Positions 1-64,000 are shown, counted from the stretch's first letter. The stretch is 64,000 bases of DNA from Myxococcota bacterium (GCA_036012755.1 DASCPX010000137.1:130456-194455); one strand, 5' to 3'. Notes: generated by a model from the sequence alone, not told the origin. Made by a program: numbers and translations.

Positions 1-183
1 TGGGGCCTCGCAGCTGGCGGGGAGCGTCGTCCACTCGATCGGCTCGCCGGTGTCGCCGGTGTCATCTCCAGGGAGAGACGTGTCGTCCTCTTCTCGAGAG
101 CCGGGCACGCAGGTGCCTTCGGCGGTCAGCAGCTCGTCTGGGGCGCAAGGGTGGCTGGAGCAGCTCAGGGACAACAGAAGCAT
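1..183 (-). CDS. Lipoprotein, 5' part only (runs off window start)
   Basis: Manual translation from ATG at 183: MLLLSLSCSSHPCAPDELLTAEGTCVPG...DTGDTGEPIEWTTLPASCEAP, open to position 1. Confidence 0.6.
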   Translation of the reverse strand, partial: MLLLSLSCSSHPCAPDELLTAEGTCVPGSREEDDTSLPGDDTGDTGEPIEWTTLPASCEAP

Positions 184-268
184 GCCCGGAGGATGCCACC
201 GGGGGCACTGGGTTTCGCAGCTCGTAATGCCCGAGACACTCCGATCCGATTCCCTGTCCGGAGGCTAC

Positions 269-955
269 ATGCCCGTGTTTCTCGTGCTCCTCGCCGCCTG
301 CGGCTCAGACTCCGGTGATGTCGCCACTGCCACGATCGCCCCTGTCGCGGGTCACATCCGCCTCGCCCCGGTCTCCGAGCCCCTGGTGCTCGGCATCGAG
401 TTCGGCGAGGTCGACCCGAGCGAGGTCCGCGTCGAGTGGTCCCCAGAGGGTGAGGACACAGAGGCTGTCGCCGAGGTCGTCACCGCCGAGAGCGAGGGAG
501 TCGTCGCTGTCGTATCGGACTTCGTCGAAGACGTCGGTGCGCGCTGGAAGGACGACTCGGCGCCCGAGCCCGCCGCGATCGTGGTCGAGGAGGTCGCTGA
601 GGCCGTGGTCGCACCGGAGACGGTCGTCGAAGCACCAAAGGTGGACGTCCTCGCCCAGCTGCTGGGCACCGACCCCCTCGCGGAGATGTCCGTCGACCAG
701 GTCATCCGGCGCTACTCCAGCCAGGCCCAGTACTGCCACGAGACCGCGAAGGAGCGCTACTCCGAGATCGAGGGCCGCGTCAGTGTTGCCTGGACGGTCG
801 AGGCCGGCGTCGTGAAGGACGTCGAGATCCTCGACGACACCACCGGCGATCCCCAGATGGCCGGCTGCGTGGCGCGCAAGGTCAGGTACTGGCGCTTCCC
901 AGCTGGGATGGACGCCGAGGTGGAGCATCCCTTCGTCTTCCAGCGGGCGATCTAG
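269..955 (+). CDS. Lipoprotein with C-terminal AgmX/PglI-like (TonB-C-like) domain
   Basis: GGAGG SD before ATG 269; LLAAC lipobox; C-terminal 'QYCHE..IEGRVSVAWTV..G.V..VEI...TGD....GCV...VRYWRFP.....VEHPFVF'. Confidence 0.7.
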   Translation: MPVFLVLLAACGSDSGDVATATIAPVAGHIRLAPVSEPLVLGIEFGEVDPSEVRVEWSPEGEDTEAVAEVVTAESEGVVAVVSDFVEDVGARWKDDSAPEPAAIVVEEVAEAVVAPETVVEAPKVDVLAQLLGTDPLAEMSVDQVIRRYSSQAQYCHETAKERYSEIEGRVSVAWTVEAGVVKDVEILDDTTGDPQMAGCVARKVRYWRFPAGMDAEVEHPFVFQRAI

Positions 956-1347
956 GGTCTCCTGAAGACCAGTCGTACGTCGAGCGCCCCGGCCTCGAAG
1001 CGCCCGACCTCGCAGCGAAAGCCCTCTTCGTCCGGCACCAGCCGCACCACCGGACCGAGGCCGCTCGGCACCCAGTGGAAGCCGCCGCCTTCTCGCGGGA
1101 GCACCGCGTGGACATCGGCGATGCCCTCGCTGGTGAAGTGGTGCACGACGAGGTCGCCGTCTTCGCCGACACCGTAGAGGCAGAGGTCGCTGTAGCCGTC
1201 GATGACCTCTGTGTACTCGATCCATGCCCCGTCGAGGATGGCCCTGACCCGGGCTTCGCCGCGGACGGGGGAGAGGTGCACCACTCCGGTGACGACCCAC
1301 TCGCCGAGCATGAAGGACAGCGCTTCGAGCTTCTCGAGATGGGGCAT
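952..1347 (-). CDS. Hypothetical beta-barrel protein (DUF1579-like)
   Basis: 'KLEALSFMLGEW' N-terminus and 'ILDGAWI' strand pattern; converges on the upstream gene with overlapping stops. Confidence 0.5.
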   Translation of the reverse strand: MPHLEKLEALSFMLGEWVVTGVVHLSPVRGEARVRAILDGAWIEYTEVIDGYSDLCLYGVGEDGDLVVHHFTSEGIADVHAVLPREGGGFHWVPSGLGPVVRLVPDEEGFRCEVGRFEAGALDVRLVFRRP

Positions 1348-1373
1348 GCCGGCTTTGTCGATAATGTGCCCCC

Positions 1374-2729
1374 ATGCCGCGCGCCCCAATGCTTCTGTTG
1401 CTCGCCGGAGCCGCCCTCGCTGCAGATCATCGTGGCTGGACCGAGGGCACGCCGGCGGCGGGTACGGGGGCCCTGCTGGCGCCGCGGGATCCGATCCCTG
1501 TCGAGCTGCCCGCCTGGGTCGTCGAGCGGGTCGCGGGGCCCACCTTCGTCTACTACTTCTCTCCAGCCTGCCCCCACTGCCAGGCCACTATCGGCGAGGT
1601 CGTCGAGCTCTCGGCGAAGACCCCGGGCGTGAGCTTCATCGGCATCTCGACCGGGCGCGCGACCGAGGAAGAGGTCAGCCGGTTCAAGGCAGACAACGGC
1701 GTCGAGTTCGACATCCTGATCGACCAGCCCCAGGGCTTCGCCTACTCCCTGGGCGCTCGCTCGACGCCGACGGTCCTGGTCCTCGAGCCCGCAGGGTCCG
1801 GCGTGGTCGCCACGGACTACTACGGACCCTGGGTCCAGGGGAACTCGCTCTTGTTCCAGATGCGGAGAACCCCGGAGATGGCCTTCGCGATGTTCGAGGA
1901 GGACGTGTACCAGGGGGACTCCGTCTGCGGCGCCTGCCACACGGAGGAGGCTCGCAGCCTCTCGCTCACCCACCACGCCATCGCCTACCAGACCATCTAC
2001 ATGCACGACGACCAGGACGACCCGGAGTGCGTCGCCTGCCACGTCACCGGGCTCGGCGCCCAGAGCGGCTTCCAGCTCGGCGAGCACGACAGCATCCTCG
2101 CCGGGGTCGGGTGCGAGGCCTGCCATTCCCCGGGCGGTCCCCACGATGGCGCGGTCGTCGACCCCCGGACCGCCTGCGTCGCCTGCCACGACGCGGAGCA
2201 CAGCATCGCGTTCTCGGTCGAGAAGGGCCTCCCCCACATCGACCACTTCAGGGCGAACGCAATGACCGATGCCCAGCTCCACGCTCGGTGGATGGAGCTC
2301 GCCACGGGCGAAGCCGCCCGGCCGCTGTTGGCCTTTCCGGAGGGCAGGAACCTGGGCCCGTCAGCCTGTGTGTCCTGCCACGAATCAGAGGTCGCCGCCT
2401 GGGAGGAGTCCAGCCACGGCGAGGCCATCGAGTCGCTCTCGCGCAAGGAGCGGAGACAGCTCGACTGCGTGCGCTGCCACGGGACCCCGTCCTCCAGCGG
2501 CGCGCCGCCTGCCAGCGTCGAGGACTACAGCGCCGGTGTCGGCTGCGAGAGCTGCCATGGGCCGGGAGAGGCCCACGTGGAGGCGCCGTCCTCGTCGAAC
2601 ATCCAGGGCCTGGGCGAGAGCTGCGCGGAGTGCGTCATACAAGCGGTCTGTACGAGCTGCCACGACAAGGAGTGGGACGCCGCCTGGAGCCTGGAGGCAC
2701 GCATGGAGTCCATCAAGGGCCACAAGTGA
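1374..2729 (+). CDS. Exported redoxin (TlpA/AhpC-like) fused to an octaheme cytochrome c (two c554-like tetraheme modules)
   Basis: Signal peptide; 'YFSPACPHC' and 'STPT' thioredoxin motifs; 8 CxxCH (CGACH, CVACH, CEACH, CVACH, CVSCH, CVRCH, CESCH, CTSCH). Confidence 0.85.
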   Translation: MPRAPMLLLLAGAALAADHRGWTEGTPAAGTGALLAPRDPIPVELPAWVVERVAGPTFVYYFSPACPHCQATIGEVVELSAKTPGVSFIGISTGRATEEEVSRFKADNGVEFDILIDQPQGFAYSLGARSTPTVLVLEPAGSGVVATDYYGPWVQGNSLLFQMRRTPEMAFAMFEEDVYQGDSVCGACHTEEARSLSLTHHAIAYQTIYMHDDQDDPECVACHVTGLGAQSGFQLGEHDSILAGVGCEACHSPGGPHDGAVVDPRTACVACHDAEHSIAFSVEKGLPHIDHFRANAMTDAQLHARWMELATGEAARPLLAFPEGRNLGPSACVSCHESEVAAWEESSHGEAIESLSRKERRQLDCVRCHGTPSSSGAPPASVEDYSAGVGCESCHGPGEAHVEAPSSSNIQGLGESCAECVIQAVCTSCHDKEWDAAWSLEARMESIKGHK

Positions 2730-3463
2730 CGGCGCTCGAGCTGCTGCTCCTGGCATTGGTCGGACTGGTCGCCGGCACGGTCAACACGATCGCAGGGGGT
2801 GGTTCGTTCATCACGCTCGCGGCGATGCTGTGGATGGGGCTGCCCCCGGTCGTCGCGAACGCCACGAACCGGGTCGGGGTCGTGGTGCAGTCGGGCGCGG
2901 CCACCGTCCAGTTCCACCGCGAGGGCCAGCTCCAGACCGGGGGCCTCGTGGCGGGGGGTGTCGCCGCTTGCGCGGGCGCGCTGATCGGCGCCTGGGTCTC
3001 CCTCGAGCTCGACGAGGAGCTCTTCGAGCGGCTCATCGGTGTGATCATGCTGGCCTTCGTGCCGGTCCTGCTCCTGCGCCCGAAGCGGTGGCTCCAGGGT
3101 GCAGAGAAGGCTGCTCGTCCCTGGCTCCTCGTCCCGGCGCTCTTTGCGCTGGGCGTCTATGGTGGGCTGCTGCAGGCCGGCGTCGGCATCTTCCTGCTCG
3201 CGGCGCTGGTGCTGCTCGGGGGACACGACCTGGTGAGGGCCAACGCCCGCAAGGCCCTCGTCGTGATGCTCTTCACGATCCCGGCGCTGCTGCTGTTCGT
3301 GTGGCAGGACCAGGTCTTGTGGCTCGCCGCCATCGTGCTGTCCCTCGGCTCCGCCCTCGGCGGCTGGCTGGGCACGAAGCTCACGGTGAGGTGGGGCCCT
3401 GGCTTCGTCCGAGTCGTGCTGATCCTGGTGATCGCGGTGAGCGCTGTCCGGCTGTTGCTCTGA
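2726..3463 (+). CDS. TauE/SafE family (sulfite exporter-like) membrane protein
   Basis: GTGA overlap with previous stop; 'AGTVNTIAGGGSFIT..MLWMGLPPVVANATN' and 'YGGLLQAGVGIFL' repeats. Confidence 0.9.
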   Translation: MTALELLLLALVGLVAGTVNTIAGGGSFITLAAMLWMGLPPVVANATNRVGVVVQSGAATVQFHREGQLQTGGLVAGGVAACAGALIGAWVSLELDEELFERLIGVIMLAFVPVLLLRPKRWLQGAEKAARPWLLVPALFALGVYGGLLQAGVGIFLLAALVLLGGHDLVRANARKALVVMLFTIPALLLFVWQDQVLWLAAIVLSLGSALGGWLGTKLTVRWGPGFVRVVLILVIAVSAVRLLL

Positions 3464-3500
3464 ACCCGCGAACGCTGCTCTGGCGAGATAGGCTCGATGG

Positions 3501-3974
3501 ATGGTGCTCGCCCTCCTGCTGGCCTGCGCGAAGGACGCGCCCGATGCAGAGCGGTGGCTTGAGCTGGGTGCTGGGCTGGACAGCTACGCGACCCTGGACG
3601 CCAGCGACGAGGTGGAGATCGTGTTGGGACCGCAGGGCGGGTACATGATCGCCCTGGCGCTGCAAGCCGTCGGGGTGGAGGGCGGCGACCCGCTGGACCC
3701 GACGGTCCCGGACAATCCCCGCACGACCTTCCAGTCCTACCTCCCCTCCCAGCCGGACGCGATCGGCAGCATCACCGTGGCGCTGGGCCTGACCCGGGTC
3801 GACGACGAGGTCCACGAGCTCGTCGGTGTGTGGCTGATCTTCAACCCCGAGCTCCCGCTGGAGGACTACTTCGACCAGGAGATCGCCGTCACGGTGGACA
3901 TCGTGGACGAGGCAGGCAGCCTTCACGACGAGGAGACCGTCCTCGCCGTGTGGCCCGGTGACTCAGGGCTCTGA
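3501..3974 (+). CDS. Hypothetical lipoprotein
   Basis: MVLALLLAC lipobox; 'IVLGPQGGYMI' motif seen in myxobacterial lipoproteins. Confidence 0.7.
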   Translation: MVLALLLACAKDAPDAERWLELGAGLDSYATLDASDEVEIVLGPQGGYMIALALQAVGVEGGDPLDPTVPDNPRTTFQSYLPSQPDAIGSITVALGLTRVDDEVHELVGVWLIFNPELPLEDYFDQEIAVTVDIVDEAGSLHDEETVLAVWPGDSGL

Positions 3975-4556
3975 GACCTCGACGTCGACCCAGGTGTAGT
4001 AGTCCGGGGCGTTCACGACGATGCCAAGCTGTCCGCCCGTGAGGTTCGTGACCCTCATCAGCAGGAAGTCGTCCGGGCCGGGTTCGCCCGCGGCAGCTGG
4101 CGCGGACCAGCAGGCCTCGAAGGGCACGTAGCCCTGCTCTCCCTCCTCCTCGTCGTCGATGGAGAACATCTCGATGAGCTCGTCGTCGCGAACCAGGAAG
4201 AGCTCGTAGCGCGCCACCAGGCCGGGCTCGTCGACGCGGGCGATGTGGACGGACACCAACCCGGTGATGGGGTCGAGCACGGGGTAGGTCCACTCGACGA
4301 GGGCCCCGGCGCTGAGCAGGAAGTGATCCCCGGTCGCGATGTCCGTGCGGTGCTCGTCGATCCCGTAGCGTCCGTCTGCATCCGGCGTGGCCGAGCCTCC
4401 CTGGACATAGAGCCGGTGCCAGCCGGTTCCTTCCAGGGCGTCTGCCGGGCTCTTCTCGTAGACCAGGGGCAGCTCGCACTCGGCGGGCTCCGGAGGCGCA
4501 GACAAGTCCGGATCCGTCCTGCAGCCGGGCGAAAGCGAGAGTAGGATTCCGACCAA
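3963..4556 (-). CDS. Hypothetical exported/lipoprotein
   Basis: Acidic beta-rich ORF with hydrophobic N-terminus and Cys; start uncertain. Confidence 0.6.
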   Translation of the reverse strand: MVGILLSLSPGCRTDPDLSAPPEPAECELPLVYEKSPADALEGTGWHRLYVQGGSATPDADGRYGIDEHRTDIATGDHFLLSAGALVEWTYPVLDPITGLVSVHIARVDEPGLVARYELFLVRDDELIEMFSIDDEEEGEQGYVPFEACWSAPAAAGEPGPDDFLLMRVTNLTGGQLGIVVNAPDYYTWVDVEVSEP

Positions 4557-4591
4557 GCGATCACCTATCCGTCTGGTGCCGAAGAGGCCTC

Positions 4592-5512
4592 ATGAAACCA
4601 AGCCGCCGGCACCTGCTCGCGGGTAGCGCCAGCCTCGCCGCGCTCAGCGCCGTGGGCTGCAAGTCCCCAGACTCCCCGCCGGTCACAGACAGCGCCGGCG
4701 ACTCCACCACGATCGACACCGGCCCGCTGCCCGACCTCGGCGAGCCAGAGGTCGGCTCGGAGCTGTGGCAGACGATGGCGGCCTACGTGCGCGCCAGCGC
4801 CGACGGTGAGATCGGCGGCCGCGTGAACCTCTTCAACCCCGCCGCGGTGCCTCATCGCGTCGTGGTCCAGGTCTTCACGCTCTACGGCCAGCTCGTGGCG
4901 CGAGAGGAGATCTCCGCCCTCGGCGCCGAGCTCTCCGACCACGTCGAGCTGCACGACCTGCTCGAGCGGAACGATGTGCCGCTGCCCTTCGAGGGCCACC
5001 TCTGGGTGGGGGCGACCCCCGAGTCCGGCAGGAGCTTCATGGGCCTGCAGGGCATCATCTTCGACTGGTACGGGCCCGCGCACATCGCCTCCGTCCACGG
5101 TATGCGGGATTTCGGCAACTCCAACTCCGACTCCAGCTGGTCGGACCTCATCCTGCCCAAGGTGATCAGCACCGAGCGCTACGTCTCCCGGGTCGCCATC
5201 GTGAACGCGACCGCTGACGGCGTCTCAGAGGGACTCAACGCGCGGCCGCAGGTGATCATCAGGGACGACGAGGGCGAGGAGCTCGTCAACTTGGAGCTCG
5301 ATGAGCTCCCGCCCTACTGCGCGACGATCTTCACGGTGGACGAGCTGCCTGGCGGCGACGCGCTGTCCATCGGCAGCATCCAGATCCTCGAGCCGGAGGC
5401 CGGGCTCGTCGCCATGGCCTTCCTCGTCGATCGCGACAACGACGGCTTCGTCTCGGCGGATCACTTCTTCGACCGCCACTTCGTCACCCACCTCGCCGGC
5501 TTCGTCGGCTGA
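4592..5512 (+). CDS. Tat-exported lipoprotein, unknown function
   Basis: 'SRRHLL' twin-arginine motif, 'AVGC' lipobox, SD GAGG. Confidence 0.75.
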   Translation: MKPSRRHLLAGSASLAALSAVGCKSPDSPPVTDSAGDSTTIDTGPLPDLGEPEVGSELWQTMAAYVRASADGEIGGRVNLFNPAAVPHRVVVQVFTLYGQLVAREEISALGAELSDHVELHDLLERNDVPLPFEGHLWVGATPESGRSFMGLQGIIFDWYGPAHIASVHGMRDFGNSNSDSSWSDLILPKVISTERYVSRVAIVNATADGVSEGLNARPQVIIRDDEGEELVNLELDELPPYCATIFTVDELPGGDALSIGSIQILEPEAGLVAMAFLVDRDNDGFVSADHFFDRHFVTHLAGFVG

Positions 5513-5523
5513 AAGGAGCGAAC

Positions 5524-6369
5524 ATGGCTGATGCCGTGACCCTGGCCCGCTTCTGGCAGCTCTACGAGTCCGGGTACCTGCCCTCGGTAGGCTCGTGGGT
5601 GCAGGTGGCGCCTGACTCGGACCTCACCACGGTGCTCAACGCCTTCAACTCCCTCGGCGAACAGCAGCTGGAGATCTTCCTCATCGACCAGTCCGGGAGC
5701 ACGGTGGTCTGGCACGTGCCGGACCCGCTGGCGACCAACAAGACGCTTCGGATCGACCTCGAGACGATCATCCCGGCTGAGTCCCTGCCATTCGAGGGTG
5801 CGGTCTGGGTCTGGGCCCTCGGCGACAGCTCTGAGGGCAGCATCGGCCTGCAGGCCATCGACCTGGACTTCGTGGATCGGACCCGCCCAGAGGGCCACAG
5901 CGCCGGCAGCGTGCACATCGTCTTCGACTTCATCAACACGCTGTCGATGGGTCCCTTCATGGACTACGTCTCGCCGCGGGTGCTGGTCGACGCGACCCCC
6001 GAGGGGAGCCAGCGGTACCAGAACTACCTGGGCGTGGCGCACATCCCGCTGGAGCTGGGGACCGCAGGCATGGAGCTCGAGATCTCCCTCACGAACGAGG
6101 CCGGCGAGACCCAGACCGCGGATCCGATCGAGCTGGAATCGATGGGTTCGTGGTTCGGTAGCCTGGAGGCGCTGTTCCCCGGGATGCCGGAGTTCCTGGC
6201 CCGTGACGGAGAGGACCGCGGCTACGGCACCGTCAACGTGCGCGAGGCCAACGGACGAACGACGGGGCTGGCAGGCATGTTGAAGGTGGTCGATGTCGTC
6301 AACAGCTCGCTGATGGTCAACCACCTCAACGATCGCAACTTCGCGCGGCCGGCCATGAAGGAAGACTGA
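5524..6369 (+). CDS. Signal-less paralog of the upstream Tat lipoprotein
   Basis: AGGAG SD; collinear shared motifs with 4592..5512 (NxFN, LPFEGxxWV, GLQ, SVH, RY, HxxDRxF). Confidence 0.75.
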   Translation: MADAVTLARFWQLYESGYLPSVGSWVQVAPDSDLTTVLNAFNSLGEQQLEIFLIDQSGSTVVWHVPDPLATNKTLRIDLETIIPAESLPFEGAVWVWALGDSSEGSIGLQAIDLDFVDRTRPEGHSAGSVHIVFDFINTLSMGPFMDYVSPRVLVDATPEGSQRYQNYLGVAHIPLELGTAGMELEISLTNEAGETQTADPIELESMGSWFGSLEALFPGMPEFLARDGEDRGYGTVNVREANGRTTGLAGMLKVVDVVNSSLMVNHLNDRNFARPAMKED

Positions 6370-6430
6370 GGGTCGGACCGCGTGACATCGCCGAGGCTCC
6401 TCGCTCCTCTCCTGCAACCGAGGAGTCGAG

Positions 6431-7500
6431 ATGCCGCGTGTCGCCGTCGTTGGGACCGGGCCCGCCGGGCTTGCTGCCGCAGAGCGCCTGGCCGAAGAGG
6501 GCCTGGAGGTCACGCTCTTCACGCTGGGGCACCACCTCGACGGCAAGGCATGCAGCTGGGAGATCGAGGGCGGGCGCACCGTCGAGCACGGACAGCACGT
6601 GCTCCTGGGCTTCTACGAGGAGCTGCCGGCGCTGTTGGCCAGGGCGGGCGTCGACGCTCGCGAGACCACCGTCTCGAACCGGGGCCACTACCGGATCTTC
6701 GAGGATCGGGACGGCGAGGCCCACCACCTCTACCTGGGGGAGTGCTCCCCGGGATCCCTGGTTCGAGGTCTCCGGTACACGGGCTTCACCGCCGCGGAGC
6801 TAGCGAAGTTCTCGGTGTTCTTCGCCTCTGTCGCGCCCTCTGTGATGCTCGGCGTCCCCGAGGCCTGGTACGACATCTGTCTCTCCGCCTGGGCCCTGCA
6901 GAGGGGCTTTCCCCTCAGCCTGGTGACCACCAACGCCTTCCGGTCGAGCCGCGAGGCCCAGCTCAACTGGCCAGGGGAGATCTCGGCCTACTCGATGCTC
7001 AAGACCCTCCGCATCGTCGGGCGGGACTACACCAACGCAGAGGCCTGCATCCCGGCCGGCGGCATGAGCGCCATCTGGTGGGAGCCCATCGCCCGCCGCA
7101 TCGAGGCCCTTGGTGGCGAGCTCCGCCGGTACTCCAAGCTGGTCGGCATCGAGCACGACGACGGACGCCTGTCGGGCCTCACCTTCGCCTCGCCTCGGCC
7201 GCACGCCCCCGGCCAGCGCTACGTCGAGGGGACCATCCCCACGGTGCCCGGGAGCGAGTGGACAGAGGGGGGACTGGACGGCGCCGTGCTGACGCTCCCT
7301 GCGCCAGCCTTGCAGGAGGTCCTCGATCGAGACCCCGTCCTGCCCCACCTGCCCGAGCTGCGAGGCATCGCGCGGCTGAAGACCATCGCGCCTTTGGGCC
7401 TGCACGTCTGGCACCGGAACGCGGTCACGGAAGGACCCCTCCATCGGGGCCGCCCTGCACTTCGTCGGCCAGGAGACCTGCTTCGATGGCCTCACCCTCA
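6431..7500 (+). pseudogene. Truncated FAD-dependent oxidoreductase (HpnE/carotene desaturase-like amine oxidase family)
   Basis: GxGxxG 'VVGTGPAGLAAA' and 'VEHGQHVLLGFY'; the protein-like frame breaks near 7433 and the family C-terminal 'AGD' motif is missing. Confidence 0.65.
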
Positions 7501-7645
7501 CCTTCGGTCCCAGCCTGCTGCCGGTGGAGACTCGCTGGTGGACCGTGGGCCTGGCCGTGATGCCAGAGCTGGTCGTCCCCCTTCGACGGAGAGCCTGGAT
7601 GGACCGAGTGGGGTGTGGGCTTCACCGGCAGGCTGTAGACCTGGC

Positions 7646-7984
7646 TCAGGTGTCGTCGTCGTCGTTGCAGTTGGAGTCGATGCCGTCTCCGGGGGTCTCT
7701 TCGGCGTCAGGATGGATGTTGGCGTCCTCGTCGTTGCAGTCCTCGTTCGAGTCGTAGCCGTCGCCGTCCTCGTCCACCCGCCCGGTCTCGGCCACGCCAT
7801 AGAGCGCCACCACGTCGCCGCCGGTGTCCTTGTCGCCGCACGCCGCCAGGGCGAGGCCCAGGACCACCGCCACGCCCGGCAGGCGTGGATCGATGCTCCG
7901 GATGGAGACCCCACAGTGAGGGCAGCGGGGCTCGCTCTTCCGGTAGAAGCAGGCGCAGGAAGGACAGGGCAGCATCTGGGACAT
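7646..7984 (-). CDS. Small membrane/lipoprotein: zinc ribbon, TM/lipobox, ALYG motif, MopE-like metal-binding repeat; putative rSAM substrate
   Basis: CPSC...CPHC; VAVVLGLALAAC; DVVALYGV; 'DEDGDGY....DCNDEDANIHPDAEETPGDGIDSNCN'. Confidence 0.8.
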   Translation of the reverse strand: MSQMLPCPSCACFYRKSEPRCPHCGVSIRSIDPRLPGVAVVLGLALAACGDKDTGGDVVALYGVAETGRVDEDGDGYDSNEDCNDEDANIHPDAEETPGDGIDSNCNDDDDT

Positions 7985-8015
7985 GGCGACAGCATGCCAC
8001 CGCCCGACGGGCTGG

Positions 8016-9212
8016 TCAATCGAGTGGGAGGTCTTCGACGATCAGCTCGAAGCGACCGTGGTCGAAGGGGGCGCCGGTGGCCTGCTCGCAGCGCACCAGG
8101 CGCTCGCGCCGGCCCTGCCTCGCCAGCTCTGTGACCCGGTGGTAGCAGAAGGGGTTGTTGCCCCGGCGGCCAAGGACGGAGGTGCTCGTGGAGGGGCAGC
8201 CGGCCAGGCACACATCGCCGTAGTAGCAGCTGCCGCAGAAGCCCCAGAGCTGGCTCTGGTCCCGAGATCGGCAAGCCAGCACCGAGGGATCCTGCTCCCA
8301 GATCTGGCGCAGGGAGAGCTCGGAGAGCCGGCCGGTGCAGTAGTCCTCTGTGGGCATCGACAGGCAGGGCTTGACCTTGCCGTCGCTCTCCAGGCCGATC
8401 ACCCAAGTGCCCCCCTTGCAGCCAGGCCAGTGGGTGGCGCTGCCTCCCGGACGCGAGCGCAGCACGACCTCGTGGGGCCCGAAGTAGCCCACGTTGTCCC
8501 CGGCGAAGATGTCGAAGGGAGGACGGCCTGGCAGCTCGGGAGATCCCAGCTGGATGGCGGCGAGGCTGTCGATGACGGGCACGACCTCCCAGGGCTGCAG
8601 GAGCCAGTCGGGCGCGTCCGCCGCCCTGCCCATCGGCGAGGTCAGCTGGACCTGCCAGCCGTCCACGCCGTGGGCCCGCAGGAGCTCGGCCAGCTCCGGC
8701 AGCTGGTGCATGTTCAGGCGGTTCACCTGGGTATTGGCCGACACGGGGAGCCCCGCGGCCACCCCCGCGTCGAGGGCGCCGAGGGCCAGGTCGAAGCCGC
8801 CCGCCACCCTCCGCATGCGCTCGTGGGCGTCCCGCAGCCCGTCCACCGAGACCGCCAGCTGCCCGAGCCCGGCGGTCGCGAGGCGATGGGCCATGGCCAG
8901 GTCCAGGGCCCGACCGCCGGTGAGCACCGAGACGAAGACCCCGGCGTTCACCAGCCCCTCGATGATGAGCTCCAGGTCCTCTCGCAGGTAGGCCTCGCCC
9001 CCGATGAGGGTGACCTCGCGGCAGCCCAGCTCGGCCAGCTCGGCCACCACCTCCAGCGTCGCCGCCGTGTCCAACTCCCCGGGCTCCGGCAGCCCGGCGC
9101 GACTGCCGCAGTGGGCGCAGGCCTGGTCGCAGCGACGGGTCAGCTCCCACACGGCGTAGACAGGCACGGTCTGGGGCTGGCCGGGTCCTGGCCGCCGGCG
9201 GCTGCTGGGCAT
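8016..9212 (-). CDS. Radical SAM/SPASM peptide maturase, PlpX/nif11-class maturase 3 (splicease)-like
   Basis: 'YAVWELTRRCDQACAHCGSRAG', 'TLIGGEAYLRED'; SPASM 'GCKGG..LESDGKVKPC..CGSCYYGDVCLAGC..GRRGNNPFCYHR'. Confidence 0.85.
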   Translation of the reverse strand: MPSSRRRPGPGQPQTVPVYAVWELTRRCDQACAHCGSRAGLPEPGELDTAATLEVVAELAELGCREVTLIGGEAYLREDLELIIEGLVNAGVFVSVLTGGRALDLAMAHRLATAGLGQLAVSVDGLRDAHERMRRVAGGFDLALGALDAGVAAGLPVSANTQVNRLNMHQLPELAELLRAHGVDGWQVQLTSPMGRAADAPDWLLQPWEVVPVIDSLAAIQLGSPELPGRPPFDIFAGDNVGYFGPHEVVLRSRPGGSATHWPGCKGGTWVIGLESDGKVKPCLSMPTEDYCTGRLSELSLRQIWEQDPSVLACRSRDQSQLWGFCGSCYYGDVCLAGCPSTSTSVLGRRGNNPFCYHRVTELARQGRRERLVRCEQATGAPFDHGRFELIVEDLPLD

Positions 9213-9218
9213 CGTCGG

Positions 9219-9689
9219 CTACTCCGCCAGCTTGCGCAGGCGACCCTCGAGGGCCTCGATGTCCTCTTCGGAGAGGGCGCCGCGTAGGACCTCGACCACC
9301 TCTCCCGCCTTGTCCATGACGTAGCTGGTGGGCATCGCAGCCGGATCGAAGAGGCCCACCACCGCGCCATCCGGATCCAGGCCCACCAGGAGCGACAGCT
9401 CCAAGCGCTTGATCGTCGCGTCGACCGGGGGACGACGGCGATCGATGTTGATGGTGATGACCTGGGCGTCGCTGCCTTCGAGGCGCTCGCTCAGGGCGTC
9501 CAGCATCGGCAGCTCCGCGAGGCACGGAGCACACCAGGTCGCCCAGAAGTTCAGGAGTGTGGCCTTGCCCTCCAGCTGGGAACGACCGAGCTGGGCGTCT
9601 GCCGTCGTTGGCAGGAGGAAGGCAGGCGCGTCGCTCCCGACGGCGGTGGCCGCGTGAGCGGGGCCCAGGAAGAGCAGCAGGCAGCCCAT
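9219..9689 (-). CDS. TlpA-family thiol:disulfide oxidoreductase
   Basis: 'LLNFWATWCAPCLAELP', 'MPTSY'; signal peptide. Confidence 0.9.
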   Translation of the reverse strand: MGCLLLFLGPAHAATAVGSDAPAFLLPTTADAQLGRSQLEGKATLLNFWATWCAPCLAELPMLDALSERLEGSDAQVITINIDRRRPPVDATIKRLELSLLVGLDPDGAVVGLFDPAAMPTSYVMDKAGEVVEVLRGALSEEDIEALEGRLRKLAE

Positions 9690-10858
9690 CAGTAGACCCA
9701 CGCCGTCGACGTCCCCCCCGTGCCGCTGTCGACGCCGTCGCTGGGGGTCACCGTCAAGGTCCACTGCTGGCCTGTGTGCACGTCCTCTCCAGGCACCTCT
9801 GTGCCGGTCCCGTAGGCCGCGCCGTCCACCGTCCAGGCCACCGTGTAGGTGATCGCGTCGCCGTCCGCGTCGACGGACGCGGTGTCGATCATGGCGATGA
9901 GGGTGGTGCCCTCCCTGGGGTTGGTGGGGTCGATCCACACCGTGGGAGCCGTGGGCGCGGTGTTGGCCACCTCGACCTCGTCGCTCGCGACCGTCTCGCC
10001 GACCCCCTGGTCGTCGCTGACGGTCAGCTCACAGGACACGAGCTGCGCGCGCACCACCGAGCCTGCCGCGAGGATCTCGCCCTCGGCTGCCGCCACTCCA
10101 TCGATCGTCCAGACGATCTCTGTGCTCAGCTCGTCGTCGTCGGCATCGTCCTCTCCCAGCCCGATGCAGGTTGCCTCCGTCTCGGCGGTGAGCGGCTGGG
10201 GTGTGATCACTGCGGCGCCGAAGGTCGGCGGTGTGTTCGAGATCCCGACACCTGCCCACGCCTCGGCCCGGGCCTGGCTCCCGTCGACGGTCGCCGCCCT
10301 GCAGAGCCACTGCTCGTCGCGGGTGGTCTGGTCCGGGTCCACGCTGGAGCTGTCGGAGTCCTCTACCTCCACCCCGTCTCGGAACCAGGTGTACATGACC
10401 TCCAGCTGCTCGCCGTCGGGGTCCGCCAGCTCGACGGTGGCATCCAGGGTGTCAGAGGTGGTGGGCTGCTCGGGAGAGAGCGTGAGGCTGATCTCCGGGC
10501 CCTCGTTGGCGATCTGCACGTCGTCGAGGACCTCGTCGCTGACCAGTTCGCCAGCTCGCGCCGTGACGCTGAGGCTCCAGGTCTCTCCCACCGAGGTGAA
10601 GGAGGCGGGCACGGCCGCCGCGTCGTCCAGCTCTGGGACCGGCTCCCCGTCCACGCTCCAGCGCAGCGTCAGCTCGGGTGAGGCGCTCTCGGAGCTCTCC
10701 CCCGGGACCAGGACCAGGGCCAGGAGGTCCGCCGCGCTGCCAGGTGCCTGGGGCTGGATCGACACCACCGGCGCGGTGATCCAGGCGGGCTCCTCTGGCG
10801 TCGTGGAGGGTCGACCCCAGTCCTGATCGCAGGCGGGCAGCAGCAGGAGCCCCAACAT
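9689..10858 (-). CDS. Ig-like repeat lipoprotein
   Basis: LLLPAC lipobox; about 4 repeats 'NTxP...I.P..P.....L.....D.DGD....Y.W..DG......W...VTP.D'. Confidence 0.75.
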   Translation of the reverse strand: MLGLLLLPACDQDWGRPSTTPEEPAWITAPVVSIQPQAPGSAADLLALVLVPGESSESASPELTLRWSVDGEPVPELDDAAAVPASFTSVGETWSLSVTARAGELVSDEVLDDVQIANEGPEISLTLSPEQPTTSDTLDATVELADPDGEQLEVMYTWFRDGVEVEDSDSSSVDPDQTTRDEQWLCRAATVDGSQARAEAWAGVGISNTPPTFGAAVITPQPLTAETEATCIGLGEDDADDDELSTEIVWTIDGVAAAEGEILAAGSVVRAQLVSCELTVSDDQGVGETVASDEVEVANTAPTAPTVWIDPTNPREGTTLIAMIDTASVDADGDAITYTVAWTVDGAAYGTGTEVPGEDVHTGQQWTLTVTPSDGVDSGTGGTSTAWVY

Positions 10859-11736
10859 CAGGAGCCCACCAGGACGACGGCGGTCGTCACGGGCTCGCCC
10901 TCTGTGCGCCCGTCGTAGGGGGTGACGACGCAGTAGACGGTCTCGGCGCCGGCGTAGTCGTCCAGGTCCAGGCTCGACAGGCTCCCAGGCACCGCGTCGT
11001 CGTCCACGTGCCAAGCATAGCGGAAAGCAGCCGGATCGTCGTCCGCGTCCTCCCAGCCGGTCGTGGACACCGACAACATGTTGTCTTCGACCTCGATCGT
11101 CGCGCTGGCGACCGAGGGTGCGGCGTTGTCGATCACCGCGTACTGCTTCAGCTCCTCGCCCACCTCCTCGCCGTCATCGGGGGTGACGCTGACCTCGACG
11201 AGCTGATCTCGCAGCGCCAGGCCAGCCGGCAGCGAGGACGAGATCTGGGTCTCCAGCGCCGCGCCGTCCACCGCCCACTGGTAGGCGAGGCTGACGGGAT
11301 CGCCGTCCTCGTCCGAGGTCGTGACCTGGGCGATCAGCGGCTGGGTGACATCCCCACTCTCGAGCACCACGTCGTCCACGACCGGGGGGGTGTTGACGAT
11401 GAGCACCTTGGCGCTCAGCGGCGGCTCTCGGGGGCCGTCCAGCTCTGGGGTGACGACCACCCTCCAGCTCTCGCCCTTCTGGGTCTGGTCCGCTGGGATC
11501 ACCAGGCCCTCCAGGCCCACGATCTCCTCGTTGTCCCGGAACCAGGCGGTGGAGATGGCGGAGGTGTTGTCGCTGGTGGTGACCCCTACGAGCAGATCAT
11601 CTGCCGTCTGCGGTCGATCGGGGCTGAGCACGACCTCGATGACGCCTCCGGTGTCCTGCTGGGGTTCGCCAGCCTCGCCACCTCCCGGGACATCACAGGC
11701 GGCGAGCAGGACGAGGGCGAGGAACTCAGAACGCAC
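10858..11736 (-). CDS. Ig-like repeat lipoprotein (same repeat type as neighbour)
   Basis: LLAAC lipobox; about 3 repeats with 'D.DGD...Y.W.VD...VTP.DG'. Confidence 0.75.
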   Translation of the reverse strand: MRSEFLALVLLAACDVPGGGEAGEPQQDTGGVIEVVLSPDRPQTADDLLVGVTTSDNTSAISTAWFRDNEEIVGLEGLVIPADQTQKGESWRVVVTPELDGPREPPLSAKVLIVNTPPVVDDVVLESGDVTQPLIAQVTTSDEDGDPVSLAYQWAVDGAALETQISSSLPAGLALRDQLVEVSVTPDDGEEVGEELKQYAVIDNAAPSVASATIEVEDNMLSVSTTGWEDADDDPAAFRYAWHVDDDAVPGSLSSLDLDDYAGAETVYCVVTPYDGRTEGEPVTTAVVLVGS

Positions 11737-12829
11737 TGGTCACTCCGAAGCGACCCACGTGGGCGACGAAGGACCAGTCGTCGTGGGTCTGGAGATAGTA
11801 GTCGTATGCCAGGTGGACGGAGAGCTGGGTGAGGCGCTCTGGATCGAGGCGCGAGCGCACTGGCTCGAGGTCGACCACGGCCTGGGTCCCCCAGAGCTGG
11901 CTCACCATGGCGTCGTACTTGTAGTCCAGGCTGAGGTAGGTGAGCTGGCGGGCCTCGGCCGCGGTGTAGCTGTCCTGGTGGAAGTCCGACGCGGTCTGCA
12001 CGTAGTGCCTGTAGCGGAGTCCCAGGATGACCAGCTCGCCGACGTGCTGGTTGTAGGCGAGCTCGGCGGTCACCGAGCGGATCCCCCAGTCGTCCCGGTA
12101 GAGCCTCACGAAGGGGTGGAGGGCCCCCCGGATCGGCACCCACTGGTCCACTCGCAGCGAGGCGGCCTCTCGGAAGCGGCGCTCGGGGTGGGTCTCCATG
12201 ACGTAGACCGGACTCTGTTCGGCGTGGGAGACGATGTCCGAGTAGTAGGGGCTGGCCTGGTAGCCACGCACCCAGGTGGGGCTGTAGCTCAGGGTCAGCA
12301 CCGTTCCGCGCGTGAGGACCTGGGCGAAGGTGAAGCGCCAGGCGTCGGTGTCCTTGCGGAGTGACTCCGTGCCGGCCTGGCCCAGGCGCAAGGGCTCGAT
12401 GGTGTCGAAGCTGTGGTACCAGTAGGCATCCAGGGTGGTGCAGCGCTGGGCGAAGTCGCGGCTGAGACCGCCCCCCACCGTCGTCGAGCCGTAGTCGGGC
12501 TCCACGCTGCGCTCCAAGAGCATCGAGCCCCGCTGTGCCCCGCGGTCGTAGCCCACGCCCAGGCTGCCGGCGCGGCGGGTCTCCTCGCCCATCTCCGGGC
12601 TCGCCGAGCTCATGCCGTCGATGCGTCGGGATGCGGAGGAGATCACGTCCACGAAGGCTCTGCCGGTCACCGCCACCGTGTCGGAGACGTCCATCGAAGC
12701 GTTGGCAACGGGAGTGGACACCAGGGTGCCAAGGGAGTCGGTGTAGAGGTGGCCCGAGACCATCACCCGTTCATCCGCAGCCGCCACCCCGACCAGGGCG
12801 GCACCGAGCAGGGCGAGGCTCAGTTGCAA
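11726..12829 (-). CDS. DUF3570 family outer-membrane beta-barrel, putative flavinylation substrate
   Basis: 'VDVISSAS', 'SVEPDYGS', 'ETHPERRFR', 'RLYRDDWGIRS.T', 'RYRHYVQTASDF'; terminal Phe; context with DUF4266, TlpA and ApbE. Confidence 0.85.
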   Translation of the reverse strand: MQLSLALLGAALVGVAAADERVMVSGHLYTDSLGTLVSTPVANASMDVSDTVAVTGRAFVDVISSASRRIDGMSSASPEMGEETRRAGSLGVGYDRGAQRGSMLLERSVEPDYGSTTVGGGLSRDFAQRCTTLDAYWYHSFDTIEPLRLGQAGTESLRKDTDAWRFTFAQVLTRGTVLTLSYSPTWVRGYQASPYYSDIVSHAEQSPVYVMETHPERRFREAASLRVDQWVPIRGALHPFVRLYRDDWGIRSVTAELAYNQHVGELVILGLRYRHYVQTASDFHQDSYTAAEARQLTYLSLDYKYDAMVSQLWGTQAVVDLEPVRSRLDPERLTQLSVHLAYDYYLQTHDDWSFVAHVGRFGVTSAF

Positions 12830-13026
12830 CCGCAGCCCCCGCCGGCGACCGCGTAGCCGCCAGCGCTGCCTTCACGCGTGCAGATGAAGTGCTGCTCGAG
12901 GAAGAGGGACTCGGGGATCAGCTCCGGCTGCATGACCGGGTCGGCCAACAGCTCCCGCTCATAGGACCGCACGGTGGCGCAGCCGCTCAGCAGCAGCACC
13001 AGCAGGACCTTCAAGAGTGTCTTCAT
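12820..13026 (-). CDS. DUF4266 family lipoprotein
   Basis: 'LLSGCATVRSYERELLADPVM...REGSAGG....GGGCGCN'. Confidence 0.9.
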   Translation of the reverse strand: MKTLLKVLLVLLLSGCATVRSYERELLADPVMQPELIPESLFLEQHFICTREGSAGGYAVAGGGCGCN

Positions 13027-13033
13027 GGGCACC

Positions 13034-15286
13034 TCAGTTGTCCAGCGCTCCCTGGTCGATCCAGGTAGCGATGTCCGCGCTCTCGTCCGTGGTGAACCAG
13101 CCGCTGGCGTGGTGATTCCCCTTCGTGACGAGGGCGCTCGTGGAGCTGCTGTAGGGGGTGACTGTGCCGCTGGACATGACCAGATCGTAGGAGCTCACGT
13201 CGAGGTCGCCGTCGATCCTCTCGTCACCGTGGCAGCTGTGACAGCTGGCGATCAAGATGGGCAGGACGGTGTCGTTGAAGGAGGTCGGGGGCCAGGTGGT
13301 GGCCGAGAGCTCCACGACGTTGTCGTCCTCGTTGCCGTCGGCGTCCTCTGCTCGCACCACCAGGTACCAGGTGCTGCCGTAGTCCAGGTCTTCGAACTCC
13401 GCCGAGGTCTCTCCGGGCGCCGTCGTGGACTCGGGCACCGAGAAGTCCTGCCCACCGGCGACATCTGAGAGGTAGAGGCGGTAGATCAGCTCGGATCGCG
13501 GCGTGGAGTCGTCCGAGGCCGCGGACCAGCTGGCCTGCAGGGCCGTCTCGCTGGTGGCCTCCAGCGACTCCACCCCGGCGAAGACCGGAGGCCCCTCGCC
13601 GCCGCCGCCCGCGACTCCGAAGAAGATGCTCTCGGACTCCGTGCGCGTGTTTCCGCTGAGGTCCGCCAGCCCGGCGCCGAGCCCGAGCTCGCAGAAGCTG
13701 CCCGAGGGGAGGGGGGCGAACAGCTGCAGCTCGATGGCGACGAGCTCGCTGTCGTAGCTGGGCAACAGCTGCTGATCGGCCCCGCTGCAGCTCAGGGTGA
13801 TCAGCTCGGCGTCGAAGCTGCGCAGGTCCGGGGCCTCGGACAGGGCCAGTCGTGGCTGGGTGTCGGGGTCGTTGTCCGTGCTCCCGTCCCCGGGGGTCGT
13901 GCCGGTGATCCGAGGGGGTTGGCGGTCTTCAGCCGTGCCGATGGTGAGGCCCCACGATGGGACCTGCGCCTCGTTTCCGCTCAGATCCGTGGGGGTCGTG
14001 TCCAATCTCAGCAGCACCTGCTCCCCCGCTGGCAGGCCCTCGTCCGCGCTCCAGGTCAGCGTTCGCCCGTCTTCGTGCAGCTCCAGCTCTCCGAGCACCA
14101 CGACGCTGTCGTACTCGACGAGCAGCCCCTCGGCGCTCAGGGAGTCGGGGTCGAGCTCCTCGTCGAAGCGAAGCTGTACCGCGGAGCCGGGCGGGACCCG
14201 CCGGGTGTCGGGGGTGGGCAGGATGGCCTCGGCCTCGGGCGCGGTGTGATCGGGCCAGGTCTGGAAGACCAGCAGGGTGGGGCCTTCCTGCGCAGCGCCG
14301 CCCTCGCTGCGGAGCCCCTCGAGCCACAGCGCGCAGCTGCGACCTTCGGTCAAGGGCAGGCGGGGCTCCAGCTCGATCATGGCCTCTTCGCTGTCGTAGG
14401 AGACCGCGGCTCCCAGTGGGGCGCAGGTGGTGTCGAGCGAGGCGCTGTCCTCGCTGACGCTGGAGGCCTGAAGCGGGGCACGGAACCAGACCTGTAGCAG
14501 CCGCTCGGGGTCGACTCCGCTCTCTCCGCTGGCGGGGCTGGAGTCAAGCACCCGGGGGCCTCGATCCCCTCCGGTCTGGAAGTCGATGCGCTGCTGGGAC
14601 GCCAGGTGGTTTCCTGCCAGGTCCCGCAGGGCGCGCTCCAGCACCAGGGTGTACCCGGCCCCTTCCTGCAGCTCCTCCAGGGGTCGCAGGTAGAGCCGGG
14701 AGTCCTGCTCCGAGGCGATGATGGCGAGCTCCACGCTGCCCTCGTCCCCCTCCAGGTGCAGGCTGGCCGCGGAGAGACCGGCGACATCCAGCGGCTCTGA
14801 CAGCAGGATCTCGAAGGCGCCGAGCGTGTCGACTCCCTCCGCCTGGTCCGCCGGGGTCGACAGCAGGACCTCTGGAGGGATGTGGTCCGTCGCCACGAGC
14901 GCGCCGAGGGCGCCCTGGTCGCCGCCGGGCCGGTGACAGAGGTTGCAGTCCGCGGTCGCCGGTAGCTGGTGGTCCGCTGAGCGCTGGTCTCCCAGCTGGA
15001 AGGTCACCGCACCCGCCGGGAGGCGCTCGAGGCTGTAGAAGAGCCCGAGCTCGGTGCTGGTCGCCAGGAAAGTGGTGCGGCCCGAGCTGTCGGTGAGTCT
15101 CAGCTCCGCGTCGGCCAGCGGCGAGCCTGCCTCCAGGTCCGTGAAGACCGTCCCGGAGGCGGTGAAGCCAGGGTGGCAGGCCGCGCTGCTGCAGCTGGGC
15201 GTGCCAGCGTGCACGGCGTCGAGGTCGGCGTTGCTTCCAGCGCTCAGGTCGCAACCCGCGGCGAGTACGAGCAGGGCTGGGAGCAT
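13034..15286 (-). CDS. Lipoprotein cytochrome c: diheme N-domain, four SbsA/Big_5 Ig domains, FN3, C-terminal monoheme domain
   Basis: LAAGC lipobox; CSSAACH, CNLCH, CHSCH; four 'D..PP.V....P..G..GV.....FSE.LD...DL.GN' repeats; terminal 'WIDQGALDN'. Confidence 0.8.
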   Translation of the reverse strand: MLPALLVLAAGCDLSAGSNADLDAVHAGTPSCSSAACHPGFTASGTVFTDLEAGSPLADAELRLTDSSGRTTFLATSTELGLFYSLERLPAGAVTFQLGDQRSADHQLPATADCNLCHRPGGDQGALGALVATDHIPPEVLLSTPADQAEGVDTLGAFEILLSEPLDVAGLSAASLHLEGDEGSVELAIIASEQDSRLYLRPLEELQEGAGYTLVLERALRDLAGNHLASQQRIDFQTGGDRGPRVLDSSPASGESGVDPERLLQVWFRAPLQASSVSEDSASLDTTCAPLGAAVSYDSEEAMIELEPRLPLTEGRSCALWLEGLRSEGGAAQEGPTLLVFQTWPDHTAPEAEAILPTPDTRRVPPGSAVQLRFDEELDPDSLSAEGLLVEYDSVVVLGELELHEDGRTLTWSADEGLPAGEQVLLRLDTTPTDLSGNEAQVPSWGLTIGTAEDRQPPRITGTTPGDGSTDNDPDTQPRLALSEAPDLRSFDAELITLSCSGADQQLLPSYDSELVAIELQLFAPLPSGSFCELGLGAGLADLSGNTRTESESIFFGVAGGGGEGPPVFAGVESLEATSETALQASWSAASDDSTPRSELIYRLYLSDVAGGQDFSVPESTTAPGETSAEFEDLDYGSTWYLVVRAEDADGNEDDNVVELSATTWPPTSFNDTVLPILIASCHSCHGDERIDGDLDVSSYDLVMSSGTVTPYSSSTSALVTKGNHHASGWFTTDESADIATWIDQGALDN

Positions 15287-15292
15287 CGGCTC

Positions 15293-15300
15293 AGTATAGT
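15293..15300. promoter_or_regulatory. Overlapping bidirectional -10 elements
   Basis: AGTATAGT reads TATAGT on + (8 nt before ATG 15309) and TATACT on - (6 nt before ATG 15286); gap between starts is 22 bp. Confidence 0.55.
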
Positions 15301-15308
15301 GATCCGCC

Positions 15309-16325
15309 ATGGTCTCCCCTCGATCCATCGGCAGGTGGGTCCTGCCCGCCTCGGCGCTGCTGCTGACCGCCGCGGCGCCTCCCGTGGACGACGAGGCGAT
15401 GGTCCACGCGCAGCGGGAGCTGATGGGCACCGGCTTCCAGGTCCGGATCCCCGTCACGGAGCAGACCCGCCTGGAGGCGGAGCGGGTCGCCGAGCTTGCC
15501 CTGGACGAGGTCGCCCGCATCGAGCGCCTGGTCTCCAGCTGGCTGGCCGACAGCCAGCTCTCAGAGGTCAACCGCCGCGCTGGAGGGACCCCTGTGCCGG
15601 TGGACGCCGAGCTCCTTGGCCTGGTCCGGCGGGCCTTGGAGATCTGCAACCAGACCGGTGGGCTCTTCGACATCACCTATCGGCCGCTGGCGGCCGTCTG
15701 GGAGCTGTCGGCCGAGCCCTTCGTCCTGCCCGAGCCAGCCCTGGTCGCCGCTGCCCGCGACAAGGTCGACTGCAGCAAGGTCGAGGTGGACGAGGGAGCC
15801 TCGACCCTGCGCCTGGCAGAGGAGGGCATGTCCATCGGCCTGGGCGGCATCGCGAAGGGCTACGCGGTCGATCGGGCCTCTGCGTTGCTCTGGAGTGAGG
15901 GCTTCATCGACAGCCTCGTGGATGGGGGCGGGGACGTCCTCGCCCGAGGCAGACCCGCAGACCGCAGCTGGCTCGTGGGTGTGCAGCATCCCCGGGAGCC
16001 GCTGGGCACGCCGCTGGCCCAGGTCGCGCTGGAGGATCGGGCTCTGGTGACCTCTGGCGACTACCTGCGCTTCGCCATGCACGAGGGCACCCGCTACCAC
16101 CACATCCTGGATCCCCGCACGGGCCAGCCGGCTCGCGGGTTGATCTCGGTGAGCGTCCTCGACGCCTCTGCCGAGCGCGCCGACGCCCTGGCCACGGCCC
16201 TGTTCGTGGCGGGGCCGGAGGGGGCCCTCGAGCTCCTCGGGCAGCTCCCGGAGGTGGACGCGCTGTTGGTGATCGAGGGGGGCGAGCTCTCGATGACCGA
16301 GGGCTTCGCGGCGACGATGCAGTGA
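15309..16325 (+). CDS. apbE: FAD:protein FMN transferase
   Basis: 'LMGT', 'GLFDITYRPL...W', 'LGGIAKGYAVD', 'TSGDY', 'YHHILDPRTG', 'ADALATALFV'. Confidence 0.95.
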   Translation: MVSPRSIGRWVLPASALLLTAAAPPVDDEAMVHAQRELMGTGFQVRIPVTEQTRLEAERVAELALDEVARIERLVSSWLADSQLSEVNRRAGGTPVPVDAELLGLVRRALEICNQTGGLFDITYRPLAAVWELSAEPFVLPEPALVAAARDKVDCSKVEVDEGASTLRLAEEGMSIGLGGIAKGYAVDRASALLWSEGFIDSLVDGGGDVLARGRPADRSWLVGVQHPREPLGTPLAQVALEDRALVTSGDYLRFAMHEGTRYHHILDPRTGQPARGLISVSVLDASAERADALATALFVAGPEGALELLGQLPEVDALLVIEGGELSMTEGFAATMQ

Positions 16326-16329
16326 GTCG

Positions 16330-16551
16330 CTACGCCGCTCTGCGCGACTCGCTCGAGAGGTCTACGACAAGGGCGAAGGGACCTTGGGCCGCCTCCAGGG
16401 ATCGAAGCTCCGAGGCCGAGCTCAGCTCGAAGACCTCGTAGCCCTGCTTCTGGAGACGAAGTCGTGAGATCGCCCGCTGGCTCGCCAGGGGGTGGACGAC
16501 ACAAGCTCGCTTCTGAGGCGGCTGCACGAGCCGCAGGACGCGTTGGATCAT
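16330..16551 (-). CDS. Small hypothetical protein, possibly a degenerate receiver-like fragment
   Basis: 73-aa ORF filling the intergenic gap; 'LQKQGYEVFELSSASE' resembles receiver alpha1-beta2. Confidence 0.4.
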   Translation of the reverse strand: MIQRVLRLVQPPQKRACVVHPLASQRAISRLRLQKQGYEVFELSSASELRSLEAAQGPFALVVDLSSESRRAA

Positions 16552-16640
16552 TCTGGGTGCGCTCCGGGGAAGGGCCTCTTGGCTCGGGTTCCTCCAGTGA
16601 TGGAAGCGGAATCCGCGGTCGTTGACGTTAGGGTGGTGAG

Positions 16641-18458
16641 GTGATCTGGCTGTTGCTGGCCTGCAAGGGCGATCCGACGCAGGACTCTCAGGGAGGCCTC
16701 GAGCCGATCTGCGTGGACGACGCCAGCTGGAGCGCCGGGACCCGGGCCTTCACCAACGCGACCGAGTCCTGGGAGCTCGACAGCCTCGCCGCGACCGGCA
16801 TCCGCATCAGCGCCGTCGACTTCGACGGAGACGGGTGGACCGACCTCGTCGTGCGCGGGGGCCACGGCGTCGACTCGTCCTCCAGGAACACCTGGCTCCT
16901 GCGGAACACGGGCGAGAGGTCCTTCGAGGACGTCACCGGGGAGCTGCCGAGCCGCTCTGGGGCAGTTCGGGAAGGCGCCAACTGGGTCTTTGCGGACGTC
17001 GACGGTGACGGCGATCTCGACGCCTTCTCCGGGCTCGCCGACTCCGATGGGTCTCTGGAGCCCGAGACCAGCGAGATCCTGTTGAACGACGGGACCGGTG
17101 TCTTCAGCCTCGGCTCAGAGGACCTCGAGCTGCGGCGAGGCAGCGGAGACATGCCCTACGGCGCCGCCTTTGCGGACGTCGACGGGGACGGACACGTCGA
17201 CCTCTGGGTCACCGAGTACCCCAGCTCCAACTACCAGACCGACCGCTTCTATGCGGGGGACGGGGCTGGCGGCTTCACCGACCTCACGAAGGACCGCGGG
17301 CTCAAGACCATCGCCTGGAGCGCCGTGAGCGACCTCAACGCCGGCCTCGGTCACAGCGTCGCCTGGTCCGCGCTCGCCTGCGACCTCGACGACGACGGCC
17401 GCCCCGAGCTGCTCGCCTCCAGCTATGGCCGAGCGCCCAACCACCTCTGGCACAACGACGGCACCGGCCACTTCGAGAACGTCTCGGTCTCCAGCGGCTA
17501 CGCCTACGACGAGCGCACCGACTGGAGCGACAACGAGTCGGCTCGATGCTGGTGCAAGCTGCATCCCGACGACGATGACTGCGAGGGCGTGCCCGAGCCG
17601 GAGCGGATCGCCTGCAACACCGACAGCGACGCCTTCCGGTGGAGCCACTCCAGCGATCGCGAGGCCTACCGGCTGGGGGGCAACAGCGGGGCCACGATGT
17701 GCGGCGACGTGGACAACGACGGCCTCGCCGATCTCCTCACCACCGAGATCGTGCACTGGGACGGGGGCTCCAGCTCGGACCCGGCCGAGCTGCTGTTCAA
17801 CGCTGGTGACGTGGTCTTCGAGCGGCCTGGCAACGAGGTGACGGGGCTGGTCCGCGAGCACGACCGGGTCGACTGGAACGACGGGGACATCACGGGCTCG
17901 CTCTTCGACTTCGACAACGACGGCTGGCTCGACGTCTACATCGGAGACAGCGACTACCCGGACAGCCGCGGGCGCCTCTGGCGGCAGACCGCCCCTCGAC
18001 AGTTCGAGGGCGTGCCCATCGAGGACGGCATCGACCACTTCCGCTCCCATGGCTCCGCTGTGGCTGACTTCGACCGCGACGGGGACCTCGACATCGCGGT
18101 CGGCCACTCGGGCGCCCGCTGCGACTCGGACTGCTACGACGAGATGCACGTGCGCATGTTCGAGAACCAGCTCGGCGGCAACTTCGTCCAGCTCCGGCTG
18201 AGAGCCACGACCGGCTCGAACTCCGCGGCCATCGGGGCCAGGGTGCGCCTGACGACCGGGTTCACCCAGACCCACGAGGTCACCGGAGGCCACGGTCAGT
18301 GGGGCGCCCAGGACGACCTCGTGGTGCACTTCGGCATGGGCGAGGCCTGCACGGGCGCCCTCGAGGTCCGCTGGCCCTCGGGCGACGTCGAGACCTTCGA
18401 CGTGATGAGCGGCTACCTCTACGAGGTCGTCGAGGGCGAGGGCGCGATCATCCCGTGA
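16641..18458 (+). CDS. FG-GAP/VCBS repeat plus ASPIC/UnbV (CRTAC1-like) lipoprotein
   Basis: Many 'D.DGDG..DL' repeats; 'NSAAIGARV..GGHG..Q....HFGMG...VRWPSG'. Confidence 0.9.
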   Translation: MIWLLLACKGDPTQDSQGGLEPICVDDASWSAGTRAFTNATESWELDSLAATGIRISAVDFDGDGWTDLVVRGGHGVDSSSRNTWLLRNTGERSFEDVTGELPSRSGAVREGANWVFADVDGDGDLDAFSGLADSDGSLEPETSEILLNDGTGVFSLGSEDLELRRGSGDMPYGAAFADVDGDGHVDLWVTEYPSSNYQTDRFYAGDGAGGFTDLTKDRGLKTIAWSAVSDLNAGLGHSVAWSALACDLDDDGRPELLASSYGRAPNHLWHNDGTGHFENVSVSSGYAYDERTDWSDNESARCWCKLHPDDDDCEGVPEPERIACNTDSDAFRWSHSSDREAYRLGGNSGATMCGDVDNDGLADLLTTEIVHWDGGSSSDPAELLFNAGDVVFERPGNEVTGLVREHDRVDWNDGDITGSLFDFDNDGWLDVYIGDSDYPDSRGRLWRQTAPRQFEGVPIEDGIDHFRSHGSAVADFDRDGDLDIAVGHSGARCDSDCYDEMHVRMFENQLGGNFVQLRLRATTGSNSAAIGARVRLTTGFTQTHEVTGGHGQWGAQDDLVVHFGMGEACTGALEVRWPSGDVETFDVMSGYLYEVVEGEGAIIP

Positions 18459-19144
18459 TCACCTGGCTGATCGCATGCACGACACAGGCGGGCGAGTTCG
18501 TCACTGGCCCTGCGGAGCCGGTGGTCGAAGAGAGCCAGCCGATCGAATCCAGACCGGACTCCGAGGCCCCGAGCTTCGCCTCCTCCTCCGACCCGTTGAC
18601 CCAGGACGAGAAGGACGCGATGACCGGGGTCACGTGGAACGAAGGCTGTCCGGTCCCCCTCGACGATCTCGTGGCGCTGCGGCCGAGCCACTGGGACATG
18701 GAGGGTCGGGTCCAGACCGGCGAGCTCGTCGTGGCCGAGGTGCGCGTGGCGGAGCTCGAGACCGTCTTCGCCGCCCTCTTCGAGGCTCGCTTCCCGATCC
18801 GCTCGATGCGCCCTGCCAGGGACTTCGGCGGCTCCGACGACGCCTCGATGGAGGCGGACAACACCTCTGCCTTCAACTGCCGAACGACGACGGGCGGATC
18901 CTCGTGGAGCCAGCACAGCTACGGCCACGCCATCGACATCAACCCGGTGGAGAACCCCTACGTCAGCGGCTCGCTGGTCCTGCCCCCTGCGGGTGCGGCC
19001 TACACGGAGCGTGACCCGGAGGTGCCGGGCCTCATCGTCGAGGGCGATGTCGTCACCGCGGCCTTCTCTGCCATCGGCTGGGGCTGGGGTGGCGACTGGT
19101 CGAGCCTGAAGGATTACCAGCACTTCTCTTCCACCGGCCTGTGA
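18455..19144 (+). CDS. M15 family metallopeptidase (D-Ala-D-Ala carboxypeptidase-like) lipoprotein
   Basis: 'NTSAFNCR...WSQHSYGHAIDINPVENPY...W.WGGDW...KDYQHF'. Confidence 0.9.
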   Translation: MITWLIACTTQAGEFVTGPAEPVVEESQPIESRPDSEAPSFASSSDPLTQDEKDAMTGVTWNEGCPVPLDDLVALRPSHWDMEGRVQTGELVVAEVRVAELETVFAALFEARFPIRSMRPARDFGGSDDASMEADNTSAFNCRTTTGGSSWSQHSYGHAIDINPVENPYVSGSLVLPPAGAAYTERDPEVPGLIVEGDVVTAAFSAIGWGWGGDWSSLKDYQHFSSTGL

Positions 19145-19199
19145 TGGGTCGGCTCTCCCCTCGCACCGCCGTTATGATGCGTCGTCCCACGGGGTAGCA

Positions 19200-20705
19200 A
19201 TGCAGACCGGCACCGTCGCCGACCAGCCCATCATCGAGCTCCTCTGCAGCCTCGCGGCCCAGAAGGCCAACGGCCGGCTGGAGGTCCGAAACGACAACCG
19301 GCGTCGGGCCTTCTACTTCGAGGGCGGTCGCCTCTCGCTCACCAAGAGCAACCTCAAGAGCGAGTCGATGGATCGGCTGAAGGAGCGCCACCCGGACTCG
19401 GGCACCGAGGCGCTGCTGAAGCGCCAGGCCCAGCTGAGGCTGCGCAACGTCGTGCGGTTGTCCGAGGGCGAGTGGGAGTTCGTGGCCAACGTCGCCCCCA
19501 AGGATCGGAGGCCCTTCGATCTCATCGGCGGGTGCTGGCTGCTCATCCAGCACGAGCTGCCTGAGGAGTGCATCGACGCGCGGCTGGTCGGTCACGACGA
19601 CCGCTTTCCGCGCCGCTCGGAGACCGGAGTGCCCCTCGACCGACTGCCGCTCGGCTCGGAGCTGAAGGACATGCTCCGCGAGCTCGACGGCACCCGCACC
19701 CTCGAGGACATCATCGACTTCGCCCCCGCCGATCCGAAGGACGCCCGCAAGGCGCTCTACCTCGGCCTCATCTGCGGTTGCGTCAGCTTCGACGAGGAGG
19801 GGCACTTCTCGGAGGTCCGCGCGACCGGCACAGAGAGCGAAGACGAGCCCTCGTTCTCGATCTCGGACCTCATCGCCGGGGCGGTCGGTGGAGCCGTCGA
19901 CAAGCCTCCGGACGAGGAGCCCACGCTCACCGTAGACCCCGGCGCCGAGCCGGAGATCCAGAGGCTGCGCCAGGAGCTGGTGCGGGTGAAGAAGGCCGAG
20001 GACGCATTCGAGGCCCTGGGGATCCACTGGGACGCCAGCGAGGCCGAGTACCGCAAGGCCTACTTCGCCCTCGCGCGGGATGTCCACCCCGACCGCTGGG
20101 CCACCCAGTCCGGCGACCTCCAGGAGCTCGCGAGCGAGGTGCTGGCCCGCCTCAACGAACACTGGGAGAAGGTCTCCGATTCGGACCGCCGAAAGGCCTA
20201 CGTCGACAGCGTGATCCACGGCATCAAGACCGAGGACGAGCTCGCGATGGAGAAGGTGCGGGCCATCCTCGACGCAGAGGACCGCTTCAAGCAGGGCCTG
20301 GCGCTACACCACCGCGGTGACGTCGTGCGCTCCCACGAGATCTTCCGGGAGATCTTCGAGATGGTGCCGGAAGAGGCCGAGTTCCGCGCCTACTACGGCT
20401 ACACGACCTTCAAGCTGAACTGGGCCAACAACAAGGAAAAGGCCCAGGAAGGCGTGACCATGATCAAGGCCGCCATCGACGATCACGTGAAGCTCGACTC
20501 CGGGTGGGTGCTGCTCGGCCTCGTCTTCCGCACGACAGGTCAGCACAAGAAGGCCCTCAGCGCCTTCAAGCGGGCGCTCGAGATGAACCCCGCGAACACC
20601 GAGGGTGTGCGCGAGTATCGACGCTCCATGCGCGACGTCGCGGACGAGAAGAAGAAGGACGAGGGCGGCAAGGGTCTCTTCGGGCGGTTCTTCGGGAAGA
20701 AGTGA
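19200..20705 (+). CDS. DUF4388-like + DnaJ domain + TPR protein
   Basis: N-terminal 'G.L.V.....R.FYF..G'; J-domain 'FEALGI..YRKAYFALARDVHPDR'; C-terminal TPRs; 'GLFGRFFGKK' tail. Confidence 0.8.
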   Translation: MQTGTVADQPIIELLCSLAAQKANGRLEVRNDNRRRAFYFEGGRLSLTKSNLKSESMDRLKERHPDSGTEALLKRQAQLRLRNVVRLSEGEWEFVANVAPKDRRPFDLIGGCWLLIQHELPEECIDARLVGHDDRFPRRSETGVPLDRLPLGSELKDMLRELDGTRTLEDIIDFAPADPKDARKALYLGLICGCVSFDEEGHFSEVRATGTESEDEPSFSISDLIAGAVGGAVDKPPDEEPTLTVDPGAEPEIQRLRQELVRVKKAEDAFEALGIHWDASEAEYRKAYFALARDVHPDRWATQSGDLQELASEVLARLNEHWEKVSDSDRRKAYVDSVIHGIKTEDELAMEKVRAILDAEDRFKQGLALHHRGDVVRSHEIFREIFEMVPEEAEFRAYYGYTTFKLNWANNKEKAQEGVTMIKAAIDDHVKLDSGWVLLGLVFRTTGQHKKALSAFKRALEMNPANTEGVREYRRSMRDVADEKKKDEGGKGLFGRFFGKK

Positions 20706-21802
20706 GCGACCTCTACGTCAACAGCGTGCTCTTCCACCTCGAGCCCGTCCGGCGGTTGCTCGACGACGACCGGGTGAGCGAGGTCCTCGTAAACGGACCC
20801 GACGAGATCTGGGCGGAGAAGGACGGCAAGCTCATCCTCGTCAAGGGGCTCTCCTTCGGCGGAGAGGAGGAGCTGCAGGCCGCTTGCATCAACCTCGCCC
20901 AGTACAACCAGAAGTGCCTGGACGAGGAGAACCCCCGGTGCGACGGGCTGTTGCCCGACGGGAGTCGCATCCACATCGTCTTGCCGCCGGTGACAGAGCG
21001 CATCCACCTGGCGATACGGAAGTTCCAGTCCAAGACATTCGGGCTCAAGGATCTGATATCGCTCAACTTCCTGACAGAGGACGCCGCCCGGTTCCTCAAG
21101 GTCGCGACGCTGATGCAGAAGAACGTCATCGTCAGCGGCGGCACCTCCTCGGGCAAGACCACGCTGTTGAACGTCCTGTCGTCCTTCCTGGGCGATGACG
21201 AGCGCATCGTCCTGTTGGAGGACTCCAGCGAGCTCCAGCTACGCAACCGCCACGTCGTCGCCATGGCGACCAGGCCCCCCGACCTCCACGGGCGCGGAGA
21301 GGTCACCATGCGCGACCTGTTGCACTCGACGCTGCGACTGCGCCCCGACCGCATCCTCGTCGGCGAGGTCCGCGGCCCAGAGGCCCTCGACCTGCTCAAC
21401 GCCCTGAACTCCGGCCACGGCGGCACGATGACCTCGCTGCACGCGAACACGCCCCGGCAGGCGCTGGCCAAGCTGGAGACCCTCTGCCTGTTCGCTGGAG
21501 AGGACGTCCCGGCCCGCGGCATCCGCACGGCCATCGCCTCGGCGGTCGACGTCGTCGTGCAGTGCACCCGGCTTCGGGACGGCACCCGTCGGATCAGCTC
21601 CATCGCAGAGGTGGGCGACAACGTCGATCAGCACGGGAACTACGGTGTCACCGAGCTGTTCGCGCTGAAGGCGGGTGGCCTGGATGCCTTCGGGAAGATC
21701 ATCGGCAGGCTGCACGGCAAGGGGATCCTGCCCTCCTTCTACGAAGACGCGATCGCCCGGGGTTGGGTCATCAAGAAGGTCGCCTTCGACATCCGCGAGT
21801 GA
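20702..21802 (+). CDS. cpaF: CpaF/TadA family secretion ATPase (second, stand-alone copy)
   Basis: 'VSEVLVNG', Walker A 'GGTSSGKTT', 'LRLRPDRILVGEVRG.EA', 'NSGHGG.MTSLHAN'. Confidence 0.9.
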   Translation: MSDLYVNSVLFHLEPVRRLLDDDRVSEVLVNGPDEIWAEKDGKLILVKGLSFGGEEELQAACINLAQYNQKCLDEENPRCDGLLPDGSRIHIVLPPVTERIHLAIRKFQSKTFGLKDLISLNFLTEDAARFLKVATLMQKNVIVSGGTSSGKTTLLNVLSSFLGDDERIVLLEDSSELQLRNRHVVAMATRPPDLHGRGEVTMRDLLHSTLRLRPDRILVGEVRGPEALDLLNALNSGHGGTMTSLHANTPRQALAKLETLCLFAGEDVPARGIRTAIASAVDVVVQCTRLRDGTRRISSIAEVGDNVDQHGNYGVTELFALKAGGLDAFGKIIGRLHGKGILPSFYEDAIARGWVIKKVAFDIRE

Positions 21803-22698
21803 TGCTGCTCCTCCTCGCCAGCGCGCTCGCCACCCAGCTGACCTACGACCACGCGCCTTGTCCGGTCGGCGAGGACGACCACGCCCGCGTCTACTCCAAG
21901 CTCGCGGCGAACCAGATCGGTGGCTGGGACTCCGACCTCGCCCGCTACTCGAGCGAAGGCCAGTGGCGGGAGTACGCCATCGCCACCTGCCGCGACTCCT
22001 TGTTCTCGGTCTACTCCGGGGACATGGGCATGATCCTCGACGCGGACGACAAGCGGGCCATCGAGAAGCGCCTCAAGCAGCTTCGGCGGGGTGTCGACGT
22101 CGACACCTTGGAGGTGTGGGATCGCTACCTGCTGGCGGTCGAGGTCTACAGGCTGCTCGGGCGGGATGCGCTGTTCCTCGCACAGATCTACCTGGAGGCG
22201 AGCTGGACCGCGCGTGACCGCGTGGTGGGTGTCTACGCGGGGCTGGAGGGCCCTACGGACGCTCGCGACATCCTGGACGCGGGCGCGCTCGAGCTCGACA
22301 AGGTGCTCGACGATCACACGCGGAAGATCGTCTTGCACAACATGGCTAGGGTCGCCCACCGGGGTGGATGGCCGAAGGAGCGGGACGCCCACCTCACCGC
22401 CTTCGAGGCCGTCGGAGACCTCGACGAGGACGAGGCGCGAGTGCTGAAGGAGTTCCACTGGATCGTGGACGAGGTCGAGCCGCGGCTGCAGGACCTGGCC
22501 CTGACCGAGCTGGGGGCCTATCTCGAGACCGCGCCAGAGGGACACGAGCGTGTCCGTGCCACCTACCTCATGGCCGACCTGCTGCGCCGCCGAGGACGCC
22601 TGGAAGAGGCCCGGCGCGGCTTCCTGCTCGTGGCAGAGAACCCAGAGGCCCCGGCGGAGTACAAGGACCTCGCGACCTGGCTCGGGGACAACGGCTGA
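21802..22698 (+). CDS. Exported DUF2225-like helical/TPR protein
   Basis: TGATG coupling; signal MLLLLASALA; 'CPV....DSDL.....Y.I.TC', 'YLEASW..RD', 'YL.ADL.RR.G..EEA'. Confidence 0.6.
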   Translation: MLLLLASALATQLTYDHAPCPVGEDDHARVYSKLAANQIGGWDSDLARYSSEGQWREYAIATCRDSLFSVYSGDMGMILDADDKRAIEKRLKQLRRGVDVDTLEVWDRYLLAVEVYRLLGRDALFLAQIYLEASWTARDRVVGVYAGLEGPTDARDILDAGALELDKVLDDHTRKIVLHNMARVAHRGGWPKERDAHLTAFEAVGDLDEDEARVLKEFHWIVDEVEPRLQDLALTELGAYLETAPEGHERVRATYLMADLLRRRGRLEEARRGFLLVAENPEAPAEYKDLATWLGDNG

Positions 22699-22699
22699 G

Positions 22700-23316
22700 G
22701 TACCGCCGTCGTGCGGTCCCGTGCTGGAGATCAGCACGTCGTCCGCGCCAGGATAGTCGTTCCCGGACTCCGACGGGGTGCAGGTGCCCTCGCCGTCGAT
22801 CTCGAAGCTGTCGTAGTCCGTGTCGGTTCCATCAGTCCAGCCGTCGATGAAGCTGGCGACCTGCGCGGCAGGAGCCGGGCAGTATTCTCCACCGCCTGAC
22901 CCCGTGATCGTGATGCTGCCCGGGTTGATGCCGATGTGCTCCGCCTCCCACCGGATCCCGTCGGCGACCAGCACGTCCCCGGTCATCGTCTCCTTCGTGC
23001 AGAGCTGCACGCTGGCGCCGCTGAAGCCGTTCTTCTCGTGGGAGCCGGAGGTGGTGTCCGGGCTCAGGACCGTGGTCGCTCCGCTGAGCGGGCTGGATGA
23101 CGCCTCCAGGTCGAAGTCCGCGATCTCCATGTCTCCAGAGGCCGTGTCACGGTACAGCACGTAGAGGGTCGGCCCAAACGCGATCGCGTCGTAGATGGTG
23201 GCGTTTGCCTCCACCAGGAGACTCGCCTGGGTGTTCTGGGCGTAGGGCCAGTAGTCCCGACCAAAGACGGGGAGGGCGAACGAGTCCTTGGCGAACGCGA
23301 GCAGCAGCAACAGCAT
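22700..23316 (-). pseudogene. 5' remnant of an exported protein, 3' end lost
   Basis: About 205 protein-like codons with a signal peptide, then the frame runs without a stop into the antisense of 21802..22698. Confidence 0.5.
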
Positions 23317-23450
23317 GCGACCTTCTGCCCCGACAGAACCGCACCCGCGAAAGAGCGAAGCTGCGTCCGAGCGTCCGCCCTGTCAGATCAGCATGCCGGA
23401 CCGGCTCCGGTCCTCGAACCGGTAGCGGTCGAGCCCCCAAGATCCGAGCA

Positions 23451-24389
23451 TCACACCTTGATCTGCACGATCCTTCGGATGAGCAGGGCTCCGACTGCCT
23501 GCAGCGTCATCATCACCAGCAGCAGGCCCCAGCCGACCGCGGTGGTCCACATGCGGGAGATGAGCTCCGGGTCCATCGTCCAGAGCACGCCCCCGAGCAC
23601 GAAGGGGAGGATGACGATGATGACGCCCTGTGCGACGCCCTGTGCGGTCAGCGACTTGATCTTGCCCTGCACCTTCTGGCGCTCGCGGATCGTGTAGGAG
23701 ATCGTGTCGAAGGTCTCGGAGAGGTTTCCGCCGGACTGCCGCAGGATGTTGATGGACGTCACCATGATCTGGACGTCCTCTGTGTCGATCCGCGACTCGA
23801 GGTTCAACAGCGCCTCCTCCATCGGCACACCGACGCGCTGCTCGTCCATCAGGAGCTTGAACTCCTGCGCCACGGGGTTCGGCAGCTCCTCGCGCACCAT
23901 GTCCATGCACTGGACCAGGGAGAGCCCCGACTTGAGGCCGTTCGACATGAAGGAGAGCGCGTCGAGGAGCTGGGTCTCGAAGCGCAGGATGCGGTTTTCC
24001 CACATCTTCTTGATGACGAAGCGGGGGAGGCTGTAGCCGCTCGGGAAGCCGAAGGGGCCGATCACCAGGACCAGGACGACCACCACCCGGATGATGTGGT
24101 ACCAGCCCTCGAAGGGCAGCCCCGCCGTGACGAGGAAGCCCAGCCCGATGCTCGCCACGATGCTCACGACGATGAAGCCCACGCAGTAGCGCGCGGGCAC
24201 CTCCATGAACATCTTGTCGAACATCTCCTGCATCCAGTCGACGTAGCCGCTGGTCTGGGTCAGGAAGCGTCGCTCCGCCCAGGGACCGAAGAACCAGCCC
24301 ACCACCGCCCAGGCCCCGATGAAGGGGAGCAGGGCCCCCAGGCGGAAGGTCGTGAGCCCGTCGAGCCAGGGGGGGACGAAGTCCATCAT
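23451..24389 (-). CDS. tadB: TadB (T2SS-F family) pilus platform protein
   Basis: 'QLLDALSFMSNGLKSGLSL...P..QEF...GGNL.E....I...IRER.K...KI..LTAQG'. Confidence 0.9.
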   Translation of the reverse strand: MMDFVPPWLDGLTTFRLGALLPFIGAWAVVGWFFGPWAERRFLTQTSGYVDWMQEMFDKMFMEVPARYCVGFIVVSIVASIGLGFLVTAGLPFEGWYHIIRVVVVLVLVIGPFGFPSGYSLPRFVIKKMWENRILRFETQLLDALSFMSNGLKSGLSLVQCMDMVREELPNPVAQEFKLLMDEQRVGVPMEEALLNLESRIDTEDVQIMVTSINILRQSGGNLSETFDTISYTIRERQKVQGKIKSLTAQGVAQGVIIVILPFVLGGVLWTMDPELISRMWTTAVGWGLLLVMMTLQAVGALLIRRIVQIKV

Positions 24390-26578
24390 CGGCGACCCCT
24401 CGGGACGACGCGGCCGCCGGTGCCGGGAGCGGAGAAGATGCCCTGGGGAAGGGCGATGCCACGGGCTTCGAGGTCCTTGACGAAGCGCGGCACGAAGCCG
24501 GTGGGCAGGAAGCGGCCCTGGACCTTGCCGTCCTCTCCGAGGGCGTCCTGCTTGAAGATGAAGATGTCCTGCAGGGTGATGACCTGGCCTTCCATGCCGG
24601 TGATCTCGCTGATCTGCGTGATCCGACGCGAGCCGTCCGAGAGCCTGGAGAGCTGGACGATGATCTGGATCGCAGAGGCCACCTGCTCGCGGATCGCCTT
24701 CGAGGGGAGCTCGAGGCCGGCGAACATGACGAGGGTCTCGAGCCGCGCGAGGCAGTCCCGCGGCGAGTTGCTGTGGATCGTCGTCAGGGAGCCGTCGTGG
24801 CCTGTGTTCATGGCCTGGAGCATGTCGACGGCCTCTGCCCCGCGGCACTCTCCGACGACGATGCGGTCTGGCCGCATGCGCAGGGTGTTCTTCACGAGGT
24901 CGCGGATGGCGACCTCTCCCTCTCCCTCGATGTTGGGTGGGCGGGTCTCCAGTCGCACGATGTGGGGCTGTTTGAGCTGCAGCTCGGCGCTGTCCTCGAC
25001 GGTGACGATGCGCTCGTCAGAGGGGATGAACGAGGACATCACGTTCAAGAGCGTCGTCTTTCCCGAGCCGGTGCCGCCGGAGATGAGGATGTTGAGCCGG
25101 GCCTCGACGCAGGCTCTGAGGAAGTCGGCGATCTGGTCCGTCAGCGAGCCGAAGCCCACCAGATCCGCGACCGCGAAGGGGTCCCGCGAGAACTTGCGGA
25201 TGGTGATGGAGGGGCCGTCGATGGCCAACGGCGGGATGATGGCGTTGACCCGGCTGCCGTCCTTGAGCCGAGCGTCCACCATCGGGGACTTCTCGTCGAT
25301 GCGGCGTCCCAGCGGTGCCACGATGCGCTCGATGACGCCTAGGAGCTGAGCGTCGTCGGTGAAGCTCGCGCCGGTCTTCTGGAGCTTGCCTCCGATCTCG
25401 ACGAAGACCTGGTCGCTGGCGTTGACCATGATCTCGGTGATGCGGTCGTCCTCGAGGAAGTCCTCGAGCGGACCGAGCCCAAGGGCCTCGTCGACCACCT
25501 CCTTGACGACGCGCTTGCGCTCTTTTCGATCCGTGACGTTGGCGCCGACCTCGTCCATGAGGCGCGAGACGGTCTCCGTCACCCGCTGGCGAAGGAGCTC
25601 GTCGTCAGCAGCGTCCATCTTCTTCAGATCGAGGACCTCGACCATGCGCTTGTGCAGCAGCATCTTGGTGGCCGTGCGCGGGTCGATGTTCTTCGCATCC
25701 CTGGCCTTGCTCCCGCGCTTCTTCTGGAACTCCTCGAGCTCCTTCTGCTGGGCCTCTGTGAGCTTGCCGACCCGGCCGCTCGGGCCGAGGTTCGCCACGC
25801 CCTGGGGCCTCGCCACCGTCGCCAGCTGGTCGAAGAGGCGCATCTCGATGACCTTTCGGACGAACTCGTCGTAGACCCGCGCGAGCCGCGCCCGAGCGTT
25901 GTTCCACGAAAAGGGCTTGCCCTCCATCGCGGCTGGCTGGCAGGTCTCGGGCTCGTCGGGCACGCTGACCATGACCTTGCGGCCGAGGCTGCGGGCGACG
26001 AGATCGAGCGGGAGTCCGCCCTTCTGCGAGCGGTTCAGCACCACCTTCATCAGCTCCTTCGGGAACTGGAGGCGCTGGAGGAGCTCCAGGAAGCGGCGGG
26101 TGTGCTTCAGCACGGCGACGTCCGGGGTCGCGAGCACGAAGACCCCGGCTGCCTGTTCGAGGACCTTCACCGTGTGGTCGTTGATGCCGACCCCACAGTC
26201 CACGACGATGAAGTCGCAGAGCGGCGCGAACATGGCGAAGAGCTGCTTGACCGTGTCCGGGCTGACCTCGCCGACGCGGTCCGGGGAGGGGGCGATCGGC
26301 ACGACGCCGATGCCTGCCGGGTGGGGCGAGATGTACTGGCGCAGCTGCTGCGGATCCATCTGCTCCACGTACGGCGCGAAGTCGCAGATGGACTTCGGTG
26401 GCTGGGCCTCCATGCCCAAGAGCGACACGCAGTCACCGCAGGACTCGACGTCGAGGTCGACGAGCAGGATGCGGCCGCGGGTCTCCTTGAGCAAGGAGAG
26501 CGCGAGGTTGACCGCGAAGGTCGACTTGCCGACGCCGTCTCGAGCCCCCGTGACGGCGACGACCTTCAGCCCGCTCAC
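24386..26578 (-). CDS. cpaF: TadZ/CpaE (MinD-like)-TadA/CpaF ATPase fusion
   Basis: N-half 'VTGARDGVGKST.AVNLA..LLVDLD..FIVVD..VVLNR'; C-half 'GLGPLE..EIMVN..GGTGSGKTT..RMRPDRIVVGECRG'. Confidence 0.9.
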   Translation of the reverse strand: MSGLKVVAVTGARDGVGKSTFAVNLALSLLKETRGRILLVDLDVESCGDCVSLLGMEAQPPKSICDFAPYVEQMDPQQLRQYISPHPAGIGVVPIAPSPDRVGEVSPDTVKQLFAMFAPLCDFIVVDCGVGINDHTVKVLEQAAGVFVLATPDVAVLKHTRRFLELLQRLQFPKELMKVVLNRSQKGGLPLDLVARSLGRKVMVSVPDEPETCQPAAMEGKPFSWNNARARLARVYDEFVRKVIEMRLFDQLATVARPQGVANLGPSGRVGKLTEAQQKELEEFQKKRGSKARDAKNIDPRTATKMLLHKRMVEVLDLKKMDAADDELLRQRVTETVSRLMDEVGANVTDRKERKRVVKEVVDEALGLGPLEDFLEDDRITEIMVNASDQVFVEIGGKLQKTGASFTDDAQLLGVIERIVAPLGRRIDEKSPMVDARLKDGSRVNAIIPPLAIDGPSITIRKFSRDPFAVADLVGFGSLTDQIADFLRACVEARLNILISGGTGSGKTTLLNVMSSFIPSDERIVTVEDSAELQLKQPHIVRLETRPPNIEGEGEVAIRDLVKNTLRMRPDRIVVGECRGAEAVDMLQAMNTGHDGSLTTIHSNSPRDCLARLETLVMFAGLELPSKAIREQVASAIQIIVQLSRLSDGSRRITQISEITGMEGQVITLQDIFIFKQDALGEDGKVQGRFLPTGFVPRFVKDLEARGIALPQGIFSAPGTGGRVVPRGRR

Positions 26579-28005
26579 TGGCGGACCTCGTCGAGGTTGA
26601 ACTGGTCCTTGATCTCGGTGTTCGCCGAGCTCGACGTCTCGTGGATGCGCGGGGTCAGGAAGACGAGGAACTGGCTCTTCGACTTCTTGTACTCCTTGTT
26701 CCGGTACAGGGAGTAGATGCTGTTCTCTACGTCCTCTTCCGGGACGCGGTTGTAGTCGATCGTGTCGCTCACACGCTGGAGACCACCGACGACGACGCTC
26801 TCTCCGGCGCGGGCGAACTCGCTGGTCTGGAGCTCGCTCTTGTTGACCGCCTGGTAGCCGTTGGCGGCGACCTCGCCCAGCGCCGTGACCTCGACCTTGA
26901 TGTCCATGTCGACGTCGTTGTCCTGGGCGTAGGGCGTGACGTCGACGCGGATGCCGATGTCCTTGAACTCGACGGTGTTGTAGAGGCCCTGGCTGACCAG
27001 GTAGGGGTACTCGGCGCCGGCGAAGATGGTGGCGCTGTCACCGCTCTTCACGCTGATGGTGGGGTTCTCGAGGACTCGCGCGTAGCCGCTGGTCCGGGCC
27101 TGCTCGATGCGGGGCAGGAAGCTGGTGATGGTGGCGGTCGCGTAGCCGTAGGCCTCTGACCAGGCGCCGTTGTCGTAGTCGCGCTGGAAGAAGGCCTCTG
27201 GCCCCTGGACCGCCAGCGGTGTCCACTCGATCGCCCAGGTCGTCGTGAGCGACTTGGCGAGCTCGACGAAGTGCACGTTGATGACGATGGTCTTGGCGCG
27301 TCCGGGGATGCGCTCGACCTCGCGCAGGTCCAGCACGTTGACAGCGTCCGGGTAGAAGGCCCGCGCGATGGCGTCCGCCCGGGCGAGCTCTGCCTGGGAG
27401 TGCACGACGCCCTCGAGGATGATCATGTTGTTGACGAGGGTGGCCTCGACCCCAGGGCGGTCGATCTGCTGCTCGATGAGATCAGAGAGGAGGCGCTGGG
27501 CGACTGGGGAGAGCGTGACCATGGACTCCACGAGGGGCTCGGCCTGCGCGAGATCCTCGACCCGCTGCATCTCCTCGTCGATGCTGACCTCGCCCTGGAT
27601 GTAGACGCGGTCGTTGACGATGCGGTACTTGAGCCCCTCGATGTCGGAGAGCAGGTCCTGCACGTTGCGCATGACCCGGCTCAGGTTCGCGGGGATGACG
27701 GTCACCTCGAACTGGTCGCGCAAGGTGCCCGCGGTGTCGTAGACGATGACGCTGGTGGTGCCGGCGCGCCGGCCGGCGATGAGCAGCTGCCGCGACTCCC
27801 GCAGTGGCGCGACGCGGATGATCGTGTCGCTGGCGTAGGAGATGTTCCCGAACTCGTAGGGCACGTCCACGGCCACCTGGTCCTGGATGACCACGTAGAC
27901 GTCGTCGATGAGATCGTCGTCGGCATAGCCGTCGTGGGGGCGGGCGAGTACCACGACCGCCAAGGCCGCGATCAGGAGCGCGAGCAGTGTCCGCAGGCGA
28001 TTCAT
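26575..28005 (-). CDS. cpaC: CpaC/RcpA secretin with BON-like domains
   Basis: Pilus-formation N-domain ('AGRRAGTTSVIV'), two BON-like segments, secretin 'LENPTI...G.EYP...EFKDIGI.....P...GGL...FLTPRI'. Confidence 0.85.
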   Translation of the reverse strand: MNRLRTLLALLIAALAVVVLARPHDGYADDDLIDDVYVVIQDQVAVDVPYEFGNISYASDTIIRVAPLRESRQLLIAGRRAGTTSVIVYDTAGTLRDQFEVTVIPANLSRVMRNVQDLLSDIEGLKYRIVNDRVYIQGEVSIDEEMQRVEDLAQAEPLVESMVTLSPVAQRLLSDLIEQQIDRPGVEATLVNNMIILEGVVHSQAELARADAIARAFYPDAVNVLDLREVERIPGRAKTIVINVHFVELAKSLTTTWAIEWTPLAVQGPEAFFQRDYDNGAWSEAYGYATATITSFLPRIEQARTSGYARVLENPTISVKSGDSATIFAGAEYPYLVSQGLYNTVEFKDIGIRVDVTPYAQDNDVDMDIKVEVTALGEVAANGYQAVNKSELQTSEFARAGESVVVGGLQRVSDTIDYNRVPEEDVENSIYSLYRNKEYKKSKSQFLVFLTPRIHETSSSANTEIKDQFNLDEVRQ

Positions 28006-28812
28006 CTAGAAGCCTCCGGCGCGGATGGTCTCCCACTTCGCGCGTTGGCGACGGCGGACCTGTTGCGGAATGCCGAGGGTGTTGTGGATGGTCGCGTGCT
28101 CGAGTTCCACCTTTGCTTCCTTCTCCCACAGGGAGTGCAGGCTGAGGGAGAGATCGCCGAGCTCCTGCGCCATGATGAGCTTCTGGGCCTCGTCCGGGTA
28201 GACGGCGAGGGTGACCGTGCGCCCGCCTCCGAGACCAGTGGGCTGGTAGGCGACCTCTTCGCCGTCGTTGACGATGACCGCCTGCGGCTGGCCGATGTCG
28301 TCCCCGACCGACAGCACCCAGATGTGCTGGAAGAGCGTGACCGTACGCACGTCGGACTTGTCGGACTGGCCAAAGTCGAAGGTGCCGATGACGTCGACGT
28401 AGTTGCCCGGCTTGATGTGGCCGCCGACCGCGTTGAACTCGTCCACGGCGATCGCGACCGCGCGCATCTTGGAGGGCACATAGAAGGCAAGGCCGGCCTC
28501 GTTCGGCCTGACGAGCTTGGTCGCGAGGATCTGCTCGCCCAGGGCGATCGGGTTCGACGAGATCTGGCCGAGGATCTCCTCGACGTCGGTGAGCGCCTTG
28601 GGCTGCTTCCACTCCCGCGGCACCTGGCGGATCTCGACCATCGTCTCGTCCAGGCGGGTGTTGGCCCTGATGTCCGTCGTGGCGATCAGCACTGGGAGGG
28701 GCTCGCTGCGGTAGAGCAGGTCCTGCTCTCGCTTCGTGACGTAGCGGCACTGGACCAGCGTCATCAACAGGGCTGTGACCAGCGCGGCGATGAAGGCCTT
28801 GGGGTTCTTCAC
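28006..28812 (-). CDS. cpaB: Flp pilus assembly protein CpaB/RcpC
   Basis: SAF domain; 'MRAVAI.V...AVGGHIKPG.YVDVI', 'TVTLAVYPDEAQKL'. Confidence 0.9.
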   Translation of the reverse strand: MKNPKAFIAALVTALLMTLVQCRYVTKREQDLLYRSEPLPVLIATTDIRANTRLDETMVEIRQVPREWKQPKALTDVEEILGQISSNPIALGEQILATKLVRPNEAGLAFYVPSKMRAVAIAVDEFNAVGGHIKPGNYVDVIGTFDFGQSDKSDVRTVTLFQHIWVLSVGDDIGQPQAVIVNDGEEVAYQPTGLGGGRTVTLAVYPDEAQKLIMAQELGDLSLSLHSLWEKEAKVELEHATIHNTLGIPQQVRRRQRAKWETIRAGGF

Positions 28813-28855
28813 GAGTCCTCTTATTCCGCGTCCGCGCGAGCCTACCGTACTTCAG

Positions 28856-29047
28856 CTAGCGGACATCGCCTGAGCCGGTCGTCATGCCGTTCTGGAAGAC
28901 ATCACGCGACTCCTTGTCCATCGCGTCGAAGCCCTGCTGCAGCGGCCCGATGAAGACGTACGCAGTCGCACAAAGGGCCACGGCGATCACCGAGACGTAG
29001 AGCAGGTACTCGACCGTGGACTGGGCTTTTCGGCGTCTCAGAACCAT
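28856..29047 (-). CDS. Flp-type pilin
   Basis: Class III signal 'RRRKA|QSTVEY' followed by a hydrophobic helix. Confidence 0.8.
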   Translation of the reverse strand: MVLRRRKAQSTVEYLLYVSVIAVALCATAYVFIGPLQQGFDAMDKESRDVFQNGMTTGSGDVR

Positions 29048-29538
29048 CGGAGCACCTCTGTGGTGTAGGTGAGGATGCAGGCTGCCACGATGACGGGCAC
29101 GAAGGGAACCGTCGTGAGCTCGGGCTCGGCGACGTCCATGCCCACCGCGCGGGAGACGCCGGCCTTGATCGCCGGCACCAGGTTGCCGAGGCGGCCCTTG
29201 ACGGCGAGGACGACGAGCCCGAAGGGCAGGGCCAGGATGTAGGTGAAGAGGCAGGCGCGCAGGGCGTCCGAGGGTCCCCAGAAGGCCCCGATCGCCATGA
29301 GCAGCTTGGCGTCACCCGCCCGCACGGTGCGCCCCGCGAGCCAGGCTGGCACCATCAACCCCAACGCGATGCCGACGCCGGCGAGGCCGGACCAGCCTCC
29401 GTGGGTGGCCAGCTGCCAGGTCAGGCCCAGCGCGATGCCCCCGAAGGTCAACAGGTTCGGCACGCGCTGGCGGGTGAGATCGGTCCCCAGCGCCACCAGC
29501 ACCAGCGCGAGGACCGCGAGATCGGGGACGAACTCCAT
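29038..29538 (-). CDS. cpaA: A24 prepilin peptidase CpaA/TadV
   Basis: 'TDL...RVPN.LT', 'AGDAKLLMAIGA', 'VPFVP'. Confidence 0.9.
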   Translation of the reverse strand: MEFVPDLAVLALVLVALGTDLTRQRVPNLLTFGGIALGLTWQLATHGGWSGLAGVGIALGLMVPAWLAGRTVRAGDAKLLMAIGAFWGPSDALRACLFTYILALPFGLVVLAVKGRLGNLVPAIKAGVSRAVGMDVAEPELTTVPFVPVIVAACILTYTTEVLRWF

Positions 29539-29690
29539 CAGGGGTAGGGCTTGATGATCACGTCGTTGGCGTTCTTGAAGGTGACGGTGGTGGAGTTCAG
29601 GAGCGTGTAGAAGCCCGCTGCCAGCGCGATCACCACGACGGAGATGCCGAGCATGTACTCGACGACGGACTGACCTCTGCGGCGTCGCAT
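29538..29690 (-). CDS. Flp-type pilin
   Basis: GGAGG SD; 'MRRRRG|QSVVEY' followed by a hydrophobic helix. Confidence 0.8.
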   Translation of the reverse strand: MRRRRGQSVVEYMLGISVVVIALAAGFYTLLNSTTVTFKNANDVIIKPYP

Positions 29691-29842
29691 GGGCACCTCC
29701 GAAGGAAGATAGAGTACCAGCAAGATCGGGACCAACCCGAGCCGCGTGCGATCTCGGGGACTTCCGAGCGTCCGCCCTTCCCCGACCGCGACCCCGACGC
29801 CCCATTGCGACGCTGGGATCCCGCGTGATAGCGGCAGAGGCC

Positions 29843-30163
29843 ATGCTCTTGTCACTGCTCTTCGCCTGCTACTCGACCGAGGACTTCTCGGCCGACTACA
29901 ACGACGTCATCTGCGAGAAGACCGAGGAGTGCTACGACGAGGATGTCCGGCCCTTCGCCGATCCGGACTGGACCACCCTCAAGGACTGCCTCGAGGAACG
30001 GGACCAGCCCACCCGCTCGGACGACGAGGACTGCCCCTTCGACCGCGAGTTCGCCAAGCTCTGCGTCGAGGACATGCAGTCCATGCCCTGCCAGGACTAC
30101 ACCGCCGGCACCAACTGGCCCGAGTCCTGCGACTTCGTCTGTGGCGAGAGCGAAGAAGAGTGA
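29843..30163 (+). CDS. Small Cys-rich lipoprotein
   Basis: MLLSLLFAC; Cys spacing shared with 53537..53860. Confidence 0.75.
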   Translation: MLLSLLFACYSTEDFSADYNDVICEKTEECYDEDVRPFADPDWTTLKDCLEERDQPTRSDDEDCPFDREFAKLCVEDMQSMPCQDYTAGTNWPESCDFVCGESEEE

Positions 30164-30181
30164 CGGTATCCTGAGCGTCCC

Positions 30182-32164
30182 GTGGCCCAGCCTGCCCCCA
30201 TCGAACAGTTCGGCAAGTACTCGATCCTCGAGCGCGTAGCCCGTGGGGGCATGGCCGAGATCTTCAAGGCGCGGATGGAGGGCATCGGCGGCTTCAACCG
30301 ACTCTTCGCCATCAAGCGCGTCCTGCCTTCGCTGTCGTCGAACCGGGAGTACATCGATCTGCTGGTCGACGAGGCCAAGGTCGCCGGCCTGCTCTCTCAC
30401 GCCAACATCGTCCAGATCCTCGATCTGGGCTCGGTCAAGGGCCAGTACTACGTCGCCATGGAGTTCGTGCACGGGCGCGATCTGGGGCGCACGCTCGACC
30501 GCTGCCGTGAGCGCGGCATCACGCTGCCGGTGCCCCACGCCGTCTTCGTCCTGATCGAGGTCCTCAAGGGACTCGAGTACGCGCACAACCGCCAGATCCT
30601 GCGGGGCTCCACACCGGTTCCGCTGAACATCGTCCACCGCGATGTCAGCCCCAGCAACGTGCTGCTGTCGTTCCAGGGAGAGGTGAAGCTCACCGACTTC
30701 GGCATCGCCAAGGCCAGCGTGAAGGCGCTCGAGACGGTCAGCGGGGTCATCAAGGGCAAGTTCGACTACATGAGCCCGGAGCAGGCCTCTGCCCAGGACG
30801 TCGACCAGCGCACCGATCTCTTCGCGGCTGGGGTCCTGCTCTACGAGATGCTGTGCGGGGCCCACCCCTTCCGCAAGGGTGGCGACCTGAAGACCATCGC
30901 CGCCATCCGCAGCGGCGAGTATCAGCCGCCGACCTTCACCAACCCCGACGTGCCCTACTCGCTCGAGGTGATCCTCGACCGGGCGCTGGCTCACGATCCT
31001 GGCGAGCGCTTCCAGACCGCGACCGAGTTCAAGGAGGCCCTCAACAAGTTCTTCCACGACGCGGGCTTCATCTTCAGCCACACGACGCTGGCCGCCTACC
31101 TCAAGGGCCTGTTCCCCCAGGCCGCCGCGCCGCGCACGCGCAAGAGGAAGGCCAAGGTCCTTGCCCTGAAGGACCAGGAGACGCGGCCCATCCCGATCCC
31201 GAAGGACCGACGGCCGAAGCCCGTGCCGGCGCTGGAGGTCGTCCCCGACGAGCCCAACGACCCGCACGAGGAGTCCGCCGAGGAGCTCAGCCTCGACGAC
31301 GAGGAGCGCCCGACGATCCCCGAGGCGCCGCCGCCGATCATGGAGGTGCCTCGGCCGACCGTGCCAGACGATGACCCGATCGGCGACCACCCCTCTGTGG
31401 CCTTCGGGCCGATCGACTCGGGTGGACACGCCTTCGATCAGCACGGTGACACCTCGACGATGACCCCGGGGCGCGTCCCCGGTCGAACCCCGCAGCTGGG
31501 ACCGGCCACCCGGGTCGAGGTAGAGCTCGACGAGGACAGCGAGGACCGGCCGACGGACAACGGCCTCCTCGAAGCGGACAACGAGTCGACGCTCATTCGC
31601 GACCCGGACGTGATGGCGCAGGCCTCTGCCCCTCCCAACGAGTGGGCCGAGGACATCGAGACGGTCATCCGGCCCGACCCGACGAAGCACCCCTACGCCC
31701 GCAGCGAGGAGATCGAGGAGCTCGAGCTCGACGAGGCCACCGCTGCGCGCGCCGACGAAGCGCCGCCGATGCGAGAGCTGCCGCCTGACGTCGCGCCCAC
31801 AGAGGGCACGGAGCCCGGCCCTGCTGCGATCGCCGCCCAGGCCCCCCCGCCCAGGCCGCGGCCCCCACTGGAGCGGTCACCGACCACGCCGAAGATCACC
31901 CGCCGAACCTGGATCTTCGTCCTCGCTGCGGCGATGGTGGCTGGCATCGCCGGCTTCGGTGTCGGTGTGCTCGCGGGGGCATTCGCGATGCACTCTCGCG
32001 CCGGGGGGCTCGAGGACCAGCCGGTCGTCACCTTCGAGCTGGCCGAGGGGGTCACGCTGGAGATCGACGGCGAACCGGTCGAGGGGGGCGAGACGCTGCC
32101 CATCACTCCGGGCCATCACTCCGTGGACGTGGGTGTCGACCCCGCCAGCGTCGAAGGGGAGTAG
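30182..32164 (+). CDS. Hanks-type Ser/Thr protein kinase with C-terminal TM and short PEGA-like tail
   Basis: 'ARGGMAEIF', 'AIKR', 'VHRDVSPSN', 'DFGIAK', 'YMSPEQ'; TM 'WIFVLAAAMVAGIAGFGVG'. Confidence 0.95.
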   Translation: MAQPAPIEQFGKYSILERVARGGMAEIFKARMEGIGGFNRLFAIKRVLPSLSSNREYIDLLVDEAKVAGLLSHANIVQILDLGSVKGQYYVAMEFVHGRDLGRTLDRCRERGITLPVPHAVFVLIEVLKGLEYAHNRQILRGSTPVPLNIVHRDVSPSNVLLSFQGEVKLTDFGIAKASVKALETVSGVIKGKFDYMSPEQASAQDVDQRTDLFAAGVLLYEMLCGAHPFRKGGDLKTIAAIRSGEYQPPTFTNPDVPYSLEVILDRALAHDPGERFQTATEFKEALNKFFHDAGFIFSHTTLAAYLKGLFPQAAAPRTRKRKAKVLALKDQETRPIPIPKDRRPKPVPALEVVPDEPNDPHEESAEELSLDDEERPTIPEAPPPIMEVPRPTVPDDDPIGDHPSVAFGPIDSGGHAFDQHGDTSTMTPGRVPGRTPQLGPATRVEVELDEDSEDRPTDNGLLEADNESTLIRDPDVMAQASAPPNEWAEDIETVIRPDPTKHPYARSEEIEELELDEATAARADEAPPMRELPPDVAPTEGTEPGPAAIAAQAPPPRPRPPLERSPTTPKITRRTWIFVLAAAMVAGIAGFGVGVLAGAFAMHSRAGGLEDQPVVTFELAEGVTLEIDGEPVEGGETLPITPGHHSVDVGVDPASVEGE

Positions 32165-33106
32165 ATGAGCGAGATCACCCCGACCCCGTCCACCGAGGTC
32201 GACGGGAAGAAGGACAGCATCGTCCTCGCGATGCTCAAGGGCTTGAGGCCGACGCAGTGGGTGAAGAACGTCTTCCTGTTGGCGGCCCTGTTCTTCAGCC
32301 TGGAGTTCACCAACCTCGAGAGCGTGATCAAGGCCGCCTGGGGCATCGGCGCCTTCTGTCTCGTCAGCTCGACCGGCTACCTCATCAACGACGTCCTCGA
32401 CCGCGAGGCCGACGCCAAGCACCCCCGCAAGCGCAAGCGCCCGATCGCCAGCGGCGCTTTGCCTGTGCCGGTCGCCTGGGTGGAGGCGACCTTCTGCTTC
32501 GCCGGCGGCCTGACCGCCGCGTGGTTGTTGGACCCGATGTTCTTCGCGGTCGCGCTGGTCTACTTCCTCAACACGATGCTCTACACCCTCTGGGGCAAGC
32601 AGCAGGTCATCCTCGACATCATGATGATCAGCCTGGGCTTCCTCTTCCGAGCGGTCGCCGGTGCTGTCGCCATCGGGGTGTGGATCAGCCCCTGGCTCAT
32701 CCTCTGCGCGGGCTTCTTCGCGCTCTTCCTCGGCTTCAACAAGCGCCGAGGCGAGCTCTCGGTGCTCAGCGAGAAGGCAGGCGAGCACAGGCAGATCCTG
32801 CGCGAGTACACGACCTCGATGCTGGACGAGTTCCAGGCGATCACGAGCTCCGGGACCATCATCAGCTACGCGCTCTACACCGTGCTCGGCTCGCCGAATC
32901 CGCTCCTGGTGGTCACGGTGCCCTTCCCGCTCTACGGCGTCTTCCGGTACATCTACCTGGTCCAGAGCGGCGAGGACGGGGACCCCAGCCACCTGGTGCT
33001 GAAGGACAAGCTGATCATGCTCACCGGGGTGCTCTACGGCATCGTCTTGGTGGGCATCTTGCTGTTCGCCGGGGAACCCCTCGGCCCGGGACGCTGGACG
33101 CCGTAG
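32165..33106 (+). CDS. UbiA family, decaprenyl-phosphate phosphoribosyltransferase-like
   Basis: 'RPTQWVKN', 'YLINDVLDREAD.KHP.K..RPIASG', 'KRR.EL', 'YGVFRY'. Confidence 0.9.
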   Translation: MSEITPTPSTEVDGKKDSIVLAMLKGLRPTQWVKNVFLLAALFFSLEFTNLESVIKAAWGIGAFCLVSSTGYLINDVLDREADAKHPRKRKRPIASGALPVPVAWVEATFCFAGGLTAAWLLDPMFFAVALVYFLNTMLYTLWGKQQVILDIMMISLGFLFRAVAGAVAIGVWISPWLILCAGFFALFLGFNKRRGELSVLSEKAGEHRQILREYTTSMLDEFQAITSSGTIISYALYTVLGSPNPLLVVTVPFPLYGVFRYIYLVQSGEDGDPSHLVLKDKLIMLTGVLYGIVLVGILLFAGEPLGPGRWTP

Positions 33107-33981
33107 CGCGCGACCGCCTCGAGGCTGGGGGCCGTGGACAGGACCGTGCCGTCCTCGCCCTCGTCGACGTCGAAGTAGCGGACCACTGCGGGAAGGACGT
33201 GCTCCCCGGGCGGCTCGCGCGTGTCCGGGAGCGAGAACTCCAGCCCCGTGCCGAACTCGACGGCCTCGACGAAGGCGCACTCCCAACCCTCTGGGACAGC
33301 GCAGGAGCCGGCGCTCGCGACGGGGATCTCCACGAGCTGTCCGTCGAAGAGCACGACGACCTTGTCTTCTCCCAGGACGAGGTCCTCGTCCCGAATGCGC
33401 AGACCGAAGCTGACGCGCCTGTGGTGGACGCGCGCCGCGACGGCGACGCTGGCGTCCCGTGGGCCCTCCCAGGACGCGGAGCCGGCCTCTACGACGCTGC
33501 GGTCGTCCACCGCGATGGCCTTTCCGTCCCACTCCTGGAGGTCTCCGTCGATGCGGGCGGCCTTCGGGGCGGCGTAGATCGCGTGGACGGACTGGAACAG
33601 CTCGTCCGTGACTGCTTCGTCGAGTTGCGGGAGGAGCGAGACCTCCAGGATCTCGGCTACGCCCTCGACCAGGACGGTGGGCTCGTCGCGCTTCGGCAGG
33701 ATGAGCACGACAGCGTCCTCGTCCTGGCGGACGGTGAAGCCCTGGCCGGGACCCTCCGCGTGGGCGTCGTAGGCGATGGTCTCGGCGTGGACCGGCACCC
33801 CGTCACGGAAGACCAGGTCGTCTTCTGCGACGCGGATGCGCGGGGGCTCGTCGGGGCCGCGCAGGTCGGCGAGGAGCGTGCCGACGGAGGCGTCCTCGAG
33901 GGCGATGGTGACGGCTACGTGGGCTGGCAGCAGCTCTGTGCGATCTGGGCTGGGGGTGCAGGCCAGGAGGGTCAGGAACAT
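33034..33981 (-). CDS. Lipoprotein with CBM9/DOMON-like C-terminal domain
   Basis: MFLTLLAC; 'IDGDLQEW...WEGPRDAS....RIRDE' pattern. Confidence 0.6.
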   Translation of the reverse strand: MFLTLLACTPSPDRTELLPAHVAVTIALEDASVGTLLADLRGPDEPPRIRVAEDDLVFRDGVPVHAETIAYDAHAEGPGQGFTVRQDEDAVVLILPKRDEPTVLVEGVAEILEVSLLPQLDEAVTDELFQSVHAIYAAPKAARIDGDLQEWDGKAIAVDDRSVVEAGSASWEGPRDASVAVAARVHHRRVSFGLRIRDEDLVLGEDKVVVLFDGQLVEIPVASAGSCAVPEGWECAFVEAVEFGTGLEFSLPDTREPPGEHVLPAVVRYFDVDEGEDGTVLSTAPSLEAVARYGVQRPGPRGSPANSKMPTKTMP

Positions 33982-34508
33982 GCGTCCAACAGCGCGTCCA
34001 CGTCGGGCACGTCGGTCATGGACCGGCCGTAGTGGGTGTACAGGAGGCGCCCATCCGGGGCGACGACGAACTCCGCTGGGAGCTTGAGCTGCTTGCGCTC
34101 CACGGGACCGTGCCCATGACGCAAGGCTCGGAAGGCGCGACGCACCCCTCCTCCCGCCAGGGCCCGGAGAGTCCCGGCCAGGGCCTGGTCACCACCGACG
34201 TTGAAGGCGCGGAAGAGCTCGTGGTCGGGGTCGCAGATCACCGGAAAGAGCAGGTGGTTCCTGGGCACGAAGTCCTGGGCGACCGGGGGCTCGCTGTCGG
34301 TCACGGCGACAACCGTGACGCCTGCGAGATCGAAGCGGGGCCAGTGCTCCTGGAGCAGTGCCAGGGCCTCGCGCGTGAGCGGCTTGCCGAGGCTGCGCAC
34401 GAAGCAGATCACCATCGGGCGTCTCGGCGGCGGCACCACCACGTCCAGTCCGAACACGGGACGCCGGGTGAAGGCAGAGACGGTTGCGCCGACACGAAGC
34501 ACGGCCAC
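33972..34508 (-). CDS. AhpC/TSA-like (peroxiredoxin-like) protein lacking CxxC
   Basis: 'ICFVRSLGKPLTRE', 'FPVICDPD..LF.AF', 'LPAEFVV.PDG.L...HYG...D.P'; start uncertain (34508 or 34502). Confidence 0.65.
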   Translation of the reverse strand: MAVLRVGATVSAFTRRPVFGLDVVVPPPRRPMVICFVRSLGKPLTREALALLQEHWPRFDLAGVTVVAVTDSEPPVAQDFVPRNHLLFPVICDPDHELFRAFNVGGDQALAGTLRALAGGGVRRAFRALRHGHGPVERKQLKLPAEFVVAPDGRLLYTHYGRSMTDVPDVDALLDACS

Positions 34509-34565
34509 CTGTATAGCCGAGCCCAGCACGGCCCTGCTACATGGGAGGCGACTGGAGGTGTGCTC

Positions 34566-35411
34566 ATGTTGTGGACGCTGTTGGCTTGTGTGGGAGCGGG
34601 TCCGACGGACACGTCGGGGAACGACTCCGTCGTCGATCCCGGAGAGGAGGGCACGGGTGCTCCGGATCCCAAGCCCTACTCGGGGGGCGACTGCCCCACC
34701 TTCGACAACGGCACCAACAGCTTCGAGGTCGCAGGCAAGACACGGGAGTTCATCCTGAAGCTGCCTGACGATCCGACCGGGGCGCCGGTCTGGTTCAACT
34801 GGCATCCGCTCGGCGGCACCGCCTCCCTCGGCATCCAGTGGCAGGGCCTCAACTCTCTGAAGAACGATGGCTGGATCGTGGTCGCGCCAGAGGCCCTGAG
34901 CAGCCAGGCGGTGACGGAGTGGGCCTTCCTCGACTCCATGGATCCGACCTCGGACCTCACGCTCTTCGACGACCTGATCGCCTGCCTCGATGCCCAGTAC
35001 GACATCGACAACGATCGCATCTACACCACCGGCTTCAGCGCGGGTGGGCTCTGGTCCGCCTACCTCGTGCTGCATCGCTCGGAGTACCTCGCCGGGTCGG
35101 CGCCGCTGTCGGGGGGCACGGGCCAGTTCATGTCCTATGTGACCCCCGAGCACCAGACTCCCGTCCTCTTGACCTGGGGTGGAGAGAGCGACACCTACAA
35201 CGGGCTGTCCTTCGACGACGCCAGCCTCCAGTTCCAGGCGGACCTCGAGGCGGACGGGCACTGGGTCGGGACCTGCGTCCACAGCTCCGGACACAGCTTT
35301 CCGAACGAAGCCACCGACTACACGGTGCAGTTCTTCGACGACCACATCTACGGCGATGAACCGGTGGGCCTCGACGGGGCCGAGGTCTATCCGAGCTGGT
35401 GTACGGAGTGA
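34566..35411 (+). CDS. Alpha/beta hydrolase (LpqC/PHB depolymerase-like) lipoprotein
   Basis: 'WHPLGG', nucleophile elbow 'RIYTTGFSAGG', 'GG..D', 'H..GH'. Confidence 0.85.
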   Translation: MLWTLLACVGAGPTDTSGNDSVVDPGEEGTGAPDPKPYSGGDCPTFDNGTNSFEVAGKTREFILKLPDDPTGAPVWFNWHPLGGTASLGIQWQGLNSLKNDGWIVVAPEALSSQAVTEWAFLDSMDPTSDLTLFDDLIACLDAQYDIDNDRIYTTGFSAGGLWSAYLVLHRSEYLAGSAPLSGGTGQFMSYVTPEHQTPVLLTWGGESDTYNGLSFDDASLQFQADLEADGHWVGTCVHSSGHSFPNEATDYTVQFFDDHIYGDEPVGLDGAEVYPSWCTE

Positions 35412-35713
35412 TCCTCGCGCTGGTCCTGGGCTGCAGCGAGCCGGTCTGTACGCTCAAGATCGACGCCGGAGACCGAAGCTGCGAGGTGGACGAGGACTGC
35501 AGCCTGGTCTACACGGACTGCGCCCAGGCGTGCTCCTGCGCGGCGGTCTCTACCTCCAGCGCGGCGGACTACGAGGGCAGGAGGGCCGCGGACTGCGGGG
35601 CTGGGTGCGAGCTCGCCCCCTGCGACCAGGACTGCAAGGCGGCCACGGACGTCATCTGCCGCCGCAACGTCTGCGAGACCGTCGACCTCGCGGGGGACAC
35701 CTTCGAGTACTAG
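35408..35713 (+). CDS. Small Cys-rich lipoprotein
   Basis: GTGA overlap; MILALVLGC; 'SCEVDEDC......C...C.C..V' pattern. Confidence 0.7.
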   Translation: MILALVLGCSEPVCTLKIDAGDRSCEVDEDCSLVYTDCAQACSCAAVSTSSAADYEGRRAADCGAGCELAPCDQDCKAATDVICRRNVCETVDLAGDTFEY

Positions 35714-35754
35714 CTGAGCCCGGCCAACTGGTCGCCGACCTCGACGTCACGGGC

Positions 35755-36192
35755 CTACAGCGGGTAGACGACGATGAGGTTGTCCCCGACCAGCGCGTCA
35801 AGGTGGGCGCTGACGAGGACGACCTCGAGGACCTGGTCCCAGGGGGTGTCCTCGAGGCGCATTGTGACCTCGCCCGAGACGCCGTCGGCGACGACGATGT
35901 TGATGTCCCCCCGCTCGGCGAGCATGCGGAAGATCCCGTGGACATCCGCCGACTGCAGATCGATCGTGAGCTTCCTGGAGGGGAGGGCGGGCGCGCCGAC
36001 CTCGAAGTCCTTCAGCTGCGCGGCTTCGTCGATCGCCAGGAGCCTCAAGACCTCGGCCAGGGCCGCTGGGTTGGAGCAGCGACCTCTACGATCTACGAGA
36101 CCCCCGACGTACTCGTGATCCAGGGCGACGATGGGCTCGGCTGCGGGGGCCCGGAGATCGGTCGCCAGGGCGGTGGACAGGGCGAGGAACAT
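35755..36192 (-). CDS. Stand-alone secretin N0/STN-domain protein (PilQ N-terminal-like)
   Basis: 'LTIDLQSADVHGIFRMLAE...INIVV.D.V.G.VT.RL...PWDQVLEVVL'; no secretin barrel follows. Confidence 0.75.
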   Translation of the reverse strand: MFLALSTALATDLRAPAAEPIVALDHEYVGGLVDRRGRCSNPAALAEVLRLLAIDEAAQLKDFEVGAPALPSRKLTIDLQSADVHGIFRMLAERGDINIVVADGVSGEVTMRLEDTPWDQVLEVVLVSAHLDALVGDNLIVVYPL

Positions 36193-36240
36193 GGGACCTC
36201 CAGCCCCAGTACAGCAGAGCGGTGTGCAGATCCGGTGCAG

Positions 36241-37989
36241 CTACGCCTCGGTCACGAAGGCGTCGAGGTCCTCTTCGAGACCCCGGACTGCCAACGACCA
36301 TGTGTCGGGATCCTCGAGATCGAGGCCGAGGGTCTCCAGGGCCAGGGGCTCGCTGTCGTCCCAACCGGTGCGCCGGAGCAGCGCCACGTAGGCTGCGTGG
36401 TCGCCGTCGGCGAGGACCTTGCGGTAGACCAGCTGGGCGAAGAGGTAGCCGAAGGCGTAGGGGTAGTTGTAGAAGGCGAAGCTCGAGATGTAGAAGTGGA
36501 GCTTCGAGGCCCAGAAGCGCGGATACCAGGTCGCGAGCGCCCCACCGTAGGCCTCCTCCTGACAGCGCAAGGTCAGCGCGCTGAGCTCGTCGGGGTCGAA
36601 GACGCCCTTTCGGCGCAAGGGGTACAGCGCCCGCTCGAGCTCGTAGCGGGCGGGGATGTTCATCAAGAAGGCGACCCCAGCCATCAGGCGAGCGTCGAGC
36701 ATCGCCAGGCGAGCCTCCCTGGTGTCCGCGGCCTCGAGCGCTGCGTCGCGGACGAGGCTCTCCGCGAAGACGCTGGCGGTCTCTGCGAGGGTCGAGGTGA
36801 TGGCGCGCTGGCTGGGGAGCAGGTCTCGGCAGACCCAGTTGTGGTAGGCGTGGCCTAGCTCGTGGGCCAGCGTGACCGTGCTGCGGAAGGTGCCGCCGTG
36901 GGTCATGAAGATGCGGCTCTCGCCGGAGAGCGGCACGTTCGCGCACCAGCCGCCGGGGCGCTTGCCGTTGCGGTCTTCTGCCTCGATCCAGCGCCCCGCG
37001 AAGGCGGCTCGGGCGAAGTCGGCGAGTTCGCCGTGGTAGCTGCCGAAGTGCTCCAGGATGAAGTCCCGGGAGCTGGTCCAGTCCTGGCTCGTGTCCTGGA
37101 GCGGGAGGGGAGCGGCGAGGTCCTCCCAGCCGAGCTCCTTGCCCAGCAGGCCCGACTTCGTCGCCATGTAGCGCTGGAGGAGCGGTCGAGCGCGCCTGGT
37201 GGCCTCGAGCATCGCGTCCAGGGTCTTCCTGGTGAGCCGGTTCCTGGCCAGGGTGTCGGCGAGCTCGTCCACTCCACGCCGATCGTTGAGGGACTGGCGC
37301 CAGCCGACGATGTGGGACAGGGCCTGGGCGCAGTCCTCTTCGACCCCGCTCCAGGCCGTGTCCAGGGCGGCGAAGGCGGCGATGCGCTTGGCCGGGTCCG
37401 TGCCGCCGAGGAGGTTGAACGCCTGGGTGACCGCGACCTCCTCGCCGTCGAGTTCGACCTGGAGCTGGCCGCTGATGCGGTCGTAGAGCTGCCCCCAGGC
37501 GCGCACGCCGTCTTCGGTCAGCTCTCGCAGGAGCGCCTGCTCCGCGCGAGGCAAGAGCAGCCTCCGGTTTCGGCGGATGCGCCCTAGGAAGGGCCGCATG
37601 GACGCCAGCTCCTCGCGGCGCTCGAGCGCCTCGAAGGCCTCGTCGCTGGCATTCGCGATGCCATCCTCCGGTCCCACCCAGGCCCGACCGAAGCGACTGA
37701 AGATGGCGTCGGCCCGGGTGGCCAGACGCGCCGCGGAGCGGTCCGAGGTGTCCGCGCAGGTGACGCAGTGCGTAAAGGTCGCCACCTGGCAGGCCTGCTG
37801 GACGAAGCGGTCCTGGTCGAGGAGCCAGGCGACCCACCCGTCGATGTCCCCTGGCAGATCTGGCAGGGCATCGCCTCGTCGTAGGAGATCCTCGGCGCCC
37901 AGCTCCGCCGTTGTCAGCGCGCTGTTGAAGGGTTCCCCATCCGGACCACCCGGAAAGATGCTGTCGAGGTTCCAGGTGGGTGCCGCCAT
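36241..37989 (-). CDS. pepF: M3 family oligoendopeptidase F
   Basis: 'WNLDSIF', 'GKRPGGWC', 'TLAHELGHAYH', 'LAETAS.F.E', 'FYNYPYAFG'. Confidence 0.9.
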   Translation of the reverse strand: MAAPTWNLDSIFPGGPDGEPFNSALTTAELGAEDLLRRGDALPDLPGDIDGWVAWLLDQDRFVQQACQVATFTHCVTCADTSDRSAARLATRADAIFSRFGRAWVGPEDGIANASDEAFEALERREELASMRPFLGRIRRNRRLLLPRAEQALLRELTEDGVRAWGQLYDRISGQLQVELDGEEVAVTQAFNLLGGTDPAKRIAAFAALDTAWSGVEEDCAQALSHIVGWRQSLNDRRGVDELADTLARNRLTRKTLDAMLEATRRARPLLQRYMATKSGLLGKELGWEDLAAPLPLQDTSQDWTSSRDFILEHFGSYHGELADFARAAFAGRWIEAEDRNGKRPGGWCANVPLSGESRIFMTHGGTFRSTVTLAHELGHAYHNWVCRDLLPSQRAITSTLAETASVFAESLVRDAALEAADTREARLAMLDARLMAGVAFLMNIPARYELERALYPLRRKGVFDPDELSALTLRCQEEAYGGALATWYPRFWASKLHFYISSFAFYNYPYAFGYLFAQLVYRKVLADGDHAAYVALLRRTGWDDSEPLALETLGLDLEDPDTWSLAVRGLEEDLDAFVTEA

Positions 37990-38018
37990 CGATCCCGCCT
38001 AACCGCTATGCTCAGTCT

Positions 38019-39494
38019 ATGCGGCCCGGTCTGCAGGTCCTGATCGCAGCGGTGCTGGTGACGCTCCTCGCCGGTGCTGGAGCCCTTGGCGGCGATCTGC
38101 TCGGCTACTCCGGCGCAGAGGTCCACGGCCACGCCTGGGTCCAGTGGTGGCATGGCGAGGCACTGCCCGCGTGGCCCGGCGGGACGTCGCTGGCTGCCGG
38201 TGCAGAGGCCTGGCCCGTCATCGATCCGCTGACCACGGGCCTGGGAGCGGTCCTGGGGCGGTCCTTTGGCTACACGGCGGGCTGGAACCTGGTCGTCTTG
38301 CTCGGGGTCTTCGGTGCCTTCCTCGGCGGCGCGGCGCTGGCGCGGCGGGAGGGCGGGAATCCCCTCGTCGGAGGGGTCGTCGTGGCGCTGGGGCCTGCCT
38401 TCCTCGGCTCCGCCGCCTCGGGTCTGACAGAGGACCTCGCGCTCGGGTTGTTGGCCGGCGCGCTCGCCGTGGTCCTGGGTCCCGGGATGCTGTGTGCCGT
38501 GCTCGGTGGGCTGATGCTCGGCCTGTTGGCGTGGTGCGGGCCCTACCTCGCGTGGATGGGGGCCGTCGTAGCGCTCGGCCTCGGACTCGCGCAGTGGAGG
38601 CGCTGGAAGCACTGGCTGGTCGCCGGGGCCGTCGCCTTGGCCGTGGCCCTGCCCGCGGCGTGGCTGCAGGCAGATCGAGCCGGGGACGCCGCCGGGGTCA
38701 CGGTGGAACAGCACGAGCCCCAGTGGAGGATCAACCCCTGGCGCGGCGCCGATCTCGCGAGCTTCGTCACACCCGGGCGGGTCACCCCAGAGGGCCTGGT
38801 CCGGATCCATCCCGGCTACCTCGGCTTCGTGGCGCTGGGCCTGGGGCTCCTGGGGGGGCGCAGCCGGTGGTGGTTCGTGCTGCTGGGAGCCTTGTTGCTG
38901 GCGCCCGGAGACGCGCTGCGCTTCGCAGGAGAGCCGCTGGGGGTATCCAATCCCTTCGCCTGGCTGTTGGACCGAATGCCCTTTGGATCGGCCTTCCATC
39001 ACCACGGGCGCTTCCTGCTCGTCGGCTCCCTGGGGCTGGCCGTCGTGGCCTCGCGTGGGGCCCAGCGCTGGCCTCGCTGGGGCTGGGCGCTTGCCCTGGC
39101 GGTGGCGCTCGAGGTGCTGTTGTTGTCGCCGGCGCCGCTCCCGCTTCCGACCGCGGAGAGCGAGGTGGATCCGATCTGGTTCGAGGTCACGGAGGGGCCG
39201 GTGGTCCCGGTGCCGTCAGCAGGACCAGGGGTGCACTTCCAGGCGCCGCTATACGCCCAACGCGCCCACGGTCAGGTCCTGGAGATCGTCCCGAATCGAC
39301 CAGGGCTCTCCCCCGCCGTCCAGGGCACCGAACTGGGCCGCTGGCTGGGGCACCCCGTGGGCCCGCCGCCAGAGGTCACGGAGCTTCCGTGGACCCTGGT
39401 CGTGCGCGAAGACCTCGTGCCAACTGTCGAAGCCGCGCTGGGCCCCCCGGACGTCGAAGCCTCCGGTGGCGCGATCTGGCGTCAGGGCTCGTAG
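38019..39494 (+). CDS. Polytopic membrane protein, possibly GT-C glycosyltransferase-like
   Basis: Many TM helices; 'H.W..WW', 'ADL.SF..P', 'YLG', 'RF', 'Q..HG' motifs. Confidence 0.55.
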   Translation: MRPGLQVLIAAVLVTLLAGAGALGGDLLGYSGAEVHGHAWVQWWHGEALPAWPGGTSLAAGAEAWPVIDPLTTGLGAVLGRSFGYTAGWNLVVLLGVFGAFLGGAALARREGGNPLVGGVVVALGPAFLGSAASGLTEDLALGLLAGALAVVLGPGMLCAVLGGLMLGLLAWCGPYLAWMGAVVALGLGLAQWRRWKHWLVAGAVALAVALPAAWLQADRAGDAAGVTVEQHEPQWRINPWRGADLASFVTPGRVTPEGLVRIHPGYLGFVALGLGLLGGRSRWWFVLLGALLLAPGDALRFAGEPLGVSNPFAWLLDRMPFGSAFHHHGRFLLVGSLGLAVVASRGAQRWPRWGWALALAVALEVLLLSPAPLPLPTAESEVDPIWFEVTEGPVVPVPSAGPGVHFQAPLYAQRAHGQVLEIVPNRPGLSPAVQGTELGRWLGHPVGPPPEVTELPWTLVVREDLVPTVEAALGPPDVEASGGAIWRQGS

Positions 39495-39964
39495 TCGAGG
39501 CCGAGGAGCACGGCGGCGTAGTCGTCCTCGGTCGAAGACCAGCTCCCGTGCACGATGCTGGCGACGCCCTCGTCGCCGTTCTCCTTGCCGATCACGAGGT
39601 TGTGCGAGCCCTGACGCGGCTCGCTGCCGTCAGCGTCCTCGTCGTAGCCGAGCAGCAGGTTGCCCAGTCCGTTGGCGGTGTCCGTGTCGCCACTGCCGTT
39701 GACGATCAGCACGTTGGCGCCGGTGAAGATGACCTCGTTGGCCACGGTGTCCGCATGCATGTACGAGAGGAGCTCCGCCACGCCGAAGGTCTCGCCCTCC
39801 AGCTCCGCGATGTCCGTCCCCATCTCGGTCAGGTCCTGCGCCGTCTGCTCGAGGCTCTGCTCGATGAGGGTCTGACGAATCCCGACGTCCTCGATCGACT
39901 TCGCGGCCTCCTCCTGGTCCAGCTGCAGCGTGGCGGTCTTCTGCTCGAGGGTTTCCCCTGGGCT
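39482..39964 (-). pseudogene. Remnant of a coiled-coil plus 'NGLGNL..GY.E..GSHNLV.G' family protein
   Basis: Protein-like frame starts right after the in-frame TGA of the upstream gene; no start codon until 39823. Confidence 0.45.
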
Positions 39965-41494
39965 TCAGCGCCGGAGTTCGCCGCCCTTCCAGGTGCCAGC
40001 CGCCACCGCTGTGGCCTGCCCGTTCACGCTCAGGGTGCCCTCGAACCAGATCTCGGTCGTGGTAGTGCCGCCCTGGGAGAGCTGGCCGACACGAGGCAGC
40101 CAGGGGCCCTCCACCCACAGGATCTCACCTGGTTGCAGCTCCTCCTCGACGCGTGTGTGGGCGCGACGGAGGGTGGAAGGGGGCTGGATCTCGGTGACAT
40201 GGGCCCAGGCCTCGGCCCAGTCCTCGCGCCGTCCGGTCGGGGCGAGCACGACGCCGCCAACCATCTGCTCGGCGAGCTCGGCGCGCACCGCCCGGATCTC
40301 GGCCGCGGTCCCCTCGATCGCGTGGGCCCGCGTCTCGACGGACCACCACGACGCCTGGGGCGCCTGCGGCCGCGGGGGGATCGCTGCTACCTCCAGGTCC
40401 GCGGGCGCGACGAGGACATCGGTCCCGGTGAGGCCCGCGACGTAGGGGCCAGCAGTCTCTCGGCCACCCTCGGCGGCCCAGAGGACGTGGCTGGGGTTCC
40501 ACGCCAGGGACCGGGCGAGCGCGGCGTCCTGGCGAACCAGGGTGGATCTCGCCGCCGCCAGCTGCTCCGGGCGTGCCCCGATCGTGCCGTCGCAGCGAGG
40601 CAGGGCGACCAGGGCCAGCCCGAGCTCGTCGAGGTGGGCCGCCTCATGCGAGCCGAAGAAGGCGCCGTGCCACTCGACGGTGTTGAGGTCAGCGGAGAGC
40701 ACGTCGCGATTCGCGGTCGCGGGACCTGTGCCTGTCGTGGCCCGGATCCCGACCAGCGGAGTCCTGGTCTCTCCCACCTTGAAGCCCCCGTCGACGAGCT
40801 CCACCGTTCGGAAGCCCGTCCGCTCGCCGAGCGCGTCGATCACGGTCCCGGAGTCGTCCTCGACGACCGCCCAGAGGTGCAACAGCCCGGGGGTACCAGG
40901 GTCCGAGGGGGTCCAGGTCGGTCCCTTCCAGCGCGCGGAGATCTCTGCTGTGCCCTCGGTCAGGGGAGCGGATCCGAGCACCTGGATGATCTTTCCGTCC
41001 CGCGCCGCGACGAGGCGAACCCGAGCGCCAGCGGCCTGGACCCGTGCCTTCACCACCCCATCGTCCAGGGTGGCTGAGAGAGCCGTGATGCCCTCGCTGG
41101 GAGCCAGGTCGAGCCAGGGATTGCGCGCCACCCGAGCCTCGAGCGAGCGACTCCCGCGCTCGACCGGGGTCGGCTCTGTGGCCGTCGGCCCGGTCACGGC
41201 GACGGTGAGGGTGTTGGGTCCGGCCACCGGCTCGACGGCGAGGCGGGTCCAGCCCGGACCGCCCTCGACGGTCGGGTGGCTGACGCCGTTGAGTGTGACG
41301 TCCGCGGACCAGTTGAGCTCCTCGAGCACGAGGAAGGAGCCGCCGTAGTCGCCCTCTGGCAGCGAGAACGCCACCTCGAAGGTCTTGCCCTTGCCCCGGG
41401 ATGTCCAGGGGTCTCCCTCGTCGAAGTACAGCCGCGCCCGACTGTGCGGCGGCACCGTGGGGGTGTCCGAGCACGCTAGCAGGAGGAGGAGCAA
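39965..41494 (-). CDS. Lipoprotein with degenerate glycoside hydrolase family 2-like architecture
   Basis: TTG start LLLLLAC; 'V.LNG...G.NTL.V.V', 'W.P..PG...L', 'TGFRTVEL.DG.F', 'NPS...W'. Confidence 0.6.
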   Translation of the reverse strand: MLLLLLACSDTPTVPPHSRARLYFDEGDPWTSRGKGKTFEVAFSLPEGDYGGSFLVLEELNWSADVTLNGVSHPTVEGGPGWTRLAVEPVAGPNTLTVAVTGPTATEPTPVERGSRSLEARVARNPWLDLAPSEGITALSATLDDGVVKARVQAAGARVRLVAARDGKIIQVLGSAPLTEGTAEISARWKGPTWTPSDPGTPGLLHLWAVVEDDSGTVIDALGERTGFRTVELVDGGFKVGETRTPLVGIRATTGTGPATANRDVLSADLNTVEWHGAFFGSHEAAHLDELGLALVALPRCDGTIGARPEQLAAARSTLVRQDAALARSLAWNPSHVLWAAEGGRETAGPYVAGLTGTDVLVAPADLEVAAIPPRPQAPQASWWSVETRAHAIEGTAAEIRAVRAELAEQMVGGVVLAPTGRREDWAEAWAHVTEIQPPSTLRRAHTRVEEELQPGEILWVEGPWLPRVGQLSQGGTTTTEIWFEGTLSVNGQATAVAAGTWKGGELRR

Positions 41495-41507
41495 GCGCCG
41501 ATTGTAG

Positions 41508-42425
41508 TCAGCCGCGACCGGCCACGAAGAGCAGGCCTCCGATGGCTGCGCGGGCCAGCTCACCGAGCCAGCGGGTCAACCCGATGGCGACAGCGGTGGC
41601 TTCGAGGGCGCCGTAGGGGCCAAGGACGCGGACGAAGACCCCCTCGCGCACGCCGACGCCGCTGATCGTGATGGGCAGGGAGATCAGCGTGTCGGCGGCA
41701 GGGATCAGGGCGAGCGCATCCGCGAGGGCCATGTCCACCCCGTGGGCCTCGATGACGATCCATGCACAGCCGGCGTTGACGAAGGCGAAGGGGATGGCCA
41801 GGGCCGCGGTGAGGGCGAGCGTGCGGCGCTTTGTCCTGAGCGTGCGCACCGCGTCGACGGGACCCTCGAGCCAGCGGAAGGGTGCCCGAATCGGACGGGC
41901 GGCGAGGAACCAGGCAGCGGCTGGGATCAGCAAGAACGCGGTGGCGAAGACGGCGGCAGCCAAGGCCAGGGCAGGATCGTAGTCGAGCAAGCCCCAGCCG
42001 AGGCCGTAGAGCAGGAGCCCCGCCCAGGGGAGGAGATCCTGCAGCCGCGAGGCCGTCAGGGCGACGGCGGCCTTGTCGAGCCCCGCCTCCTCGCCGAGGA
42101 AGCCGGCCTTGGCCACATCGCTGCCGCCGCTGGGCAGGACCAGGCCCAGGAAGCTCGCCTTCAGCAGCGCCGCCAGGGCCTTGCGCAACGGGATCCTGGC
42201 GTCGAGGGCCTCCAACAGCAGCTTCAGGCGAAGGGCATGGAGCGTCGAGTTGGCCAGCATCAGCACCGGCGGCACCGCGAAGACCCAGGCGGGGGCTCTC
42301 CGAAACGCCCCGAGGGCATCCGCCGGATCGACCCGCGTCGCCACCCACGCGATGGCCCCCGCGGAGACCGCGACGCGCACAGCCAGCAGCAAGCGACGCC
42401 GCGTGAGCTCGTCCTTGTCCCACAT
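41508..42425 (-). CDS. Lysylphosphatidylglycerol synthase TM/flippase-like (YbhN/AglD-like) membrane protein
   Basis: 'LP..G.D..K', 'LPITISGVGVREG'. Confidence 0.85.
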   Translation of the reverse strand: MWDKDELTRRRLLLAVRVAVSAGAIAWVATRVDPADALGAFRRAPAWVFAVPPVLMLANSTLHALRLKLLLEALDARIPLRKALAALLKASFLGLVLPSGGSDVAKAGFLGEEAGLDKAAVALTASRLQDLLPWAGLLLYGLGWGLLDYDPALALAAAVFATAFLLIPAAAWFLAARPIRAPFRWLEGPVDAVRTLRTKRRTLALTAALAIPFAFVNAGCAWIVIEAHGVDMALADALALIPAADTLISLPITISGVGVREGVFVRVLGPYGALEATAVAIGLTRWLGELARAAIGGLLFVAGRG

Positions 42426-42492
42426 GTCGCGAATGTAGCCCTTGCGCGACTTCGGGGTCCGAAGCCGGGGCCTGCGTTAGCGTTCACGGCGA

Positions 42493-45288
42493 ATGGCACG
42501 CTCCCTGCTCCGTCTCCGCGTCAACGGCGAGACCGTCGAGGTCGCAGCTGCGGAACACTGGACCTTGCTGGAGGTGTTGCGCTACGAGTTGGGCCTCACG
42601 GGCTCCAAGCAGGGCTGTGACAAGGGCGACTGCGGGGCCTGCACCGTGCTGGTCGACGGGGTGCCGACGCTGGCTTGCTGCACCCTCGCGGCCGCGGTCG
42701 TCGATCGCGAGATCACCACCATCGAGGGCCTTGCATCAGCCGATGGGCCGGATCCCGTCCAGCGGGCCTTCGATGTCAGCGGCGCCCTCCAGTGCGGCTT
42801 CTGCCAGCCGGGGGTGATCCTCTCTGCGAAGGCCCTGCTGGAGCGCAGCCCCGCCCCCAGCGACGCCGAGATGCGAGAGGCGCTCTCCGGCAACCTGTGT
42901 CGCTGCACCGGCTACACCAAGATCTTCGAGGCCGTCCGCCTCGCCGCGCGGGGCTGCGATCGCGAGGTCCCGATGGTCTACGGCCGACCTGCAGAGGGCT
43001 TCAACGTTCTCGGGGCGCGAGGCCGAAAGGCCGACTCGATCGCCAAGGCCACCGGCGAGGCCCTCTACGCCGACGACATCGCGCTGCCACGCATGGCCCA
43101 CGGCAAGATCCTCCGCTCCCCCCACGCTCACGCGCGCATCCGCGGGATCGACACCTCCGCGGCAGAGGCGCTGCCGGGCGTCTTCGCGGTCATGACCGGC
43201 CCCGAGCTGCCGACGACCTACTCGGTCATCCCCTGGACGCCGGACGAGACCGCCCTCTGCACCGACAAGGTCCGCTTCGTCGGGGATGGCGTGGCCGCTG
43301 TCGCCGCCGTGGACGAGGACACAGCCAACGCTGCGCTGGAGCTCATCGAGGTCGACTACGAGATCCTCGACGCCGTCGTGGAGCCTGCCGCCGCCCTCGC
43401 CGAGGGTGCCCCGCTGGTCCACGAGACGGACTGGAAGGGTCGCCCGCGGACCTCGAACGTCTGCAAGCGCGTGAAGCTCGAGTTCGGCGAGGTCGACGCC
43501 GGGCTCGCCGAGGCTGCGGAGACTGTCAGCGAGACCTGGTTCTACGAGGGCAGCACCCACGCCGCGATCGAGCCCCACTGCGCGCTGGCCCGCTGGAGCC
43601 CGGATGGCCGGCTCACCTTGTGGTCGGCGACCCAGGTCCCTCACTACCTCCACCGGGAGCTGGCCCGGGTCCTCGGGGTCCCGCAGTCGAAGGTCCGCGT
43701 GATCCAGCCGGCCCTAGGCGGCGCCTTCGGCGGCAAGTCCGAGCCCTTCGACCTGGAGTTCTGCGCCTCCTGGCTGTCGAAGAAGGCGGGCCGCCCGGTG
43801 AAGATCCTCTACACCCGCGAAGAGGTCTTCTACAGCCACCGCGGCCGTCATCCAATGGAGATGAGGATGACCGTCGGATGTGACGCGGAGGGCCGAATCA
43901 CCGCGGTGGACAGCGACATCCTCATCGACGGCGGCGCCTACCACTCCTTCGGCATGATCACGACCTACTACTCGGGGCAGTTGCTGACAGGTCCGGTGGC
44001 CTTCGGCAGCTACCGCTTCGACTCGCGCCGGGTCTACACGAACAAGCCCTGCTGTGGTCCCAAGCGTGGTCACGGCTCCGTGCAGCCGCGCTTCGCCTTC
44101 GAGTGCGCCCTGGACGAGGTCGCCGAGAAGCTCGGCTCGGACCCGATGCGGATCCGCCGGGTCAACGCGATGGGTGACGGCGAGCTCACCATCAACGGGC
44201 AGCTCCTCCCGAGCACGGGGCTCCTGCAGTGTCTCGAGAGCGTCGAGCGCGACAGCGACTGGGCCGAGCGCTGGGGCAAGCTGCCCTTCGGTCGGGGGCT
44301 CGGCGTCGCCTGCTCGATGTACATCTCGGGGACGGCCTACCCGGTCTACCCCAACGAGATGCCCCAGTCCGCGGTCCAGCTCCAGGCCGATCGCAGCGGC
44401 AGGATCACGGTCTTCTGCGGAGCCTCCGACATCGGCCAGGGCTCTGACGGGATGCTGGCCTGGATCGTGGCGGAGGAGACCGGCGTACCTCCAGAGGACA
44501 TCGTCGTGGTGTCCGCCGACACGGACCTCTGTCCGGTGGATCTGGGCTCCTACTCCTCTCGGGTCACCTTCATGTGCGGCATCGCCGCCCGGGAAGCCGC
44601 GCGGAAGCTCCGGAGTCGCATCGTCGAGGCCGTAGCGGCCCACTGGGGTGTCGAGACCGTCGGCGTGGCGCTGGGGTTCGTCTTCGACCACCAAGGCCGC
44701 CAGCTGGCCATCCAGGAGGCCCTTCAGCTGGCAGAGGTCCGCTTCGGAACACTCGGCGCAACTGGTGATTATCGCACGAGAAAAGCCGGCGGAGACTACC
44801 GCGGCGGCTCCATCGGCGCGTCCCCGGCCTACTCCACCACCGCCCACGTCGCAGAGGTGACGGTCGACCCCGAAACCGGCATCGTACGGGTCGACAACGT
44901 CTGGGCGGCTCACGACTGCGGGCGCGCCCTGAACCCGCAGCTGGTGGAAGGTCAGATCGAGGGCTCGGTCTACATGGGCTACGCAGAGGCACTCATGGAG
45001 GGTCACACCTTCCACGAGACGGGGTTGCACGTCCGGCCGAACCTGCTGGACTACCGGATCCCGACCAGCGCCGAGTGTCCGGACTTCTTCGCCCAGATCA
45101 TCGAGACCATCGACCCCGGCGGCCCCTACGGCGCCAAGGAGGCGGGTGAGGGTCCGCTCCATCCCATCATCCCGGCCATCGGCAACGCCATCTGGGACGC
45201 GGTGGGCGTTCGGCTGCGTCGCATCCCGTTCTCGCCGGAGAGCGTGCTCGAGGCCCTCGCGGCTCGCGCCGGAGAACCGCCGTGCTGA
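42493..45288 (+). CDS. Xanthine oxidase family molybdoenzyme, [2Fe-2S] subunit fused to Mo subunit (4-hydroxybenzoyl-CoA reductase HcrC-HcrA-like)
   Basis: 'GCDKGDCGACTV', 'QCGFC', 'CRCTGY'; then 'GGAFGGK', 'PKRGHG', 'GQG', 'GAKEAGEG'. Confidence 0.9.
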   Translation: MARSLLRLRVNGETVEVAAAEHWTLLEVLRYELGLTGSKQGCDKGDCGACTVLVDGVPTLACCTLAAAVVDREITTIEGLASADGPDPVQRAFDVSGALQCGFCQPGVILSAKALLERSPAPSDAEMREALSGNLCRCTGYTKIFEAVRLAARGCDREVPMVYGRPAEGFNVLGARGRKADSIAKATGEALYADDIALPRMAHGKILRSPHAHARIRGIDTSAAEALPGVFAVMTGPELPTTYSVIPWTPDETALCTDKVRFVGDGVAAVAAVDEDTANAALELIEVDYEILDAVVEPAAALAEGAPLVHETDWKGRPRTSNVCKRVKLEFGEVDAGLAEAAETVSETWFYEGSTHAAIEPHCALARWSPDGRLTLWSATQVPHYLHRELARVLGVPQSKVRVIQPALGGAFGGKSEPFDLEFCASWLSKKAGRPVKILYTREEVFYSHRGRHPMEMRMTVGCDAEGRITAVDSDILIDGGAYHSFGMITTYYSGQLLTGPVAFGSYRFDSRRVYTNKPCCGPKRGHGSVQPRFAFECALDEVAEKLGSDPMRIRRVNAMGDGELTINGQLLPSTGLLQCLESVERDSDWAERWGKLPFGRGLGVACSMYISGTAYPVYPNEMPQSAVQLQADRSGRITVFCGASDIGQGSDGMLAWIVAEETGVPPEDIVVVSADTDLCPVDLGSYSSRVTFMCGIAAREAARKLRSRIVEAVAAHWGVETVGVALGFVFDHQGRQLAIQEALQLAEVRFGTLGATGDYRTRKAGGDYRGGSIGASPAYSTTAHVAEVTVDPETGIVRVDNVWAAHDCGRALNPQLVEGQIEGSVYMGYAEALMEGHTFHETGLHVRPNLLDYRIPTSAECPDFFAQIIETIDPGGPYGAKEAGEGPLHPIIPAIGNAIWDAVGVRLRRIPFSPESVLEALAARAGEPPC

Positions 45289-46292
45289 GGATGCCAGCCT
45301 TCCGGTACCACCACCCCCGGTCTCCGGCCGAGGCCGTGGCCATGTGGCACGACCTCGGTGACGCGATGTACATCGCCGGGGGGACGGACCTCCTCCCGAA
45401 CCTCAAGCACGAGCTGCTGTCGCCCGGGCACCTCGTCGGGCTGTCGGGCTTGCCGCCCTCTGGGCTCACCGAGACCGACACCCACCTCGTCCTCGGTGGC
45501 CAGATGAAGCTCTCACGGATCGCGGATCACCCCCGCATCCGCGAGCTGGTGTCGCCCCTGGCGGTGGCCTGCTCGGTGGTGGGCAGCCCCCAGATCCGGA
45601 ACATGGGCACGATCGGCGGCAACATCCTGCTCGACACGCGCTGCCTCTACTACAACCAGTCGGCCTTCTGGAGAGGCGCTCTCGGTCACTGCCTCAAGGC
45701 CGAGGGGACGTGGTGTCACGTCATCGGGGGGCCCAAGACCTGCGTCGCTGCCCAGTCGAGTGACACGGTCCCGGTGTTGTTGGCCCTCGGCGCCTCGATC
45801 GTGCTGGTCGGGCCTGACGGTGAGCGCGAGGTCGCCCTGCGCGAGCTCTACCGCTTCGATGGCAGGGACCACCTGAAGCTGGAGCGGGGCGAGCTCCTCA
45901 CGGAGGTGCGCGTTCCCAAGCCCGGATCAGGCTTTCGCGGCGCGTATCGCAAGCTGCGCCTGCGCGACTCCATCGACTTCCCCCAGCTGGGCGTGGCGGT
46001 CGCGACGCGCTGGGATGGCGCGGCCCTCGAGGCGATCGACATCGTCGTCGGCGCGGCCGCTCCGATCCCCAAGCCGATCAAGAAGCTGGACGCCTTCCTC
46101 GGCCGTCCGCTGTCGGATGGCGACATCTCCGAGATCGCCGAGCTGGTGCGAAAGCAGACCCGCCCGAACGCGGCGGTCACCGGTGACATCGGCTGGCGGC
46201 GGCGGATGGCGGCGGTGTTCGCGACCCGCGCGCTGACCGAGCTCCGCCCCCAAACGACGAAGCCCCGGCCAGGTGGCCGAGGCTCGTTGTAG
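45282..46292 (+). CDS. FAD subunit with [4Fe-4S] insertion (HcrB-like)
   Basis: 'AGGTDL.PNLK', 'IRNMGTIGGN', Cys insertion 'RCLYYNQS.FWR....C.K..G..CHV.....C'. Confidence 0.9.
   Translation: MLRMPAFRYHHPRSPAEAVAMWHDLGDAMYIAGGTDLLPNLKHELLSPGHLVGLSGLPPSGLTETDTHLVLGGQMKLSRIADHPRIRELVSPLAVACSVVGSPQIRNMGTIGGNILLDTRCLYYNQSAFWRGALGHCLKAEGTWCHVIGGPKTCVAAQSSDTVPVLLALGASIVLVGPDGEREVALRELYRFDGRDHLKLERGELLTEVRVPKPGSGFRGAYRKLRLRDSIDFPQLGVAVATRWDGAALEAIDIVVGAAAPIPKPIKKLDAFLGRPLSDGDISEIAELVRKQTRPNAAVTGDIGWRRRMAAVFATRALTELRPQTTKPRPGGRGSL
46261..46284 (-). terminator. Putative intrinsic terminator of the minus-strand lipoprotein gene
   Basis: Minus-strand RNA AGCCUCGGCC-ACCU-GGCCGGGGCU (10-bp stem, one G-U pair) followed by a weak U tract, where two genes converge. 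Confidence 0.4.
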
Positions 46293-46307
46293 TGGGCTCG
46301 GATCGAG

Positions 46308-46733
46308 CTACTTCTTCTTCGCGCCGCTGCCGGCGGTGTTCGAGCCGGAGCTGCCGGAGCTCGTCTTCTTCGAGCTGCTCGAAGTGGTCTTCTTCGTCGT
46401 GCCCGACGAGGTCGTGCCGCCCTTGACGGCCGAGCCCTGGCCGGTGGCGGGACCCTTGACGGCGCCACCGGTGGTGCCGATGTCGTGCGCGTCGAGGTTG
46501 TCTCCGAGGGCTTCGCGACGCTCCTCCATGGTCTTGACCTCGACTTCTTCTTCGACGACTTCTTCTTCGACGACTTCTTCTTCCGGGTCGTCGGCCTTGA
46601 TCTCCTTTTCGGGCTTCTCCACCGGCACTGGAATGAGGATGACCTCTGGCTCTTCGACGGACTCTTCTCCGCCACAGGCGAGAGCAAAACCGGCGATCAA
46701 CGCGATGACTGAGGGGATGGCGAGACGCTTCAT
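46308..46733 (-). CDS. Low-complexity lipoprotein
   Basis: AAGGA SD; 'FALAC' lipobox; EEEVV repeats and an S/T/K/G tail. Confidence 0.7.
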   Translation of the reverse strand: MKRLAIPSVIALIAGFALACGGEESVEEPEVILIPVPVEKPEKEIKADDPEEEVVEEEVVEEEVEVKTMEERREALGDNLDAHDIGTTGGAVKGPATGQGSAVKGGTTSSGTTKKTTSSSSKKTSSGSSGSNTAGSGAKKK

Positions 46734-46932
46734 GAAGTGACGTTCCTTTGAGAGACAGGACGGGTTGTAGCGCACCTTGCCACTACCGAGCAACCCTCCA
46801 TAGGCGTTACACCCTGCTGGAAGAAGACGTCGATCCGCACGGCGCGTGCTTGCGCGTGCCCTCAGAGGCCGCTAACAGCGCCCGGCTCCGGCCCGGCATG
46901 AGAGCGGGCTGAATCCCTCGACCACGGAGGAC

Positions 46933-49020
46933 ATGGTGATTTCCGACCTGTCCTGCATCCGCAACATCGGCATCAGCGCCCACATCGACTCGGGCAAGAC
47001 CACGCTGACGGAGCGGATCCTCTTCTATACGGACCGCATCCACGCCATCCACGACGTCCGAGGAAAGGACGGCGTCGGCGCCAAGATGGACTCGATGGAG
47101 CTCGAGCGCGAGCGGGGCATCACCATCGCGTCCGCGGCGACCCACGCCGAGTGGGACGGTCACCACATCAACATCATCGACACGCCGGGACACGTCGACT
47201 TCACCATCGAGGTCGAGCGGGCCCTGCGCGTGCTCGACGGCGCGGTCCTCGTGCTCTGCTCGGTCGCAGGCGTGCAGAGCCAGTCACTCACCGTCGACCG
47301 CCAGATGAAGCGCTACAACGTCCCGCGTGTCGCCTTCGTCAACAAGTGCGACCGCCAAGGCGCCAACCCGGTGCGCGTGCGCGACCAGCTCATCGAGAAG
47401 CTCGGTCACAACGCGGTGCTCCTGCAGCTGCCGCTGGGGCTGGAGGAGGCGCACGCCGGCGTCATCGACCTCGTCGAGCAGACCGCCTACGAGTGGCACG
47501 GCGACAACGGTGAGGAGATCCGAGAGGTCCCGATCCCCGACGGCATGGTCGGCGAGGTGGCGGACTTCCGCGAGCAGATGCTCGACGCGGTCAGCATGTT
47601 CAGCGACGAGCTCATGGAGGTCCTGCTCGAAGAGGAGGAGCCCGAGCCGGAGCTGATCCATGCCGCGGTGCGCAAGGCGACGCTGTCACGGCAGATGACC
47701 CCGGTCCTGCTCGGCAGCGCCTACAAGAACAAGGGCGTGCAGAAGCTCCTCGACGCGGTGGTTCGCTACCTCCCGGCGCCGACGGACGTCGACAACACGG
47801 GCCTGGACCTCGACGACGACGAGGCGGAGGTCCTCGTGCCGAGCGATCCGGAGGGGCCGCTCATCAGCCTCGCCTTCAAGCTGGAGGACGGGCGCTATGG
47901 CCAGCTGACCTACCTGCGCGTCTACCAGGGCACGATGAGGAAGGGCGACGTCATCTACAACAGCCGCAGCGGCAAGAAGGTGAAGGTCGGCCGCCTCGTG
48001 CGCATGCACGCGGACGAGATGGAGGACATGGACGAGTGCTGCGCCGGCGACATCGTCGCGCTCTTCGGGGTGGACTGCTTCTCCGGCGACACCTTCACCG
48101 ACGGCAGCGTCGCGGTGGCGATGACGAGCATCCACGTGCCGAACCCGGTCATCAGCCTCACCGTGACGCCTAGGGACAGCAAGGCCCAGACCAACATGTC
48201 GAAGGCGCTCTCCCGCTTCACCAAAGAGGACCCGACCTTCCGGGTGAGCTACGACCTGGAGACCGGCGAGACGATCATCTCCGGCATGGGCGAGCTCCAC
48301 CTCGAGGTCTACGTCGAGCGCATGAAGCGCGAGTACAACGCCCCGGTCGAGGTCAGCCCGCCGCGGGTCAGCTACCGCGAGACGATCAGCAAGCGGGCCG
48401 ACTTCGTCTACGTGCACAAGAAGCAGACAGGCGGATCCGGCCAGTTCGGCAAGGTCTGCGGCTTCGTCGAGCCCACCGAGAGCGGCGACTACGAGTTCGT
48501 CGACAAGATCAAGGGTGGCGCGATCCCGCGCGAGTTCATCCCGAGCTGCGACAAGGGCTTCAAGAAGTGCCTGGCCAAGGGTCGGCTGATCGGAGCCCGG
48601 GTCGTCGGCATCAGGGTCACGATCAACGACGGCAATGCCCACTCGGTCGACTCGAGCGACATGGCCTTCCAGGCTGCCGCGGTCGGCGCCTTCCGCGACT
48701 TCTACGCGAGGGCCCAGCCCATCGTGCTCGAGCCGATCATGACGGTCGCTCTCGAGGGGCCGGCGGAGTTCCACGGCAACATGGTCGCCACGCTCATGCA
48801 GCGCCGCGGCATGATCCTCGGCTCCACAGAGGCCGAGGGCTTCTCGGAGGTCGAGGCCGAGGTCCCGCTCGCCGAGATGTTCGGCTACGCGACCGCGCTG
48901 CGGTCCTCGACCCAGGGCAAGGCGGAGTTCACGATGGAGTTCTCTCGCTATTCCCAGGCCCCGGTCGGCGTGACTGACGAGCTCATCAAGGAATTCCAGG
49001 ACCAGAAGAAGGCATCCTGA
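46933..49020 (+). CDS. fusA: Elongation factor G (spdEFG1/mtEFG1-like paralog, outside the str operon)
   Basis: '[15 protein letters not shown]', '[20 protein letters not shown]', 'DTPGHVDF', 'GMGELHL', 'KQTGGSGQF'. Confidence 0.97.
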
Positions 49021-49029
49021 GGAGGAACG

Positions 49030-50289
49030 ATGTACGCGCAGATCTACGAGCGCAGCCCGATGCGGGTTTTCGAGCAGTCCCTCCACGGTGGCCTGGCCGC
49101 TGGTGAGCTGGGAGCGGTCGTCGGACGAGCCGGGACCGGCAAGTCCGCGCTGTTGGTCCACCTGGCGCTGGACCGCCTGCTGAGGGACCAGAAGGTCCTG
49201 CACATCAGCCTCAGCGAGACCGCCGAGCACGTCCGCAGCTTCTACGACGCCATCTTCGGCGGGGTGGCGAAGGCGGCGCGGGTCAAGGGCAAGAACAGGG
49301 CCGAGGCCAGGCTCCGGGTCGAGCAGTCCAGGCAGATCCTCTGCTACCTCGACCGCGACTTCGGCTACGAGGACGTCGTGAAGGCCATGTCCTTCGCGGA
49401 GGAGATCCTCCACTTCGTGCCCGACGCCGTCATCCTCGACGGCTTCGATCCCAAGGAGGAGGGGGTCCTGGAGCAGCTCTCCAAGCTCGCGAGGGAGAAG
49501 CGCTTCGCGCTGTGGACGTCGCTGGTGAGCCATCGCCACCTGCCCGGTGTCATCCCCTTCGCGGAGTCCTGGAGCACCATGGTCAAGCTCGAGCCGGTCG
49601 ACACGGTCGTGGAGCTGACCGCCCAGCGGGTGCACGGTGAGACCCTGGAGGAGGGCATGGGTCTCCAGCTCGATCCCACCACCATGCTGGTGACCGGCGA
49701 GGACATCTGGGACCCGCTCAGCGCGCCTCCGAGCCCCCGCGCGATGGACTGCACGCTCTACAGCGGGGGGGCCCTGGGCGCCGAGACCGCCTTCGGTCGC
49801 ATGGCGGAGCAGTACGGGCTGTCCGAGCTGAACTTCACCTTCGAGGGCCACCACCAGGAGCGCACGGACAAGAGCAAGAAGCTCAGCGAGCGCGAGCTGG
49901 CGGCGGGCGACGTCTCCCTGGTCTACGTCAGCAAGCGCCTGCATAGGACCTACACGGAGGGCAGGCTCATCCGCCGTGTCCTGCAGTCCCTGTGGCACCA
50001 GGTCAGCCGCGCCCAGCAGGTCTTCGTGGTCGGGGCCATCAACGAAGACGGCACGGTGACCGGCGGCACGGGCTGGTCGGTCGAGCTGGCCCGCATGTGG
50101 CACAAGGACCTCTGGGTCTACGATCAGAAGCAGGCCGGGTGGTTCCACTGGCACAAGGACCGCTGGGTCTCGGGCATCCCGGTCATCGAGAGCCCCCACT
50201 TCTGCGGCACGGGCACCCGCCAGCTCAACGACGCGGGCGAAAAGGCCATCGCCGGACTCTTCGAGCGGAGCTTCGGCGTCCCGCGCTAG
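49030..50289 (+). CDS. RecA/KaiC-like P-loop domain fused to a SLOG-like C-terminal domain
   Basis: 'GGL..GEL..V.GRAGTGKS'; C-terminal 'LYSGGA.GAE..FG', 'V.GGTGWSVELA', 'GTGTR'. Confidence 0.65.
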   Translation: MYAQIYERSPMRVFEQSLHGGLAAGELGAVVGRAGTGKSALLVHLALDRLLRDQKVLHISLSETAEHVRSFYDAIFGGVAKAARVKGKNRAEARLRVEQSRQILCYLDRDFGYEDVVKAMSFAEEILHFVPDAVILDGFDPKEEGVLEQLSKLAREKRFALWTSLVSHRHLPGVIPFAESWSTMVKLEPVDTVVELTAQRVHGETLEEGMGLQLDPTTMLVTGEDIWDPLSAPPSPRAMDCTLYSGGALGAETAFGRMAEQYGLSELNFTFEGHHQERTDKSKKLSERELAAGDVSLVYVSKRLHRTYTEGRLIRRVLQSLWHQVSRAQQVFVVGAINEDGTVTGGTGWSVELARMWHKDLWVYDQKQAGWFHWHKDRWVSGIPVIESPHFCGTGTRQLNDAGEKAIAGLFERSFGVPR

Positions 50290-51182
50290 CGCAGCGCGGG
50301 GGTGCCCTCCTCCGGCTTGTAGGCTTCCGGGAGCATCTCCGCGATGCGGGCCCGGGCCTCTTCCAGCGCCGCGGTCTTGCCCCAGCCGGCCGGATCGAAT
50401 GGCGCGCCGAAGGTCAGGCTGACGTCTGCGGGGCGCATGCGCTCGTCGTAGGCGAACAGGTGCTCGCTGCCGGTGATGGCCACCGGCACGACGACCGCTG
50501 CCCCTCGGGCGTAGCGAGCCGCTGCCCGGAGGAAGGGGCCCATGCGGCCGCTGCGGCTTCGGCTGCCCTCCGGGTAGAGCAGCACGGGACCACGCTGGGT
50601 GCGCCAGGTGCGAGCCTGCTCCAGGCTCCTCAGGGCGATCGCGGCGATCTCGCGGGGGGACAGGCCCGAGGCGTTGTGCATGAGCTGTGATGACTGCGCG
50701 GTCATCAGGGTGTTCAGCGCCACGGCGGCCAGGCGCCTGAAGGGCTCGGTGTAGACCTTCGGGCCGGCGACGACGAGGACCTCGTCGGCGAGGTCGCTGT
50801 CCAGGGACACCAACGCATCGGTGACCTGGGTGTCGACATAGCTGAGGTGGTTGCAGATCCAGATCTGGTTCTGGCCGCGGACGGACTCGGGGTGCTCCAG
50901 CCCCCGCGCTCGCGCGACCCCGCAAGGCACGGGGATGAAGGCCCTGGAGATCCGCCGCAGCACCGTCGCCGCCGGGTGGGGCCGGTACTCCCGTCCAGCC
51001 TCGGCGTAGGTCTTCACGGTCTCGAGGATCTCCTCGTCCGTGGAGGCGGACAGGGCCTCGCGGACGCGGTCCTCGGCCCTGGTCGCGATCTCCGCGTCGT
51101 CGCGGAAGTAGGAGTTGATGAAGCCAGGGACGACAGCTCGCGCCTGGTCCGGGGTCAGGGCCGAGAGGGTGTCGAGGTCCAT
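50286..51182 (-). CDS. Lysophospholipid acyltransferase (PlsC family)
   Basis: 'NHLSYVD', 'YPEGSRSR', 'VPVAI.G'. Confidence 0.9.
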   Translation of the reverse strand: MDLDTLSALTPDQARAVVPGFINSYFRDDAEIATRAEDRVREALSASTDEEILETVKTYAEAGREYRPHPAATVLRRISRAFIPVPCGVARARGLEHPESVRGQNQIWICNHLSYVDTQVTDALVSLDSDLADEVLVVAGPKVYTEPFRRLAAVALNTLMTAQSSQLMHNASGLSPREIAAIALRSLEQARTWRTQRGPVLLYPEGSRSRSGRMGPFLRAAARYARGAAVVVPVAITGSEHLFAYDERMRPADVSLTFGAPFDPAGWGKTAALEEARARIAEMLPEAYKPEEGTPALR

Positions 51183-51220
51183 CGGTGGCCCGATTAACTC
51201 GCCGCGGCTACCCTCCCGCA

Positions 51221-52291
51221 ATGTCCGCGGCCATTCCGCCCGGCGTGCTCCACGTCGACCGAGAGCTCCACGCGCTGTACGAGCGGGTGCCGTTTTCGCG
51301 CTACCTCAACCCGCTGAATGCGCGAGAGGCCCGTCGCGCCTTCCGCGCCGGCGCAGAGGTGCCCCCGCTGCGCTACCACGAGGCGACCTGGGCGGACCGC
51401 GAGCTGTCAGCGCTCGAGGCTCTCCATCCCCCAGAGGATCACCCCATGGGCATGATCCTGGCCCAGGCCATCCACGGGACGACGCTCTTCATCCGCGCCC
51501 TGCGCGATCGCACCATCGACGCCTTCGACGAGCTGGCCACGCACTCCGGCTGGTACCCCGACGCCGAGACCCTCGTCGCGGCCCGGGGAGAGGCGCCGGC
51601 TCGTGACACGACCCCCTTCGCGCTCTCCGCCAGGGACATGACGGCCGCCCTGCAGGACGCTCTCCGAGAGCGAGGCCTCGCCGACTGGCGGATCGAGGCC
51701 GATCCCGTGATGTCCGCCCGCGTGCTCGTCGATGGCGCCAAGCGCCTGTTGCGCGTGAGCCCGGCTGCCACCTTCCGCGAGCGCGACATCAACCGCCTCA
51801 TCGTGCACGAGGTCGAGGTCCACGCGATCCGCAGCGCCAACGGTCGCAACCAGCCGCTGCTCATCTTCTCCACCGGGCTGCCCGGATCCCTGGAGACCGA
51901 GGAGGGCCTGGCGCTCTACGCGGAGGAGCTGTCGGGCTCGTCTTCGCCAGGTACGGCCTGGCGCCAGGGGGTCGTGGTCCAGGCGGTGGACTGGGCCCGG
52001 CGCATGGGCTTCCGAGAACTCTACGACGCCATCGCCGAGGCAGCGGGGCCGGGGCTGGCCTGGGGCGTCGCCGAGCGCCTGAAGCGCGGGCTGGCGGATC
52101 CTGGCTCGCCGGGGGTGTATGCCAAGGACATCGTGTACTACCGGGGCCATCGGAAGGTGAAGACCTGGGTCGAGGCGGGCAACCCGGTGGCGCACCTCTA
52201 CGTGGGCAAGGTGGGCATCGACGATCCCGTCCAGGACTGGCTCGACGCGGGCCTGGTGACGCCCCAGGCCGTGCCCAGGACATTCCGATAG
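51221..52291 (+). CDS. DUF1704 family metallopeptidase (QEGLA-motif/MATCAP-like)
   Basis: 'LIVHEVEVH..R..NG..Q', 'TEEGLA', 'R.KRG...KD.VY..G', 'L..GK'. Confidence 0.85.
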   Translation: MSAAIPPGVLHVDRELHALYERVPFSRYLNPLNAREARRAFRAGAEVPPLRYHEATWADRELSALEALHPPEDHPMGMILAQAIHGTTLFIRALRDRTIDAFDELATHSGWYPDAETLVAARGEAPARDTTPFALSARDMTAALQDALRERGLADWRIEADPVMSARVLVDGAKRLLRVSPAATFRERDINRLIVHEVEVHAIRSANGRNQPLLIFSTGLPGSLETEEGLALYAEELSGSSSPGTAWRQGVVVQAVDWARRMGFRELYDAIAEAAGPGLAWGVAERLKRGLADPGSPGVYAKDIVYYRGHRKVKTWVEAGNPVAHLYVGKVGIDDPVQDWLDAGLVTPQAVPRTFR

Positions 52292-52297
52292 GCCCTG

Positions 52298-53527
52298 GTG
52301 GAAGACGCCAAGGCCGAGGTCTGCATCGTGGGAGCCGGCGCCGCCGGGCTCTGGGCGGCTGCAGCCTGCGGGCGCCAGGGGCTCGACACGCTGGTCCTGG
52401 AGAAGACCCCCCGATGTGGCTCGAAGGTGCTCGCCAGTGGTGGCGGGCGCTGCAACCTGACCACCACCCTCGACGCCGCCGAGACCGCGCGCCACTTCGG
52501 ACGAGCGCACAACTTCATCGCTCCCGCGCTGCGTTGCCTCTCGCCCCAGGCCGTGCGTGCCCACTTCGAGTCGATCGGCGTCGCCACGAAGGTCGAGCCA
52601 GAGCTCCAGAAGGTGTTCCCCGTCTCCGACTCCGCCCTGGAGGTCCGGGACGCCCTGGAGCGGGACGCCAGGGCCGCGGGGGCTCGCTTCCGGCTGGAGT
52701 CCGCCGTGTCCGCCGTCGAGCCCTTCGAGGGGGGGTGGGTCGCGCGCACGGCCCAGGGCCCGGTCTCCTGTCGCAGGCTGCTTCTCTGTGTCGGCGGCAA
52801 GAGCTTCCCGAAGACCGGCACCACCGGAGACGGCTACCGCTGGCTGAGGGCGCTCGGTCTCCGGGTCGTCGACCCGGTCCCGGCCCTGGTCCCCCTGGCC
52901 AGCCCGGCCCCCTGGATCCACGAGCTGAGCGGGACCTCGGTGGACGGGGAGCTCCGCATCGGCAAGCTGCGGCGCCGCCGTCCGGTGCTCTTCACGCACC
53001 AGGGCATCTCGGGCCCCGGCGCGATGGACGTCTCAGAGGCGGTCTCGCGCGGGGGGCAGCGAGAGGCGCGCCTGGACCTGTTGCCAGATCTGAGCTGGCT
53101 GGAGTTGAGGAGCCTGCTCATCGCCGCGGCGGGTCGCGCCGGCTCTCCGCGGCTCGCCTCTGTCCTGCCGCTGCCCCGCCGGGTCGTCGCCATGGTCGCC
53201 CTGCGCGCGGAGCTGGCCGAGGCCAATCCCAGGGCGAACCAGCTGGACAAGAGCTCCCGTCACAAGCTGATCGACGAGCTCAAGGGGCTCCGGATCCCCA
53301 TCTCCGGGACCCTGGGCTTCGCCAAGGCAGAGGTCACCGCCGGGGGCCTGGCGCTGAAGGAGGTCAACCCCGGGACCATGGAGGTCCGCAGGGCCCCCGG
53401 GCTCTACGTCTTCGGCGAGCTGCTGGACCTGGCGGGGCCGATCGGCGGCTTCAACTTCCAGGCGGCTTTCTCCACCGCCGAGCTCGCGGCGCGGGCCGTC
53501 GGGTTGGCGGCTCAGCGAGCGCGTTAG
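52298..53527 (+). CDS. HI0933/BaiN/YhiN family flavoprotein
   Basis: 'GAGAAG', 'KVLASGGGRCNLT', 'GG.S.P.TG.TGDGY', 'FTH.G.SGP', 'VTAGG', 'GGFNFQ.A'. Confidence 0.9.
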   Translation: MEDAKAEVCIVGAGAAGLWAAAACGRQGLDTLVLEKTPRCGSKVLASGGGRCNLTTTLDAAETARHFGRAHNFIAPALRCLSPQAVRAHFESIGVATKVEPELQKVFPVSDSALEVRDALERDARAAGARFRLESAVSAVEPFEGGWVARTAQGPVSCRRLLLCVGGKSFPKTGTTGDGYRWLRALGLRVVDPVPALVPLASPAPWIHELSGTSVDGELRIGKLRRRRPVLFTHQGISGPGAMDVSEAVSRGGQREARLDLLPDLSWLELRSLLIAAAGRAGSPRLASVLPLPRRVVAMVALRAELAEANPRANQLDKSSRHKLIDELKGLRIPISGTLGFAKAEVTAGGLALKEVNPGTMEVRRAPGLYVFGELLDLAGPIGGFNFQAAFSTAELAARAVGLAAQRAR

Positions 53528-53536
53528 CCAGTCGAC

Positions 53537-53860
53537 ATGCGACTGCTCGGATCCATCGTCGTTCTGTCTGCTCTCGTCGGCTGCCGCATCTCCAAGGAGG
53601 ACTTCCCGGACCGGTACGCCCGGGCCGCCTGCAGGAGCCTCGAAGAGTGCGATCCGGACTACTACGAGGACATCTTCGACGGCGACTTCGAGGAGTGCAC
53701 GGACGTCTACACCGATGTGATCGAGCTCTTCATGGAGTTCAGCGAACAAGCCGGCGAGGACTACGACCCCCAAGAGGGTCGCAGGTGCGTCAACGACGTC
53801 CGGCTGGCCTCCTGCGACGATCTCCGTGACGTCGAGGTGAGCTGCGAGGTCTTCGAGTAG
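53537..53860 (+). CDS. Small Cys-rich lipoprotein
   Basis: 'ALVGC' lipobox; Cys pattern shared with 29843..30163. Confidence 0.75.
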   Translation: MRLLGSIVVLSALVGCRISKEDFPDRYARAACRSLEECDPDYYEDIFDGDFEECTDVYTDVIELFMEFSEQAGEDYDPQEGRRCVNDVRLASCDDLRDVEVSCEVFE

Positions 53861-53878
53861 CCGCTAGATGAAGTGAGG

Positions 53879-54568
53879 CTAGCGCGGCACGCCGATCTCC
53901 ACGACGGTGGAGACCTGCTCGAAGCCCAGCCGGCGGTAGATGCGGTCCGGGGTCGTGTCCCGCGCGGCGACGATGACCTGGCGGCCCTCGAGCATCGCAG
54001 CCACCGTGCCCACCAGGGCCGTGCAGACCCCCTCACTGCGCTGATCCGGCAGGGTGCAGACGTCCCGGTAGCGAACCACGCCGTCGCGAGCGAGGACGAC
54101 GAGGGCCCCCGCGTCCACGCCGTCCTTCACCGCCACGAAGGCGCGGCCGTGCTCTGAGTAGTGCCTCCACAGCCAGTCGTGGAAGCGCTGGTGCCAGGGG
54201 TCGGTGACACCGTTGGCGACGCGGGAGATCGCTTCTGCGCGGGCGCTGTCCTCTGCGATCTCGATGACCGAGGGCGCCTCGAGCCTGCCGAGCTCCAGGA
54301 CGCTCAACAGCGTGCAGACGGCCCCGGGCGGAAGGGGTGGTACTCGGGGCTCGCTCTCGGTCTCCCACAGGACGTAGGCCTTCTCTACTCCCGGGTGGTG
54401 CTCGCCTCAGATCTGCAAGGCGTCGTCGAGGTCCGCGGGCTCCTCGTCGAGCTCGATGCGCTTGCCGAACCAGGTGTCCTGGCAGTCGGGAGCGTCGAAG
54501 ATCCGCGCTCCGTCCGTCTCGGTGTAGACGGAGGGCCACGCCCAGACCCAGGTCTCGCGCGCGATCAA
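53879..54568 (-). pseudogene. GNAT acetyltransferase interrupted by an in-frame TGA (54409-54407)
   Basis: Continuous frame '..DTWFGKRIELD..DALQI*GEHHPGVEKAYVLWE..RYRDVCTLPDQRSEGV..IYRRLGFE'. Confidence 0.7.
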
Positions 54569-54572
54569 GGTC

Positions 54573-55760
54573 TCAGCGCAGCTCGAGGGTGACGGTCCCC
54601 CCCGAGACAGGCCCGATGACCCCTGAGACGAGATCCCCCTCGGAGGGCTGGAGCGGATCTCCCGAGCGCACCAGCTTGGCCTGTACGTAGGCCGGGTCCG
54701 GGAAGGGGCCGCCCGCGGTGAGGTCGTCGAGGCCCAGGGTCGTCTCCAGGGGGAGCTCCCAGTCCGGGATGCGCCTGGCCGCTGCTGGCTGTCCGGCGGG
54801 GACCGGCGAGGAGCGCACGTAGACATAGAGCACGCCGCCAGGCTCCACCTCGCCCGTCGCGGTGACCGTCGCGGTGAAGATGGCGGGCGACTGCTCGCTC
54901 GTCCCGGTGTCCGGGGTCGGTCCTGGCGCCGGCGCCACGGCGTCGCCGAGGAGGAAGGCGGCGAACTCCCGATCCAGGGGGTCATCGGCGACCTTCACCG
55001 CGGTGCTCAGCTGGGCCCTGGCTTCGACGGCGTCCCCCAGCTGCATCGCGATGATGCCCCGCCACAGCGCCACCTCAGCAGGCAGGGCCTCCTCCTGGGA
55101 CTCGAGGTCGGCCAGCGCCTCGTCGTGGCGGCCGATGAGGGCCCGCAAGGCTCCGAGGTGGACCACCACCCCCGGGTCCTGCGGATCGAGGGCCTTGCCC
55201 TTGTCGATGAGCGCCATCGCCGTGTCGAGGTCTTGGGTGTAGAGCGCCCACTTCGTCAGCTGGTTCAGGGCGTCGATGTCGGTGGGATCGGCCTCGAAGG
55301 CCGCGCGGGCCTCTGCCACCGGGTCGTCGACCAGACTCTGGGCGTTCCCAGTCACGGAGCTCTGGTCCACCCGGGGCGCCAGCGCCGCCTGGAGCACCAG
55401 GCCAGCGACGGCGAAGAAGATGGCCAGCCCGGCCAGGTACCAGCCCAGGTGACGGGAGCCGCCGTTGTCCGGCGCCATGGAGACGGTGGACTCCGAAGGG
55501 CCCTCCTCCATCCGGCGGAGGACCGCGGCGGCCTGCTCGACCAGCCGCTGCCTGGTCGCGTAGTAGTCGTGGTCGTCGAGCTTGTGCTTGTCCGCCTCCA
55601 GGTCGCGGAGGCGATTCATGAGGACCTCGCGCCGGACCTCGAGGTCGGCGAGACCCTGGTCATGCGACCAGCTCCGGCCCCCGATCAGCGCGAAGACCAC
55701 GCCGCCCGCGGCCCCCAGGCCGAGCACGACGATCGGTGGTCCCCAGACAGCCCAGTCCAT
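54573..55760 (-). CDS. ccmI: CcmI/CycH-like TPR cytochrome c maturation protein
   Basis: TM, 'LRDLE.D..KL...DY', second TM, TPRs, C-terminal 'P.AARR....LP....L..DD' domain. Confidence 0.8.
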   Translation of the reverse strand: MDWAVWGPPIVVLGLGAAGGVVFALIGGRSWSHDQGLADLEVRREVLMNRLRDLEADKHKLDDHDYYATRQRLVEQAAAVLRRMEEGPSESTVSMAPDNGGSRHLGWYLAGLAIFFAVAGLVLQAALAPRVDQSSVTGNAQSLVDDPVAEARAAFEADPTDIDALNQLTKWALYTQDLDTAMALIDKGKALDPQDPGVVVHLGALRALIGRHDEALADLESQEEALPAEVALWRGIIAMQLGDAVEARAQLSTAVKVADDPLDREFAAFLLGDAVAPAPGPTPDTGTSEQSPAIFTATVTATGEVEPGGVLYVYVRSSPVPAGQPAAARRIPDWELPLETTLGLDDLTAGGPFPDPAYVQAKLVRSGDPLQPSEGDLVSGVIGPVSGGTVTLELR

Positions 55761-56246
55761 CTACTCGTCCAGCTCCTTCAAGACCCGCTCGGTGTAGGGG
55801 TCGGTGCTCGCAGGCGGCGGAGTGGCCTTGGCGCTTCGTCTGCGAAGAGCGACGAGGATGAACACCAGGCCGAGGGCCCCGACCACCGCGGGGCCGACAT
55901 AGACCAGCGGGTTGTCGTCCTTGGGCGGCGCCAGCAGGATCCAGGTGTCGTAGCGGGCCACGAAGTAGTCGACGATCTGCTCGTCGGTGTAGCCCTCGCG
56001 GACCAGATCGGCGATGCGCGCCTTCATCGACATCGCGGCCTCTGTGGTCGAGTCGGCGACGCTCATGCCCTGGCAGACCGGGCAGCGCAGGCCAGCGGCG
56101 ATGGCCATGGTGCGCTCCTCGACGATGGACTCGTCCATGACCGACTCGCCGAAGGGCTCGACGCCGACAGCCTCGCGGATCGGGACCAGCGCGTTGGGCA
56201 CGTCCTCTGCGGAGGCGAGCGCGAGGCAAAGCCACAGGCCGGTCAC
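55761..56246 (-). CDS. ccmH: Cytochrome c maturation protein CcmH
   Basis: 'LRCPVCQG.SVADS...A..M...I...G..D..I..YFVARY'. Confidence 0.9.
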   Translation of the reverse strand: MTGLWLCLALASAEDVPNALVPIREAVGVEPFGESVMDESIVEERTMAIAAGLRCPVCQGMSVADSTTEAAMSMKARIADLVREGYTDEQIVDYFVARYDTWILLAPPKDDNPLVYVGPAVVGALGLVFILVALRRRSAKATPPPASTDPYTERVLKELDE

Positions 56247-56760
56247 AGCATGCCCTCCAAGGTCTCTGCCAGCGCGACTGCGCTCACCGGGCCGCTGATC
56301 TTGCGCACGATCTGGCCGTCTCGGTCGATGAAGAAGGTCTCGGGCACGCCGGCCACACCGTAGTCGACGGCCATCGCGCCCTCCGGGTCGTCGAGGGTCG
56401 GGTAGGCAGAGCCGGAGGCGCTCAGGAAGGCCCGCGCCTTGGCCGGCTCGTCGCCGTAGAGGACGCCGAGGAAGACCACCCCGCGTGGGCCGTAGGTGGT
56501 CGCGCCGGCCTGCAGGACCGGGTGCTCGATCTTGCAGGGGACGCACCACGTCGACCAGAAGTTGAGCACCACTGGCCGACCCGCGAGGTCCTCCAGCGCG
56601 ACCGGCTCTCCCTCCAGGGTGAAGGCCCCGAAGGCAGGCGCCGCCTGGCCCGTCATCGCATCCGGGACCGCGTGTGGGTCCTTGCCGAAGCCGCTCCAGA
56701 GCACCCACAGGAAGGGCACCAGCAGCAGGAGCCCCAGAGGCAGGATCAGCCAGGACTTCT

Positions 56761-56764
<4 letters not shown>
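56243..56764 (-). CDS. ccmG: CcmG/DsbE thiol:disulfide oxidoreductase
   Basis: 'LNFWSTWCVPCKIEHP', 'YGVAGVPETFFID'. Confidence 0.9.
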
Positions 56765-58727
<1,963 letters not shown>

Positions 58728-58731
<4 letters not shown>

Positions 58732-59192
58732 ATGTCCTCCTCGATGGTCTCGTAGAGCGCCTGTCGCTCCTCCTCGCTCATGCCCTCGAAGGGCGCCTTG
58801 TACTCGTTGCTGTGCTTCACCAGGAGGCGGTCGGCCTCGAAGACGCCGACCGGGGTCATGGTGCCCTCGACGACGACGCCGATTCCCTCGCGCAGCATCT
58901 GGGGGGGCGCGCCCTTGGCGTGGACCTTGACCTCGGCCGTGTCGTCGCCGACGACCAGCCAGAGCTCCTGCTCCTCGACCCGCCAGTCCAGCGAGCCCTC
59001 CTTCACGATGCCGCCCAGGCGGATGGTGGGCCCGATGGCCTCGTCCCCGGCAGCGGCCACCTGCGCGGGCTCCCAGTAGTAGGTGAGGTTCTCCCCCATC
59101 TGGTCCGCCGCGAACCAGACGAGGCTGAGGGCGGAGGCGGCCACGAAGAGGGCCCCGACGAGGAAGAGCGGGCCTTGCTTGTTGGCGCTCAT
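58728..59192 (-). CDS. ccmE: Heme chaperone CcmE
   Basis: 'YY..P', 'IRLGG.V..GS', 'VVVEG', 'LVKHSNEY'. Confidence 0.95.
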
Positions 59193-59290
59193 CGACCACT
59201 TCGGACGACGAGGTAGACGCCGTAGGACAGAAGCACGGTCCAGGTCACGCCGTAGACGAGCCAGACGGTGCCCCAGCCTCCTTCGATCAT
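59189..59290 (-). CDS. ccmD: CcmD-like small membrane protein
   Basis: 33 aa 'MIEGGWGTVWLVYGVTWTVLLSYGVYL..' between ccmC and ccmE, ATGA-coupled to ccmE. Confidence 0.7.
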   Translation of the reverse strand: MIEGGWGTVWLVYGVTWTVLLSYGVYLVVRSGR

Positions 59291-59295
59291 TCCGG

Positions 59296-59994
59296 TCACG
59301 AGACCTCCAGGGAGATCGGGGCCTTCTTCTCCGGGAGCGCGCTCGCTCCGTGCTCGGCCTGCATGCGGTCCAGGGCGATCTGCCGGCGGAAGAGGATGAA
59401 GCCGATGCAGAGGAAGAGCATGCCGAAGGCAGCGATGCGCAGGACCCAGACCATCGGGTCCGAGATCGTGTCGGGGTTCGACTGGGTCTGGTGGAGGCTC
59501 TTCCACCACTTCACGGACATGTAGACGATGGGCACGTCGACGAAGGCGAGGATCGTGGCGACAGAGCTCAGGGTGCGCCTGCGGTCGTGGTCGTGGACCA
59601 GCGCCCGGAGGACCAGCACGCCGGCGAAGGCCACGCCCATGATGGTGGTGGTCGTGAGCCTGGGGTCCCACGTCCAGTAGGTGCCCCAGGTCTGCTTCGC
59701 CCACATCGAGCCCTGGAACAGCAAGAGCCCCGTGAGCACCACGCCGACCTCGACGGCCGCTTCGGTGGTCGCGTCCCAGCCGTCGCGGCCGCTGGCGAGG
59801 GCGCCGCAGGCCGCGATGAAGGCGATGAAGTAGGTGAGCAGGGCGAGCCACGCGGTGGGCACGTGCACGTAGAGGATCCGCCCGACGTCTCCCATCATCG
59901 CCTCTGGCGGAGCGACGAAGAGTCCTGCGTAGTGCCCCACGCCGAGCAGGACGACGCCGAGCGCGCTGAAGCCAATTGCCCAGGGATTCTTCAC
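59296..59994 (-). CDS. ccmC: Heme exporter CcmC
   Basis: 'RILYVHVP.AW', 'GS.W....WG..W.WDPRLT', 'SV.WW..LHQ'. Confidence 0.95.
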   Translation of the reverse strand: MKNPWAIGFSALGVVLLGVGHYAGLFVAPPEAMMGDVGRILYVHVPTAWLALLTYFIAFIAACGALASGRDGWDATTEAAVEVGVVLTGLLLFQGSMWAKQTWGTYWTWDPRLTTTTIMGVAFAGVLVLRALVHDHDRRRTLSSVATILAFVDVPIVYMSVKWWKSLHQTQSNPDTISDPMVWVLRIAAFGMLFLCIGFILFRRQIALDRMQAEHGASALPEKKAPISLEVS

Positions 59995-60668
59995 TGTTCG
60001 ACCAGGTACCCGAAGAACACTCCGCCCAGCGCCCAGAAGACTGCGTCGAAGCAGCCCAGCAGGGCGAGCCATCCAGCGATTTGGCCCATCGGGTCCCCGA
60101 GGAGGACGAAGCCGAGGGCCTTCACCGCAGCCAGCAGCGCTGGGACGAGGAGCGGAAAGAGCAGGACCGGCAACATAAGCTGTTGGGCCCCGCTGCGCGC
60201 CGCCAGGGCGCTGTAGAGGGTCCCGGGTCCGGCGATGCCGGCGCAGCCGAGCAGTATGACCGCTGCCAGCTGCCACCAGGCCCCCGTGACGCCGATGTCC
60301 ATGAACCACGCGGACAGGGGCAGCACCAGGGTGGAGATGGCGAGCAAGACGACCAGGTTCGCAAGCGCCTTGCCGTAGAACAGCGCCCGCGGGTCGACGG
60401 GTAACAGCCGCATGCCCTCCAGGGCGCCGGACTCGATCTCCGTCTGGAAGCTCTGGTTCAAGAGCAGCGTCGAGGCCATCAGCATCGCCAACCAGACGTA
60501 GCCTCCGGCGTGCTGCTGGAGGGTCTTGGTGTCGGGACCGATCGCGAAGGAAAACAGCAGGATCATCAGCCCGGCGAAGGCGAACAGCGCGACGCCGCGA
60601 GCCCGGCCCCTCCACTCGATCTGGAGGTCCTTGACCAGGATGCGCAGCGCTTGCCTGACCCAGCTCAT
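59991..60668 (-). CDS. ccmB: Heme exporter CcmB
   Basis: 'KDL..E.R', 'F..E...G.LE...L.P', 'LPVL.FPL..P'. Confidence 0.9.
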   Translation of the reverse strand: MSWVRQALRILVKDLQIEWRGRARGVALFAFAGLMILLFSFAIGPDTKTLQQHAGGYVWLAMLMASTLLLNQSFQTEIESGALEGMRLLPVDPRALFYGKALANLVVLLAISTLVLPLSAWFMDIGVTGAWWQLAAVILLGCAGIAGPGTLYSALAARSGAQQLMLPVLLFPLLVPALLAAVKALGFVLLGDPMGQIAGWLALLGCFDAVFWALGGVFFGYLVEQ

Positions 60669-61339
60669 GGATGCAGCACGTCCCAGGCGCGACCGATGTC
60701 TGCTGCAGGTCCGGTCCAGCGGACCTGGCCCTTGTCCAGCAGCAGCGCCCGCTCGCAGAGGTGGCGTGCGCGGCTCACCTGGTGGCTCGCGACCACCACG
60801 GTCGTGCCCTCTCCCGAGAGCTCGATCAAGAGCTCGTCGACGAACTGGAAGCCCGAAGGATCCAGCTGACCGTAGGGCTCGTCGATGAGCGCCAACTGCG
60901 GCCTCTGGGCCAGCATGCGCGCGAAGGACAGGCGCTTTCGCATGCCCGCCGAGTAGGCCCGGACCGGGTCGTCCCGGAGCTCGAGTCCGACCCGCTCCAG
61001 CCAGGGCTCGGCGGCCTCGTCGCGCCCGAGCAGGTCGAGCATCACCCGGAGGTTCTGTGGACCCGAGAGGTCCTCGTAGACCGCCGGGAGGTGACTCAAG
61101 AGCGCCAGCTCCCGCCGGCACTGGGCGAGGTGCTCGCGGGGGTCCCGCCCGAAGAGCATCAGCTCGCCCTGGGTGGGCGGCAGCGCGGTGGCCAGGATGC
61201 GCAGCAGCGTGGTCTTGCCAGAGCCGTTGGCGCCGACGATGAGGAAGCGCTCCCCGGACTCGATCGCCAGGTCCACGCGGGCCAAGGCCCAGCGGGGTCC
61301 GTAGCGGCGGGAGAGACCATTGGTGTGGACCGCGAGCAC
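60665..61339 (-). CDS. ccmA: Heme exporter ATP-binding protein CcmA
   Basis: 'GANGSGKTT', 'YSAGMRKRL', 'LIDEP'; first gene of the ccm operon. Confidence 0.9.
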   Translation of the reverse strand: MLAVHTNGLSRRYGPRWALARVDLAIESGERFLIVGANGSGKTTLLRILATALPPTQGELMLFGRDPREHLAQCRRELALLSHLPAVYEDLSGPQNLRVMLDLLGRDEAAEPWLERVGLELRDDPVRAYSAGMRKRLSFARMLAQRPQLALIDEPYGQLDPSGFQFVDELLIELSGEGTTVVVASHQVSRARHLCERALLLDKGQVRWTGPAADIGRAWDVLHP

Positions 61340-61443
61340 GGGCGCGCTCTAACCTGCACTGGTGACCTTGTTGCTCCTCGCATGCGCCATCTCGTGGTCA
61401 CCCCCTTGACGCTTCGATACCTGCTCATGATGCGGCTGGCGGA

Positions 61444-63261
61444 GTGAAGCAGGTTCCGACTCACGTGCTCGGCCCGCCGGTGCGCGGCGATCTGCGCCGG
61501 CTCGGCGGCTTCGGCGAGGGCCTCGTCGAGGGCCTCCGCGGCATGCTCTCCAGCGCCGATCAGCTCGGCTACGCCTGGCAGATCCTGCGCGAGGGGGTCT
61601 GCGCCGAGGCGGACCTCGCGGGTCACCCCCTCTTCTGCCGTCGCTGCCTTCGGGAGCTCCGTCTCCACACGAGCCCGGCGCTGTTGCCGGGCGACCTGCT
61701 CGAGGCGGATCGGCTCCGTCGCATGTCGGCAGAGGACCTCGTGGCCCTCGGGCGTGTTCCCTTCCCCTTCGTCCGCGAGGTCGGGGACCCCGGCTTCACG
61801 CGCGTCAGCTGGGAGTCGGCCCTGAGCCGGATCGGCGAGGTCCTTCGGGCCATCCCGGCTCAGCGGCAAGCGTGGTTGGGCACAGAGGCGCTCTCGGACG
61901 AGGCGGCGTACTCCCTGGGACGGACCGCGCGGCTCCTGGGGGGTCACGGCGTGCACATCGTCGTCGACCATCCTGGCCGGGCTGTGCTCGCGGCGATGCT
62001 GGGGCATGCCTCTGGGACCGGGACCCTCGAAGACCTCGACTCCGACGTGGTGCTCGTGTGGGGGGCGAACCTGCGAGAGAACCACCCCGCCGTCTACGCC
62101 CGCCTGCGGGAGGCCAAGCTGCGCGGCACCCGCGTCGTGTCTATCGACGTGCTGGACGGGCTGCCCCTGGCGGATGACCTCGTCCGTGTCCGGCCCGGCG
62201 GTGACGGCGCCCTGGCCGCGGCGGTCCTTGCCACCCTGGACGGCTGGGGCGCGCTGGACGAGGAGGGCATCGAGGCTCACACCAGCGGGCTGCTGGAGCT
62301 CGACTCGGTCGAGGACCTGACCACCATCTCCGGCGCGAGGCCGGAGCTCGTCGAGTGGCTCGCCACCCTGCTCGTGCGGTCCGCGTCGAGTTGCAGCGTC
62401 TTCGGTCGGGGGCTCGGCGCAGGGGTCGCCGGTGTCGCGGCGCTTCACCTGGCGACCGGGCGGCTGGCCTCTGCTGGCAGCGCCCTGTTGCCCCTGTGGT
62501 CGCCGGGGCCCTGGGACATGGGCCTGGCGCCCGACCGCCTGCCTGGACGGGCGCTGACCGCTCGAAGCGCCGCGCGTCTCTCCAGGATCCTGGGCGTCCC
62601 GATTCCGGCCGCAGGAAACCCCGCGCCGGAGCCGGACTTCGTCTACACCGTCGGCGCCCGGGCCTCTGGGCGGATCCGCGTGCACCAGCTGGTCCACATC
62701 GATCCCAGCGTCGTGGAGCCCGGCGAGCTCGTCGTGTTGCTCCCTTCCTGCCGGCCCCACGAGGAGCAGCGGACCCGCACCACCCTCGAGCGCCGCCGGG
62801 TGCACCACGAGCCCCTTTTCGGAGGCCCGTCCGCCGGCGAGGCCCGCCCCTCCTGGGAGATCCCGGACCTGGTCGGGCGCGCTGCATCCCCCGGGCTGCC
62901 TGCGCTGGAGCTCGCCGAGATGGGCCGCGTGCTGGGACCGGACCGCTGGGAGCGACACCTCCATCGAGACGGCGACTTCTCCCGGCTCCCCGGCTGTCGG
63001 GCCCGCTTCGTCCCGATCCCCAAGCCAGTCCTCCGCCCGGGGGTCCATCTGAGCTTGCGTCACGGAGTGGCCCGTGGGCTGATCTTCGTGTCTCGGAGCA
63101 GCGGCTTCGAGGACGGCGACCACGTCCGCGTCCTGGGAGACCTCGGATCGATCCCGGCCAGGATCCGCCTCGCTGATCTGCTCCCATCGGTGGCGCAGCT
63201 GGACGCCAGCGACTCGGCCCGGGTCACCTCGGACGGCCGCGTCCGCATCGAGCGGGCCTGA
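61444..63261 (+). CDS. Degenerate FdhF/YdeP-like molybdopterin oxidoreductase homolog
   Basis: 'YAWQILREGVC', 'LGRVPFP', 'RVSWESAL..I', 'EAAY', 'GT..D..SD....WGAN...NHP', 'TTLERR', 'GEARP.WEI'. Confidence 0.7.
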   Translation: MKQVPTHVLGPPVRGDLRRLGGFGEGLVEGLRGMLSSADQLGYAWQILREGVCAEADLAGHPLFCRRCLRELRLHTSPALLPGDLLEADRLRRMSAEDLVALGRVPFPFVREVGDPGFTRVSWESALSRIGEVLRAIPAQRQAWLGTEALSDEAAYSLGRTARLLGGHGVHIVVDHPGRAVLAAMLGHASGTGTLEDLDSDVVLVWGANLRENHPAVYARLREAKLRGTRVVSIDVLDGLPLADDLVRVRPGGDGALAAAVLATLDGWGALDEEGIEAHTSGLLELDSVEDLTTISGARPELVEWLATLLVRSASSCSVFGRGLGAGVAGVAALHLATGRLASAGSALLPLWSPGPWDMGLAPDRLPGRALTARSAARLSRILGVPIPAAGNPAPEPDFVYTVGARASGRIRVHQLVHIDPSVVEPGELVVLLPSCRPHEEQRTRTTLERRRVHHEPLFGGPSAGEARPSWEIPDLVGRAASPGLPALELAEMGRVLGPDRWERHLHRDGDFSRLPGCRARFVPIPKPVLRPGVHLSLRHGVARGLIFVSRSSGFEDGDHVRVLGDLGSIPARIRLADLLPSVAQLDASDSARVTSDGRVRIERA

Positions 63262-63729
63262 TCAGACCGGGTAGCCCAGCCCGCTCGCGATGAAGAAGGG
63301 GGCCACCGGGCTCAGCGCGCAGGCAGCCCAGATGAGTGGCCCGGGGTCCTCGCCCCTGTCGGCTCTGGTCGCGAAGGGCCAGACCACCCAGGCTGTCTGG
63401 AGGGCTCCGGAGATGGCGCCGAAGAGCACGCCGAAGAGCACGATGTTCGCGCCCTCGTGACAGCACAGCCCTGCGGCCCCGCCGACCGTCGCGCCCCACA
63501 GGCCGCCCATGATGAACCCGACCGGGACGAGCCCGGCGCCACGTCCCAGCCCGTGCAGCGCGAGCCCTACGATGTACCCGGTGCCGCCACCGATCATGAA
63601 GGCGCTCAGTGGGAACAGCGGTAGGCTCGTGGCCACGACCAGCGGGGCCAGCAAGCCATGGAAGGCCCCCATGGCGGCGAAGTAGAATCCCCAGACCTCG
63701 GCGTCTTTCGGCACGGGATCAAGGTGCAC
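63262..63729 (-). CDS. Hypothetical membrane protein
   Basis: Gly-rich hydrophobic helices; converges on the previous gene. Confidence 0.6.
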   Translation of the reverse strand: MHLDPVPKDAEVWGFYFAAMGAFHGLLAPLVVATSLPLFPLSAFMIGGGTGYIVGLALHGLGRGAGLVPVGFIMGGLWGATVGGAAGLCCHEGANIVLFGVLFGAISGALQTAWVVWPFATRADRGEDPGPLIWAACALSPVAPFFIASGLGYPV

Positions 63730-63767
63730 ACCCGATGTGCAGAATCGGGGGAGGGGGCCCGCAATTC

Positions 63768-64000
63768 CTAGAACGGAATCGGGTCGTCTCCGCCGCCACC
63801 TGCGTTGCCGCCGCTGTCGCCGTCGTAGGGCATGTCGCCGCCACCGCCGCCCTGGCCTCCGCCGCCGCCGCCCTGGCCTACGCCGCCACCCTGGTCGCCT
63901 CCGCCACCCTGGCCTCCGCCACCCTGGCCTCCGCCACCCTGGCCTCCGCCACCCTGGCCTCCGCCACCCTGGCCTCCGCCACCCTGGCCTCCGCCACCCT
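63768..64000 (-). CDS. ssb: Single-stranded DNA-binding protein, 3' end (partial)
   Basis: Manual translation: (GQGGG)n linker ending '...GDMPYDGDSGGNAGGGGDDPIPF*', the acidic DDxPF SSB tail. Confidence 0.8.
   Translation of the reverse strand, partial: GGGGQGGGGQGGGGQGGGGQGGGGQGGGGQGGGGDQGGGVGQGGGGGGQGGGGGDMPYDGDSGGNAGGGGDDPIPF
63901..64000. repeat. 15-bp coding tandem repeat CCGCCACCCTGGCCT (6 perfect units plus a partial; degenerate units from about 63840)
   Basis: Read directly; encodes the GQGGG linker of SSB. Confidence 0.95.

Follow-up and report, generated by a model that had tools for sequence, protein, structure and literature searches.

A predicted two-gene splicease system with a zinc-ribbon prolipoprotein substrate in Myxococcota

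Gene layout at the locus

The window, i.e. the whole 64,000-nucleotide stretch of a Myxococcota genome that was analyzed (GCA_036012755.1, DASCPX010000137.1:130456-194455), encodes on its minus strand a radical-SAM (rSAM)/SPASM enzyme and, after an intergenic gap of 31 bp, a small open reading frame (ORF) that is the sole gene downstream of the enzyme on this strand (Table 1). Both ORFs carry the motifs that a preliminary description of this DNA had ascribed to them, namely an rSAM motif, a SPASM domain and a C-terminal GNNPFCYHR tail in the enzyme, and a zinc ribbon, an LAAC, a single ALYG and a MopE-like repeat in the small protein, the predicted precursor. Two metagenome contigs reproduce 5019-12212 at 99.9% without gaps. 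Searches for promoters and terminators returned no match.

Upstream of the enzyme lie TlpA, DUF3570, DUF4266 and ApbE genes, the TlpA stop being only 6 bp from the rSAM start; we treat these genes as incidental because they do not recur beside homologs of the enzyme. The full cluster (9219-16325), which resembles extracytosolic flavinylation/redox clusters, encodes a TlpA-like thioredoxin, a Big_5 protein and ApbE along with DUF3570, DUF4266 and two lipoprotein-like ORFs. On the plus strand, an HpnE/phytoene-desaturase-like FAD oxidoreductase (6431-7757) is convergent with the precursor and shows an apparent frame shift near 7425; since the same sequence is present in two other assemblies, this may be a broken gene. 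Elsewhere on the plus strand (1374-2729 and 4592-6369), one ORF fuses a thioredoxin-like part to a multiheme cytochrome c, and two others look like paralogs of each other and lack family matches, one of them having a weak Tat signal match.

Table 1. Features of the enzyme and precursor in the window, with variant loci elsewhere
Feature	Position or locus	Strand	Remarks
rSAM/SPASM enzyme ORF	8016-9212	-	398 aa; splicease family, divergent lineage
CxxxCxxC radical-SAM cluster motif (C28, C32, C35)	9108-9131	-	Invariant in 114-row alignment
SPASM region, seven Cys	8145-8420	-	Carries P284L, L286M and W/F341S relative to family
Predicted substrate ORF	7646-7984	-	Prolipoprotein of 112 aa with zinc ribbon, signal, lipobox Cys, LYG and MopE-like repeat
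C4 zinc ribbon (C7, C10, C21, C24; CxxC-x10-CxxC)	7913-7966	-	n-region of signal; four Cys invariant in 147-row alignment
Hydrophobic h-region, 14 uncharged residues	7841-7882	-	Family-conserved [LMV]GL motif
Lipobox LAAC	7838-7849	-	Cys49 (7838-7840) is predicted diacylglyceryl site and new N-terminus; C49 in at least 90% of alignment
ALYG, predicted splice site Leu61-Tyr62-Gly63	7796-7807	-	Single YG; Y62 invariant and G63 in at least 90% of the 147-row alignment, 61 rows of which had been picked for YG
MopE-like PF11617 acidic two-Cys repeat	7652-7741	-	Residues 82-111; 33.8 bits against cut-off of 27; accessory, exported part
CYG precursors	L082, L111, L112, L139, L144, L150; also L170, L171, L176, L179
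Sister-clade loci beside Cys/Asp-repeat lipobox proteins	L116:2579-3511, L117:1024-1524, L118:1380-1799

The enzyme and its place among spliceases

The enzyme carries YAVWELTRRCDQACAHCGSRAG at 9093-9158 and matches the Pfam Radical_SAM and SPASM models, both above cut-off. We infer two auxiliary clusters in its SPASM region, where the cysteines are at residues 265, 283, 326, 329, 335, 339 and 356. A structure model of high confidence (pLDDT 92) matches SkfB, PqqE and SuiB; a splicease-like solved structure was found neither by sequence nor by fold. The N-terminus shows no visible signal-like feature, as befits a cytoplasmic modifying enzyme.

Among the 46 NCBIfam families matched, TIGR03913 (357 bits) and TIGR04103 (352 bits), the latter of which we take to be the PlpX family, stand well apart from the third (134 bits), and both scores fall under the curated cut-offs of 591.75 and 725, respectively. 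The TIGR03913 cut-off is passed in none of 151 genomes of the phylum; matches at E ≤ 1e-80 are found in 47 of these genomes and in none of 14 controls. In its own genome, which is 96% complete, the enzyme is present as a single copy, and it is 41-44% identical to annotated family members on Nostoc, Azospirillum and Aureibacter plasmids. PlpX itself is placed in IPR026482 in the available part of PMC11002830.

The preliminary description had likened the enzyme to spliceases, a placement that is borne out by these top matches, below cut-off as they are, and by its grouping with annotated members in two phylogenetic trees, the reference sequences of which are annotated family members rather than assayed spliceases. 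In a quick 92-row tree, for which loci 1-80 were subsampled one in three, the 83-row family separates from nine other rSAM proteins of the genome (SH-aLRT 96; long outgroup branches). A careful 45-row tree supports a 42-row family group (100/100), within which the window enzyme belongs to a 15-row clade (100/99), and four named references together with 17 zinc-ribbon-linked enzymes fall in a 22-row clade (99/97). Both topologies have known spliceases nested inside zinc-ribbon-linked enzymes, but an AU test leaves a single clade of the zinc-ribbon-linked enzymes unrejected (p = 0.23), and we therefore claim family membership rather than nesting. Loci L116-L118, taken as a non-splicease outgroup, have Tyr-motif lipoprotein partners themselves, and the root of the 45-row tree thus does not divide spliceases from non-spliceases.

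How far has this copy diverged? Of 82 positions that are conserved in 79 family rows as well as in the four named references, it retains 77. Together with an 82% identical ortholog, it forms a long branch (length 0.63) and carries the substitutions N239D, P284L, L286M and W/F341S at positions that are otherwise fixed in 76-77 of the 79 rows (N239, P284 and an aromatic residue at 341 in 77 each). A dN/dS of 0.17 between the two orthologs argues that the enzyme is not decaying. D239 and L284 are shared by three further database proteins, and enzymes with one or both of these residues are found next to YG lipoproteins as well (L116, L117, L255), so these two substitutions alone do not signal a lost link to YG. 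A chimeric origin was considered and is unsupported, segment identities being higher to the in-group throughout. The 82% ortholog (locus L001) is the closest one and has no precursor within 4 kb; its genome (G001) holds two other enzyme-precursor pairs, L081 and L082.

The precursor and its family

In a structure model of the precursor, the ribbon (pLDDT about 88-90) and the repeat are confident, and the stretch between them is flexible. The ribbon is weakly similar to RanBP2/NZF fingers (Z about 3) and is a plausible candidate for the module by which the enzyme would recognize its substrate. Fold searches gave no match for the C-terminal repeat and otherwise weak zinc-finger matches only, an Atlas search with the precursor returned only unnamed clusters, under 0.9, and neither a Nif11 match, nor a DUF1843 match, nor a double-Gly cleavage site was seen in it. 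Basic residues (K16/R15/R20/R29/R34) precede the lipobox, which was called by pattern rather than by SignalP. Although the preliminary description had taken the substrate to be uncleaved, the hydrophobic stretch ends in this conserved lipobox Cys, and a signal-peptidase-II cut is to be expected after Ala48; the zinc ribbon is thus probably absent from the mature protein and the product lipid-anchored at Cys49. The predicted mature part, 64 aa in length, is acidic (tail net charge -21). Its VVALYGVA resembles the spliced PlpA3 and PcpA sites that are quoted in the supplement of PMC11414181.

Precursor-type ORFs with a zinc ribbon, a hydrophobic stretch and xYG recur beside homologs of the enzyme, a point that the preliminary description had proposed to check. 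A partner is present at 60 of 80 genome loci; for metagenome loci, many of which are on short contigs, the count is 49 of 80, or 14 of 22 among those of 6 kb or longer. Partner seeds were selected on the Cys pattern, not on YG, and then extended by HMM; the 161 matches from loci 1-150, minus four short ones and with duplicates merged, make up a set of 142 precursors. YG is present in 138 of these, compared with 46 ± 5 (maximum 62) in 1000 shuffles, and the four others retain the Tyr; two to five YG sites are present in 57. Among precursors from metagenome loci, 65 of 69 have YG. Many different residues are found as X before YG (A, L, D, E, V, P, C, K), and the site context of the window protein is the commonest in the family.

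The lipoprotein signal is similarly widespread. An uncharged stretch ending in Cys (family median 16 aa, 14 aa in the window protein) is found in 131 of the 142 precursors; A, G or S precedes the Cys in 129 of these 131, the strict lipobox consensus is fitted by 58 and a relaxed one by 94, and in 126 the first YG is located downstream of the Cys. A YG no more than 40 aa past the Cys is found in 102/131 precursors versus 12/170 other lipoprotein-like ORFs of the genome, and an [LMV]GL motif is found in the h-region of 85/131 versus 17/170, which suggests a signal helix more constrained than export alone would need. The Tat route is not favoured, RR being found in just 22 of 142 n-regions. The tails, in contrast, are interchangeable: a MopE-like repeat is present in just 44 of the 142 and is generic, with at least 150 PF11617 copies in the genome, and other tails are Gly-, Pro/Asp- or Cys-rich. 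The earlier idea that a ketoamide beside a Ca/Cu-type site is the point of the system is therefore not supported.

Additionally, 119 database homologs were gathered by their likeness to the window protein, and among these, 105 have the ribbon and 102 the Cys (preceded by A/G/S in 101 of 102). YG is present in 96 of the 105 ribbon-bearing homologs, and the other nine have YS, YT or YA at the same place. Subgroups in which DYS/DYT/DYA or AGYT replaces xYG (L172, P0156, P0159, P0163, P0164, P0168, P0174; further examples are P0182, P0189 and P0234, and L026, L042 and L047) are possible specificity variants; a non-YG site can be tolerated by the enzyme or be a sign of other Tyr chemistry.

Co-occurrence of enzyme and precursor

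The enzyme-precursor pair is common in myxobacteria-like organisms and is present in cultured Sorangium and Polyangium strains; the named nearest relatives of the genome are mostly Myxococcota, chiefly Polyangiaceae. Among 41 related genomes, a precursor (E ≤ 1e-6) is found in 24 of 29 that bear the enzyme and in none of 12 that do not, as judged by a profile of the N-terminal 70 residues that held rows from some of the tested genomes and for which the threshold was set after the output had been seen; kin are not independent here, and weaker matches are mostly ribbon-only. Across the phylum, 35 genomes have a precursor and 33 of these also have the enzyme; the two counted without it are G005, in which the enzyme is split over contigs, and one with a partial match.

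Beside enzyme homologs, no peptidase, transporter, RRE, target or immunity gene recurs, and no other neighbour family is seen at more than nine loci. The lack of an RRE gene, remarked on earlier for this locus, extends to the 96%-complete genome, in which PF05402 has zero matches, a model that short PlpY-type proteins may escape. LspA and Lgt are both present in the genome, with five Lgt matches; two LspA and two Lgt genes stand in tandem at G000:C59:100000-102591, outside the window.

Variants of the system

Some loci pair one enzyme with many predicted substrates. For example, locus L187 (G020:C197:5000-14500) has 12 precursors beside one enzyme; in three of these precursors the lipobox Cys is missing, and signal peptidase I may release them instead. 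Tandem arrays of at least 12 precursors per enzyme, with different X residues, are found at L187, G005:C128 and G012, and three genomes have 14-18 precursor-profile matches each. In a second variant, YG directly follows the lipobox Cys (7 of 131 precursors), such that X would be the lipid-bearing residue; five of six of these CYG loci form one enzyme clade (support 99).

A third variant concerns the head of the substrate. The partners at L116 and L117 are lipobox-YG proteins in which a short helix-like head replaces the ribbon, the partner at L118 has YA/YR, and the enzymes of all three loci are without the C-terminal extension. Two different heads before the same signal may point to a recognition role. 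BLAST did not align the helix-like head of the L117 precursor with the Nostoc Y-like ORF. Separately, a family enzyme on an alphaproteobacterial (Tropicibacter) plasmid (L154, 3680-5302) is nested among Myxococcota sequences; its operon also encodes a phosphotransferase, peptidases and another rSAM enzyme.

Comparison with known systems

With the PlpX/PlpY/PlpA and PcpXYA systems (TIGR04103), the window pair shares an rSAM/SPASM enzyme (41% identity to the annotated Nostoc member) and an XYG with hydrophobic and small residues around it; ALYG is found in the Nostoc precursor as well. Unlike those systems, it scores below cut-off (352 bits vs 725), no Nif11/NHLP leader or Nif11-type precursor and no Y/RRE partner were found, and a lipoprotein signal accompanies a zinc ribbon in its predicted substrate. 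It resembles TIGR03913/DUF1843 systems in the 41-44% identity of the enzyme to TIGR03913-type members, and it is set apart from that family of GDL-motif peptide maturases by both its score and the missing DUF1843 partner. What the pair does have in common with spliceases at large is CxxxCxxC plus SPASM, a grouping with TIGR04103/TIGR03913 members and an adjacent, conserved XYG precursor.

Excision of YG by the splicease family, leader-independent splicing of proteins and binary systems that lack a Y protein are all described in the available part of PMC11414181, and a missing Y protein at our locus is unsurprising given that the published binary systems lack it too. The pair is like the binary spliceases RhaX/RhaA, RasX and RcsX, beside which we set it by description rather than by direct sequence comparison, in having two genes and a substrate whose N-terminal part likely replaces Y. 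The published binary leader is an α-helix, whereas in the window protein its place would be taken by a C4 zinc ribbon together with an export signal, and the product is predicted to carry a lipid anchor. Not every YG is spliced, an example being the DYG of RcsA (PMC11626197, as far as available).

A second parallel is with the DAG-RiPPs (DybA/DybH and NedA/NedBC), which, in the accessible text of PMC13056109, are modified in the cytoplasm and then processed by housekeeping Lgt/LspA(/Lnt) at a lipobox Cys; MNIO-modified precursors are lipidated in E. coli with the cytoplasmic modification coming first. The window precursor is within their 50-160 aa range and has, by pattern, a signal-peptidase-II signal with its lipobox Cys N-terminal to the predicted modified site. 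In that text, by contrast, the examples are all MNIO systems, a zinc-ribbon n-region goes unmentioned, and the words "radical", "rSAM", "splic" and "zinc" are missing from the accessible main text. Compared with PF11617 Cu-binding_MopE proteins, the precursor likewise has a repeat above cut-off, one in number, but the repeat is only a passenger module here. The pair would work like a binary splicease and be routed like a DAG-RiPP.

Scott et al. screened 3418 candidates and reported YG-linked enzymes in 189 genera, according to the available parts of the reviews PMC10849128 and PMC9811515; the present enzyme clade was probably in their network, since Sorangium members are in UniRef. Within the literature in reach, mostly open-access and excluding the PMC13056109 supplement, we found no myxobacterial zinc-ribbon lipoprotein splicease substrate, and the accessible portions of PMC10533398 and PMC11876861 hold nothing on a lipoprotein reading of a splicease clade.

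A proposed pathway and its alternatives

We favour, with moderate confidence, a two-gene splicease-lipoprotein system in which tyramine excision at LYG is followed by Sec/Lgt/LspA processing to give a splicease counterpart of the DAG-RiPPs. The cytoplasmic rSAM/SPASM enzyme would bind the unexported prolipoprotein via the zinc ribbon and/or the conserved signal helix, which would stand in for a leader or Y protein. By analogy with the family, a tyramine equivalent (C8H9NO, 135.068 Da) would then be excised at Leu61-Tyr62-Gly63, leaving α-keto-β-leucine in the backbone. Sec would insert the protein, Lgt would put diacylglycerol on Cys49, and LspA, as the motif predicts, would remove residues 1-48 and the ribbon with them, such that housekeeping enzymes would act as transporter and leader peptidase. 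The mature 64-aa lipoprotein, with its ketoamide 12 residues from the lipid anchor, could finally trap Ser/Cys proteases covalently while tethered to the membrane, which is the weakest step, and the different X residues of an array would then make it an inhibitor panel.

These steps differ in strength. Tyramine excision is very likely for the enzyme family and likely for the window copy, in both cases by analogy; lipoprotein routing of the product is predicted from the signal with much the same assurance as the family chemistry, and the cell thus probably makes a lipid-anchored protein with a reactive keto-amide. The protease-trap role, suggested by PMC11626197 and the varied X residue, is tentative and falls a little short of an even chance.

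It is accordingly at this last step that the strongest alternative arises: is the protein spliced without being a protease trap? The ketoamide could instead be a structural or cross-linking handle, an aid to metal binding together with the acidic tail, or part of a segment shed as a peptide, a reading that we regard as distinctly possible if not probable. Very acidic or low-complexity tails, up to five YG repeats per precursor and the missing linked target or immunity gene all speak for it, and they have to be set against an X residue as variable as expected of a P1-like position, the finding, in the available part of PMC11626197, that the ketoamide is required for protease inhibition, with tested spliced peptides inhibiting proteases only when spliced, and the lack of a linked peptidase.

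A second alternative accepts a true enzyme-substrate pair acting at Tyr but gives it other radical chemistry, such as cross-linking of the Tyr or a reaction that stalls, or else relaxed specificity. We consider this unlikely. N239D, P284L, L286M and W341S do lie in SPASM-side motifs beside the cluster ligands C283 and C339, on a long branch under purifying selection, and Tyr is kept where Gly varies; nonetheless, two of these substitutions also occur in enzymes beside YG lipoproteins, the partner's site context is the commonest of the family, and the conserved core is largely kept.

Less likely still is a substrate that is spliced and remains an uncleaved single-pass membrane protein, the ribbon in the cytoplasm and the ketoamide beside a metal site outside. 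The 14-residue uncharged stretch is short for a transmembrane helix, the conserved Cys almost always follows A/G/S, and the MopE-like repeat is missing in 98 of 142 precursors, even though uncleaved proteins often combine a zinc ribbon with a membrane segment, in this genome too, signal peptides seldom have a folded n-region of 30 residues, and about a quarter of lipoboxes are non-canonical. Finally, an incidental neighbourhood, with the small ORF an ordinary MopE-repeat lipoprotein, is hardly credible: the abundance of MopE repeats in the genome and the orphan state of the 82% ortholog are outweighed by the YG enrichment, the co-occurrence and the fact that the genome has a single full precursor-type ORF, which adjoins the single enzyme copy.

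Outlook

On a wider and more speculative reading, which we think unlikely as a whole, Myxococcota widely display diversified lipid-anchored ketoamide proteins, the splicease "leader" is a lipoprotein signal with an interchangeable recognition module (a zinc ribbon, or a short helix in the sister clade), lipoproteins are possibly the ancestral splicease substrates, and the cyanobacterial and proteobacterial peptide systems may have arisen from them. If true, this would explain why native spliceotide products have yet to be found in extracts: in these bacteria, they would be in membranes and vesicles. The family thereby predicts a place to look, namely the lipoprotein and vesicle fractions of Sorangium and Polyangium. 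Even if Scott et al. 2022 lists the clade, the arrays, the routing as a lipoprotein and the two subtypes, CYG and helical-leader, would still be new.

The proposed system, if true, has several consequences. DAG-RiPPs would be extended from MNIO to radical-SAM backbone chemistry, and envelope proteins would offer a natural case of β-amino acids. Additionally, single-gene spliceases with a wide X range would become available as tools to label proteins, perhaps also those on cell surfaces.
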